A DNA stretch of 64,000 nucleotides from Trichosphaerium sp. ATCC 40318 (GCA_038496445.1 JALMLS010000424.1:62001-126000), one strand, 5' to 3'. Positions 1 to 64,000 are shown, counted from the first letter of the stretch. Translations and numbers: made by a program. Notes: generated by a model from the letters alone, not told the origin.

Positions 1-187
1 AAACCCAGCATAAAACAGCGAAAATAAGCGCTAGCCACAATACAATGATAGCAGGATCGGCAACAGCCCATAATTCAGGCATATGTGATGGGTTTTGCAG
101 AATGTGGCCAATATTATCAGTGCAATACCATACACTTGACAACCATTCACTCAATAAGGTCTTTGCAACGTCCAAGTCAGCTGCCAT
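1..187 (-). CDS. 5' part of a membrane protein gene (possibly DUF1295/steroid-reductase-like), running off the window
   Basis: ATG at 187 opens MAADLDVAKTLLSEWLSSVW...ADPAIIVLWLALIFAVLCWV with no stop to the window edge. A hydrophobic helix is present. The family guess is weak. Confidence 0.5.
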   Translation of the reverse strand, partial: MAADLDVAKTLLSEWLSSVWYCTDNIGHILQNPSHMPELWAVADPAIIVLWLALIFAVLCWV

Positions 188-653
188 ACTAATAACGTCA
201 AAAAAGTAATAATGTTGGTCAAAAAATGTCGCAGTTAACAAAAAAATTGAAACGTTGCAAATTGGAGCGTCAATGTGAGCTATTAAAAGGACTGATACTG
301 TCTTTTTGCTATTTTATTGATGTGTCAATTGTGACAACACATACCAACTGTAGGGTATCGTGTAATTATAGAATGAGTGAATAGTGTCATGTCTTTCATT
401 GCACGTGTTTTTCTAGAATACGTTGACTTAACCTGGTTTCAAGTATTAGTTCTGATTTCAATTTAAACGAGCTATCGAACGTTCTAGGTGATAGTGAAGC
501 TCTACCATTCGTATTCCCTTTGTTTGAGCTTATTATCAAGGCTGGTTAATAATGTGTTGCTTTCATAGGTTTAGCCTACGTTCGTAGGGTATAAGAAAGG
601 TAACGGACGCGCTTGTGGTTACTCTTAATAAAATTTAGAACAACGCGTACAGT

Positions 654-3269
654 ATGGCTCAAATGTCACAAGCAGCGATACCACCGGAACCTCCTAAGCT
701 GAAAAAAACTAAAACGCAGGTAAACAGATTACTCATTTAAGCTACCGATTTAAATTACCATGTAGGCTTCGCATCAGCGCAATGTAGCACCTACAGAGCA
801 GCAATTCCAGCCAATCGATGAACTGCAAGTCATAGCAAAACTATCAACTCAATATCCGCTAGTATGGCGTCTAAACAAGGTCGAGGTGCGTCAATACCGT
901 TAACAGCGATAAAATCAGCAATCTAACGTAACGCTTAGGAATGGCTCGCTCTACCCTTTGTTCAGGATAAAATACAGCTGTGGACACAGCCTTGCGCTAT
1001 TAAAGTCGACTTTACAAAGATACTACCCAAAGAAATGATCTACGAGATTCTGAAGCATGTATTTTGGTTCGAAAGGGATGGATTCAGCATTGCTAAAGAT
1101 AGTATCGTCGCTGTACACCTAGGTAAGGAAAAAACAATGCAAACGAAGCCTAGTAGCAACTGAAAGTTTTTTTCTAAAAGTCAGAATTTTTTTTTCTTTT
1201 AGTGTTTTGACACTATGTCATTATCGTATTATCATCTTGACGTTATACAAACGTGCTGATATATTATTTTAATAGTAAATAAGCGATTACGGAATTGTTT
1301 GCACGAGGCTATTCATAAATACGAAATTTATCTAAACTCAATGGATTGCTGGCCTAGCGGTTTAGTAAAGGCTCCTTTAGATCATTTATTACTTAAACTT
1401 GCACCTGATCTATCTCATCATGAATTCATGAGTTGCTTGAGCTCTTTGAAGCTTAACTTTTCGACAAAAGTTTCGCTTGTAAGTCGCCTTTTGAAAAAAA
1501 AAAAGTTTTGGTTTTGTTTTATTTTTAAAACTTTTCTATTCGATTTATTTTGCCTTTATACCTATTCAATACGTTTACCGATTATTTTATTAGACATATA
1601 GACATGATTTACATTTTTGGGATATGACATGTGCCGAGGAAATTGCGTCAAAATTGAAATCACTTAGAAATCTTCGTCTTGTTTATAGAGCACCAACAGA
1701 GGATGATCCAGCTGCTAATCTTTCTACACTTACTTCTCTTTTATCAAACTTTCGATACCTAGAAGATTTAGAGATACTTGAAGAGCTTGCTGATTATACA
1801 CCTTCAGTACATGATTTCTTGGTTGAAGAGCTTCAAAATCATAAATGCTTAAAGCGTTTATCTCTTTGGGGACCTGGTATCACAACAAAATCATATACAT
1901 GGCGTAAAACGAATATGACATCTATTACAGACTTATCTCTTACAATGACAGAAAGAAGTGATCCACACAATAGCTTTGATATATCAGAGACGTTTCCTAA
2001 TATAACACAGCTTAGTTTTTTTGTTTTTGATATTGATACTGTTGCTGAGTGTGTTAACAAACTTAAACACTTGACAAAACTTGTTCTTAAAGGACCTAAA
2101 TCACGTCCTTTGATATACAATACATTAGTAGCATGCAAGGCAACACAATTGCAGTCTCTTAGTGTCTTGATAAATGAGAGTGAAGCAAAGGTTGAACCGG
2201 AGGAATTTAAGGCATTATTCACTACGCTTCCTAATATAACTTCTTTTGTTGATAATTTCTTGGTTGATGGTGCGTCCTTTTTTTCATGGATTTTTTTGCA
2301 ATGAAATTGATAATTAGCATAAAACGTTCGACGAAAAAAAGCTTTGGCAGACGATGGCATTTTTTTGTTTTCATTTTTTTCCATTTTTTGTTCGAAAAGA
2401 CTTTGTTGGTGAGTTACAAATAGTTTGTACTTTGATCAAAAATATTTTCTGACTGTTTAGTTGACAACGATTTTTTGTATGAACTTTGCTTTTTTTTTTT
2501 TGAAACTAGACGAAGTACAAGGCCACGTGATTGTTTTGAGGTTTTTTGCTTATGCTGATTTTTTAGAGGATCTCATTGCTGCATTACCTGATCATCTGAC
2601 TAAGCTTGAAATAGCTCATGGATCAACTGACTTGAGTCATCTAACAAATCTTGTTTCTCTTGGATTTTCTTTACCAAAAGAACGTGTTACACTACAAAAG
2701 AATGGAAAGGTTTTCTCTCAAAGATTAAACCATGTTATAGTAACGCTATCTAAAAAATCAGAAGAATGGTATAACAACCTCGATAGTAGCATAGAATGGC
2801 TCTTCAATGTGCGTCAATGAATGCTTTTTTTTGTTAGACGAAAAAAGTCAAAAAAAGACTTGTATTACGTACAGGGTGTCGCTTTAATTTTGTGATTTTT
2901 TATTTGGTAAATTAAGAAATGTGTAGCTACGGTGTTGTGAAAGGTTATGTTTTTTGAGTATCCCACGACATGCCTTCATTTTTTTCTTTTTTTTTTTCAT
3001 TTTTTGCCTGTATTTGACTTTTTTTCCCCTTTAGGCCCTCTTACCTGTTACTACACTAAAGTCTCTTAAAGGTACGAAACAAAAATCTTCTAAGGTTTCT
3101 TATACACAAGATTTACTAAATCTTAATATACTATATAGTACACTGGATTCGTCATGAGAGCGATGCAACACATGAACAAGGTATTTTCTGTAAAACTTCT
3201 CTAGCTGATCTTGGCCGTGCTTTGGGTATTGCAGCTGCACTTGAGATTTCAGAATATACACTTGGTTGA
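654..3269 (+). CDS. F-box / leucine-rich-repeat protein (spliced)
   Basis: F-box motif VDFTKILPKEMIYEILKH at about 1005-1060. LRR-like LxxLxL segments in ORFs 1624-2304 and 2461-2820. GT-AG introns join the exons. Stop TGA at 3267-3269. Confidence 0.75.
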
Positions 3270-3592
3270 TCATAGTGCAATGTGATTTTTAAATGAGCGA
3301 ATGTAAATAAACAAAAATAAATACAATAATTATTGTAAGAAGACGGTACAAAGAGGCAAAAAAATCATCTTAGATCACGTGTATAAGTGAAAAATCCTTT
3401 GAAAAAATACAACAAAGTTGTTTGGTGTTTTGATGAAAACGTTCTCTCGTTTTGCATTTTTACTACCTCAAGTGCCAAGATAGAAACACGCTATTCCGTT
3501 GTGGTATTTTTTTGGCTTAACTAAAACCAGCGATGCTTAATCATGCCTTTTTCAGAACAGCCGTCCATAATAGGTTTCTCTCTCTGAATACA

Positions 3593-6500
3593 ATGTATCG
3601 CCATACTTTAGCCAGTATTATGGCTGTGGCGCTGCTGATCATGCTTGTAAAAGCGCAACAAATACAATTCAAAGATTATTGTTTCCCTCCAGCAGGTATG
3701 TACCGAATACTTTGAAAACATGCGTTTATATCAATTGGGTCTGTTCTACCTACGTTTTTGGTGTAAACCGTCAACAACCGCGAAAAACGTCACCACAATA
3801 GCTTTGTTTACACGTTTACACGCTACCACGCCTCAAAATGCTTTATTTTTTCTGGCTAAACGGGTTTCTTCGTTTATCATCGTATTCATCCGTCTCCACT
3901 CTTCTAATCGTTCTATCTACGCATTAGGTTTAAAACAAGACAGTCTACAATCTATAGGAGGAGATACTTGGGCCATTGCTGGCGTACGTTCTGTTGCAAT
4001 ACATAGATACACAAAGGCATCTTGCATTGAAGTGAAATACGAGATGCTAACACGTATAATCGATATGTCATGGACTCCAGGATTTTTAGTGATTAGCACT
4101 GAGTTTAAAGGAGTTCGTAAAATAGACGTGTTCTCAACGTCTTTTACAGATGGTGATATCACTGATACTACAATTGTATTCATGCGTACACTTGAGCCAC
4201 CTGTTGGAAGTATTGCAGATAGTTATGGTGATATTGTTCATGGTGTTGATAACCATGTTGTTACAACTTTACAAGGAAGTGAAGTTGTTTTTTATAAAAT
4301 TGATAATGTTACATCAACTGTGACTGAAGAGACTATCTCTGTTGAAAGGGCTGGTGATAAACTGCCTTATTTTATACGTATTACTGACATTAAAGCTGTC
4401 AAGTTTGCTGAATCTCCACTGCAACGATTTATTGTTGCTGGAATACCAGATCCACTTTATATAAGTGACTTTAACACTGTGACGTGGTCTGTAGCATGGT
4501 TTGAAGGAAATACACTTATCGAAATGATTATACAAAGGTATACTAAATTCCCTCCTAAGGATGCATCTATACGTACGTAAGAATCCACGATCTTGAAGAT
4601 TCGAAGAAAGTCTTGAAAGTTTTACCAGTTTTTTTTTGTTTACTTTTTGTTTAGTTCTTTATCCTGGAGACCATAAAGTCGCTATCCGCTCATCTACTAG
4701 TGATCCAAATGACGAAGTTCTGGTGTTTACTGGATGTGGATTTCAGGACGCTATTGGGTATATTGGCTCTTCTGCAATAATGTCAGTTTTCACTGCAGAA
4801 TGTGAAGCTTACGGGTAATGCTTCGTTTTTTTTTGGGAAAGCTCCTACCTTCTAATTTTTTTTTCTAGGTTCCCTGAAGGTGTATGCGTTTACGGACTAT
4901 TCATAAACCCTGAGGATGGCATGTATAGTATAACAGGGTTTCATGGGGAAGTAAATAACTGTACTCAACGTTCACTTATACCAAGATTGTGGCCTGTAGG
5001 TAATATGCTTGCAGCACAGCCTGGTTTTATTATTTTAACAAGTGTTGTACATATACATATTGTTAAGCATGTTTCTTTGGGTGGTAGAGAAATATGTGGC
5101 GCTGGTCATGAGTACTCACCTATTGGGTGCGTACTGTGCCCTGTTGGCAAGTATTTAGGATACACAAAAGCGCAGCATGACTCATGTTTAGCCAACTTTA
5201 GCTCACCTGAGTGCCGCTTAGATTGCAAGGACTGCCCTGAAGGATCTTATTGTCCTGGCGGTGCTCTTCTACCTCTATACCCCGATGGATTGGTTGATTC
5301 TCTACAGTCTTATTATGGCTTTGAAGCATTGGATCCTCCTGATATAGATACAGTATTTATATCGCTTATCTTTACACTAAGATCATTACCTTTCTTCATA
5401 ACGTCGATTACTTTTCTTACAACTGCTGTATTGCTTATTGCTTGCGTTTGTATTCTACGTCATTGTGTTAAAGTTGCACGTGACTCAAGTTTTATAGATA
5501 TGCTGAAGTATATTGATTTGGACAAGTCGTCACAAATCAAACAAAACAAACTAGTGTCACGTGGTACAAGCCGTGGTGGTATCATAACCGTTATTATGCT
5601 ATTGTTTCTTACTGTTGGTATCGCTGCTATAGTATACATGTATGATAACTACGAACCTGTTGAGTATGAGTTTGATGCAGTATCTAAAGATACATTAAAC
5701 ACAAAACGTACAAAGCAACTAAGTTCTGCTTTACTTCTTGATGCTGATAGCAAGGAGCTGAAGTTCATGCTTGAGAATGAAGAGTACGTTGGCATTAATG
5801 TAGTGTTAATACTTCTTGCTTACACGTGTCTGCTTGTAGGAAAACGACTATCAACATAACAGTTACTTGGCTGCATTTTAACGGACAGTACGTCTTATGA
5901 TGCTTTTATTTTATTCTAAGTAGTTCTAATCGTTTTGCACAGATATTGTCAATGTAGCCCTAAGGTATATCGAGATAACAACTTGGTAGCAAAGCATCAA
6001 GTCGAAGGTTATAGGGATGATCTTAACGTTAGGTAAAGTACTGATCATGTTACGGAGTAGTACTTACTTTGTTTTTTAGTATGTCTGTAGTATTAAAAGG
6101 AAACTTCAATGAAGGACTTAATTATAGTTTCGCTTCTGGTAGTAGAAGTATAATAGATGGAACCTTAGATATTAGAAGCGGTCCTGCATCATTTGCTGGA
6201 ATACGAGTTGACTTGGTAACTCAAGGAAACCACCGTAAGTGCATTCATTTTATTTGTTTCCAAACCTTTTTTTTGTGTCTAAAAAGTTATTACAGCAACT
6301 TACGCAACGCACTACATACTCGCAGGTGACAATGTGTTCCTTCCCTCCCAAGTTGTTGAACTCACTATCACAACTACTTCTGTTATACGTACATCAGACC
6401 GCAAGCTTGGAAGCCAGGTAATTGATGGTACGTGCTTGCTGTTTTCATAAAAAAACCCGGTTCAGATCCGGATGAAACTTCGCTCTAATGACTTTGTTGA

Positions 6501-6940
6501 CAACAGGTTACACTGCACTTAGTTTTGGTGATGAACGTATACTTGGTGATGTATCTCTTCAAGTATCAGATGAAAAACTCTATACTGTAGAAGGTTATTC
6601 ATCAAGACTTGATATTTTATTCAAACACTCACAATCGATAATACTTGAAACAGAGTCTGTACAATTTACAGAAAAGACAGCATTGTTTTCATGTTTTATT
6701 GTTCTTACACTTATTGTTAACTTCTCTATATTATTGAACCAGCTATTAAGCTTTCTTTTATCATTGTACCATGATGTTGCAAAGAAATGTTGTGGAGTAA
6801 AACAAAAGGAAAAAAATGAACCATTATCTCTAATGATGAATGATGTTTCTGGGGTTGCGGATTCAAGAAATTCTTCTCAATCATATAAAAAATTATCTGA
6901 TCCTTCATCTTATTCGCCACCTACACAAGTTGAACAATAA
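3593..6940 (+). CDS. Signal-peptide, multi-TM membrane protein with Cys-rich (TNFR/GCC-like) repeats
   Basis: Signal peptide MYRHTLASIMAVALLIMLVKA. Repeats CVLCPVGKY...CKDCPEGSYCPGG. Several hydrophobic helices in ORFs 4921-5859 and 6488-6940. Confidence 0.65.
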
Positions 6941-7275
6941 AACTAATGAACACCTCGTCATATTCTTTTTTATTTTTTTAATTTTAAACACGTGATCAAT
7001 GAAAGTCACTAAAACAAACGTTCAAATCCCAACTTTCTTTTTTTCCCCCACACCCACAGTATGAACTTTATCAATGTGTTCCGGAAAAAAGCGGACGCTA
7101 TCAGAATCGTAACGTCATTTGTCCAAAAGCGTTAACAATTGTCTGTAACAACTGCAAGTGGTGCTTACTGGTTCTATCACTAAACAAATGATAGTGTGAA
7201 CCAATATGAATCAAAATACAGTTGTACAATGCAAAGTCTAAAAACTGTTCACTGTACAAACGTCTACGCGCAACC

Positions 7276-10185
7276 ATGCCAAAAAAGATTGATTTGGCAG
7301 TTTTTGAGGAACCGTCGACTTAACTTAACTACAACGGTCTTTTTGGCCGGTTTCTTCACTCAATATGTCGTAGCAAGGATGTATGTACGTACTGTAAACT
7401 GTTTGACATCCCAATTTGTAATTAACAGTAATAGCTTCCCAAAGACTTCACTTTTTCAGCCTGTGAGCTTATTGAGAGCGATGCGGCAAAGGCTAGTGTC
7501 ACTGCCAATGCACGGCAACAACCAGAGACACTAGACCTAATTGTTGCGATAAACGACAATGCTGTGAGGCTTTCGTACGTTTTTTAACGCGGTACGTACT
7601 TCCTAAAGCCAACAAACGGTTAGGGAAACTGCCAAACAAACTGCAATGCTTTCAATAAGGGCGTTTAATACCGCCGCCAGGGCCATGGTGAAAGAAGGAG
7701 GCAAAAAACAACAAACTTGTACGCCGCACTTGACATACTGTTTCGACGCCGCTGATAAACGCTGTAGTATTGGCGACTGCCCTAAGAGATTTGAACGAAA
7801 CACTTGAGAGAGTAAAAATACAAACTCTTGAGGCAAACGGAAACAATGAACAAAAAGACGAAGACGACGTAATACAGACACTATCAGAGGTCAGAAGATC
7901 GTACGACGCTCAAAAAAACCACCCAATCAATTATTTTCATTTTGTTCGAATGCACCTCAACTGATTTTTTGAAAGAGGTACTATTTGGCACAGGCACCAA
8001 CGTGTTTACATATATACGGATAGAACAGTACGATTAATGAACATAAAAAGAAGAATTAATCGCCAAAAAACCTGAAAAATAGCCCAAAAACTGATCTTTC
8101 TCTAGATGCTGAATAGCGCTGATATTAAATTCTTCATCGCGAATACGCGTGGAATGACAGAAGATCCGTTAGGTACGTTTTTATGTAAAGACAACTACCG
8201 ACAAAGACAAGTCGGAAAAGGAAGAGGAAAAAAAAGAAATTTTTGAATTTTTTTTGCTGACTAGTACTGTTGTAGGCTACATATTTTATGTTGTAGACAT
8301 AGGATGTTATGTCCTTGAGTTACCCAAAGAGTTTGTAAGTATTATACTTGGAGACTGGACATGTATGACTATTCCTGTACACATATACGCGGAGCCACTT
8401 CCAAAAGAATACAAAGTAACTTTGCCATAAATTAATCTCGCTGCTTACGCTATTTAGCCAGAGAGGCCAGCTATAACACCTGTATCAAAGGACGCTAATA
8501 TTTTAGAACTGCCCATTGAAGTTATTATTACTATTTGCGGTACGTCAATGGCACATCATTGAACAAACTTTTTTTTCCTATTTTTTTCTGACAAGTTGCC
8601 AATTAGATAACTTTAGTTTCTTGACGCTTGTGAAACTCGCCCAAGTTTCAAAACAGTGTAAGAAGATTGCTTATACACCTTACTTATGGAAAGTATTGTG
8701 TGATAAGATATTTCCAACAATACAAAACGGTAAAGTACGCACCAACAAAAACTTGCTTATTTAGTTGTCCTAAGACGTTTATAGGATATAGTCAACTGGA
8801 GAGACGAATTCACTCACCAAAGGCGTGTTTATGCTATCATGAGACATAAATTCACATTAATGCATACAGAACGTATGCGTCAAAGACACTGGATGGTAAA
8901 TTTTTTTTGTTCCTTCCTTGGTTGTTCCTCACCTTATTATCAGCGGTGTGGAGTTCATATGTTCCATCCTGTTAATGGTCGCCGTGGATTTGATCTTGTA
9001 AAGCCTAGTAAAGAGCTTATTGATAGTAAACCATCTCTAGATAAAATGGTTGCTATGTTAAAGAGAGAGGAGGAGTTACGTCTTTCTGATTCTGTTCAAG
9101 CAAAATTCTCCAATCCAGATAATGATGCCATACACGTTGCTGCACATGTTCAAGGTACGCTCCCACGTTTGTTTAAGTTACTTTGTGTCCATGTTTGTAA
9201 CCTGTTTAATGTGTTCTGTAGAGCAAGTTATTGAAGAGTTTGGTTACAAAGATAAGAAGGCAGTGGACTATATTCGTTGTGCTCCTGGATTGTATCCAAA
9301 AAATGAGCTCATAACAAGAATACCACATTACCAGAAGTTTAACAGAGCACGACAGGGAGATCTAACACCTGGAAAACCGGCACCTCAAGCAAAACTTGCC
9401 TACCTCAATGGCACAAACGTACTTTTTTTTTGCTATTTTTCTTGATTTATGGCTCATCTTTGTAGGTAATGTTGCATGATTATATGACGACTCACTTTAG
9501 TAATGGTAAACCGACAGTCATTATTTCTGGTTCTTATACGTGACTACCGTTTTGTTCCTATGTGGTAAGAACTGACAGCATTAATTTCTCTGAAAGAGTT
9601 TTCTAGTCTGTAGTTTTTATTTTTATCTTCGTTCAACATACTTGCCTCTGATTATTTATTTTATAGTCTGACATGCATGAATTGCTTGTCAAGCACGGTA
9701 GGAACGTTAATTTTCTGACAGGTACATAGATATTCCTTAGAATATTGTGTTGTGCTAATGTTTTCGTTTAGTGTACATTGTCGAGGCACACGCCTCTGAT
9801 GAGTGGCCTGTCGGAGACCCATTGAAAATTACGCAACCTAGAACAACAATAGAAAGATGTGGGGTCGCTAGGTCTTTCGTAAAAGAATACCAGTATCAGG
9901 TACTACTCATACCGTAATCACGTGCATGTTGCTTATTAAAAAACACTTTTTAGTTGCCTATGCTTGTGGACACGATTGAGAATAGCTTTGAGCAGGCCTA
10001 TGCTGCATGGCCTATTAGATTCTATGTTATTGAAGATGATATCGTTACATTTGTTGCCCAGCCCGATGAGATGAATACATACGACTCCATACCAGCTGTA
10101 CGTATTTTTCAAATTACAAAGTTGTTTTCTCATTCTTTAACTCTAGCGTTTGGATAAAGTCCTTACAGCAAAGTTTAGCGCTTAA
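7276..10185 (+). CDS. F-box + iodothyronine-deiodinase-like selenoprotein (in-frame TGA 9541-9543 read as Sec)
   Basis: Spliced reading gives the F-box LELPIEVIITICDNFSFLTLVKLAQVSKQCKKIAYTPYLWK, then deiodinase motifs PTVIISGSYT(TGA)LPF, VYIVEAHASDEW and VDTIENSFEQAYAAWPIRFYVI. Stop TAA at 10183-10185. Exons upstream of about 8280 are less certain. Confidence 0.85.
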
Positions 10186-10209
10186 ATAACAAAGCGTTGT
10201 AAGTTTATT

Positions 10210-10305
10210 TTCTATACATCTTTGACACGTGACTGTTTACTTTCAAATCGCCTTTAAAACTCAGCGAAAAAGTACACAAGAGAAACAAAGTAAGTTGTAA
10301 GAGAA
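10210..10305 (+). promoter_or_regulatory. SECIS element (type II) in the 3' UTR of the deiodinase-like gene
   Basis: Core GTGAC (10229-33) / AGAG (10279-82) giving tandem G.A pairs. Helix II TGTTTACTTT/AAAGTACACA (9 of 10 pairs). Apical AAA followed by ministem TCGC/GCGA. Helix I CTTTG/CAAAG. Confidence 0.85.
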
Positions 10306-10658
10306 TAAATAATATGTTAGTTAGAACTAAAAATTGGTCAACCAAAGAAACTACGTTATAAAGTTAAATCTAGATGCTTCAAGCAACGGCAAACCAAAAT
10401 TCGAAAGTTGTATGGTTGTTTATTGTGTAAATTTTAAATTAGTTACCAAGTGGTAACGCCAAGACGTAGGTTCTCCATTCAGTGTTTTGTTTGTAGGAGC
10501 CAGTAGATGAAAGGCTCTAACGTTTACTTTTGAAAAGTAGCGAAATTTCGTAAAAAACGAAATTTAGTCAAATTTCCCGCAAATTAAAATAATCCGAAGC
10601 AAGTTTTTTATGTCCGGAAGCAGGAAACCTATATCTCAAACATACGAAAACACATCTC

Positions 10659-11756
10659 ATGTTCATGAAAGCAGTATACCAATCATCATACGGTAACCCT
10701 AAGGACGTTTTAAGCTTAAGAAATGATATTCCGAAGCCTGTGCCCGAAGATGATCAAATAATCGTTAAAGTATGCTATGCATCAGTTCACCCAGATGTAT
10801 GGCATGTCGTATGGGGTTTACCGTACTTTTTAAGATTGATGGGAGCCGGTTTTTTGTCACCTATTAAGAAAATACCTGGGACGGATATGTCGGGCGTAGT
10901 AGATAGCGTTGGTAAGAACGTTTCAAAATTTAAAGAGGGACAGTACGTTTTTGGTGAAACATGCAGTAATTTCCAATGGGCAAACGCTGGTGCGTTTGCA
11001 GAGTATGTAGCAGTTAAAGAAAAAGATGTAGAGTTGAAACCGAAGAACTTGACATTCGCACAAGCATGTGGTTTACCAACATCAGGATTTATAGCGTACT
11101 ACAACCTCATGAACGAAGGCAAGTTCAAAAAAGGCCAATCAGTATTAATAAACGGCGCTGGCGGAGGTGTCGGACTTTTGACTATACAACTCGTAAAAGC
11201 ACTTGGAGGAACAGTCACAGCTGTTGACAGTAAGGAAAAGCTTGATTTAATGAAGTCTTTGGGCGCTGATGATGTCGTTGATTATGCTGAGAAGAATTTC
11301 ACTGAAAGTGATAAAAAATATGACTTGGTTTTTGATGTTCCGGGAAACTACCCAATAGATGATTGTAGAAGAGTTTTAAAAGGTTCTGAGTCTAAATACA
11401 TTTTGGTTGGACATGATAACTACGACAGAACAAGTCATCGTTGGCTTGGAAGTACGATACCGAAGATGCTTGGAGATGTTGCAAAGTACATGGTTTTTGG
11501 ACAAAAAGCAGTTGCAAAACCTATTGATGACAAGCCTGTTGCGACCACAGATAATGTTGATGTTGATTTCAATGATTATGTCTTTGGTAAAGAAAGCTCT
11601 TTGAAGGTCTTGTGTAGATTAGCAGAAGAAGGAAAGATGACCCAACCTATTGATTCTGTGTTCAGTCTAGATAAAGTTCCTGATGCTATTGAACATTTAC
11701 AAAATGGTAAAACTATTGGTAAAGTTGTTATTCAAATATGCAAAGACTACGACTAA
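10659..11756 (+). CDS. MDR-family NAD(P)-dependent oxidoreductase (quinone-reductase/zinc-free ADH-like), intronless
   Basis: Single 365-aa ORF with PGTDMSGVVDSVG, GAFAEY, VLINGAGGGVG, LGADDVVDY and GKVVI motifs. Confidence 0.92.
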   Translation: MFMKAVYQSSYGNPKDVLSLRNDIPKPVPEDDQIIVKVCYASVHPDVWHVVWGLPYFLRLMGAGFLSPIKKIPGTDMSGVVDSVGKNVSKFKEGQYVFGETCSNFQWANAGAFAEYVAVKEKDVELKPKNLTFAQACGLPTSGFIAYYNLMNEGKFKKGQSVLINGAGGGVGLLTIQLVKALGGTVTAVDSKEKLDLMKSLGADDVVDYAEKNFTESDKKYDLVFDVPGNYPIDDCRRVLKGSESKYILVGHDNYDRTSHRWLGSTIPKMLGDVAKYMVFGQKAVAKPIDDKPVATTDNVDVDFNDYVFGKESSLKVLCRLAEEGKMTQPIDSVFSLDKVPDAIEHLQNGKTIGKVVIQICKDYD

Positions 11757-11841
11757 GTAAGTACTTGAGATTTGATTATTGTATGGAGTATTAGACAATA
11801 AATAAAAAAAAAACATGTTTCTAGTATAACAGCTGTCCTGT

Positions 11842-12537
11842 TTACTGCTTGCGGTTGTTATCAAGCCAATCCTTCACTTGCTGTTGAGAGAAGTCTTTCA
11901 TTTCCAGTGCTAGCTTGTTTGTTCTCTCAGCGTCTCTGCCACACTTGAACTCTCGTAAAACGTACCTATGCGATCCAAGAGTCACCACTGCTACTTTATC
12001 CATTACTATCAGTGGAATTTGTTTGTCAAACATCATGATACATGATGGAGCATTCATCTTGGTCCGACCATCCACCCATCTCCTGAAACCAACAGTTTTG
12101 AGATTGAACGCCTTTGCAATCTGTTCTTGTAAGGCCATCATACATTCATTTGAAGTTGTGAAAGGAAATCCTGTTACATACACCTGTTTCGCACCAGCAG
12201 CATGGAAGCTGGTAACGATCTTGTTGCCAAAATATTCCACCATACCCTCATGAAGTGCGTTGTCAATGGTTTCATCCTTACTGTACGTGATAGTAACACG
12301 TGATCCTCTCGTTTTAATTGCACGTGGGGATTTATTGAGCATGCGGAAAGTGTCGTTGACCAGTCTTTTTACCTGTGAAAGGATATCGCGTTCTGTACTG
12401 GACATTTTGTAGCCCTTCAGGCCAATAATCGCAATGTTGGCAACTGTGGTATTTAGATCCAATTTTGATTTCTGCTTGATGTTTGGTTTATGTAGCGTTG
12501 ATTTTTTACTGTACACAGTTGCGTTAGGCTTAGACAC
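11842..12537 (-). mobile_element. Probable truncated ORF1 (gag-like) of a non-LTR retrotransposon
   Basis: Intronless ORF without a clear ATG. VYVTGFP...VGFRRW...APSCIMMFDKQIP...LGSHRYVLREFKC resembles the RRM-like pre-zinc-knuckle region of LINE ORF1. No knuckle or RT follows. Confidence 0.4.
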
Positions 12538-12899
12538 GCGATCAGAGTGTTTGGTATCCAGATGATGATTCTGTGACCTCTTATTGACCCTACGTCTCTT
12601 CTTTATGCGAGAATCGCGTCCGTGCGCTAAACAAACGGTTTAAGAATAAATAAAACGAATCCTCAAACGAAAAACTACGTATGAAGGCGCACCAGACATT
12701 TAAACCAGCTAATCGTTCTATTGGTGCTCGAGATACAATTGTTTTGAGGCTAGAAGTGGTTACCATGTAATATTTCTGGTTTTTGATAGCCAAATCTGGT
12801 ATGTCTTGTCGTAGACTGACACTTCAAATTTCCGAGCTGTACATGTCGTTGTAGAAGTGTCGAATAACTATACAAGGCTGACAGCAAACATGAACGCAC

Positions 12900-13151
12900 A
12901 ACTAGAGTAACAAGGAGTACAAAGCCATTGCATTTATATTGGTTCCCTTGGTATTCATTAGACGGTAGGTATTCCACGCAAGCAACGCTTACACAACATG
13001 GAGAGTATGTTCGAAAAAAAACAGTCTTTTTTTGGATAATTTGACACTTTAGGTTCAGCAGGTGATTTAGGCCTTAAAACAAATTGTGAAATGAATTGAG
13101 ATCTGACATTTTTTACACTGACTTGCCATTGCGTAACACGGACAAGAGACA
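12900..13151 (-). pseudogene. Degenerate remnant of the C-terminus of the REase-kinase gene family
   Basis: gtgaaatgaattgagatctgacatttt (about 13086) and acacggacaagagaca (about 13136) match the kinase genes at about 24627-24697 and 27258-27328. tagagtaacaagg matches tagagcaacaagg. The frame is broken. Confidence 0.65.
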
Positions 13152-13331
13152 ACACGCTTACGTTTTGCCTGTTTAGCCACTTTATGGCTTTTGGTTATTG
13201 CCAATACAGTACAGCCCTTCAATGATCACAGGAAGTAAACTATGTAACTAACTATTTATTTTGAAATCATTAACTTGTAGCTCTTGCAAACAGAGTTTTC
13301 ACAGTATGGAGCTACTTATGCTACGCTATAT

Positions 13332-15558
13332 TTAGTAATCAGGTTCTGTTGCTTGTATTGAACGAGTTTTTGTCATAATCTTGGATACGGAAATGCCGTG
13401 AAGTTGTTTCCACCTGAAGAAAAAATTGTTAGAGCGCACTTAATGAATAAGAACACATGCCTGTATAGATAAATTCCAAGACCCACCAATACTGCAGCAA
13501 TAACTACCAGCACAGATACAACTGGTATGACGATAACCAAGTCATTTGATGACGATGATGATTCTGTATCGCAGTTGCTGTGATCAACGGTTATTGTAAG
13601 TAAAATACCACGAGATGTGGCTTTTGAGTTTGCCCTGAGTATATCACATGGTTGCTACATATATGTTACTTCAAGTAAGCTATAAGCGCATTACTAACCT
13701 CAGTATTACCACCATCAAGCATAAAGGTATTATCCTAAGCACGTGTCACAAAAAGGATAGCGATAAAAAAATTATGTACATCAGTTGCGCATTGAGTGAA
13801 GATTTCGATGATTTCTTGACCATCAGTGTAAGTCTCATTCTTTAATTGTATATTCACTCCATCTGTTGCAGTCATACACCCTTCAACATTCAGAATCGTA
13901 TCATTTGATGCTATAGTGATGCCACCTTAAGTACATCAAACTTAGATACAAGGAAAAAAACAGCTCAGTTTGTTACCTTCAACGTTAAAATTACCGTTTA
14001 TTGTAACATCGCTTCTAATTGTTACTGTATCACCTCTTAAAATATCTCCAGAAATAGAGCCATTGATAACGACTGTGGTATTCTCACAATCGAAATTCTG
14101 ACACCCTAAAAACAATAAGACCAAAATCACTACTAAAAAAAAAACTACAACTACCAATATTATCAGGAAGTTTCGTAGTGTATCCGACTGAATCCATGGC
14201 CACGCTCACTGCTTTAGCAGCACTTAAAATTTCCATTAATATTGCTTTATATGATACACGTACTCAGCAACAATCTCCAACTGGGTAATATTCAAGTTGG
14301 GTGGAATATTTATGCAAAAGCCAACTTAGAAAAAAAAGCCATGTTAGTACTATGTTTGCACAGTGAGAACGTAGTTAAATTTATCGTACTATCTGTTCCT
14401 TGTATTGGTTCCGTATTTCTAGTGAATACAGGTTTACCATTAACAAATACAAAGCCATCACTCCTATCTGCCAAATTCTTTACGAAATCACCGAACCCTG
14501 CTGGCGCAGCACAGAACATACAAACACGTGTATAAGCAATAAAGGGTTCTGGATATAAAACCTCGCCAACTAAATAACAAAAACAAAGTAAGCTAGTGAC
14601 TACTTTACCGGAAACTGCAGCGAAGTAAATGTAGGAAAAAAAATAGCACGTGCGTGGGTCTTCGTATGTTGTGCACATGAAATCAAGAGGTAACGGTGTA
14701 TATGCTACTTGAATTATAGGTGGGTAAGGTGAATCACATGAAAAGAATTCGTGAGGGTTGGCAGCGTCTGGATAGTTAGTTAAAATGCGTTGGAGGACGT
14801 TATCTTGAACTTCATTTGACACAAACTTGGTAATGCGTGTACCTTGTTTAATCAACCAACCTAAATTTTTTACAGTACCAAATGGATTTGCCCATTTCCT
14901 TACTGTTTCTGTGACGGATATATTGGCGTATTGGTCCTGAATAATGCTATCGTATGTTCCAGATAATTCAGCGTTATAGTTTGTACCAGGCACTAGAATA
15001 GCATGTCACGTGAGTAAACGCTTTGAGCTCAAATTGTGTAAAATCGAAAAAAAAGTCCGAAAATATCTCACCAGGACCGTTATTTGAAGGAAAAGATTGC
15101 CAAGTCGTAGCCACTGACCAAGGCGTTATCATCTCATATGCATAACCAGATGCTTCATTTTGTATCACATTCGACACACGTACAAATAGATTGGCAGAGT
15201 CAATCGTAAAACCGACAGGAACAATACCATTTGGACCTATTTGTAGTTTTTTAGCGTTAAATAAAATGTCCAAAAAATTAATAGTTCAAAAAGTGTACCG
15301 TCGTGGAGGAATATTTCAAAGTATAGGAGCGTTTGGCTGTTAGTAGTATTACCCGGATCATATATGTCGACATTAGCGCATAAATTAATCGAGCCAACGC
15401 CAGGAAGAATACGGGCATTAAAAGTTTGAGCACAAACTATCACGTGTTTTAAATTAGGGAGTACGCTAGACAACTTTCTTAATAAGAACTTTTCTAATAC
15501 CTTGAGAAACCGCTAAAAAGAGGAAATAAATGACACATATATGTAGTATATAATGCAT
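13332..15558 (-). CDS. Type I membrane surface protein with a DNRLRE-like domain
   Basis: Signal peptide MHYILHICVIYFLFLAVSQ. Domain motifs LLYFEIF..GPNGIVPVGFTIDSANL...ITPWSVATTW...ISVTETVRKW...NLGWLIK. C-terminal TM VIVIPVVSVLVVIAAVLVGLGIYLY. Confidence 0.65.
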
Positions 15559-16025
15559 ATGATTTGTGCTGTAAGTATGGATGTTTGTGGGGAATGATCT
15601 CAGATTTTAATGTAGGCCTAAAAAAGAAAGTGAGGGAAACTTAACTGTGTCAAGTCATGACACGCGGGCATTGGCACGTGACACTTTTTTGTGAATAGTA
15701 ACCGATAAAAACAGTCTTTACATACATGCGTTGTATGGGAGATATGGTACGGTTTGATAGAGTGGCAGTACAAAGTGATTCGCAAATGTCTTTACTCTGA
15801 CTGATAATTCAACAAGATTTCGACAAAGGTATGTTTTTTTGGTACCGTAGAAGAGTTACAAGGAAAAATAGAACAAGTCCGGTTTCACCTAATATATCTT
15901 CGTTCGTTTTACCGGTATGTGAACTTCATATCTTTGGAACGAAATACATTTCTCCGCTTTTTTTTTCGTTTTTTTTTTTTTACCTTTCTAGTGGTTAAAA
16001 CAGACCCTTATTATTGGCTTGGATT

Positions 16026-16595
16026 TTATTTTGATACAGAGAAAGACTCTTCACAAGCACAGAGACTCTTAGCGTTTGGATTTTGAAATTTAAACTGGGA
16101 CATTTCAGGTTTTTTAATGTAGTCAAGTTCTGTCCCTACTATGTACAATTCGGCTTTACGGTCAACTAGAACCGTTAAATCTATAAACAAGTAAGCCATA
16201 TAATAGATTAATACTGTCATTTGAGCTTCATACCATCTTCTTTTACGATATTATCTGTTTCTTTAACATCGGTGGCGTATTCCATCCAGTATTTGAACTG
16301 TGCACAGCCACCTAGTTTATCGTTAGTGTTTTAGGCGTTTGATCGTATTTTATTTTAATTCTTAACCGTACCAGGTTTTACGCCTACACGTATACCTTTC
16401 ATATCAGGTTTTTTAGATATAATACTCCTTAGCTTTGAGCGAGCATTGTCTGTCTGGTAAAAATATTAAAACTTATTTATTTTGCGATTTTACGCGCTAT
16501 TAACGCTAATAAATGCGTAACAGCATTTTTTTACGTACAACAGTGAAAAGTGCCCTTTGGGGTCTCTTCAACCGAGTTGCTAGTCTTGTAGCCAT
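16026..16595 (-). CDS. iscA: Iron-sulfur cluster assembly A-type carrier (IscA/ISCA1-like)
   Basis: GIRVGVKPGGCAQFKY, VLVDRKAELYIVGTELDY and FKFQNPNAKSLCACEESF, joined by short GT-AG introns. Confidence 0.9.
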
Positions 16596-16782
16596 AAACA
16601 GCCCTCAACTGCAATGTATTTTAAGCTTGTTGAGCTCAGTACAGAATATAGAAATATTTCTCGCGTGAAAATAATTACGTTGACTTTGAATTTTTTGACT
16701 GTTTTTATTCCACAAGTTTTTTCATCGATGTGCGCTCAAGGTCAAACAAGCATGCTATTGTGTAGCTAAAAAGCGAATGCGT

Positions 16783-19649
16783 TTACAACCACTCGGTTGT
16801 ACCAGGTGGTTTTCCTGTCAAATCATATACAACACGTGATATACCCTCAATAGCCATTATTTCTTTTGCCATCTCTTCAACTGTTTCTTGCGTGATATGC
16901 TTTCCAGGCACAGCAGGAGACCCGGTCATAAAGTCCTAAACAAGCGTAAGTAACACGAGCCTATAATATCTTTAAACACAACATGCCTGGGTCCTAAAGG
17001 TTCTAATAGCGATAGAGTGACCATCACCGCCTTCAAAGTCTACTGGGAACAGAACAACAGGCATTTGAGAAAGGCGTGGTACTTGCTTATGCTTGAGTAA
17101 AATCTAAACGGCATGAGCCTGCGCACGTGGTTGCAAAATGTCGTTTCTCAAAATACCTCAAACGCTTTGGCGTCTGCGCGCTGGAGTAGTGCTATCTCCT
17201 TCGGCAGTAAGTACGTTGGCGTGATCTTTTTGATAGGCGCATCAAAAGGAGCACCAAAAGTATACACAACACGGTTGATGTTATGGCAGACCTAAAAGTT
17301 TGGTAAGCGCCTTTGTCATCAAGCACAAAGCTTGAATACCTTTGGAATTGCAGAAGCAAAGAAAAAGTAAGGATCCCACGCATCACCAGTTGGTATTGAT
17401 TTACATGATAAAGCAGCAACATAGCTATAGGTCCTACAATCACCTTGAACTCCAACAGATTGGATAGGCAACAAAGTTGATGAGATAGATTTATCAGCTA
17501 TTACTTTTTTCCTCATTTCTGTTGCCTCTGGTGCCATTTTACCAAGCCATACCTTTCAGAGAAACAGTAAGCATATAGTTCTAAAACCAAAGTCTTAAAC
17601 GCACGTCTAGTTCTTGTTTCTTTTCTTTGGTGATAAACTTATCATCATTGCTTACAAGGTAAGATACAATACCAAAAGTTTCGTCATAGTTATCTGAAAC
17701 AAGAAGTTACAAAAACAACTTGTGCATGATTTTCTAAGTACCAAGGAATGGTTCAGAAGCGCAAATAATACGAATAGCTAGTCCTGGACCAGGGAATGGA
17801 TGTCTTGAAACGAGCTCATCAGGGAGACCCAAACTGCGACCAAGCTCACGTACTTCGTCCTGTTCGTTAAAGTTATACAGTCGGTTTTCGAAAACAGGCT
17901 TACCTTGTGGTACTCTTGTAGAGGCTCAACGATTCTTCCAATATCACGCAATTTACGTACTAAATTAGTATCGTTGTGATGTGTTTTGATAACATTTGCT
18001 GAAGCAGAAGCGATTTTTGAAGCAGATTCAATCAAGTCAGGACGTAATGTTCCTTGAGCAAGAACAATATTTTCTGGATCAAGTTTAAGTTCTTGAATTT
18101 TAGCTTGTGCGACCTGTATAGTTTAGTAGTAATTATGAAATAGGTATCAGAATATTAACAAGTCACATGAACATACTGTCATGAAAGTATCACCAATTAT
18201 TTTTCTTCTCTCTTCTGGAGAAATAGTATCTTTTAGTTTTTTCGTTTGCTTTCCATTAACCTCTGTTGTAGCATTAAAGAATGTCTCTCCTGCATTTAGA
18301 ACTATTCAAATATTAAACAATAACAATATAAAAGACTGTACATACCTTGTAGTGATATACCAACACCCTCAAGCGCAACTTTTACTTTAGCACTTTCCTT
18401 TAAAAATGGTTAATGGAATATTTAAACGAAAATTGTGTACTTCGTGTCTCATGAATCCGTTATCTACATGAATAGCATATACATTTTCGGATCCAATAGC
18501 TTCTTTACATAAAGCAGCACAAACTGTTGAATCTACACCACCAGAAACAAGAACAAGGATTTGTTTTTTGCCAACTTTGCTCTAAACAACTTAATGTTAA
18601 TTTAAAGGTTTTTTCTTGTTTTTACCCACGTACCCTAATGTAATCTTTTGCTAACTGCATCCTATCAGCTGGAGTAAACGATCCAGAGAAACCACAAACA
18701 GAAAAGAGGAAGTTCTTAAACATCATCTTGCCATTCTCTGTAAGATCTACCTAAAGACAATTAAATGTCAGCGTATTATCACTTAAACCAAAAAAGAAGA
18801 CGCACTTCTGGATGAAACTGAATACCGTATATCTTCGCCTTGTCTTATTGAAATCATTGTCATTAGCATGTAAAATACCTTAAATAGTATTTAAGTGTAC
18901 CATTTGCAATACCAGAAATAATCTCTCCTGAACGTGCGATGACATTATAGCCCTTAAATGAAAAAAATTAATACAAATAAAAATGCACTAACAAACAAAA
19001 TAACACTTACCTCTCCTGGATTGGTTACAGTATCACCATGTGTCAAAAGAACTTTTTGTTTCTCATCCATATTTTCAAACAAAGCCGATGTTGTAGTCAC
19101 CTATTAGCACATGTTAAACGTCATTCGCGAAATCTAACTTTTTTTCTGAATTTATGTGTATTTCTTCTATTACTAACTCACTTTGATCTCAAATTGACCG
19201 TCTTCTCGCTCATTCTCTTGAGATACTTTACCTTTGGCGTGATGGGCAATCATTTGCATGCCATAACAAATACCAAGGATTGGAAGACCCAATTCGAATA
19301 TTTTTTCGTCGTACCTATACCTCACGCGTTTAACACTAGTTTAAAGCTACCAGACGCACTTTGGGGCAGTTGAAGAATAAACAGAGCCAGGGCCACCAGA
19401 TATTATAATAGCTATACCACGATTAACTCATTGATAGAGGGAACACTGTAAAGAACCTTTGAAGCCGCTTTTTTTTAATTCTTCAGCAGGCGTATTAAGA
19501 GGCAGTAATTCGGTGTTGACATTCAATTCTCTAACTCTCCTGTCAATCACCTTGCCATACTGAGCTCCTGCGTCAAGAATCGCTAAAACCTCTCTGAACG
19601 AGTCAATAATAACTCATGAATAATCGCCTACGCACCCAGTTTGAGCCAT
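16783..19649 (-). CDS. GMPS: GMP synthase (glutamine-hydrolysing)
   Basis: [83 protein letters not shown] and PPGTTEWL, spread over many exons. Confidence 0.97.
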
Positions 19650-19759
19650 GCTACGTTGTTCGTCTACAAAATACCGAAAGGAAATTTTTTTCAACTTTTT
19701 TCTTTTGTACAAGTCGCCAAGTTACTGTTACTGTAAAACACCAAACGCGCAATACAATA

Positions 19760-22700
19760 ATGTCTACAGCGTAACAGGTTATGAAATGAGTGTCACAGTG
19801 GATTTACCCCGCGATGAGTACGTGGTTGGAGAATACGTCGAAGGAGCTGTACGTTATTAACACGCGTTAACAAATGTAACGTTTGTTAATGGTGCCATCA
19901 TATTAGGTTACATATACGCCAGACAAAGAGAGAAAGACAAGGGGAGTGTATATAACCTTTTTTGGCTTTCAGGAAGTTAAAGATGGCCCTAATATCCTTG
20001 GTACACTTCAGAACGCGTTACTAACTTACCAATATCGCCTAGACGCGAAAAAAGTCGACTTCTTCTCCACTACCAAGACACTATGGGGTGTCAAACACGA
20101 CAGACAAGATGGAGGTATGAAGCGCAAGTACGTCATATGGTAGGCCACTATAAGCGTAAAATAACTCAAAAAGGTTACCTGCGAATCGAGCTCACACTTG
20201 GCCGTTCTCTTTCGAACTACCTGACCATGTACCGCCTTCTATTGTATACAAAAACGGAAAAGTACGTGTCAAATGTTTGTAAACGCTAAAACGAGTATTT
20301 CGTTGTAAACGGTCCGGATTATGTATCTAATAAGCGTAGGTACGCACGATATATGGTTTTGAAGTCGTAGTACAAATTCCAGCCACGATAGGGAACAAAA
20401 ACATTAAAATCAAGCATTACATACGTGTTGGCATTCTTTATGGTCATATACCTGGAAAGGCAGCATCGTTACGTCAAAAATCACCAAAGCTATTTTGGGA
20501 TAGCAAAAAGAAGAATACGTGTAGATACAAGTAAGTAAAAAGACTAAAGAAAAATTTGATAGTTTTTTTTTTCGCATTTTTTGCTGATAGTACTTGCAGC
20601 GCTCAGGCAAATAAAAAGTTGACATGGCCAGGTGATAATGTTAGAGTAACTCTTGAAGTACAAAATGACAGTAAAAGACACGTGAAAGGTTTTTTTTTAA
20701 AGGTACATAAAATTGTCTTTTTTTAAACGTTTTCTCAATGTGTCACTTTTTTTGACATTTTTTCTTATTTTTTTCTTAGCTTCAACAAAATTGGGTTTTA
20801 GCAGAAAAAGAAGAATCCATCTCTCTTTTAAAATACACTATCACTGAAGGATTTCCTTTGGCTCCTGGTTTTCAAAAAAAGGTACAATCCAATAAAACAA
20901 CTCGAAATAATTGTCTTTTTTCTGAAGGTGCATTATGGATTACCTATTCCTGAAAATGTGCCTTGCACTGTACCTCATTCAGCGCTTATATCGCTTCAAT
21001 ATATAATCAAATTTGTGTTTTATATGGGTTTTGGTACTAAGCTTACTGCACTAAGTATGCCTATTGTAGTCGCTTCTTTTCCAGAGCTGCAACCAAGGTT
21101 TGTGTTTCGACTTTAGATTTTCCACATTTTTCACAATTGATTTTGTTTAGGTTGAATAACGGAGAACCAGCAGAGACTCACTTTGTTACACCTCCTAAAC
21201 TAGTTCTATCAGATGATCAACTTGATAAATTGGTGGAGGAAGCATTAAGTGACAGTGAAGACGAGAAAGAATGGCAACAAGAAGAAGAGCAAAATGAAAT
21301 AGAGGAAGAAGCTCCAAAACTAAGTACAATCGTTCTCCTCTTAATAGTAGAAGTAACTTTATCATAGATACGCCCTCCGTACGAGCGAAACTCCCCTCAG
21401 GCCCTCCAGCCCGCCGACGCCCAGTACCTCTTCCTCCAAAGGTTACAACTAAACAACCAGCGCCAAGAAAAGCAGCGCCAAAAAAGTCTGCACCAAAAAA
21501 AATGGGTGGTAAATATGCACCTAAGAAATCAGCGTATCAACGCCCTAAATATCGACCAAACGTACCACCTGCAAAGAAAGGCAAGCGTGTAAAGTTAAGA
21601 CTAAAAAAGAGACCTTTGAAGAAGGGTAAACGTTCATTTGTGGGAAGACCTAAAAAACCACTTCCAGAGGTACTCTAACCTTCTCAGTATTATCCTAATT
21701 TTGTATAAGGTTCAACCTAACAAGAAAGAAAAAACTGAAGCAATACCTGAATTTATGAGCCATCGAGATCCACGTGTATGGATTTGTGATAAAAATGTAC
21801 TTGTTGTTAATTTTTGTTCCTCTTTAGGGAAGAATCTGGGCGCTTCCTGCTGCTACAGCTACAAGTTTAGTTCCTACAAGTAAAAGAGACGTAACAGATA
21901 GACCTGTAGGATATGCAACGGTACATAAACATCAAAACATTTTACACATGAAAAAAATTAACTACAGCTCTTTTTTTGTTTGATGCATCTCCGCTTTACC
22001 AATGTTAGCCAAAAAAACATGAAGAAAACAATTGAAGAAAGAAAAAATAACCTTTTTGTAGGCATTGTCTCGTTTTACAGCCGAAAACGAAACAGAAATT
22101 AGTTTTTTGATAAATGATAGAATTGAAATATTACAGTACGTTGTGCTAGAGCACCTTTTTTTGGGTTGTAATTCCGACATTTATTGATTTTATCTTTTCA
22201 GAGATGATAGAGGCGATGGGTGGCTTGTTGGTAAGTTACGTGATAAAGTAGGGTTGGTTCCAGAAAGCTATGTATCGTATGAACCTCTGTTACCAGAAAC
22301 GATATCACCTCCAGATTCCGATCGAAGTCATGAAGAACTGCCCTCACCTACGCCAATACAGGCGGTCCCAGAGCCATCAGTGCCCCCTATCAAACCTCAC
22401 CCGTTTGTCAAACAAAATACAGCGCCTGTTGTGAACTCTGAACAGATTGTACAACCTGTAGTGCATGTGCAATCATCAAGACTTCCAGAAACAGCTGATT
22501 TTACGGAATGGTGGGAAGATGAACCAAAACCTCAACAACCTCCACCAACCCAATATCATCAACCTCATGCTGTATCTTCTCCTGGACCTCCAAAGATTAA
22601 TAGGCGTAGTCAACCAGCATTTCAAGGATCCAGTATGCCCCCAAAGATCAACAGAGGCACTAGGAATGCGTAAGCTTTGCTATTTTGATTTGTTGCTTTT

Positions 22701-22826
22701 TTTTTTAACTATTTTTTCAGCAACGCCTCAGCGCCACCACCTGTAAATAGAATTGTAAAACCAAACGTACCACCCATAAATAGAGGTTCTAAACCAAAAA
22801 TAAATAGAGGGACTAAACCCTTTTGA
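19760..22826 (+). CDS. Arrestin-domain protein with SH3 domain and Pro-rich tail
   Basis: Arrestin-like N and C segments (DLPRDEYVVGEYVEG; WPFSFELPDHVPPS; WPGDNVRVTLEVQNDSKRHVK; LPIPENVPCTV). SH3 ALSRFTAENETEISF...GDGWLVGKLRDKVGLVPESYV. Repeated PPxINR motifs. Confidence 0.8.
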
Positions 22827-22903
22827 AAAGAAAGAGAAGACAGATAAGTGTAAGGAACTTTTTATTAACTTTATCAAGAAAGGTTTGATTTTTAGTAAGT
22901 TGG

Positions 22904-23995
22904 CTACTCTTTGACATATCGTGGGTACGTAGACCTAGCGTCTTTTGTTTCTTGTAGGTTTAATTCGACTGTCTTTATATACGACGTTATGTTAGTCTGT
23001 GCAACTGTAGTACCATTTGGAGTGGTAACCCTTGAAAAAAAAAGTAAGCGTATCTCATTCCTATCCATTTTCTTACCATCCTCTACCTCCCAGATCGGGA
23101 GACCCTGACTCACAGAATCTATTTGAAGACAAACAAAACGCACCAGAAGTAATAGCAGCACATTTACCTAAAAGTAACTTAGAACTCTTTCTATACGATA
23201 GTGTTTTTTTCTTCTTTTTTTCTTACCTCCTGCTACCCAGTTTTCCAAAGACCCACGTTCTGTAGAACGTGGTACGACCAAAATATCCATACCATCTTTA
23301 CCCATCTTTCTAGCATGTTCAAAAAACCACATATCAGAACAAATCTACACGACATATAAGACAAGCAACTAAACCTCCTTGATTTACCTGCATGCCAATT
23401 GTGACATTATTTCCTCCTACTTCAACATCTATTGTCTCAAACTTTGCTTCAGGGCTCATGTCATACCATGTAGCTTCCCAGAATCCTTCTTCATCCGGTA
23501 GGTAGTGCTTGGTATGAAAAAAAGATACCTTATTGTCTTTCCAAACGAATCCTAACAAATTCTCAAGTTAATAAGCTGATCGCCATGCAAGTGGTAGTAC
23601 CTTCGTTAAATCGTTTACCATCCCTTTCAACGGCAACAGTACTAATTATAACAGGGTAACCAAGCGTTGAAAGTATGCCAGATTCACTGATAGAAGTTTG
23701 ATGAGCTTTCTTTTGAATGAAGCTGATTAGTTGCTAAACAGCTTAATGTGGTTCGTACAACCGATGATGCCCATTTCTTATCGTCTACCTCTTTATTGGC
23801 GTAGATCCATTCAAAAAAAGGCATTTCTACGCGTGGAATAAGCGAAACAAGGCTCTAAAAGTCATTTGTACGCTTACCTGGCAACAACAGTAAATCGGGA
23901 TTATTTAGCTTTGCATGAGCTCGTAGAGCCTTCCAGGACGCTTCACGATCTTTTTCAGACTCAAGGGGCAATTGACACACTGTAGCACGTATCAT
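22904..23995 (-). CDS. Carbon-nitrogen hydrolase (nitrilase/amidase superfamily)
   Basis: Catalytic triad motifs LLLPEMPF, KHYLPDEEGFWE and ICSDMWFFEHAR, plus VVPRST and CLSSNR. Confidence 0.9.
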
Positions 23996-24413
23996 GTTTA
24001 TGTTAATTTAACTACAGATTGTTACAAGGAAATTTCGTATTGACTTAACATAGTTTTATTAGGCACACTTGCTACTCTTTTCGGCGAAACTATAGCCTAA
24101 TAATGAACTTCACTTGTACGTTATTATAGAAGAGTTTATCTCTACAAAGCCCAAATAACATGTGGGGTGGTACTTTGGCAAAGCACTTTGATCGGTTTTA
24201 AGACACCGTTTTCTACTCACTTTTTTGGTAAATTATTTATTGGGTTTACTTGGCTGGTACACTCATACAACCGCATCATAGTTTACACGATCTAGAGGTT
24301 CTTGATGCTATAAATTTAGTTTGATTGTGATTGGTAGCTTTGTGGGAACTTATCGCCAACTGGTTGTACTTAAACACCACTACATAGTAAGGTGGATAAA
24401 AATAGATATACTT

Positions 24414-26699
24414 CTAGATTGAAGATATTGGTTTGAAAGGTAGTAGAGCAACAAGGCATTGAGTGTTGGTAAACAGGGCTCTCAAACCTTCATAATCAAG
24501 TGCCTTTGCCAATTTATAAGCTTTGTTTAAAACTGGCACTGTATTGAGAATCGTGTCCCAGTGCCTTGTGAAATCAATGAACGGTTGTTGATTTACCAAG
24601 TATTCATCTCCCCATTCCGCTTGAGAGTGAAATGAATTGAGTTCTGACATTTTATGTTTGTGTTGTCCTGTCATTGCAAATACACGGACAAGAGACATGA
24701 GATCGTAGGAAGGTAAATAAACAAATTTTTTGTGAATGTTGAAGTGTACTTCCTTACAACCAAAGAATGTACTACCTTCAAACTCTGTCATTGTATTTTT
24801 CTTGATTGCTGTTCCCCAGTCTATAAGTACACATTTCCCGTTGTGTACAACAATGTTATCAATACTTATATCCCTATTAACCAATAAGATGACTAAGTCA
24901 AAACGTAACACTTGCCTGTGAACAAATCCGTTTGCATGTAACTGTTCTAACGTGTTCACCAAATCAACAAAACTTGGTGTTTTTTCTTGTTTCTCTAGGC
25001 TTAAGCCTGTAGGTGTTGTCAAAATGTATTCGAGATTGTTGGTTGTCCGACCTGTTGTGATCTGAACAGTGGTAAGAGACAATATTCACAAAAAAAGAAG
25101 AGAGTACCAAAGTGGGGACGTTTGGAATGTTGGCTTCATTGATGGTTTTGAGCATATTTATCTCATGTCTTATAACGTATTTTTTAACCCCTTTGTTAAA
25201 TACCTTTAGAGCCATTTGAATATCGTTGCTGCTGTTGACAGGTTTGCTTGATTTGCAAAAGTCATGTGCAATATCTATACAGTACACATTTGCTGTACCA
25301 CCGTGACCAAGTAGTTTATGTGGCATAAAATTGGTGTCACGTTTTTTTAGAACAATTGGATGCCAACCCAAGTGCTCAGGTGAAGAGCTAAGAAGGTGGC
25401 TCAGCATTTGAGAGCCTGATGCGTCTTCTGTGGTGTAATCATAGACACCAGATATGTGGTAGTAGTGAGAAGCCTCTTTGTCATTCCACACCACTTTAAT
25501 AAACATGATGTATTTATGGTTCGACAACACGCCCCACATAAATTTGCGATCTGGTAATGCTCTCATGTACAACGACAGATAGTGCCTATAATAAAGTGAG
25601 ACAAAAGGTCTCCCTTTCAACAAAAAGATAAAACTCTGCTCGCTAAATTCTTGTCGTACATGACTTGTCCTATTTCTTCTGATGTGAAATACTTTCTATG
25701 GCCAGCTTTGAGTTCCCATACAGCCACAGCTTGCATTTCAGATTTATATTGAATGTTCTTTGCTGTCAGGATGATATCAGGCTCTTTAGGGTTAACTACA
25801 CTAGCTGGTTTATCATCTACAAGGTGTGTATCATGGTACATCAAGTGCGGCAAGTCAGAGTTTTTTAGTATACTCACTAAAAACTCTTGTAGTGCTGACT
25901 TTGTGTATGATCCTATTTTACCATTTACCTTTAGCACCTCTATGTCATTAGCGACAGGTTCTTGATTTGGATTTATAACAAACAGGGTATTATCAGGGTC
26001 ATAAATACCACAGAAGTTTAAAAGACACTTGTGTAGGTTTCCCTCACAGAAGTCAAGAAGTTCCAAATGTTTTAGTCTTTTCATTAACTTATTGTATTCA
26101 TAAATACTGTCATAATCTAACAAACAGAGATTGAACTGAGCAAAGTATCGTTTAAAGTCAAGTCATTACCAACACCCATTAGCCTTAATGTTCTCAAACT
26201 CCCTTTAAGTCGTTTTAATTCTCGAAGTTCTGCAACAACACCAGCATATTGCTTTTCATGGTTTTTTTCTATTCTCGCCATGTTATTTTTCATTTGTTGC
26301 ATTTGTTCTTTCGTCTCATCTTTCAGTTGTTGTACTAAAGCTAGTACAGCTGGGTTTATTGAGTCTACATTCCTGAAAGTGTTTGTTACTTTGTTGAGTA
26401 GCCCATTACGTACTGTTCGCGCTTTGTTGGTACGTCAGGAGGCTTGACAGGTTTTTGATTGGGTTTTCGTCTCTTTTTTGCTACCTTGCGTTTTTTCGTG
26501 ACCGTAGTGCCTGATTCAGTTAGAGAAGCACGGAAATAAGAGGTTTAAGTAAAAAAGCTCCAAAACGTACTCTCTGCATCGTTTGTGCGATTACGCGTCG
26601 TGCCTAAGCGTAACGTTAGAAAAAGAAAGTACCGAATACAGTTTCATAAGGCTGTGTTGTCGTACTCCGTGTTAGTCGTTTGCGTTTACGGTCAGCCAT
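24414..26699 (-). CDS. Crinkler-like PD-(D/E)xK nuclease-fold + protein kinase, copy A
   Basis: Basic N-terminus and coiled coil, then PDIILT...VAVWELK...GQ and WGVLSN. Kinase motifs LGHGGTANVY, ALKVF, VHRDISIDNI, LIDWG and YDLMSLV. Confidence 0.8.
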
Positions 26700-26711
26700 G
26701 TCTCTGGCTTA

Positions 26712-26990
26712 TCAATGCAGGTGGAGCTGGTCAAACGTTGCTACAGCTATTTTGAGGCAAGTCCCGAAAATTATGACTGATGTAACAGTTTCTGTGAACA
26801 ATCTGTTTGCACGCAACTGTTCTAATGTGTCCACCAAAACTTGGTGTTTTTTCTTAACCTGCCAGATTTTTCCCCACAGGCTACGTGTATGGAGCCCTTT
26901 GGTCTTACAATATTGATACAATAAACGAATCAACCTGCCGTTTATTTTTGTGTCTAATAAGCATAGCCTACAGACAAAGCAAGGAGTTCC
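26712..26990 (-). pseudogene. Degenerate kinase-gene fragment between the two copies
   Basis: tttgcacgcaactgttctaatgtgtccaccaaaacttggtg matches the LEQLHANG-coding region of both copies with a deletion; translation VLVDTLEQLRANRLF. Confidence 0.65.
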
Positions 26991-27062
26991 GTGACCAACA
27001 TGACCTTGCGTACTTTTATTATTCTGTGCATTACATGTTATTGTTGCTAGTCACATGTACTA

Positions 27063-29412
27063 TCATAGCCGCTTGAAAGGAACAAGTGCTAGGCATTGGG
27101 TATGAGTAAAAAACTGCCTCAAGCCTTGGTAGTCAAGTGCTGATGCAAGTTTATAGGCATCAATAAAGTTAGCATCAAGAACTGTATCCCAATGTCTTGT
27201 GAAATCTATGAATGGCTGTTGACTTGCCAAATGTCCAGATCTCCAGTTCACTTGAGAGTGAAATGAATTGAGTTCTGACATTTTATGTTTGTGTTGTCCT
27301 GTCATTGCAAAAACACGGACAAGAGACATGAGATCGTAGGAAGGTAAATAAACAAATTTTTTGTGAATATTGAAGTGTACTTCCTTACAACCAAAGAATG
27401 TACTACCTTCAAACTCTGTCATTGTGTTTGTCTTGATTGCTGTTCCCCAGTCTATAAGTACACATTTCCCGTTGTGTACAACAATGTTATCAATACTTAT
27501 ATCCCTATTAACCAATAAGATGACTAAGTCAAAACGTAACACATGCCTGTGAACAAATCCATTTGCATGTAACTGTTCTAACGTGTTCACCAAATCAACA
27601 AAACTTGGTGTTATTCGCTGTTTTTCTAGACTTTTCCCAGCAGGTGCTGTTATACTGTAGTAGAGTCCTTTTGTGGTCTTACCACTTGTAACCTGAGATA
27701 AAATATTGTTAGCTTATGAACTAAAACAAAAAGGAGTACCAAGGTAGGGACATTGGGAATGTTGACTTCATTGATGGCTTTGAGCATTTTTATTTCGTGT
27801 TTGACAACATGATCAGCTAACCTGCTTTTGAAAACTTTGAGAGCCATGCAAACATTGTCATTTTCATCAGCAATGTATTTCGAGGTTGATTCAAACAATG
27901 TCGCAGAGACATCTATGGAGTACACGTTTGCTGTGCCACCCTCACCAAGAAGTGTATGTGGTATCAAACTTATATCCTTGTGTTGTAAAACAACTGGACT
28001 CCAACCCAAGTGCTTAGGTGAAGAGCTAAGAAAGTGGCTCAGCATTTGAGAGCCTGGTGCGTCTTCTGTGGTGTAATCATAGACACCAGATACAGTATAA
28101 TAGTGAGAAGCCTCATTGTCATTCCACACCACTTTAATAAACATGATGTATTTATGGTTCGACAACACGCCCCACATAAATTTGCGATCTGGTAGTGCTA
28201 TCATGTACAATGAAAGAACGTGCCTATAAATAAAGTGAGAAGACTTTTAAACCTATTTTGTTCGCCAAATTCTTGTCGTACATGACTTGTCCTATTTCTT
28301 CTGAACCGAAATACTTGCTGTGGCCCGCTTTGAGTTCCCATACAGCCACAGCTTGCATTTCAGATTTATAACGAATGTTCTTTGCTGTTAATGCAATATC
28401 AGGTTGCTTGGAGTCAAGCATACTAGGCTTTCTTGGTCCATTCACCAAATCCACATTGTGGTATGCCAAGAAAGGTATTTCCAAGTCTTTTAGTATATTC
28501 ACTACCAACTCTCGTAGCTTGGCCTTTGAGTATATGTTCTCTGTGACATCTTCCGGGTTTGGATCTGCTAACATGTCGCTTTGAGGTTCGGTAATACCAC
28601 AAAATTTAATGAGACAGTTGTCTTTGGCGTTTATGTAAAAGTCTGGTATCTTCATTATCTTCATTTTGAACATCTTATTGCATTCGTAAACACTTTCATA
28701 ATCTAAATACAAATTAGATTACTTCACAGAAATAATGAGAGAGTGTACCAAGACCCAGTAGCTTTGAGAATGGTCTGATACTGCCAAAAAGCCTTTTCAA
28801 TTTTCGAGCTTCCTCAAGTACAATAGCATATTTTTCTTTGTATTTGTTTTCTAGTGCTTGACACTGTTCTTTCTGTTCAGCAAGAGTCTTGTTATATTCT
28901 TCATATTGTAAATCGCTTTCTGCTTCGTTTCTTTCAATTCTCTCATTCATTGCTCGCAATACTGCCATCAACTCTGGGTCTATAGTGCTGGGCATCGTAA
29001 ATGGGTTTACATTGTCTGTAGACGGTTGAGGGTCGCTTCTTTTGACCGGTTTTTCAGGTGAAGGGTCAACAACATCTGCAACTGTTTGTTAAAAAGTAAT
29101 GAGTTCAGTTTATGTACCTGACACATGTTGTTTGCGTTTTTTTGAAACACGAGTACTATTCGTTGTTTTGCGCTTGCGTTTCGTTTGTTTTGTTTGTTTT
29201 TTCACAACTGTACGTTTCTTCGTTGGTGTAGAGTCTGAATCACCTGGTTGAGTGTTAAACAAGAACAATAGAAACAATATTGCTTGAGCTTACTCTCCAG
29301 AGCGCTTGTACGTTGGTTGAGGGTCATACCCAGCGTTACGTAAATTGGTGGTTCTAAACTAAACTTTAAAGCAATTGTTCGTACTCCTTGTTATTCGTTT
29401 ACGTTCAGCCAT
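27063..29412 (-). CDS. Crinkler-like PD-(D/E)xK nuclease-fold + protein kinase, copy B
   Basis: Same exon structure and motifs as copy A (PDIALT...WELK, LGEGGTANVY, VHRDISIDN, LIDWG). Starts MAERKR versus MADRKR in copy A. Confidence 0.8.
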
Positions 29413-29698
29413 ACTTGATTGACGTTGCAGGTTATTTGCAAGTCCAAATAAAGACTTTGGTAGGTCAATATTTTCCAGACTTACCTAAAATAGTCCTACG
29501 TAATTTAAATTCTTGTGTTTTGTGCATGACTTTTTTACCACCACAAAGTGTTCTGCAAGGATACATATATGGATAGCTAGCTTAACAAAGGGCTAACTTT
29601 GCCTCAACAAGCGGTAAGCTTTACAATGAAAGGGAATGGAGTTTGCACGTGTCTTAAGTAGTTAAGTCCAAACAGTTTTTTATTCGCTTCTTCAGAAC

Positions 29699-31337
29699 AT
29701 GACACTCCATTTGCTTTGTGTATTTGTTCTGCTAATAGCTCCTATAATTGCTGGCACGCCATTCTTTAGCGTCAAATTCGACATTAACGAACGTAGCGAA
29801 CCCTGAAGATAGTTTTATCAAATCAGGTGTCATATGGACTGGTACGGATGGTAAACCAGTACACGCACATGGTGGTGGTATCTATGTCGAAGGTGAAACG
29901 TATTATCTGGTTGGCACCACTCAGGTACGAAATTGAACCATTTATGACCTCTAAATAGCGTAGAAAATAGGACCTGTACAATTTCTATCATCGGGTTAGA
30001 GTTAACGGCTTTTTACGGCTTGTTGTAACTATTCTGTTAGGAATCAACCTGTATTCATCTACAGACCTAGCGAACTGGCATTTTGAAGGTTTGTAGTGGT
30101 TCTCAAACGTCACTAATAACATTAGGAGTCATTTTCCAAAATACAAGGTTTCCCTAACCATAAAAACTGTTGTTTCGGCCTTTAACTTTATTATCACTTA
30201 GTATAACTAACGTTGGTGCGAGTGGACCGTACCGTATTGAACGTCCAAAAATAATCTACAACGAAATGACTAAAAAATATGTAATGTGGCACGTGATAAC
30301 ACAAATATTGACACGCTTTACTGACACGTGATAACTTTGTTTCATCAACTGACACGTTTTGCTGTTTATATTAACGCAGTTGCGTGTTGTCTAACCACTA
30401 CTAGGTTCCATCTTGATACTGCAGGATTTACATTGCGTAACACAGGTTGGTGATGTTTATTTTGATATTATATTTACGTATTAGGCGTTGCAACATGCGA
30501 TACAATAAATGGAGACTACAAGTTTGTTGCAGGCACCTTTATTTCTTTTGTTTATCTTTCGCTTCTGATTTGTTGGTAGGATTTAAACCTGATGGACTCG
30601 ACAGTTTCGATATGGGGCTATACAAGGACGAAACAGGAGCTTGTACATTTAAAGTGGGTTATACGTTCCTTAATTGCTTGTAGATTTGGTTAGGTCAGTT
30701 GAGAATAAATACGCTGGCATTAGGTAATATCACTTCCAGTCATGTACAACTCAATAATCCAATAGTAAACTATCAGATGATTACCTAAAGACTACAGGAA
30801 TTATAAGCAAAGGACCACGGATTGAGGGTCAATGTATTTTTAAATACAACAAGAGATATTACCTTCTTGGATCTCACCTAACTGGTATCTATCAGGATGT
30901 TTTAGTACGTTCTCACTGTGTTAGGTTGGAATGCAAACCAAGCTGTTTTATCTATATCTGATGGTGATACACTGGACGGAGCTACTTGGACAGAGATTAC
31001 ACCTATAACAAGTTCTAAAACAACATACAATTCTCAAAGGTAAAAAAAGAACACCAGAATTTTAGGTTTTTTTTTTAATTCATTGCTGATGATTATATCT
31101 AGTACCTACGTTTTACCTTATGTTCACCCTGACGGGAAATTGCTATTTATATACATGGGTGATAGATGGGCTTATCCTCACGTTGACCAAGTACGTTATG
31201 AGTAAAGTTAAGAAGAAGATATTCGTTTATTAACTTGTTGTTAACAGGCAAGCTATGTTTGGTTACCTATGGAAATTCACAGTACTGAAAATATCACGAT
31301 GCCTTTTAAGGATCAGTGGCAAATCAAAAACTACTGA
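29699..31337 (+). CDS. Secreted glycoside hydrolase family 43 (exo-beta-1,3-galactanase-like, GH43_24 type)
   Basis: Signal peptide, then VHAHGGGI, GINLYSSTDLANW, IERPKIIYN...YVMWFH, SFDMGLYKD, GSHLTGW, TYNSQST, YMGDRW and SYVWLP across many short exons. Confidence 0.9.
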
Positions 31338-31728
31338 ATAGGTAGCCAAGCAATAATAAACGAAACTGCTGTGAGTTTTCATAAATTCATCACATTCTTA
31401 GGTTTCATTCTCAAGCCTGCAAATCAATGACTTTTAGTTGTATTTGAGTTGTACATGTGTTGCTACAAACCTGAGTTGGAAGTAATTTTGAAGTTTTAGC
31501 TCTCTTTTTTTTTTTTGATAGTATGAACTGTGTTGATCGAAATGCCAAGCATGTAAATCGCGTTTGTGTAGATTGAGCAATGACTTCAAAATTTATACCT
31601 GTCTTAGTCAAATATTATGCTACTCCACTGTGGGCCCACTGTCTGAAACCATCTTTGGCGCGTGTACTTTTGCAACGAGTTTTCGGCACGTGTTCTTTAT
31701 CTTCAGGAGTTCAAACATTGACAACAAC

Positions 31729-32295
31729 ATGAACACCTTTTCTGTGATATTGGCAATAGTGTTTATTTCAACAGCATCAGGGTTATTGTTTTCAACTGGT
31801 ATTTTCGACGAGGGATGCACTGTGTGGCTCGCAACAGCTCCAGATGTTACCAGTAGTGAGGGAGGCATATGGCTAGTGGACACAGACCATAAATACTGGG
31901 TTTATGACAGTGCAAACGGTTATTTTTGTTACACATACAACTGGGAAAGTACTTCAACCCTTCTTGAACCAGAATCAAACAACGTAGAAATATTGACAGC
32001 GTTCTGGGACCATAATGCTATAGTAAAAGAATCTGGTGCTGCCATTGATGTAATCACAACATCAAAGGTCAAATATGTAAGCATTGATATACCAGGGACT
32101 GATAGCTTTGTATCAACTTTTGAAACTTTGGATAAAGGGTTCAATGCAACTTGCTGGAACAAAGCCGTAAGCTCTGAATCATGCAGTGCAAAGTATAGTA
32201 AAATCAAAGGCCTTGTTTCTGAATATAAGCTAGACATTGACCTGTCACCAGAAAGTGTATTTTGTGGTGGGTCCAAAGACAACAATGAGCTTTAA
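31729..32295 (+). CDS. Small secreted protein of unknown function, intronless
   Basis: MNTFSVILAIVFISTASG signal peptide within the 243-aa ORF; several Cys residues. Confidence 0.65.
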   Translation: MNTFSVILAIVFISTASGLLFSTGIFDEGCTVWLATAPDVTSSEGGIWLVDTDHKYWVYDSANGYFCYTYNWESTSTLLEPESNNVEILTAFWDHNAIVKESGAAIDVITTSKVKYVSIDIPGTDSFVSTFETLDKGFNATCWNKAVSSESCSAKYSKIKGLVSEYKLDIDLSPESVFCGGSKDNNEL

Positions 32296-32391
32296 AATAA
32301 AACTTTTATTTGGTCCAAGTTTTTTTTTTATGACGAGCCTTGTTACATCAGCTGAGCTCTCCTGCGGTTTTATTTTTGAAAAAGAAGGAGC

Positions 32392-34057
32392 TCACTTATC
32401 TTTTTTAATTGGATTCTTGCAAGTACGTAATCTTGTGGTCGAAAAGGGACACTCAGGGTTTACATAAATCTAGGGAAAAAAAAAGTAAGGAAATTGGATT
32501 CTCGTTTTGTTAGAAAAACAACTTACAAATGCCCATTCTTTACCAAAAGCTGGCCAGTATTCATTCGTTTCTTTTGCTACAAGTCTGAATCCATCGTCTA
32601 ATATACCATCCATCAAATTCATAAATTTTACTATATCTTGTGTTCTGTTTTTGCTGTAAAAATGCGTCTCCATCTAATTTTTAAGAAAAAACAAAGATTA
32701 GCCTTGAGAAGAACAATAAAATGAATGTACAATCATTTGCCATATAGGAATTGATCCCTCTTGAGACGAGAATACTTGAGGAATGATACCATATTCACCA
32801 CCTGTAACAAAAAGCGTTATCGTTAATTTTTTTGGTTTGCTAAGCTCTTTGCTTGCCTTCAACGTCAATCTTTAAAATGTCAATATGATCATGACCAAGC
32901 TCTTTCATTATTTGGTCCCAAGTTCTTTGTGTCTTAAGATGTTTTTGTCTTGGCTTGTGTACCCATGCATAAGGATGAAAGTGTATTCTAGGATCCAGAT
33001 TTTCAGCTTTTGTTCCTTTAAACCATTAATTAACAAGATATACAGTCAAATTACACTCATAGTACACAGAAAAAACGCAGTGTAAAGGTAAATAAACCGA
33101 AATTTTGAAGGATTGTTGCGCGAGAGATTATGTTTTTGCGTAGTAAAAAATCAAAACCAAAAACATGTGTTAACTTAAAACATCTTCAAGACCTCTTACC
33201 TTTTGGATCGAAAGTATGAATTTCACAATCAGCGTATTTCAATAAATTATTCTCTATTTATAGTGGTAAGTTTCATATAAACACGTGATAAATGACGGGA
33301 TTAATGAAATAAAAAAAAAAGTGGTGAAAGCTTCAAACTTTTCTCAAAAAGGGTTTTTTTAGATGCGTACCAAAGTCAAAGTTATCAGCACTACCAACTG
33401 AATACACAATACATGGTAACGGGTCTTCAGAGAGCTCTAAAACATCACATACAAATTTTGCTCCATCGCCTACTTCACCTATTCTTGCCATATCTTTACA
33501 ACTCCATTGTGGCTCGTATAAAAAGTTTGCAAGTTCAACCTTGCTATTGGTCAAAGACCCTCTGTTCCATATAGGCAATGGCCATTTCTCTTAAAGTAAA
33601 TTGTAAGTAATAAATATTAATACTGAGTACACACTGGCTTCTAGAAGTGGACGGACTTCATCTCGTAATTTAGTAAATTTCTCCTAGTTTTTTTCTTCTT
33701 GTTAGTAAAATGTTTCATCAAAATAAGACGTATGTCAAGCATTTCGTCATACCTCCATATCATAGTAAAATTGAAGCCTGAATTTCTCGCTCTTGGAGAA
33801 AACTTGTTTTCTAGAACAAAGTATCAACAAGATACAAATTCCTGGTCTTTGAAAAAAAATAAAGAAATCACGTGATTAGATTTTGAAAAGCTTTTTATGA
33901 TCTATAGTATTACGTACTGTGGCGCGGCGTCGTATTTACCCATAGCAAATAATGTAATCAAAATAAGGCCGCCTATTAAAACAACGCCAATGACTACTCC
34001 GCGTATTGTACTGCTACCGCTTTGCTTTTGTGGCGTTCCAGTGTTCATATCCTTCAT
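32392..34057 (-). CDS. Type II membrane methyltransferase (Methyltransf_22 / METTL24-like)
   Basis: N-terminal TM, then RIGEVGDGAKFVC, CIVYSVGSADNFDF, CEIHTFDP and GHDHIDILKIDVEGGEY. Confidence 0.85.
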
Positions 34058-34626
34058 TGTCTCTGTTTACTTCTAAAAAGTACGTAAGGTTAACTTGCTC
34101 TTGTTGTACGTATAAAGCAAACGCGTTTCTTATTCTAACCTTATTTTTTGACAACGTTTACAAAATTATCTAGAACTGATTCTAGTAACGCTTCAACTTG
34201 ATGAGCTCCAATATTTAGAACAGGTGTTAGGTTTGAACTGCGCCTGGTAAACAAAAGTCTACCTAAGTAACATCACGAGATGAATTTTGAGCAAAATTCA
34301 AAAAACGTGCGTGCATGTGTAGTATGTTCTATACAACCCTCTTAAATGTCATACATCGTTAACTAGATAGTAATGTACACACGGAGTATCTCTCAGCACA
34401 CGCGAATAAAGAAAAACTTCAATGAATCTAATCCGAGTTTTCTCGTTTAACAGCATCGCTAAGAACACTTTTATCAAGCACGTACGTAGTAGATAGTACA
34501 ATTGGTATACCTTGTATAATACCTCGCAGGAAGGCTATGTTTAGAACAACACTGCATCATCCAACCAAGTAAAGTTAGCGTTTAGTGGCTTTGACATTGA
34601 AATTTATGGATTTTATTTTATTGTAC

Positions 34627-36108
34627 TTATACAACTTGCTCGTAACCTAGTCCTTTTGCTACAGCATTTTTAAGCTTTGCCTTTTCCTTTGCTCTTCTAA
34701 CGAGCAATACTATTACACCAACAAGTATTATGATTATAGCAATGCATATAGCAACGCTTAGTATAATTGGAAGTAGGTGATTTTCACAGGTTTTAGTAAC
34801 ACTTAGTATTATAATTACGTTTGACTTCGTATATTTCTCTATACCTTGTACAGAGGAGCAATCATCATTATGAAGAACGGTAACATTGTGAGACCCTTCA
34901 TTGGAGCACTGAAATCGCGCAACTTCAATAGTGTCACCTACGAAAAATAGCGTTAGAGTTTGGTTCATAGTAATGCTATCATACCATCTCGTGGATTAGT
35001 GACATGTACATTAAGTGTTGCGTTTTCTGACACAATATAACATCCGTTTACTGTAACAACAGTGCTATCTCCTAAATCAAGTGTCGCATCTTCAAGCGTT
35101 AAAGAGCCATTCTGAAGTGTTTTTTGATTAGCATCCTCATCTTGAGTAAAAATGTGATGACGTACTACAAATGTATCCTCGGCTACAATAATGATAACCC
35201 TCTCAGCGCTTTCAGTACATGTTACATTATCAGAAGAGCACAGAGGGCTACTAAAGTCTTCTTCTATTTTCTCTAAACAAGGTTACTACTTACTTATAAG
35301 ATATCAAACCTAGTTCCTTACCACATAGAACAAGCAAGTGAGAAGCGTTACAATACATATCATTAAAAGCACCACTCCGCATTCCACCGCATAACTCTGG
35401 CTCTATTGGAGCACCATCAAAACCAGGGCTGACGATAAGAGAAGGATTTGAAGGGAGCCAATTTTCGCTCAAATATTGAGATAGCTCAGTGTCGCTACCA
35501 ACGTGAGATTTTCTGTTTAAAGTGAAGTTGCACTTACCTATAAACTTCATACAGTTCTGTTGAAGTTAAGTTTACACCACTCTCCCACTGGAACAAACTA
35601 AGTGCATATCGGCATGTATCACAATGAAGGTATCCAGTCCTTTGACACTCCGAACAACTACATTCAATGGGCTTCGAGCTGTTACTAGAATAACACAATG
35701 TCAGGTGCAAGTTGCAAAAAGCACGTGCGCACTACTTACGTAATACAAGTGTACGGTGCTTCTGGATATGAGGGCATCAACCGCTTTAAATTAACCCAGT
35801 GTTGGACTGTACTGTTACCAATAGCGTTTATTGCATCGGTTAAATCTTGTCGTGTCAGTATTTCCGCAAGTCTCATGCTCCTAGTGATAATAATGATTCA
35901 AACGCGTTATGGGGTGGTATTAAGGCCGTACATATTACTGCAGCGCTCTTTCGCTTCACTTAGTGAACTTTTTACTTGTATTGCTTTGTACTTATTTTCC
36001 TAGCTGTGTTTAGAGTAACCACGCGTCAAAAAACTGAGAAGTTACCTGTTCACTGTTCGCAAGAGCTAAACAAGCAAACAATACGCCAAAAAACACCGCG
36101 GTGTGCAT
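34627..36108 (-). CDS. Type I membrane protein with an N-terminal C-type lectin-like domain
   Basis: Signal peptide. EAKERCSNMSMRLAEI...HWVNL and ELCGGMRSGAFNDMYC...VLC match the C-type lectin pattern. C-terminal TM followed by a basic tail. Confidence 0.7.
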
Positions 36109-36949
36109 GTTTATGAGCATTATTTTATCTACGGTAAGATTCAGTACATATCGCTCAGAAAGGCAAACCTTGATATAAATGGTTGTGGAAGATGTAACAC
36201 ACGCGGTAGTGATGTAGTGACAGTTATTTAATCAACACTTAACACACGGAATAGGTTTTTTAAGCACAATCAAGTTATGTCGTTATTATCTCTCCGTAAT
36301 AAGGCCTAGATAGCTCTCCGTAAATTACTGGTTTCCGGCCTATTTTAGCCTCACAAAACGCTGCAGTTCGGTCAAATACTGTTCAAAACTGTAAATAAAG
36401 TATAAAACGTTAAAGCGGCAACAAGCACAAGCAGCTGCATAACATTACAATACAGACATTGGAATTCCAGCCCATACTACGTGAGGTGCGCAAGTACTAG
36501 CTAATGGCATACGGGACTACCACTAGTCCATAGCAGAGGCTCTTCGCTTTTTGTGATACTTCTCCTGTTTTTAGGCTCCCTGCGCACTATACCTCGCGGG
36601 AAGCGCGTAGTGAGCTCGGTTTAAAGCACCAACTGCAATTTGTCACTTTTTTTGATCAAAAGAACTCCTTTTTTTCATGTGATAGCGTTAGTTACGGCCC
36701 TAACCGCGCAATGGCTTGTTTTCTATTTTCATTTTAAACTCAGAGGCCAGTTGTCACTGTTCGCACATACACGGTCATAAATTGTTGTATAATTCGCGGG
36801 AACGGCATAAAATCGCAAAAAAGCCGTTATGCTGACTCCCCAAAATCAGTTAATTCACTTGCCGCAAACGTGTCACTTTCCTAAACCATACTCCGGACAC
36901 ACTACAAGCAACAACCAGAACTAAATACCTGTAGACAAAAAATCCAGCA

Positions 36950-38458
36950 ATGCAGATTATGGACCAAGTGTGGCTTCTTAGCGCTGGCGCAACGATACTA
37001 GTAATGTCTATTGCAGGCATAGCGCGACTACTGAAGTTCTGGACAGTATCGAGCGGGTACGCCAACTTGTATTCTCACACGCGAGCGTAGTCCCCAGCGC
37101 ATTATTCACAGCTCAACTATCTTTTCTTACGTGTCACATTAGCAAGTGCTTAGTCATCGAAAGTTTCGGCAAATACAAGACAGTTCTGGGTCCTGGTTTT
37201 CATGTGACGTGCGCTTTGTTCTATGAGCCTAAAGCAGTAGATTGGAAATTTCAAGCAGATGAGTACAGTGATGGTTCCAAGTCAGTTGTAACAAGAAGGT
37301 ACGGTTTTTTTTTCAGTTGGAAAATTCGAAGCTTAGTTTTCTTCTTCTAGCATCAAAGGGTTCTTGATTCCATCACATATTATAAGCCTTGACGTACCAG
37401 AGATCAACGTTATCACGAAAGATAAATGTGAGGTTTTTGTAGACTTGAATTGTTATGTAAAGATGGTTGATCCAAAACTTGCTGTATACGCTATTGATGA
37501 TCCTCTGGATTACATGGAACGCAACATTGAGACTGCTCTTCGCGATGTACGTAAATATTTTGAAAGCGGAGCGCGTAAATTTACACAGGTTTACGCGTTG
37601 TAAGTAAACTACAAAAAAAATTGTAGTGATTAAGAACTAACGAGGCCTCAGGTTTGCTGTACATTAACACAGGAAGAGCTATTTCAGGTACGCTATTGCG
37701 GTTTGAAAACTAGAATTCACCAGGCTTGGTTATTTTATTTAAACGTTTTACACTTGCTTTACGCGCTACTGCTTCTGTTTTGTCGCGTCTGACTATTCCT
37801 TTCTCTAAGTATTTTTAGTCTGTACCTTTAGTTAGAAATCGTTTAACACACGCAATGGAGTCCGCAAAGGAAGATTGCGGCTTTGTAATGCATAAACTTG
37901 ATGTACAACAAATCAAAGTAAGACCTCCATATTTTTTTAATTCGCCTCTTACGTTCCCTCTAGTTCAGCGATGAGATACAAACCGCTGTGAATGATCAAA
38001 TTATAGCACAGAGAAAACATAAAGCAGCTGTTACAAATATGAACATTAAACGTCAAGAACAGGAGATGGAACAGCTACTAAAACTTAAACTTTCACAAAT
38101 GCAAGCAGACTATAATATGGCTGAGTTAAAAAAGAAGTCACAACAGATTTTTGATGCTTTTTCTCAGCGCGTAGAGATGGAGAAATTGGCAAAAGACAAA
38201 CTTGGATCAGAGTACGCTATGGAGTTCTTAAGGTTACGTGAGATGAAGGAGGCTTTGGTAAAGGCTCGTGTAGTTTACATGCCACATAATACAAAATTGG
38301 TACTTGGCTCTAAAGGACTTGGAAAGTATAACGAAGGTATTGGTGTCTCTTCGACACCAATGCCAGTTGATGTTAAGAGTGGTACAGGTAGTAAAGGCTT
38401 AGAAGACTTGATTGGTGATGAAATACGCGAAGAAGAGGTTGTTTTTACTGATGTGTAA
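36950..38458 (+). CDS. SPFH / band-7 (stomatin-like) membrane protein
   Basis: N-terminal TM, then VIESFGKYKTVLGPGFH, ITKDKCEVFVD, VKMVDPKLAVYAIDDP, IETALRDV and a coiled-coil C-terminal region. Confidence 0.88.
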
Positions 38459-39050
38459 AGGGGTTTTTGGTCGCTTTTTTTTTTGCTTTGGGGTTCTACG
38501 TTTGTAGGTCGTTAAAGTATTGGTTCGTTGTAAAAAAAAAAAGTGTTTGTATTCGGTTTAGTGTAAATAAAGATCAAGAAGACATTAAATTTACTCCTTC
38601 TTTTTATTGATTTATGTCGTGTCCTTAATCCAGAGTGTCTTTCCGTGGTGTCTCACACTTATCGATGGAAAACCAGACGTAAAGTTTCGTAAACGCGCTC
38701 AAAACCGCCGTGGATTTTAATATGGTGAGTAACAACAATTTTTATGACGCCTTGAGCAGTTTTGGTAATGGTTCCGATTCAAAAAACGTGATCACACTGT
38801 GAACCGATAAAAACCACCGCATACCTCTAGAACACGCGCGCCAAGCCGATATACTCGTAGGTTCTATAATTTGCAACTTAAACGCGCGCTTTACGCTAAT
38901 TGCAAACTCACGAAAGAATCAAACACGAGTAAAGACTTTTTGGAAGTGTTACATTTTTACTAAAAGTACAATTAAAGTTGTTTTTACAAGGTTTTTTTCT
39001 GGTGGTTTTTTTTAGCGTCTTGGCCGAAGTAGAGTTGTTCATTGGAGTTA

Positions 39051-39353
39051 TTAGTCACGCGTGGGTGGTTTGTTGCCTTTCAGCGTTTCTATTCGTTCAT
39101 CCAAAAACGCAAAAAGGGAAGTTTCTACATCTTCAAAATGCTGTCTGTAGTCGCAATCGTGTGAGCACGCGGCCATCGTGTTGAGACCAAGCTGATGACC
39201 AGTTTTTTTGTCTTGTGCCTGGAAAGTAATGCCAACGCCGGCAGCCTTCTTGCCGAAAGGTCTTGTAGTTGTAAGCTTCATTGTAGGCTTCTTTGTTGCC
39301 GATTTAAATACTTGGTTGGCGAAGTTTCGGATAGATTTAATCAAGGTGGACAT
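39051..39353 (-). CDS. Hypothetical 100-aa protein
   Basis: ATG-initiated ORF with protein-like composition and a basic, amphipathic N-terminus; no motif recognised. Confidence 0.4.
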   Translation of the reverse strand: MSTLIKSIRNFANQVFKSATKKPTMKLTTTRPFGKKAAGVGITFQAQDKKTGHQLGLNTMAACSHDCDYRQHFEDVETSLFAFLDERIETLKGNKPPTRD

Positions 39354-39859
39354 TTAGGAAGAGGTGTTTATATAGTTGAAGAAGTAGTTGATTACGGTGT
39401 TAAGTCTCAAGATTGTCAAGAATTCTTCGTTTCCACTTCTACTCAAGAAAAAAAAAGGAATTTTGGTTAACAGCCACAAGTTTATTTTAGAGGCTATAAA
39501 CGCATTCTTCAATACACCGACGCTTAATCTGGATCCTCTGCGCATGTAAAGCGTGCAAAGTCTCTTGAGAACCTAAATGAAAATTGTAGATATCTGTCTT
39601 TTTCTTCTTTTACTGCTTTCACAAGTGTTTGAAGTGCTCAGTATTGAGAATGATTCTGTTTATGAAGCGTTGCGAGCGAGGAAAACAGTTTGCCCAAACT
39701 GGTGTTACTGACGATCGAATACTCGCGACAGTAAAGGGTGTGGTGGATAGCTACATACCTCACGATAGTAACTCACATTTGTGAAGAACGCCCCCATTTT
39801 TTTTAGCTCTCTTGTACGTGTAACACCTTATCGCTGCCACATACAACATATAATCCAAG

Positions 39860-42800
39860 ATGGTACACGTTTATAACCTACGAACGCAAGCTAATCCTGT
39901 CTTAGACCTACTCGTCGAAAACGGGTATGGACGACATGGTTATGTTGTCCAAGGTATCCAATGACAGCATTCTGGATAATCTGCACAAGGTAAACATTTA
40001 AATCAGTTATCCTGCTTTCTAGCATTTCCAATTACCACGCAAGAAAGAAAGCGATATTATCGCTAGCGCTTGTCCTAAACCGAAAACTTCCAATTTGTTT
40101 TTTTGCCTTCTCTTTTTTTGACTGCTTTTTTGTAGCGCTATGACAAGGACATTATCTACACATATATCGGTCATGTGCTCATATCTATCAATCCTTTCAG
40201 AAGGCACGACGAACTCAAAATTTTACAGTTTTAGACCACCAGACATTAATGATACTAATACCATCATGTCAATAAAACGGGTGACGTCAAGAAACGCTAT
40301 CCCTCTCTTTTGAAAAAAATATTTAACGTTTTCTCGCTTTCAACTCATCTAAAACTACCCTAGAATCAAAGGATTATACGAAGACCAGGTTGTTATGGAC
40401 TATCGTGGTAAATTTCGATACGAAATGCCTCCTCACGTGTACGCACTTGGTACGACAACCCAAACCATAGTAAAGCTAGAAAAAATTTTGGTTTTTTTAA
40501 CACCAAAAATTATAGCGGACGATATGTTTAGAAACATGCTTGCTGATGAACAAAATCAATGTGTGATTATATCCGGTGAGAGGTACGAAAATACAAGTAG
40601 TTTATATAAAATCAAAAAACGACCTTTCGTATCACGTGAGAGGACACAAAAAAAAAGGAAATACATTTGGTCCACTAACCAACCTTTTTTTTAGTGGTGC
40701 CGGTAAGACTGAGGCCAGTAAACTTATTCTTCAGTATATTGCTGCTCATTCTGGATCTGGTGCTGATGTACAGCGTGTAAAGAACGTTATATTGGGTACT
40801 TGAGACGAGAACTTCCTTTTTGGACTTGTCGCATTAACTTTGTTCCTATAGACTCAAATCCACTGCTTGAAGCTTTCGGAAACGCCAAGACAATCAGAAA
40901 TAACAACTCCTCACGCTTTGTACGAGGAATCTACTAAAAATTCCCTCGGAACTAATCAACGGTTAGGGTAAATACATGGAGATCCAATTCGATCGTGGTG
41001 GTGATCCAAAAGGTGGTAGAATTACGAATTGTATCCTTATACTGTTAAATATTTTCTGTTTCGTGAATAAGATCTTCATTTTTCATTAACATCCACATAC
41101 TTGCTTGAAAAATCAAGATTGGTGTACCAACAAAAGGGAGAGAGAAACTTTCACGTATTTTACCAACTACTTGAGGGTGCTGATGGTAAACTAAAAGGTA
41201 CACTTGCGCTTTTTTTTTCTCCAATTTAGCTTTCCATTATTTATTTTTTGTTAGAGGACTTCAGACTTCAAGACGCAAGTTACTATCACTACTGTAACCA
41301 AGGAGGATCACCTAAAGTAGATACAATCGATGATAAAGAGGAATTCGCTGAGATGATGGTACAACAGTTTTTGATTCAAAAAAACATTCAACGGTTTCTC
41401 AACTTATTCTTATATGCGATTAGCAAGCTATGACTACTATGGGATTATCAAGTCAAGAACAACACGAAGTATTGCGTATAGTTGCTGGTATTTTATGGCT
41501 CGGTAAGTGAACAAACAAGCTAGAAACTGGTTTTTAATGTACGTTAGGAAACGTTACATTCCAAAACGATGCAAAAGACGCAGCTCAAATTGTGGACGCC
41601 AACGTTCTTCAAATGGCAGCCTATTTGTTCCAAATGGACCCAGAGATGATGAAAAAAGCTCTCACTCACAGGTCCGGTTCATATTGTTCCGCTTTTTTTT
41701 TTGTTGTGATTGTGCTCATCATTCTCGTTTAGAACTATTACTACTGGTGGTGGTAGAGGTGGAAGAGAATCTACTTACGCTGTACCACTTGATGTAGAAG
41801 GTGCTGTATATGCTCGCGATGCTTTTGCCAAAGCAACATACTCTCGTATGTTCAACTACCTTGTCGCCAAGATTAATGTCGCTCTGGGATTCCAAAACGT
41901 AAGCCTCACTTCACCATTGTATATTTTGTATATTAATACATAGTTAGGCAAAATACGAAATGTTGGGTATCCTCGGTACGTCTAAGAGAGTCACATACTT
42001 AAAACAAGGGAAGTTTCTCATTTTTTTCCAACTTTAGATATTTACGGTTTCGAGATTTTCGACAATAACGGGTTTGAACAAGTACGTCTTCTTCTTCTTT
42101 TATGTCCACGTGTTGTTTAATAATTTTTCTTCGTGTTTTAGCTTTGCATCAACTACGTTAATGAGAGGTTACAACAAATTTTCATCAACTTGACGTTGAA
42201 AGAAGAGCAAGAAGAATACGGTCGTGAAGGTATTCCATGGGAAGATATCGACTTTTTCAACAACAAAATTTGTTGTGATTTGATCGACGCTAAGAAGGTA
42301 ACCTTTTCACAACTACCGTGGTATATTTATACTCTATAGAACCCTATTGGTATCTTTACTTTGCTGGATGATACGTGCAACTTCCCAAAGGGCACAGATG
42401 AGAAGTTCCTTCAAAAAATGTCTGAGCGTAAGTAAATTCCTCCGATCGCTGAGATTTTTTTAATTAATTTATAGACCACGGTTCACACGCTCATTGGAAG
42501 GGTGCTGGCGCCCAGGCTTTCACTGTTAAGCACTACGCTGGTGATGTAAGCGTTATTCATTTGTAAACGACACTTACCGTTTCTACAGGTAACCTACAAC
42601 ATTAATGGATTTTGCGATAAGAACAAAGATTTATTGTACAATGATCTGGTAAACTTGGCGCTTTGCACTGGTAAGTTCTTTCCTTTTGTGTTTCAATCCT
42701 TCTAACTCTTGTATTATTTTAGAGTCAAAACTTATACCTACACTCTATCCAGAGTCTCGCCAAGCTCAAGATAAGCGCAGACCAACAACATGTAGTTTTA

Positions 42801-44812
42801 AGATAAAAGTAAGAAAATATACTAACTCACCCAAGCACTTCGACTTATCACCTGTTTAGGAATCTATCCAACAACTCGTTACAGCACTTTCTCTTTGCCA
42901 TCCGCATTATATTAGATGTATTAAACCAAATGATAAGAAACAGGGTAGTTTGTTTAACTCAACACGTACTATGCATCAAGTACGTCCTAGAATTCACGGT
43001 TTCTTTGTTTTTATTATTAACTTACAAAAAGGTGAAATACCTTGGTCTGTATGAAAACGTGCGTGTACGTCGTGCTGGATATGCTTTTAGGCAATTCTAT
43101 GATAAGTTCTATTATCGGTACGCCATTAATGATATGATCTGCTTTTGTTGTTAATAAATACTCCTAGTTACGCTATTTGTTGTGATGAGACTTGGCCTGT
43201 TGACAAATATGTTGGCAAATTTAAAGCTGTTAGTGACCACATAGTGTAAGATTTTGTTTAATCGAGTTTTAGGGCACTGAAATCATTGTCAAGTCTCTTG
43301 GACTGCCAACTGATAGCAAAAAAGCTCCTTATTCTATTGGATCCACAAAGATTTTTATTCGCGCACCTGAGACTGTATGTTTATTCACAACCTCGTTGTA
43401 ATACAGGAAGAAAAAACTCAAATATTTTAGGTCTTCTCCTTAGAGGAACTCCGTGAGAGACGTACATTTAAGTACGCCAATGCCATTCAGCAATTCTTTA
43501 TGAAGTCTATGATGGCTCGCTACCACTACAACTTGCAAATGGGTGCCAACAACAAACTTAAGGTAAGCGGCTTAACAAAAGGTGAAAAAGAGGGAAGTAT
43601 GTTAATGTTTCTCCATAGGGAAATAAGGACAGGCGTCGTAACAGTCTTGAGCGTAACTTCCTTGGAGATTACATCAACTACAGGGATAACTTCAGGCTCA
43701 AGAGTGTCGTTGGTAAACAAGCGAAAGTGATCTTTGCTGATGTTATCTGGAAATATGATCGCAAAGGAAAGAAGTTGAGACGTGTTCTTATCTTGACAGA
43801 AGACTATGTTCACCTTATTGGTATTAACAAGAACAAAGTAAAGAACAAGCAAGAGAGAAGAAAGAAACCATGGCTCGTTGAACTCACAAGAAAGCTCCAA
43901 TACGATAAAATCGGCTGTGCGTTTTTCTTTCACGTTTTGTTTTCTTTTCTTGTCTCACTTTTGTTGTAGCTGTTACGCTTAGTCAAATGGCCGATGATTT
44001 CATGCTTCTCAAAGTTCCTGGAGAGCATGATATGCTATTCCAGAATCGTAAAAAGACGGAAATTCTCGTACGTGCCAAAATTCAAGAAATATCCTTCAAA
44101 CAAACTATTAATAATAACTAACGTAGGCCCAAATCCTTCGCGTCAAACCAGGCATGTCTGTTCAGTTCAGCAATAAGTATGTCCCTCGCCTACATGATTT
44201 TTGGTCTAACAAACTACTAGGATCAACATGAACGTCAAGCAGAAGAAGAAGCTCAAACAAGTCAACTTTCAATTCGCAAGCAACCCAAGGTTCGTTTTGG
44301 AATAAATTCATTACAATCGCACGTGATTTTTCTTTTCCTAACCACGTGCTTTCGAAAATAGTGCTCCAGAAGGTGGATTCTTTAAGAAAAAGAAGATTCA
44401 AGTACCAGCTGGTATCGGTAACACTGCAGGCACGTGATATTTCTAAATAAGGCGATTGTGTTATTAATAGAACTTTTTTTTAGTGCCTAATATTCCTGAG
44501 CCTCCTGAGCCAAAAGTACAACGTACAGTCGCTAAAATAACTACTTCAGGAGCAGCACCACCAGCTACAGGTACGTTGAAGGAAAAAGTTTGGAAGAAAA
44601 ACACAGTTTTCTTTACGTCGACGTAAGTGACTTTTTTGTAACTTTTTTCAGGTCGTCCTAGTCCTGGCGGTCCTGGACCAAGAGGTGGCCCACCAAAGAG
44701 TGCAATGCCAATGCCAGGTAAGAGAGCAATGCCAAAATTCGGAGGTCCAAAAAAATTCGCGATGCCTAAGTTCGGTGGTCCTAAGAAGTTCCCAAGACCT
44801 CCAGGTCATTAA
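39860..44812 (+). CDS. MYO1: Class I myosin heavy chain (Acanthamoeba myosin-IC-like; TH1 + Gly/Pro-rich tail, no SH3)
   Basis: [64 protein letters not shown] and [14 protein letters not shown] region GRESTY. Tail ends [15 protein letters not shown]. Confidence 0.97.
41031..41098 (+). other. U12-type (minor spliceosome) intron with GT-AT termini in myosin I
   Basis: 5' GTATCCTT; branch-like TTCATTAAC at 41082-41090. Removal to ...CACAT| is what restores ITN-Y-LLEKSR. Confidence 0.8.
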
Positions 44813-46130
44813 AAAATATATGCGTTATTATTATTTCTGTTCATTTTAGAAAGATCAAATCTATTACGTGGCTTGTAGTGTAGACGAAAAAAAAAAAAAA
44901 AGAAAATAAAAAAAACTTCTCCACAATTTTGTTTGTTGATGATTACGATCGGTTTGAGATTCTTTTCGGAAAGACTGTTTCTTTTCCAATACTTACGAAT
45001 ATGAGATTGATACGAAAGTTTGTACTTACGCAGCTCAAAGTGCTTACACTCCTTCAACACCGACCAATTAGGTACGCGCGGGTCTCGTAGAGCTACTGCC
45101 TATAGCGTTAACGTCTATGCTGTACAGAGCAGTTCTTTGTTCAAGAGTCAACCTGTCTCAGAAAGACGAATAAAACACGTGGATTCTAATCGCACTTTAC
45201 GCTCACACGCTAATACATAAAGCCTGATTTGAAAACGCCAACGATCATAGGTAAGCGATATTACTCTGCAAATGTTAGACTTGGTAAACTTGTTTTAAAA
45301 AACAAACAACAATGTACTTACACCATGCAACTCCATTTCTAGAATTCACATCATTGGTTTGCTCTTCATAAAACTCCAAATACACAAACCCAAGCTTTGA
45401 GAGAACATACATGTGCTACCCAAAGTCGTTCAGCCTCGAGTGGTACTACACAACCTAAACAAGACTTACATATTTTTTGTTGTTGAAATGTTTATTTCGC
45501 TATTATAACACTTTCCTTTAGTTTCTAAAGGGAAAATGCGTAAGTGCAGCAACTCAATGAGGTTTTAGATTGTGTATGAACAGCAACTTCAAGCTAACTT
45601 GGCCAGCAGTACCTCAAGTTTGTTGCTATGTACTGAATATAACCCTACACTCCGTTTCAGTTTAGAAAAGCAAACTGCGATAGTACGCCACACAAGAGTG
45701 ACATAAGCCTAAAAGCAGTAGTAAAAAAAAAACATGGATAGGTGGCACGTGAAATAGCCGGCAGATTTCTCAACATTGGATTCTACATGTCGCAATATGT
45801 GAAATGTCAAAATAGAACACAGCGAAAATATACGAACCCGTTAGTCGGATTTACCTCTGATTATCCGAATCCTATATTGTAGATATTGTTTAATAACTTT
45901 GCATACCCAGATACTAGTATCGGGTATTAGTAAAATTAAAAGAACAGTTTGCAAGTTTTGTAGTTTTTAAATGTTGTCTTCTACAAAATGGTTGGATTAA
46001 CGGTTGTCAACACATCTATACACTATTTAAGAGAAGGACAACTATATACGTAGTTATCAGTACACAAGTATTCACTAAACTTCGGTTTCACGTGAATAGA
46101 AGTGGTTCTTTAAAAACCCAAACGCTAACT

Positions 46131-46986
46131 ATGCATTCACACCTCATAGTAATCTGTGCTCTTTTTGTTATCGTACGTTCTGAATGACCAAATGATACGT
46201 ATGTAAACGATGGTTAAAAATAGACCATAGGTATCATCAAGTCCTTGCTGTAACTATGATCCTGTTACAGATAGTTGTAGTGACGTCACGTGCACATCAC
46301 TCGGTGGTGGGCTTCCTACGACATGTAAATTGATGGATAAAAGATTGCCAAGTGCGTGATTGTTTCTTTTAGTAGTAAAAACACACTGACGTATGTTCAA
46401 TAGCTGGAGCCACCGAAAGGCGTTGCGCTTGTGTTGTAACTGATTCTACAATAGTTGGTTTTACATGTCGACATTCACCTACAGGGTGTGTTGATGCGCC
46501 TTGTCAAGCAGAAATGCACAGTTTGGGTTTCTTTGATGGTCAGTGTTGGGATACTGCTGGAGGTTGTCAATGCATTATTTGTGACGATCGACCTTGCTGT
46601 GAGCTTCTACCAACTGGTTTTTGCCATGATAACTCTTGCGCCAGCAGAGGTTCTATTACAGGCAAATCAACAACTTGTATACGTGTCAACACAGGAACGA
46701 CAACAGGTACGAGAATGCCATCAAAACCTTGATCTCTGTTCTTCTTTGCTGTTAATACCCCTCTGTAGACCCAACCCCCACTTGTATTTGCGTACCACTA
46801 GAGTCTCCTCTTAGGGAGCATACTTGTCTACCCACCCATGTAGATATGGAACCAGCGTGTACAGATTCTAGATGCTCTTTACGATTGACTTCCCTTGGGT
46901 TCCCTGACCCACATGGTTGTACTCAGACAATTGTCAATACACCACATGGCATAGACACTAAGTGCCTTTGCTCTGTTTGTCACTAG
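46131..46986 (+). CDS. Secreted Cys-rich protein with two internal repeats
   Basis: Signal peptide MHSHLIVICALFVI. Two units, each beginning PCC and ending CxCxxC (CQCIIC and CLCSVC). Stop TAG at 46984. Confidence 0.7.
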
Positions 46987-47160
46987 TCAATAAAATCATT
47001 TGTAGCCCGAGAAATGTTGTGGTTTATTGTTAACCCCCATGTACCATTTAGTGTTAGTATCAGGTGGTCAAATGTGCGCGGGAAGTGTTGAGATTTAAAA
47101 ATTTATTACAACAACAAGCCATCCACGCTTAAAGGATTATGGGGTTTTTTTTTATTGGTT

Positions 47161-50100
47161 TTACAGTATTGTGTATTGATTGTACAGTAGCTCACGTATT
47201 TTAAAGAAATCTTCATTTAGTGTACCCTCCATTTCAATCGAAACGCTTCCTTCTCCTGTTTTTCTCTTCAGTGTTACGTTATTGTTACAAGACAGAACAC
47301 CACCAGCTTGGAAACGAGTCTAGAAAAAGAGAATTAATCAAAAAAGTCACATGGAAAAATTATTTTGTTTGCTGAACGAACCTTAATGTTCTGTGACTGC
47401 AATGTCTCTCGGAAATTAGCGAATTTGATGTCACCAACAAATATAGCTCTATGACTATCAGCTTCATTTGCAATTGGTACGTTCTCAAGCATGTAAGTGT
47501 CATCTAAGGTAACGTTAATGATACACTAAAAAAACGGAGAACTGAACATCCAAGATTTTACTAAAACCACAGTGCGTGCCTTGGTGTTGAATGATGCCAT
47601 CAAAATAACCAACTTCACAGTTACCAATCTTTTTAAATGCAATATTCTTAAGCAGAGAATCTTTCAAATGAACCTAGGCTCAACCGTCAATAAGGTGTCA
47701 AAAGAAAACAAAGATCTTCTCCGTTTTCAAAAAAAATTGAAGACAAGTTTAGTACAACACTCTACAGAATAGAACACACTCGTAAAAATGAATGATGTCT
47801 TTTTGACGTACCTTGAATATATTTGTCTCTGAAGCAACATCGATATGCTCACCAAGTTTTGGTGCAAGTACTTTCTGGCAACTAGGAAGATTTTTTCCAC
47901 AGTAATCCTTCAAATCTTGAATACCTTTTTCATTACCATGAACAATAATCTACTCCACCATTAGTCTCACTATTCATATTTCATTGACAGCGAAACGACG
48001 TACCAGTTTTCTAGGCTCAACATGCTGTAAAATTTTGCGTATTGAAGCACCATAAGAACGACCTTCAAAGTTTATCATGTTTACTGTTGCGTTCACTTTA
48101 ACGGTTACATTTGTATGTAACGGCTTTGTTGGCATCTCTTCTTCTTCATCTACATCCATTGCATCATCTTTTACAACAGGTACCATAGGTAATCGTTCTT
48201 CAGTAACCATATAATCCTCAGGTCTAAGAAAAGGTAAGCATCGAAAAAATAAAGCAATAATTTTTTTCCACATGTGGAAATTTTGAAGTCTTGTTGTACC
48301 TAATGATTTCTCCGTAATCATCATATAGTGCTCTTCTTTCTATAGAAGGAAACATAGGGTATGGAATACCCTTACTAGGGTCAGGTTTTACCTTGTTCGA
48401 TAGTATATCGAAATAAAGATCATAACTCTTCCAAAGATTGTAAAGCGATGTTGTGCTCGCAATATCCTCACCTAAAAGAACGTCAATTTAGAACAAATAA
48501 TATGATACTCTTTAATTCTATGTCAAAGGGTGGACGCTTGGAAAATTATATGGTGCAGTTTGTTGGTACCTTCATAATCGTAAAGTTTCAATACTTCTTT
48601 TGCTTTACGAATTTTCTCTTCTTCAAGACGCCTTCTCTCCATTTCTTGCTTCTGCTCCTCTCGTCTCTCTTCTTGATATGCATATAATTCATCTCCTTCC
48701 AGTGGAATTCTCCTCCATACCTTCAAAAATGATGAGTATCAAAAACAAGAGAAGAAAGCGAAGTACTGTTCTTGTTTAAACAAAAGAAGCACTACCGTTT
48801 TGGTTGTTGGTCTGTGCAAAAGTTTATCATATAAATATTAGACGTACACCTATAGAAATTTCCTTTGGCCTCTCATGTAGTAATTTATGTGCAAGCGTGT
48901 TGGGTTTTGGTGGTTGTGTGAATAATATTAAATTTCTGTTATTTTCAGCGAAATTTAAAAAGATATCTCTGGCAAAGCCGACGTTTAGATTATCCATGCT
49001 CGCCAAGACAACATGTGGTCCTTGTATTTTTTTGTAATCTTCCATTGTATGACAACATTCAATATGCCTACAAAACAGAAAAAACAGCGTAAACACAAAG
49101 CGAACAAAGAGTTATTTCAAAAAAAAACTACGTACTTGAACTCGAAAGGATTTTGTCGCGTGTTATCGTAGTTCGTCATAATATTCCTACTGGTCCACTC
49201 TAACATACTACTAACAAACTCCACAACTGAATAAGATACATTATTTAAAAATACAATCTTGTACAAAGACAATCTACCGAAAAAGAAGTAAGCACAACAC
49301 CATACAGAAGGAATCAATGCTACTTACTTGTGTATTTTCCAGCTTACATCTAACAATGGTAATATTTCTAAAACGCGCCCAGCAGTATCAATAGGTATGA
49401 GAACGTTTCCATCATTCCTTAATGTACCCTGTAACATTTCTAGGCGAGTTAGATTTGTTTTGTGTTGTAATTCTTGTACTTACTAATAAATTGTTCATCT
49501 CTCGATATCCTCCTTGGTAAAGGTTTTGCATTTGCATTTGTAGCACCTGTTATTAACAGAGAAGGTCTGTGTAGTGTTTCGAGCACTGTTGGATTTAAGT
49601 GAATTTCTTTGTGATGGTTGTAATCAACAGCATAAATAATATCTTCTGTTTCTTTCTGAATACGCCATACTGTACCACCTAGTATTTTTTTATTTTAGTA
49701 CTTGTAGATACAGTATACAATTGTGGATAATACAGTATTTTGTAAAAAAAGCGAAAATTAAAAGTGACACATGACACTGTCATTTTGGAAAATGTCATGT
49801 GACACTTCCATTTGGTTTTTTTGAATAATAGCGTTTTGGAACTCTTTGACAGTTGTTTTGGCGTTAACCGCTTGTGTAATATTTAAATAACGCGGTTTTA
49901 CTATTGATTAAGGGTCCACGCGAAACGAGAGTGAAAGAAGGCAAAAAAAGGATAAAATAAAAAATGATAATAAAGAAAAAAAAGAAATTGAGCCGGATGA
50001 AGAAATGAGGCGTTTATTCAATTGTGGCACCACAATTCTGTATATACATCTAATATTCTTCAATAATGTACCTATGAGATGCCCTGCTGGGTACGGAGTA

Positions 50101-50728
50101 ATAGAAATACCAACACCTTTACCTAAAGATGAAATAAACACAAAAAGCGAAAAACTCATTTCAAGGAATATTGAAAAAATCGCAATTACCTTCCAACGCT
50201 TTCTTTTGAGAATACTTTAGTTGTTCGAAGTTATCAAATGCGTCGTCAATATGATCACGTGTGAAGCCGTTAAAGTCCTAAAACAAGCGTGGGTGAAAAA
50301 AGTTTTATTGATGATTTTTCTGGTTGGGGTTGTTGTTTTAAATTAGCGCGAGCGCGTACCTCATTATTAAGGCGAGAATGATAAGCGTCATACAAAAACA
50401 TTTGGCCCATCTTGAAAATAGGGATAGTACCATATATTGGTGCTGTGATTCCCTTTCTACCGTATAGAGCAGGTAATGCGCCTAAATGCGCCAAGTCAGG
50501 GTGTGAGATTAGAACGCAATCAACAAGCTCTGCAATGCTATTGTAAGAGGTAATTAGTATAATAGGAGAGTAATAAGCGTACTTGAGCAAATGTTCAATA
50601 TCTTCAACGTTAAAATTGTAGTCCCAGCCGCAATCCAATAGTATTCGGTAATTATCTATTTCCAAGAGATAGCTCAGTGGTCCTTCATCCTGAGCTCCAA
50701 GGATTGGAGAGAACTTTATCTGGGACAT
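47161..50728 (-). CDS. CPSF2: Cleavage and polyadenylation specificity factor subunit 2 (CPSF100)
   Basis: [78 protein letters not shown] and [10 protein letters not shown]. Confidence 0.96.
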
Positions 50729-50857
50729 TGCGCCAGAGTGTAGCTAGCACACCAAACAAGCTTCTACCCAAAACAAATTGATCAGAACGCCACAAAAGTC
50801 AAATCTTGTCAAAAGTCAAATAATTTACAATTTGTAGTTTCGGTTTTCGTGGCACCA

Positions 50858-51885
50858 ATGAATTTGCAAAGCGTTCCTATCGACGTATTGTGTTGTATAC
50901 TAGAATGTGCTTCATCTTGGCGCCTGTTGAATACTTTGGCTGTAACTTCTCGCTATTTCAACAGCGTAATACTCGACGAGCACCTAGACACGACACTATG
51001 GAAAAATACCTGCGTTGACATTATTGGGCCTTCTGACATAAAGCCAAAGTCGTATAGGAGAGCTCTATGGAGAGGTGTTGCTGTAGATCGGTTATCATTC
51101 ATATTTCTTTGGACTAAAACAAAGTGTGACATGGTTAACGGACGAGGAAAAATAGAGCGCGTCGATCATGAATTACATGTCATACACGTGCGTCTTCATT
51201 TTCTTTGTTAACATTTTACATTACATCGAAAAAAAAGGCCAAAACTCCACTCTGGATTTTGTTTTATCCCTCCTCTTAGCGCTCAAAAAGCTAGAGTTAG
51301 CAGGTGCATTGCATAGTATGCATACCACGTTACATGTTGCGAACTCAGAGTAAAAACTGAAAGGGAAAACCTTATCAAACTTGAATTGATACTTGCAACC
51401 ACTCTTGTCTTGTGTTTGTGCTGACGCTGGTTGAAACCAATTGTTACACCTATTTGTTAGGGTAATGAACTACTCACAATTTTACTTTAGTTATACAGGT
51501 CCAATGCGACGTTCGGTGATCTAGAACAAGCTGCAAGAGGAGTATTTAAAAAAGTAGAGCTACAGCCAATGTGGTCATACAAACGCTATCAGTCGCTACA
51601 CAAAGCTGGAGCTCAACCAGGCGATATATTCTTTGTAGATGTGTCCACTCATGGTTCCTACAAACTCAGTGGCTATTCAATTCGCAGCAATCTTGCAGCA
51701 ACGAAGTATGGTTGGCTAAAGACTCCAGAACTTGTAGTATTCACTATGTTGCACAAAGATAGGCTATTTCACTTGTCCTTATTGGGAAGAGCGCAATATG
51801 ATGCTACAGTATAAACCCTCCTCGATTGGGAAAGTGGGAGAGACACGAGAATATACAAACACAATGTAAACTTCACTCAAAGTAA
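50858..51885 (+). CDS. F-box protein (3' end uncertain)
   Basis: MNLQSVPIDVLCCILECASSWRLLNTLAVTSRYFNSVI...LWK F-box pattern. Downstream exon 51569-51760. Confidence 0.55.
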
Positions 51886-52314
51886 CGTACTGGCGTTTTA
51901 AGACTGATTTGCACTTTTTTTTTTTTGTTTTTTATTTTAATCAGCAAGTCAGTCTAGCGTATGTTGTTGGCATAAAACAAAGTTGACGCCATATACACCT
52001 ATTTTGGCATAGAAATATGAATAATAAAGGCACCCTTTGTTTGTGTACCTCAGGTTAACATTTTTGCAATTGTATAGTACCCCAAATGCGTCATGACGAA
52101 ATCAGTTACATTTGTACGAGAAACGTGGAAGAAGAATCCGTAAAATCGTTTGTTCGAGAATTACTAATATACAATTTCTTTCAAACGTGTGAACACAACA
52201 CCCGCGTTATACATTTATCACAGGCACTTGTACGTATTATCAACGGCGAGTATAATTAGCAACTAAAAAGTAAACCCTGTAGTAAAAGCTGTACAACACG
52301 AATTATCTCACACT

Positions 52315-52868
52315 ATGGCTGTTTTACTATCTTCACAACCACTATGGCGCGTTTTCTCCAGCCCATCAGACGATTTTGAGGACGGATCGTACTTGTACTC
52401 GCCCAAAGCTTGTCACACCCTCGGCAGACGAAAACTACTAGCCGTGCTCGGCTACACACAAGAGACCGAGCTCAAGGAAGCCATAGAAACACAAATAGAG
52501 GAAGAAGTAAGTTGTCGCTTTTGTTTATTATTACTGCTGTTTTCTAACTCTGTTTCGCCTAGTTTTTACATTGTGGCCCTTATAACCAGTGTGTTGGCCG
52601 CCCGAAGGTACGAAATTTTTTTAAATTGTTTTACATGTAGTGGAATGTTGTCTAAATTTTCTCACCAGATTGTTGTTCATAAACATTCTAAAGCCTGTAA
52701 ACTACTGGGTTATGACCCAAGCGAAGCAAAACTGCAAGACATTCTTGGCATAGATGACATTGAAGAGGTAAATTCGCCCTTTTGTTATTTGTTCGCCTAA
52801 TAATATCACAGGCCATCAAAGAAGCCCAAAATACAAGTGAAGAGGATGAAGAGTGGTATTTGTTTTAA
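52315..52868 (+). CDS. Small acidic hypothetical protein with an internal repeat
   Basis: Three GT-AG introns give a continuous frame. Repeat KACHTLG..KLLAVLG / KACKLLG..KLQDILG. Confidence 0.6.
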
Positions 52869-53540
52869 CTTCTAACCAAAAAAAAAAAAAAAAAAAAAAC
52901 TAAACTAAACCAATTTTTGTTCGGATTAACTTCTTACAACCGAACTAAAAACCAACCCCTGTGAATAAGTAATATGTGTACAATAAAATAAAACCTAAAC
53001 AAGATTAAAAAGTGACTGAGTTGATCAAATCCCAAACTAACACTAACAGACATTTTCGCTTTCTTGCGTTATTTACGCGCTGTTTTAAAATTATGACGGA
53101 GAAAAAGAAGAAAACCGCAGGTGGCAGATTTTTTAGTACTTGAAATCTTGTTCACTGATTTTCGCCACTCTAGTAACAAACTTTTGGCACAGTTGGCACA
53201 TATATAATAGTACATAAGGATATGTTGTACCAGACTTGGTTCCAATCAAAAATAGGATAGAGAATCCTTTTACAGGATTAATTTGGTAAAAGATCGAATG
53301 AAGGTCTAAATGGTAGTCGTGACGTGTACCAACGCGATTTGTGCAATGACCAGAAATTAAAAGAAACGTGCGTTAGTTTATCCGCAATATCAAAAAAGTA
53401 TTTTGGAGCGCGTGGAACTAACGCTTGCGTTGCGAGTGTGTACCCAAGTGGGTGGATAAACGTATTCGTGTTAAGACCGAAGTTAAGGCGCCTTTGTCCG
53501 CTTTTTATCCGCAAAGTCTTAAAACACTTCTACCTTCGCA

Positions 53541-56459
53541 ATGGGCTTCCTCACCGACGGAAAGACCCTATCTTGGGAGGAAGCAAAGAAAGTCGCTAAA
53601 AAAATACGCAAGCACGGTATAATACAGTTCCTACACATATACGAGAATTTGAAAACGCGCACAAACGATAAGCTACTATGGGGCGACGAGGTGCGCTGAT
53701 ATGGCTATTAACGAGTCGAACTAACGCTGTGCGAGGTTGAATACGTAATTGTTACCTTTTCAAAAGAAGGAAAAGGTGTAAAACTATCCCTGCGCGCCAG
53801 TGACATTCTAGGTGAACACTTGACGCCTGACGATCCTAAGAGGTACTAAATTACCTCACTTCGGACACACAATATTCAAACAAACCGTGTAGTGGAGCAT
53901 TGTGGCGCCCTGAGTACGGCAAATTTATGGTAGAGGGTACGAATACCATCCACTAGGCTTCGTTTTATACACATACCCCAATAGTAACAAATTGTACCAG
54001 GTACACCTGGAAAGCCTTATGGATGCTCCTACAAGTGTATCATGTGTGTAGAGGGTAGTATGAAGCAAAGGTATGCGCTCTGGATACTTACCGCCGGTTT
54101 CTCCCTTTCAATTTGTTTTTTTTTTTTTTTGAGTTGGTGAATAAAATAGTGGAAATGGATCTTTGACATATGCCGTAGGCGTAAAATCATACAGAAGTTG
54201 CTAAACCCTTCTGAGATGATTTTCTCAATTACTAACTTCCCTATGCTTGGTGTGGGACAGTTCACCAACCCACCTACACAACCAGGAGGTCCTGTGACAA
54301 AGTGCGAACACATTTTACCTCCAAAAGCTCAGTTGTTTTCACCATGATTTTCCAACAGTCTAAATCTTACTCCTTTCAAGGTCTATGTACACATCAGATA
54401 ACATAATACACCCTCACGTTCGTTTCAGGTAAAATCTTTAACAATTGTAAAACATAATTAATTAACACCACGTGGAGTACAAAAAAACCAAATCCATCAA
54501 CATGGCGAAAAAACTCTTCTCAACTTTGGTTTTAGTCTAAAATTTTATCGCTGATTCGTTTAGTACCTTAACTGGGAATATTCGCGAAAGACGTGGTAGC
54601 AAAGTCGCTATCAATGTGCCATTGTTCAAGGATGTTAATACAAAAGAACTGACATATCCTGCATCTGAAACTCAAGCACTTAAAGACCATATTTATATGG
54701 ACTCCATGGCTTTCGGTATGGGACAATGCTGCTTGCAGGTATTGTTGTACAACAATCTATACACTTTTGGAAATAACAATCGAAAAAACAGGTTACATTT
54801 CAGTGTCGTCACATAAATGAAGCACGTGATTTTTATGACATGTGCAATCCACTCGCACCTATTATGGTATGATTTTCTTTTTCCACAAAAAATTGTTGGC
54901 TTACCAGTTGTATAGCTCGCTGTAACTGCTGCAACACCAATTTTAAGAGGTTTCCTTGCTGATACAGATGTAAGGTGGAAAGTAATATCTGATGCTGTAG
55001 ATGATAGAACACTTGAAGAGCGTGGTTTGAAAGTAAGAAGAAAATAAGAATTACTTTTATCAAGAGTGATACTAAATTATCTTTATTACTAGCCATTGAA
55101 AGACTCAGATTTTGTTATTCCTAAATCTCGCTATGACTCGATATCGACCTATATTGGCACTGGCAAATACTTTAAAGACTCGTATAATGACATCGATCTT
55201 GTTATCAACAAAGAAGCGCTTAAACAACTAACGGATGCTGGTATGTTTTTTTGAAAGCCTCTGTGGTAAAACTTGAACAACCTAAAACTAACTTTGTCTC
55301 AAGGTATTGACACACGCCTTGCTCGCCATGTGGCACATCTATTTACTAGAGATCCACTTGTAATCTACGACAATCGTATAGACATTGACGACGAGCAAAA
55401 CTCTGATCATTGGGAGGTAAGAACCGTGGGTTTTCCATATCTGAATTTACTAAGTTCACTTTCAGAATATTCAATCAACCAACTGGCAAACCGTCCGTTT
55501 CAAGCCACCTCCACCAGGTACACCTATTGGATGGCGAGTAGAGTTCAGACCAATGGAGGCACAGATGACTGACTTTGAAAACGCTGCGTTCGCTGTATTT
55601 ACGCTCTTGTGCACTCGGTACGTGATAAAAAAAATTCGAAACACGTGATTTTTGACGTGGAACACCACTACACGTGTATTTTCGCTGATTGGTGGTCCTG
55701 AGCTCACTATTACTCTAGTATTATCTCCACATTCAACTTGAATTTTTACATGCCGTTATCGAAGGTCGATGAGAATATGGCTACAGCACATAAACGCTCA
55801 GCTGTAGTTAAAAATCAATTCTGGTTCCGCAAAGTAATTATGCGTGAAAATCCTGATGGAACTCTAAAGTCTGACGATGAGATGGAAGATGATTCTTGCA
55901 TTTTGTGGACAGCTAATGAGATCTTAAATGGTTCTAAGGCACGTAGCAATCAACGACAAACAAAAAAAAAAGACACGAGTAGATTTCCTTTCTTATCTCT
56001 TTATTCCTTCATTATCGCTGATTATGTTACAGGATAAGAAATTCATTGGTTTAATTCCACTTGTACATAAATACCTAGACAAAATTGGATTCAGCGATCA
56101 AGCCCGTGTCCAGGTTAATAAGTATTTGAAACTAATTAGCATGCGTGCATCAGGTACATTAATGTGAATTCTTCTTTTTGAAGTTTTTTCAGTTTACCTT
56201 CTCTACGCGCTCTAAATAACTTACTAAACCTCTTGCAGGAGAACTTATTACCCAAGCTGCCTTTACACGTAAATTTGTTATGAATCACCCAGATTACAAG
56301 CGCGATTCAGTTGTAACAGAGTCAATCACCCATGACTTATTACAGGAGTTTATTGCAATTGAGACTGGCGCAAAAGTCGCACCAGAGTTTTTGGGAGACT
56401 TATACAATGCTAACTGGGAATGGAAAGAGAAGATTGACGTGGATGCTAATTGTATATGA
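53541..56459 (+). CDS. GCLC: Glutamate-cysteine ligase catalytic subunit (eukaryotic type)
   Basis: [67 protein letters not shown] and [10 protein letters not shown]. Confidence 0.97.
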
Positions 56460-56975
56460 GTGCGAGCCTCCACAAGTGGCGCACATTGAAGCAATTGTTT
56501 ACTTAATTAATAAAGACTATAAAATGACACTTGTGTTAGTTTTTTTGAGTTGTTTTCTCCAAGGAACCGCGCTTTGCAGTTTTATTAAACTTCGCTTTAG
56601 TATGAATCCCCGGTACGCTTAGTAGTGTATTTAAACAATATAGTGTAGTTAAACCAGTTTGAGTGAAGGCTATTGTCTACAAAAAATAACTGAATGGTAC
56701 ACAAACTAGAAGCGTATTGGCATAGGCGCTGCGCGTCAAGGAAATGGCTACATAGTCTTTTAATCCAAAGCGGGGTTATAGCTTCGAAATTACTACAACA
56801 CGTTTTCTTTCAAATTCCACGTGGCCTGTAAAACCCCACACGCGTACCAACTCCGCTTTTTTTTTGTTTTCAGCACACGTGTACATTAAATAGTTAAGTA
56901 TTTCAAAAACTGTGCAGCTACTACAGTCCGCTTTAAGTGCAGTCTTTAGTTATCAATCCAACACGCCACAAACAA

Positions 56976-58403
56976 ATGTTACAACTCCTCTTTGTTTTGC
57001 TAGTCACCTGTACGTTTTAAAACATAACACCACCGCTATTTACGTCCCATGCTAACCAACACGCAGCACAAGTCGCTCTCGCCAGAGAGAATTGCTTCTG
57101 CCTTTCCGTACCGTCTTGTACCTGTACAGAGTCAACTGATGTCGATTTTCCAACCTGTGCTACATGTACAGACTGCGAAACAGCGTTTGCCTCCTGTACT
57201 AACATCGTAAATGCCGGAAACATCGCTACTTTGGGTCAGAGTGGAGGTTCGTCTTACAAAATTAGTTATTTTCAGGTTTTGTATTTTTTTTTTGTAATTT
57301 TTTTCAATCAAAAAAGCGTCACGTGTATGTTTTGTTTTGTAAACTACAAATAATAATGTCTTGCTTACATTTTCGTACTTTAGGTCCAACTGTAGATTTG
57401 GATCAAAACACAGCGTGCCTTATCGTTGACGGCGTTACTATTAACCAAAAGATAACCGGAGGCGGAGATCATTGCATTCGTATCCAAAACGGAGCTACTG
57501 TGAATGGAGATATTGAAGCCAAGTGGGGTACTGATTGCATAGAAGTGTTATCAGGTTCAACAGTAAACGGTCTCGTAAGCGGAGGTAAGCACAAAACAAA
57601 AAAAAAAAAAAAAACAACTCAAAAAAATTTGACGTATTTGATAATTGTCTAAAAGCGTTACTTTAGATTCTCAGGTCAACTGCTTGCGTGTAAGAGACAG
57701 TTACGTCGAGAGAACGGAGTTAGGAACTACTACGGATTGTATAGTCGCCGTAGACTCAACATTTGGAACAACTTCAACTTCTGTTGCGATTAACGGAAAG
57801 TCCGGTAATGATTGTTTGATTATCTCTAACACCGTCGTCAATGGTGACATGACCGGATCAAGTGGAGATGATTGCGTAGAAGCTACCGGTAGCTCTGTAA
57901 TCAATGGCGACTTCAAAGGAGAAAGTAATGAAGATGTCATGTACCTTAAAGATTCTACAGTTAATGGAGGCGTCTTGGCTTCAGATGGTGACGATGTTGT
58001 TGCTGTACTTGGATCAACTGTCACAGGGAATGTAGAAGGCAGCAATGGTGCGTTTTCTTTGGGCTGGTTGTCACGTATTCAAATCCTCTTTTTTTCGATT
58101 TTTTTTGTTTTCACGTCCTAGCAAAGGCCGGTGTTAGCTTTCTTGCAATCTATATTACCTTCGACAATTTTTTTACAATCTCGTATTGATGGTGATTTAG
58201 GCGACGACGAAATTACAGTCACACAATCTAACGTTTCTGGATCCGTTACTGGCCTAAACGGAAATGACGAAATGGTTGTATGTTCGAATACTGCTGTTGG
58301 TTCCGTAGATTCTGGATTTGGTACTGATGTATGTGCTTCTGACGTCACTACCTCCGGTTGCGAAAAGGATCTCACTTGCTACACATTTGAAGATAAACCT
58401 TAA
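56976..58403 (+). CDS. Secreted beta-solenoid protein with RTX-like GxxGxD repeats and a Cys-rich N-terminus
   Basis: Signal peptide, then CFCLSVPSCTC...CATCTDCETAFASC. About ten 19-aa repeats such as NGKSGNDCLIISNTVV and TGSSGDDCVEATGSSVI. Confidence 0.75.
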
Positions 58404-58620
58404 AAGTTAGTTAACCACCCCACACCCCACAACACCCTTTGTCCATTAATAACAATTAAAAAAAATGTTTGAATACAAAAGTTTAAGTGATGTGAGGTTA
58501 TCCTACACCTACGTTATAGGTTATCAACGCGGTACAAGTATTGCTCAGGCAGCAAATTTTCTCATAATCTTAGAATTAAACTTGTAATCAAGTTCTATTT
58601 TTTTTATCGATCTTGAAAGG

Positions 58621-58631
58621 AAAAAAAAAAA
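58621..58631 (-). terminator. Pol III terminator (T-run) after tRNA-Leu
   Basis: Eleven T on the minus strand immediately 3' of the tRNA-Leu discriminator. Confidence 0.8.
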
Positions 58632-58719
58632 TGCAGAGAGTGGGACTCGAACCCACACGTGGTTACACACCACACTGCGTCCTTAACGCAGCCTCATTAA
58701 CCAATTCGAGCACCTCTGC
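58632..58719 (-). tRNA. tRNA-Leu(AAG)
   Basis: GCAGAGG/TCTCTGC acceptor stem, CTGCG-TTAAGGA-CGCAG anticodon arm, long variable arm, GGTTCGAGTCC T-loop. Confidence 0.92.
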
Positions 58720-58727
58720 AAGGTATG

Positions 58728-58798
58728 TGGGACAACCAGGAATCGAACCTGAACTGCAGCACCTTCAATGCCATGTGCTTCCATTACACCATTATCCC
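58728..58798 (-). tRNA. tRNA with GAA anticodon (nominally Phe), atypical body
   Basis: GGGATAA/TTGTCCC acceptor, GTGT/GCAC D-stem, TGGCA-TTGAAGG-TGCTG anticodon arm, 4-nt variable loop, GGTTCGATTCC. Confidence 0.8.
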
Positions 58799-59299
58799 TT
58801 TTGCTTCTATTAGATAGAAGTACCGCATGCAACCCGTCAAAACTTATGAGGCTACTAAAATGCTGTACCCAATACGTCATTCCCAGCAACAATTGCAAAT
58901 AAATAAAACGATTAAAACATTACATTTTTGAAAAAGACGGGCCTACTCTGACCACCATCGCATTCTTTATATGCGAAGCGTGTGCTAATACAATTTCTCG
59001 CCTGTTATCGCTTTTTGTATCACACGTGAAGGCATGTGTTGGTGACAAATTTTAAAACGTACCTCCATCACTACTTCGTAAGCTCCTCGCGAAGCCAAAC
59101 CCAATGCCGCGTTTCAAAACGGCAATAATATTGCACAATACTTACACCAATCCACATGTGGGAACTGTCGTTAGCTGCACCAGTTCTAGTTTAGGCGAGA
59201 GGCGTACCTTATCTCGCACTGGCAAAACAGCACAATTTTCTTTGTTTTGTGAGGTTTGGTTTAGTTATTATCCTACAGCGTTTTGGTGGTTTCATTGGC

Positions 59300-62095
59300 G
59301 ATTTTAGTAAGGGTCGTTGCGATTCGCGACGCACAGGAAAGGAGGAACGGAGGTAAAACGAGCGAATTCGGGACATACAAAAGCAAAAATGAAGTGTACC
59401 GAGTAGTTTTGTGGATTTTTTTTTTTTAGTGGATACGAAAAAATTTCAAAAAAAGAGCGTACAGTACGGTTTGAGTCCAAATCGAGCGTTTGAACGCGAA
59501 GAAGAGAGAATCAAGGGGCTCCAGGGGCAAAGGAAAATAAAAAAGAGCGTAACTGTTTGGCGCGGGCGGGCACAACGCTGAAAAGTTTTTTTTTGGGTCG
59601 CATTTTTCTGGAGATGAACCAAAAAACCGCGATAAAAAGTGCTGTAAGCGATGTTTTTGGAATAAAAAGTGAAGCCAGGGACCGCGAAAACTGGATATTT
59701 TCAGGAAAGAGTCCCAGTCTTACAACCGTGTAGCCTAACGGAGGCGTAAATGGAGAAAAGACTATGAGGCACCAACGAAAAAATAATTCCCCTAAACCGC
59801 CAGGCGATTTACCTGCGAGGAAGGGCGTTAAAAAAAAATGAGCAGTTGGGCGCGTACAGAAATCGATTCTCTTCCCTTGGCGAAATTGAGAAGACAAAAA
59901 AAAAGGATCGGTCAGTCGCGAGCGTACAATTTTTGTATGCATCTTAAAAAAAACCGCGCAGCCTTTGTTATTCCCAACGAAAGAGCCCACAGGGAGTGTA
60001 CGATGACTATGGGTCCGCCCGTCGTGCAGCACATTTGCGGTGACTCTGCTATCACACTTGAATCATACTCCTATACGTTGATCGAGTGCTGAGGGTAGAG
60101 AGCAAGGACCTAGGACGCTGTTGTCTTCTACCACATAAGCACCCTATATTGGAAGATTGTAATATTAAAAAGCTTACATCAGTACAAAGGGCAGTGGTAA
60201 TCGATTTCTGGCTCCATCCACCCCTCAACATCTGAGAATATATGGTGGCATGTCTCTCTGTAAACTACAGAAACAGGTTGCCAAGCATAGCGGAAAGGCT
60301 AGTCTGTATTCATCTATCGCGAGAACAAGAAACTTTATTGAGTTTTTGTGAGCGTTTTTGAGCATATGACTGTAAGTCCTGTTTGCTGTGCAACCTCAGT
60401 AAAAATCCCTTTCTTCTCAAGTGAAGATTGGATATCAGCGTTTTAGTTGCGCTTACGCACATGCACATACACCACAGTGATGGCTACTCTAGCTTTTCTT
60501 ATGTGATAGAAAAGGACGAGTTACCACTCGCCTCTTAGTATATCCATCGATGACGATGCCAGTTGGTTATGTGTGTATGTAATAAGCAGCTATTTTAATA
60601 CTGTATCCACTTCCAATAACAGAGGGTTCTCTTCTAACATTATAACGCACAGTTTTAAAAAAAAAAATTTGAAACGAGCGTAGAAATGTTAATCGAGTCC
60701 TTGGGTATGTGTATGTAACTCTCAATGAGACACATAACAACGACACCTAATAATGGTGAACGTTGTTTAGTGACACGAAAGTAGTCCGCTTATGTATATC
60801 GTTTGAGATACAACACCATCATTGTCCCGAGTGGGCAAAATGGTATTGTTTACAAACACATAGACAATTTGTACACTCCTCCTTCATCTTATCTCTGTTA
60901 TGAAAAAATAACAGATTGATAAAGAGATGTCGATCGAGTCATTTGTCATCAACATGCTGTAAATGAGTTTTGTGGCCCTCAGTGGGCAATAGCTTAGAAC
61001 AGTCAATACTTTAAGCATTTAGTATGAAGCCCTCAGTGGGCAACAACTAACATGTATACAAAACAGATATGATATCTTCTAGCATCAGAACACTTTGAAG
61101 TGTAGAAATGCTAATCGAGTCATACTGATAGACTTTCATTCTCTTCTAGCATTAGAACACTCACTAAGAGGTGTAGAAATGCTAATCGAGTTGCAAGTCT
61201 TAAAAGTACATGTTTCCAAGTGTGTGAGTTAATCACACCAATACGGTAGTGTACAAAAGAATGGCAGATTGAAGCCCTTAGTGGGCAACAACCTACCATA
61301 TGTATGAACTTGTGTTTCTCTTCTAGCATTATAACACCCATTTGGAGTGTAGAAATGCTAATCGAGTTCAGAGTCATACAACAATACAGCTCTAAGTATG
61401 TGCAAAGTCACATGCTTAGGTGGACGACAGGAGTCAAAGTGCTCCAATCAATCCGCAAAAGCTGTATCACATCCAAAACAACCCAATGGAAAGACAAAGT
61501 ATCAAGTACTTGGGTAATAATAGATGTGAGCCTGAAGCAGAAATGTGAAAAGGGCAAATTGACGGAAAGGCACACAAGCCAAGTACATCAACACAACAAG
61601 TGTAGCCAAGTTGCTACAACTTGAAGACTCAACAAGGAAAGGCACAGTCCAAGTACTTGAATAGTAAACAAAATCAAAACAAAAAGAGTGTATGAAAAAT
61701 GATGCAGTTGCAAGCTATTACCGACGATGCCTCAAGGGCTACTCAGTAAAAAATAGGCATGACTCATCAAGAAAAGTAGTCCTTTAAAAGACACAACCCT
61801 ATGCTGTTGTGGCAATGTGCTCTATGAGCATCTCTTGCCATAAAAACCATAACCAAGACACATCAGCTTCTTCTCCAACAAGAAAGGCTGATGTTGTCCG
61901 GCACCAGGTATTTGTGATGTTCATCAAAAAGACTTTCATCTTACATCCTCCTTGAAAGAGAATAGGAATAAAGATTGAATGGTTTCTTATGAAGTTCATT
62001 CTTCAAAAAACCACCTAAAAACCTCAACCACCTTTGGTCTGATGAGAATTTATTTTAAATGCAGCTATCTGCTTTAAAAACTCTGATGCAAAAGG
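59300..62095 (+). other. rDNA upstream spacer: putative promoter region and 5' ETS
   Basis: Non-coding, lacks splice-type structure, contains repeated hairpins, lies directly upstream of the SSU 5' end. Its left boundary is approximate. Confidence 0.7.
60629..61367 (+). repeat. Interspersed hairpin repeats of two types in the rDNA spacer
   Basis: Type A TCTTCTAGCATT..ACAC...GTGTAGAAATGCTAATCGAGT at 60629, 61074, 61141 and 61318. Type B GCCCTYAGTGGGCAA at about 60975, 61029 and 61274, with a variant at about 60823. Confidence 0.85.
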
Positions 62096-64000
62096 TACCT
62101 GGTTGAGCCTGCCAGGAGTGATAAGCTTTCTCGAAGGATTAAGCCATGCAAGCTCAGCAAAGAGGTATCCTCGGAGCCGCAAACGGCTCCTTAAAACGGT
62201 CGTAACCCACCCGACAAGACTAATAATGGTCACGTCATTTTGCACACAGGAACTCGTTTCCTAAACGCACTATAACCAAAACTCGTGGCCTCCCCCGCGG
62301 ATAACCGGGATTAAAGGAAACCTGCGGCTAATACGTAATGCGCCTAGCGCTGCCGATGGGCCCCTCTGCTGCAAGGACCCATCGGTCGCATCCAACGCTC
62401 AGGAGCGGACGATCACCCGATCCCATCTTGGTTCGCCAAGGGAAGCAGCCTCCCCTTAGGAAGCGGCGTCCGTACTCCGTCGGGAAGAGCGGCGTTGGGG
62501 CATGCGATGGAGTTACGAGGAGTTCTCTCTGACTAGACATGTTACTAAAAAAAGGTGTTAAGTTACACAAGGTGAAACTAGGTGAAAGAAAAATGAACAT
62601 TGTTCAAATCTCGATCCTTCGCCATGAATGTGCTTTTTCATAAAAAAGATCATATCGATATAAAGTTGAGAGTTCTCCCCCTCCACGAGTCGGAAGGGCG
62701 GCCGACCTATCAGCCAGGCGGTAGGGTAACGGCCTACCGCGGCAGTGACGGGTAACGGGGAACTAGGGTTCGGTTCCCGGAGAAGGGGCATTAGATACGG
62801 CCCCTGTACTTACGGGTAACAGCAGGCGCGTAACTTGGCCATTGATTGCAAATCGAGCCAGCGACTGAGTGTAACGAGGCCGGCATTTAAACCGGTCGTC
62901 GCAATGAGGGGCAACTGAATGTCGCCCTGAGAAACTATTGGAGGACAAGTTGGGTGCCAGCACCCGCGGTAACACCCACTCCGAAAGCTTATACTTTTGC
63001 TGTTGCTGTTAAAGCGCTCGCAGTCCAAACAACGACACAGCTGAGAGGGATAAGGTTTAGACGAGAATTTATTCTCTGACAAAACCCCCGACTCTTTTTC
63101 ATCGCCCGACCAGGCATAAATGGCTTCGCTCAAACGCAAGGTCAGTTTAGGCTTCGGCCGCTATGCCACCCACCAGCATCCTGGAATTGGGCTTTAAAAA
63201 AACAAAAACAACACTTTACCAAGTGCGACGCTCGAGTCTCATTTTACTAAGTATGAACAATATCCTGAAATGCAAGTCTGAGTGAAAACTTATGTTCTTC
63301 ATTAAGGGAATAAAAACATTGTGAATTATGCAAGTATTCTTGAGAAAAACTTGAGTTAGTCTTCACACTAATAAAGAACACACGATTACTAGGTGCGTAC
63401 GGGGTAGAGAGTGTGGTATCAGCGAGGAGTGAAATCTTTTGACCTGATCCAAACTACCCGAAGCGAAGGCGCTCTGCAAGGGCGTGGCCGGTGATCTAGA
63501 ACGATGGTGGAGGGAGCGAAGCGGATTAGAGACCCGTGTAGTCTCCACAGTAAACGATGCCGACTGAATGGGCGCCGGGCAAACCAAGGCTCGGGGCCCG
63601 TTCCCACGGGAAACCGAAGTAATCGGGCCCAGGGGGGAAGTATGGTCGCAAGGCTGAAACTTAAAGGCATTGACGGAGCAACACCACCAGGCTCTGGAGG
63701 CTGCGGCTCAATTTGACTCAACGCGCGACAACTTACCGGGATCGGACGCTCTAAGGGGACGAACAGACTGAAGGGTCTTTTCCGAGTTAGCTAACGGTGG
63801 TGCATGGTCGTTTTAGGCTCGTGGACTTATCTGTCAGGTTTATTCCGATAACGGGCGAGATCGCTACTGTCACATTGATTCCCCCGCCTCGTGCGGGACC
63901 CCTGTGCAGGACTGACGGCGAAAAGTCGTAAGAAGCGGCGGCTATAACAGATCCGGGATGCCCCCAGATATTCCGGGCCGCACGCGGCCTACACTGCTTA
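62096..64000 (+). rRNA. Highly divergent SSU (18S) rRNA gene, 3'-truncated by the window
   Basis: TACCTGGTTGAGCCTGCCAG, GATTAAGCCATGCA, CAGCAGGCGCGTAACTT, GTGCCAGCACCCGCGGTAA, TGGTCGCAAGGCTGAAACTTAAAGGCATTGACGG, GGTGGTGCATGG and GGGCCGCACGCG, in the expected order. Confidence 0.97.

Follow-up and report, generated by a model that had tools for sequence, protein, structure and literature searches.

A probable F-box selenoprotein with a deiodinase-like domain in Trichosphaerium and its family in other amoebae

The vertebrate iodothyronine deiodinases DIO1-3 (PF00837; 4TR3 for Dio3, 9H48 for Dio2) have a peroxiredoxin-like thioredoxin fold, selenocysteine (Sec, U) in a G-S-x-T-U-x-P-F motif, a loop-D edge of the form Y-I-x-E-A-H-x-S-D-x-W, and a UGA codon combined with a SECIS element in the 3'UTR. 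All of these features, with Sec at the same place and a hairpin of the SECIS type as the 3'UTR element, were shared by a protein encoded in the genome of the amoeba Trichosphaerium sp. ATCC 40318, in a stretch of 64,000 nucleotides that is called the window here. The amoebal protein differed from DIO1-3 in that it had no N-terminal membrane anchor and carried approximately 480 extra residues before Sec, formed by an N-terminal region, an F-box, and a helical domain. Ubiquitination of Lys234 and Lys241 controls Dio2 (PMC11592359). A tie between a deiodinase-family selenoenzyme and ubiquitination would be common to both systems, but the ligase acts in trans on Dio2, whereas a ligase-docking module is predicted within the chain of the amoebal protein itself. 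In Dictyostelium discoideum, a deiodinase-like selenoprotein has been described as a homologue of the deiodinases that shares 37-39% identity with the animal enzymes, and the SECIS elements of this organism belong to type II and leave an AAA unpaired (PMC2375036). By the description in that paper, with which alone the comparison was made, the Dictyostelium homologue resembled the present protein in being amoebozoan, in containing Sec, and in having a type II SECIS with an unpaired AAA; an F-box is not mentioned there (PMC2375036).

Selenoproteins and SCF ubiquitin ligases have both been well studied, and no described protein was found that belongs to both groups. The F-box is a handle that plugs proteins into the ubiquitin-tagging machinery, and F-box proteins with a C-terminal enzyme or sensor include FBXL5 with hemerythrin, KDM2A/B with JmjC, Fbh1 with a helicase, and TIR1. 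The amoebal protein has in common with them an F-box fused to a catalytic or sensing domain and not to WD40, LRR, or Kelch repeats. To our knowledge, none of the proteins of this type has selenocysteine or a thioredoxin-fold redox domain. The original prediction had regarded an F-box selenoprotein as undescribed, and no description of the fusion or of its family was found in the literature searched.

The gene spanned positions 7379-10185 of the + strand, and the spliced model contained 17 exons and 608 codons, of which codon 480 is that for Sec, for a protein of approximately 69.8 kDa. All 16 introns were bounded by GT..AG and were 42-103 nt long, with GTACG donors in ten of them and TAG acceptors in 14. 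The features of the locus are given below, where L001 is a 1934-nt transcript of a related species and P0001 is the orthologous protein.

7379..7384, + strand: exon 1, ATG TAT, with an inferred start codon, followed by a GTACGT donor and a 50-nt intron
7435..7574, + strand: exon 2, found by tblastn with P0001 residues 4-46; TAG acceptor and GTACGT donor
7624..7718, + strand: exon 3, found by tblastn with P0001 residues 49-73
7768..7900, + strand: exon 4, found by blastn to L001 260-380
7976..8027, + strand: exon 5, found by blastn to L001 415-439 at 96% identity
8106..8172, + strand: exon 6, found by blastn to L001 442-524
8276..8415, + strand: exon 7, which with exons 5-6 codes for an alpha/beta, RRM-like module N-terminal to the F-box
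8458..8539, + strand: exon 8, in which the F-box begins (ILELPIEVIITIC, from 8500)
8607..8734, + strand: exon 9, with the remaining F-box, to 8701; alone it scored 22.4 bits on Pfam F-box-like
8785..8895, + strand: exon 10, in which the helical domain begins (NWRDEF...RMRQRHWM), from the family alignments
8944..9154, + strand: exon 11, with CGVHMFHPVNGRRGFD and MLKREEELRLS as motifs of the helical domain
9222..9418, + strand: exon 12, in which the helical domain ends (IPHYQKFNR) and the first thioredoxin-fold strands follow (GDLTPGKPAP...)
9466..9564, + strand: exon 13, with the active-site motif SGSYT-U-LPFC, identical in the L001 transcript
9541..9543, + strand: Sec codon 480, an in-frame TGA aligned with the Sec of mouse Dio3
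9667..9721, + strand: exon 14, from blastn to L001 and the ortholog alignment
9772..9899, + strand: exon 15, YIVEAHASDEW...ERCGVAR; Pfam T4_deiodinase, E 5e-4, 19.8 bits
9954..10097, + strand: exon 16, AYAAWPIRFY...; Pfam T4_deiodinase, E 4e-3, 16.8 bits
10147..10185, + strand: exon 17 with the TAA stop at 10183-10185; the C-terminus is the same in the ortholog
10220..10290, + strand: putative SECIS of type II, by folding, with helix I CUUUG/CAAAG and the mini-stem UCGC/GCGA
10229-10233 and 10279-10282, + strand: SECIS core, G-UGA-C paired with A-GA-G
10234-10243 and 10269-10278, + strand: SECIS helix II, 10 bp with one mismatch
10245-10247, + strand: AAA bulge of the SECIS
10304..10309, + strand: AATAAA, 14 nt past the SECIS, a likely polyadenylation signal judged from sequence

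The model of the window organism was derived from genomic DNA, and the transcript evidence came from L001, the approximately 78% identical ortholog of the related species. Comparison by blastn, tblastn, and global alignment showed that the spliced model was collinear with L001. Because the whole model followed an independent spliced transcript of a related species, the exon arrangement was more than chance. The predicted in-frame splicing of the F-box to the deiodinase-like domain was borne out by this ortholog, in which a single mRNA carried both. The locus is very probably a real spliced gene, one gene that codes for an F-box and a deiodinase-like domain with Sec at the UGA. A start at ATG 7379 gave an N-terminus of the same length class as that of the ortholog. 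The earlier placement of the start at ATG 7277 was unlikely, since this frame reached TAA 7322 and had no usable donor, while ATG 7379 fitted the ortholog. A start at ATG 8365 was also dropped because P0001 had approximately 190 more N-terminal residues, which matched exons from 7435 onward.

The encoded protein is soluble, has a mass of approximately 70 kDa, and consists of four parts: the N-terminal region, the F-box, an all-helical domain, and a deiodinase-like thioredoxin fold. The highest hydropathy value (19-residue) was 1.66 and lay inside the F-box, and an N-terminal hydrophobic segment was absent. Identity to the ortholog rose from part to part: the N-terminal region had 52%, the F-box 75%, the helical domain 93%, and the part after the UGA 97%. 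The poorly conserved N-terminal region contained helices followed by the RRM-like alpha/beta module, which corresponded to a beta-alpha-beta-beta-alpha-beta arrangement at residues 126-196 of the ortholog in an AF2 model; the Foldseek matches to RRM were weak. A Pfam search of the N-terminal 215 residues found no family. The F-box, originally placed at about 8500-8730, proved to be coded at 8500-8539 and 8607-8701. The spliced peptide of 55 residues from the window scored 35.0 bits against Pfam F-box-like (PF12937; cutoff 24.3) and 32.6 bits against Pfam F-box (PF00646; cutoff 20.5), and the F-box of P0001 scored 32.6 and 30.8 bits, respectively. Pfam thresholds were passed by the F-box in at least six lineages. 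With the AF2 model of the ortholog, the top Foldseek rows were the Skp1-bound F-boxes of Fbw7 (2ovq), FBXO31 (5vzt), and Fbx4 (FBXO4, 3l2o), which superposed with rmsd values of 1.7-3.3 Å over 56-90 columns at weak E-values of 0.05-0.5. By its profile the F-box is canonical, and docking on Skp1 is predicted.

The segment between the F-box and the deiodinase-like part had been called a helical linker. Family alignments revealed instead a strongly conserved all-helical domain of approximately 150 residues, in which residues R and Q of exon 11 were invariant. A HMMER query that included exon 11 retrieved 19 family members. The domain had no match in a Pfam search, and among PDB folds the best structural match of its AF2 model (pLDDT 82) reached Z 5.0. 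This helical domain is new, without known relatives in Pfam or PDB.

Examination of the deiodinase-like part placed the TGA at 9541-9543 exactly at the Sec position, in the motif SGSYT-TGA-LPF, as had been proposed. After splicing, the downstream motifs VYIVEAHASDEW and AYAAWPIRFY continued in frame, again as expected, and their two exons separately matched Pfam T4_deiodinase. The domain of the window was scored exon by exon (exons 15 and 16), and the one-piece score was that of the ortholog, whose part after the UGA gave 66.1 bits on Pfam PF00837 T4_deiodinase (cutoff 27). The part after the UGA aligned with Dio3 (4TR3) from P172 onward at E 8e-14, beginning right behind the Sec of Dio3, and its alignment with Dio2 (9H48) likewise started right after the Sec of Dio2. 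Dio3 was the sole PDB sequence match of the exon 15 peptide. The proton relay of Dio2 is formed by Ser127, Thr129, Tyr157, Glu160, His162, and His182 (PMC11592359). From this relay and the loop-D edge, the Ser, Thr, Tyr, Glu, first His, and Trp were retained in the amoebal protein, and a Pro took the place of the second relay His (His219 of Dio3) both in the window and throughout the relatives. Arg275 of Dio3 was also lost: the region read VAQPDEMN in the window and held an Arg in L002 only, with a placement made by eye, as the alignment ended at Dio3 residue 272. Since the proposed Arg clamp of Dio3 for the thyronine carboxylate and one relay His were not conserved, neither a substrate of the iodothyronine type nor the classical deiodinase reaction with thyronines is likely. 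Judged from its sequence, the part is a peroxiredoxin-like thioredoxin fold of the iodothyronine deiodinase family. Cys occupied position U+4 (U-L-P-F-C) in six of the nine sequences that read through the motif, the window included, and Arg was present in L003, L008, and L012. Nucleotide differences from the ortholog after the UGA were distributed as 2/3/28 over the three codon positions, and 27 codon changes were synonymous and 4 non-synonymous, which indicated that the region after the TGA is translated.

The SECIS-like hairpin expected about 45 nt after the stop was found with its core at 10229-10232, 44 nt past the TAA. The eukaryotic consensus core is UGAN/KGAW (PMC3753652), and the core of the window was non-canonical, with GUGA...AGAG versus the canonical AUGA...KGAW. 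A strict pattern scan gave 2 matches in 128 kb against approximately 1.85 expected, which corresponds to about 0.002 for a spot of 150 nt; a relaxed scan was too permissive to inform. The hairpin had no advantage in folding energy over shuffled sequence (z 0.41), and SECIS was found neither in an Rfam scan of 10100-10700 with E up to 10 nor in an Rfam scan of the whole window at the gathering threshold. The hairpin was kept in the 3'UTR of the L001 ortholog, with differences in the flank and the apical loop. The SECIS elements of the relatives had the canonical AUGA...AAA...UGA form and were located 29-163 nt past the stops, and that of L004 matched Rfam SECIS_1 over its full length with 21.3 bits, under the gathering score of 35. 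SECIS-type hairpins 3' of the real stop were present in five independent lineages. The catalytic residue of the protein is very probably selenocysteine, coded by the UGA at 9541-9543 and decoded via the type II SECIS hairpin in the short 3'UTR. An AUGA at 10507 was rejected as a SECIS because it had no complementary 3' strand followed by GA and lay beyond the AATAAA at 10304, and a pattern match at 15594 (+ strand) was taken as chance because coding context was absent. No tRNA-Sec was found within the 64-kb window.

The family was examined in other amoebae. The L001 transcript carried an F-box ORF and a T4_deiodinase ORF with the TGA in frame and the same 3'UTR hairpin, and six further relatives showed an F-box or zinc-finger ORF followed by the TGA and the in-frame deiodinase domain. 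The TGA was at the identical site in eight relatives (L001-L004, L006-L008, and L012). Arcella, Luapelamoeba, and Pellita have family members that were known here from protein fragments alone, and in the family the N-terminal halves fell into at least some 20 clusters and the fragments from after the UGA into 87. In a sister branch (L008 and L012, from soil metatranscriptomes), an array of DC1/ZZ (C1_2/ZZ) zinc fingers replaced the F-box. This branch shared with the F-box branch the helical domain, the position of the TGA (AGSST-U-PPF), the domain after Sec, and an AUGA SECIS, but had Arg at U+4, where the F-box protein of the window had Cys. In one family member, P0019, neither the F-box nor the DC1/ZZ fingers were seen. 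Among the 19 HMMER matches, 13 stopped exactly one residue before the TGA and none read through it with Cys. No full-length homologue with Cys was found in an exhaustive HMMER search or in two word-index searches. That no Cys form was found is unusual for a family of selenoproteins and speaks for a function that cannot do without selenium chemistry. The fusion is not peculiar to the Trichosphaerium genome and belongs to a conserved family in Amoebozoa that apparently always has Sec, a redox domain dependent on this residue being hard-wired to interaction modules, either the F-box or DC1/ZZ fingers.

Other readings of the TGA were weighed against one gene with Sec. If the codon were an ordinary stop, the product would be an F-box protein of 479 residues and the deiodinase-like remainder a pseudogene or a relic that is not translated. 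This is how the TGA is handled by gene callers and in UniProt, and the SECIS of the window is non-canonical and without an Rfam match; however, the part behind the TGA was the best conserved of the gene, with the 27 synonymous versus 4 non-synonymous changes, and was in frame in all eight relatives fetched. The TGA also bisected the thioredoxin fold at the site that holds the catalytic Sec in Dio3, and hairpins of the SECIS type followed the real stop in the five independent lineages, so that a simple stop is very unlikely. That two adjacent genes, one for an F-box protein and one for a small deiodinase, were merged by the model would agree with the automatic calls, which gave two ORFs on every contig. 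Nevertheless, both ORFs were on single transcript contigs, separated by 18 to approximately 70 nt, a gap that simply ran up to the next ATG, GTG, or TTG. No conserved start codon was present 3' of the TGA, and the strands and the G-S-x-T motif ahead of Sec were located in the upstream ORF, which makes a merger of two genes exceedingly improbable. That UGA has been reassigned in this organism and codes for a standard amino acid, so that the codon would not be Sec, is scarcely credible: the TGA was the single one in frame in the whole gene and was placed at the catalytic site, the same lone catalytic TGA occurred in several amoebozoan and environmental lineages, three of the ten longest open frames of the window terminated in TGA, and SECIS elements were present.

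With Sec decoded in a single protein, the helical and Sec domains would form one redox (or dehalogenating) module for catalysis and recognition. The F-box would dock this module on Skp1, so that the protein would serve as the substrate receptor in an SCF ubiquitin ligase, and ubiquitination would be linked to the capture of a target at the selenol or to the sensing of a redox state there. The original prediction likewise proposed an SCF adaptor, which might couple redox state or halogenated aromatics to ubiquitination. This role as an SCF adaptor that couples redox capture or sensing to ubiquitination is plausible and is put forward tentatively. It is possible, if somewhat doubtful, that the protein is primarily a Sec-dependent oxidoreductase or dehalogenase, and that the F-box serves only for its own control or placement, without bringing other proteins to be ubiquitinated; the F-box might then act in SCF-dependent self-turnover, as in many F-box proteins, or bind Skp1 outside the cullin complex. 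The distribution of constraint, highest in the catalytic half (97%) and lowest N-terminally (52-75%), speaks for such an enzyme, as do the sister branch that kept the helical and Sec domains with DC1/ZZ fingers for the F-box, P0019 with neither, and the ubiquitin control of vertebrate Dio2 itself at Lys234/Lys241 (PMC11592359). Against it, no fewer than six lineages have kept an F-box that passes the Pfam thresholds. In addition, the C-terminal domain of characterized F-box proteins is normally the substrate binder. Since conservation was lower in the F-box than in the enzyme part, and DC1/ZZ fingers take the place of the F-box in the sister branch, the N-terminal module may be a handle for targeting or regulation that can be exchanged, and not the functional core.

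Should Sec insertion fail, either a 479-residue F-box protein that lacks the catalytic half would be made or the mRNA would be degraded; four introns were located 3' of the UGA. Short and long isoforms might then arise according to selenium supply, as had been proposed. That the protein is the first selenoprotein subunit of a cullin-RING ligase, an SCF receptor whose substrate-recognition domain is a Sec-based redox enzyme, is rather unlikely. If it were so, the target would perhaps be held covalently through a selenenyl-sulfide, or be recognized after oxidation or halogenation, ubiquitination would take place only in a particular redox state, and the output would track selenium supply via UGA recoding. 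The family provides a testable entry to the role of deiodinase-like enzymes in organisms without thyroid hormone, and to the question of whether a selenol can gate ubiquitination. The expectation that gene callers would split or truncate the gene agreed with the database records of the family, all of which ended or broke at the UGA and therefore need correction in annotation. The Arcella member in UniProt (A0A6B2LE57) was truncated at the Sec codon and carried only the title 'F-box domain-containing protein'.

Inspection of three-frame translations and splice sites in this eukaryotic region, in which introns were short, revealed an in-frame exon chain from about 8458 to 10185. The features read along it were as follows.

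In the exon chain from about 8458 (+): F-box-like stretch ILELPIEVIITICDNFSFLTLVKLAQVSKQCKKIAYTPYLWKVLC (translation)
Between the F-box-like stretch and the TGA motif: long middle region (translation)
9541-9543 (+): TGA of the motif SGSYT-TGA-LPFCSYV (translation)
After the TGA, same frame: motifs VYIVEAHASDEW... then AYAAWPIRFY... (translation)
10183-10185 (+): stop TAA (translation)
10304-10309 (+): AATAAA, 3' of the SECIS (sequence)

The spliced joining of F-box, TGA and deiodinase parts, and the position of the TGA at 9541-9543, agreed with the original prediction, and the ortholog L001 was collinear with the chain. The start proposed there, ATG 7277, ran into a TAA at 7322. The start first drafted here was also dropped, and the gene was extended by about 190 upstream codons because the alignment with L001 reached that far. 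The final model contained 17 exons from 7379 to 10185, with 608 codons, the 480th of them for Sec. Of the 16 introns, all GT..AG and 42-103 nt long, 10 had GTACG donors and 14 had TAG acceptors; the first exon would consist of two codons (ATG TAT, then GTACGT).

L001, a 1934-nt transcript contig from a related species (JGI 3300016894, also under MMETSP identifiers), carried an F-box ORF, encoding the 476-aa protein P0001, followed by a T4_deiodinase ORF. Collinear blastn matches to it covered 7768-10282 of the window, and tblastn extended them upstream to 7444; it shared the exon joins and the TGA of the window model, showing a single mRNA for both parts in the ortholog. A second, longer ortholog isoform from the same sample (P0118, MMETSP Transcript_12372) lay on a 2010-nt contig, which may extend through the whole SECIS to the 3' end.

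The window protein and the L001 product became more alike from the N- to the C-terminus, with identities of 52% in the N-terminal region, 75% in the F-box, 93% in the helical domain and 97% after the UGA. The 128 post-UGA codons differed at 33 nucleotides, distributed 2/3/28 over the codon positions, with 27 synonymous and 4 non-synonymous codon changes, a pattern that is the signature of translated and strongly constrained sequence. In five relatives (L002, a genomic contig without introns, L003, L004, L006, and L007), a TGA likewise closed the upstream ORF, and the frame continued into LP[FY]C.YV...YI.EAH..DEWP.G; the more distant L008 and L012 had an in-frame TGA followed by PPFRDSV, and in L005 an intron broke up the reading. 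The post-UGA piece of L001 scored 66.1 bits with T4_deiodinase (cutoff 27; profile positions 116-219) and aligned with Dio3 (4TR3, E 8e-14) and Dio2 (9H48), starting from the Pro-Phe after their Sec, and the UGA is therefore at the catalytic position. Three of the ten longest open frames in the window terminated in TGA; TGA is therefore not obviously reassigned. The results showed Sec at the catalytic site, in one reading frame and with the F-box in the same chain.

The SECIS that had been predicted after the real stop was found as a hairpin at 10220-10290, CUUUG-ACAC-G-UGA-C-UGUUUACUUU-C-AAA-UCGC-(12-nt loop)-GCGA-A-AAAGUACACA-A-GA-G-AAA-CAAAG. It has the form of a type II SECIS: helix I is followed by a sheared UGA/GA core and by a 10-bp helix II containing one mismatch, and beyond these come an AAA left unpaired at 12 nt from the core and a mini-stem of 4 bp. 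Dictyostelium SECIS elements are also type II with an unpaired AAA (Lobanov et al., PMC2375036). The core, GUGA/AGAG, departed from the usual AUGA and the KGAW consensus (PMC3753652), and an Rfam scan of the window gave no SECIS match. RNAfold recovered helix II and the mini-stem; shuffled sequences reached equally good energies (z 0.41). A strict pattern scan of 128 kb on both strands matched this hairpin and one other site (shuffle mean 1.85), and the probability of a chance match within 150 nt after the stop was about 0.002. In the ortholog 3'UTR, indels and substitutions were located upstream of the SECIS and in the apical loop, and both arms were kept; the two changes in the arms were one at the mismatch position and one from a U-A to a U-G pair. 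Canonical AUGA...AAA...[UG]GA elements were present 29-163 nt past the stops of L002, L004, L005, L006, and L008. The L004 element matched Rfam SECIS_1 over its full length (21.3 bits against a gathering score of 35), and no element was found within the 102 nt of 3'UTR in L007. The other strict-pattern match, at 15594 (+) (AUGA...AA...GA), had no upstream coding sequence on that strand and was consistent with the approximately two chance matches expected per window.

Profile searches bore out both halves of the predicted fusion. The exon at 8609-8734 alone matched Pfam F-box-like (E 1e-4), and the spliced 55-residue F-box passed both F-box-like (35.0 bits, cutoff 24.3) and F-box (32.6 bits, cutoff 20.5). 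Exons 9774-9899 and 9954-10097 matched T4_deiodinase (E 5e-4 and 4e-3, respectively), and the sole PDB sequence match of exon 15 was mouse Dio3. By profile criteria, the gene belongs to the deiodinase sequence family and the F-box family. Compared with the active-site residues of Dio (PMC11592359), the window protein kept the Ser and Thr of S-x-T-U, the Tyr, Glu, and His of Y-I-x-E-A-H and the loop-D Trp, whereas the second relay His was replaced by Pro and the Arg275 clamp region was unconserved (placed by eye, as the HMMER alignment ended at Dio3 residue 272). Cys at Sec+4 (U-L-P-F-C) was found in six of the nine sequences that read through the motif, including the window, with Arg in L003, L008, and L012; the Cys of E-R-C was present in all eight sequences that reached it. 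The maximum hydropathy window fell within the F-box, and there was no membrane anchor. In view of the missing anchor, and of the loss of two or more residues that serve the substrate or the relay in animal deiodinases, we do not call the protein an iodothyronine deiodinase.

Among the relatives, the F-box scored above the Pfam cutoffs in P0001, P0003, P0005, and P0011, was annotated by precomputed Pfam in P0002, P0026, and P0027, scored under the cutoffs in P0008 and P0009/P0022, and was not detected in P0012 and P0019. The AF2 model of P0001 had a mean pLDDT of 68.7, with 80-95 in the F-box and helical domain, and its top Foldseek rows were Skp1-bound F-box proteins at weak E-values. The 215 N-terminal residues had no Pfam match. 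Just before the F-box, residues 126-196 of the model (window 7976-8415, exons 5-7) formed a beta-alpha-beta-beta-alpha-beta module with weak Foldseek matches to RRMs, such as TDP-43 RRM2 (3d2w_A, TM 0.73 on target). The region after the F-box, originally described as a linker, proved to be a conserved all-helical domain (window 8785-9361, P0001 residues 277-440) with motifs shared across the family alignments (RM..R.WM.CGVHMFHPVNGR.GFD, MLKRE.ELRLS, Q.QV..EFG, and IPHY.KFNR). It matched no Pfam family; its model was confident (pLDDT 82.4), and the best structural match reached a Z of 5.0, which no PDB fold exceeded.

When 1.84 billion representatives were searched exhaustively by HMMER with the stop-free stretch 8785-9231 (two exons and a read-through intron), 19 proteins were obtained, P0001 being the top match. 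Thirteen terminated exactly at ...GS[YFIA][TS], the residue preceding the TGA, the rest were fragments or intron-interrupted, and none of the 19 read through the site with Cys. A word-index search with the post-UGA piece of L001 retrieved 87 clusters of post-UGA fragments (78-187 residues, most 103-136), for the most part from metatranscriptomes. The named sources of the F-box/Sec family were all Amoebozoa (Arcella intermedia, Luapelamoeba hula, and Pellita catalonica), and the others were metagenome, metatranscriptome, and Logan contigs. The Arcella protein (UniProt A0A6B2LE57, P0002; 250 aa) carries no name beyond "F-box domain-containing protein", and its last residue is the one preceding Sec; it is a family member with a truncated annotation, as expected from the warning that gene finders would split or truncate such genes. 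In a sister branch from soil metatranscriptomes (L008:1-2144 and L012:1-2004), carrying an AUGA SECIS, C1_2 (DC1) and ZZ zinc fingers took the place of the F-box, followed by the helical domain, an in-frame TGA (AGSST-U-PPFRDSV) and the deiodinase domain. The helical domain together with the Sec domain therefore makes up the constant unit of the family, to which different N-terminal interaction modules are joined. In the literature searched, which included selenoprotein surveys and was incomplete in coverage, neither an F-box selenoprotein nor an F-box/helical/Sec family was found described; the domain architecture, the helical domain and the apparently obligate Sec family appear to be new.

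In the proposed mechanism, the F-box would dock on Skp1, and the Sec domain and its helical partner would carry out or sense redox (or carbon-halogen) chemistry. In characterised F-box proteins, the substrate-binding part is normally the domain after the F-box, and for this reason we tentatively favour the window protein as an SCF substrate receptor. It could instead be understood as an enzyme first, which we consider only slightly less probable; the conservation gradient and the swap of the N-terminal module fit an enzyme equally well. Failed Sec insertion would lead to a 479-residue (55 kDa) F-box protein or to mRNA decay, because the UGA sits four introns upstream of the stop.

In the genomic contig of one relative, a Kelch-repeat F-box protein gene (L002:5038-7311, minus strand) adjoined the family gene on the opposite strand, which is probably a coincidence. 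Directly downstream of the selenoprotein gene in the window, an intron-free 365-codon ORF at 10659-11756 (+) encoded a member of the zinc-type alcohol dehydrogenase/MDR family (ADH_zinc_N_2, 70.6 bits; ADH_N, 49.1 bits). A tRNA-Leu(AAG) and a tRNA-Phe(GAA), spaced by 6 nt, were located at 58631-58798 (-), about 3.3 kb upstream of a eukaryotic SSU rRNA gene at 62096-64000 (+), which continued past the window end and had a moderate Rfam match (827 bits over 1509 positions).
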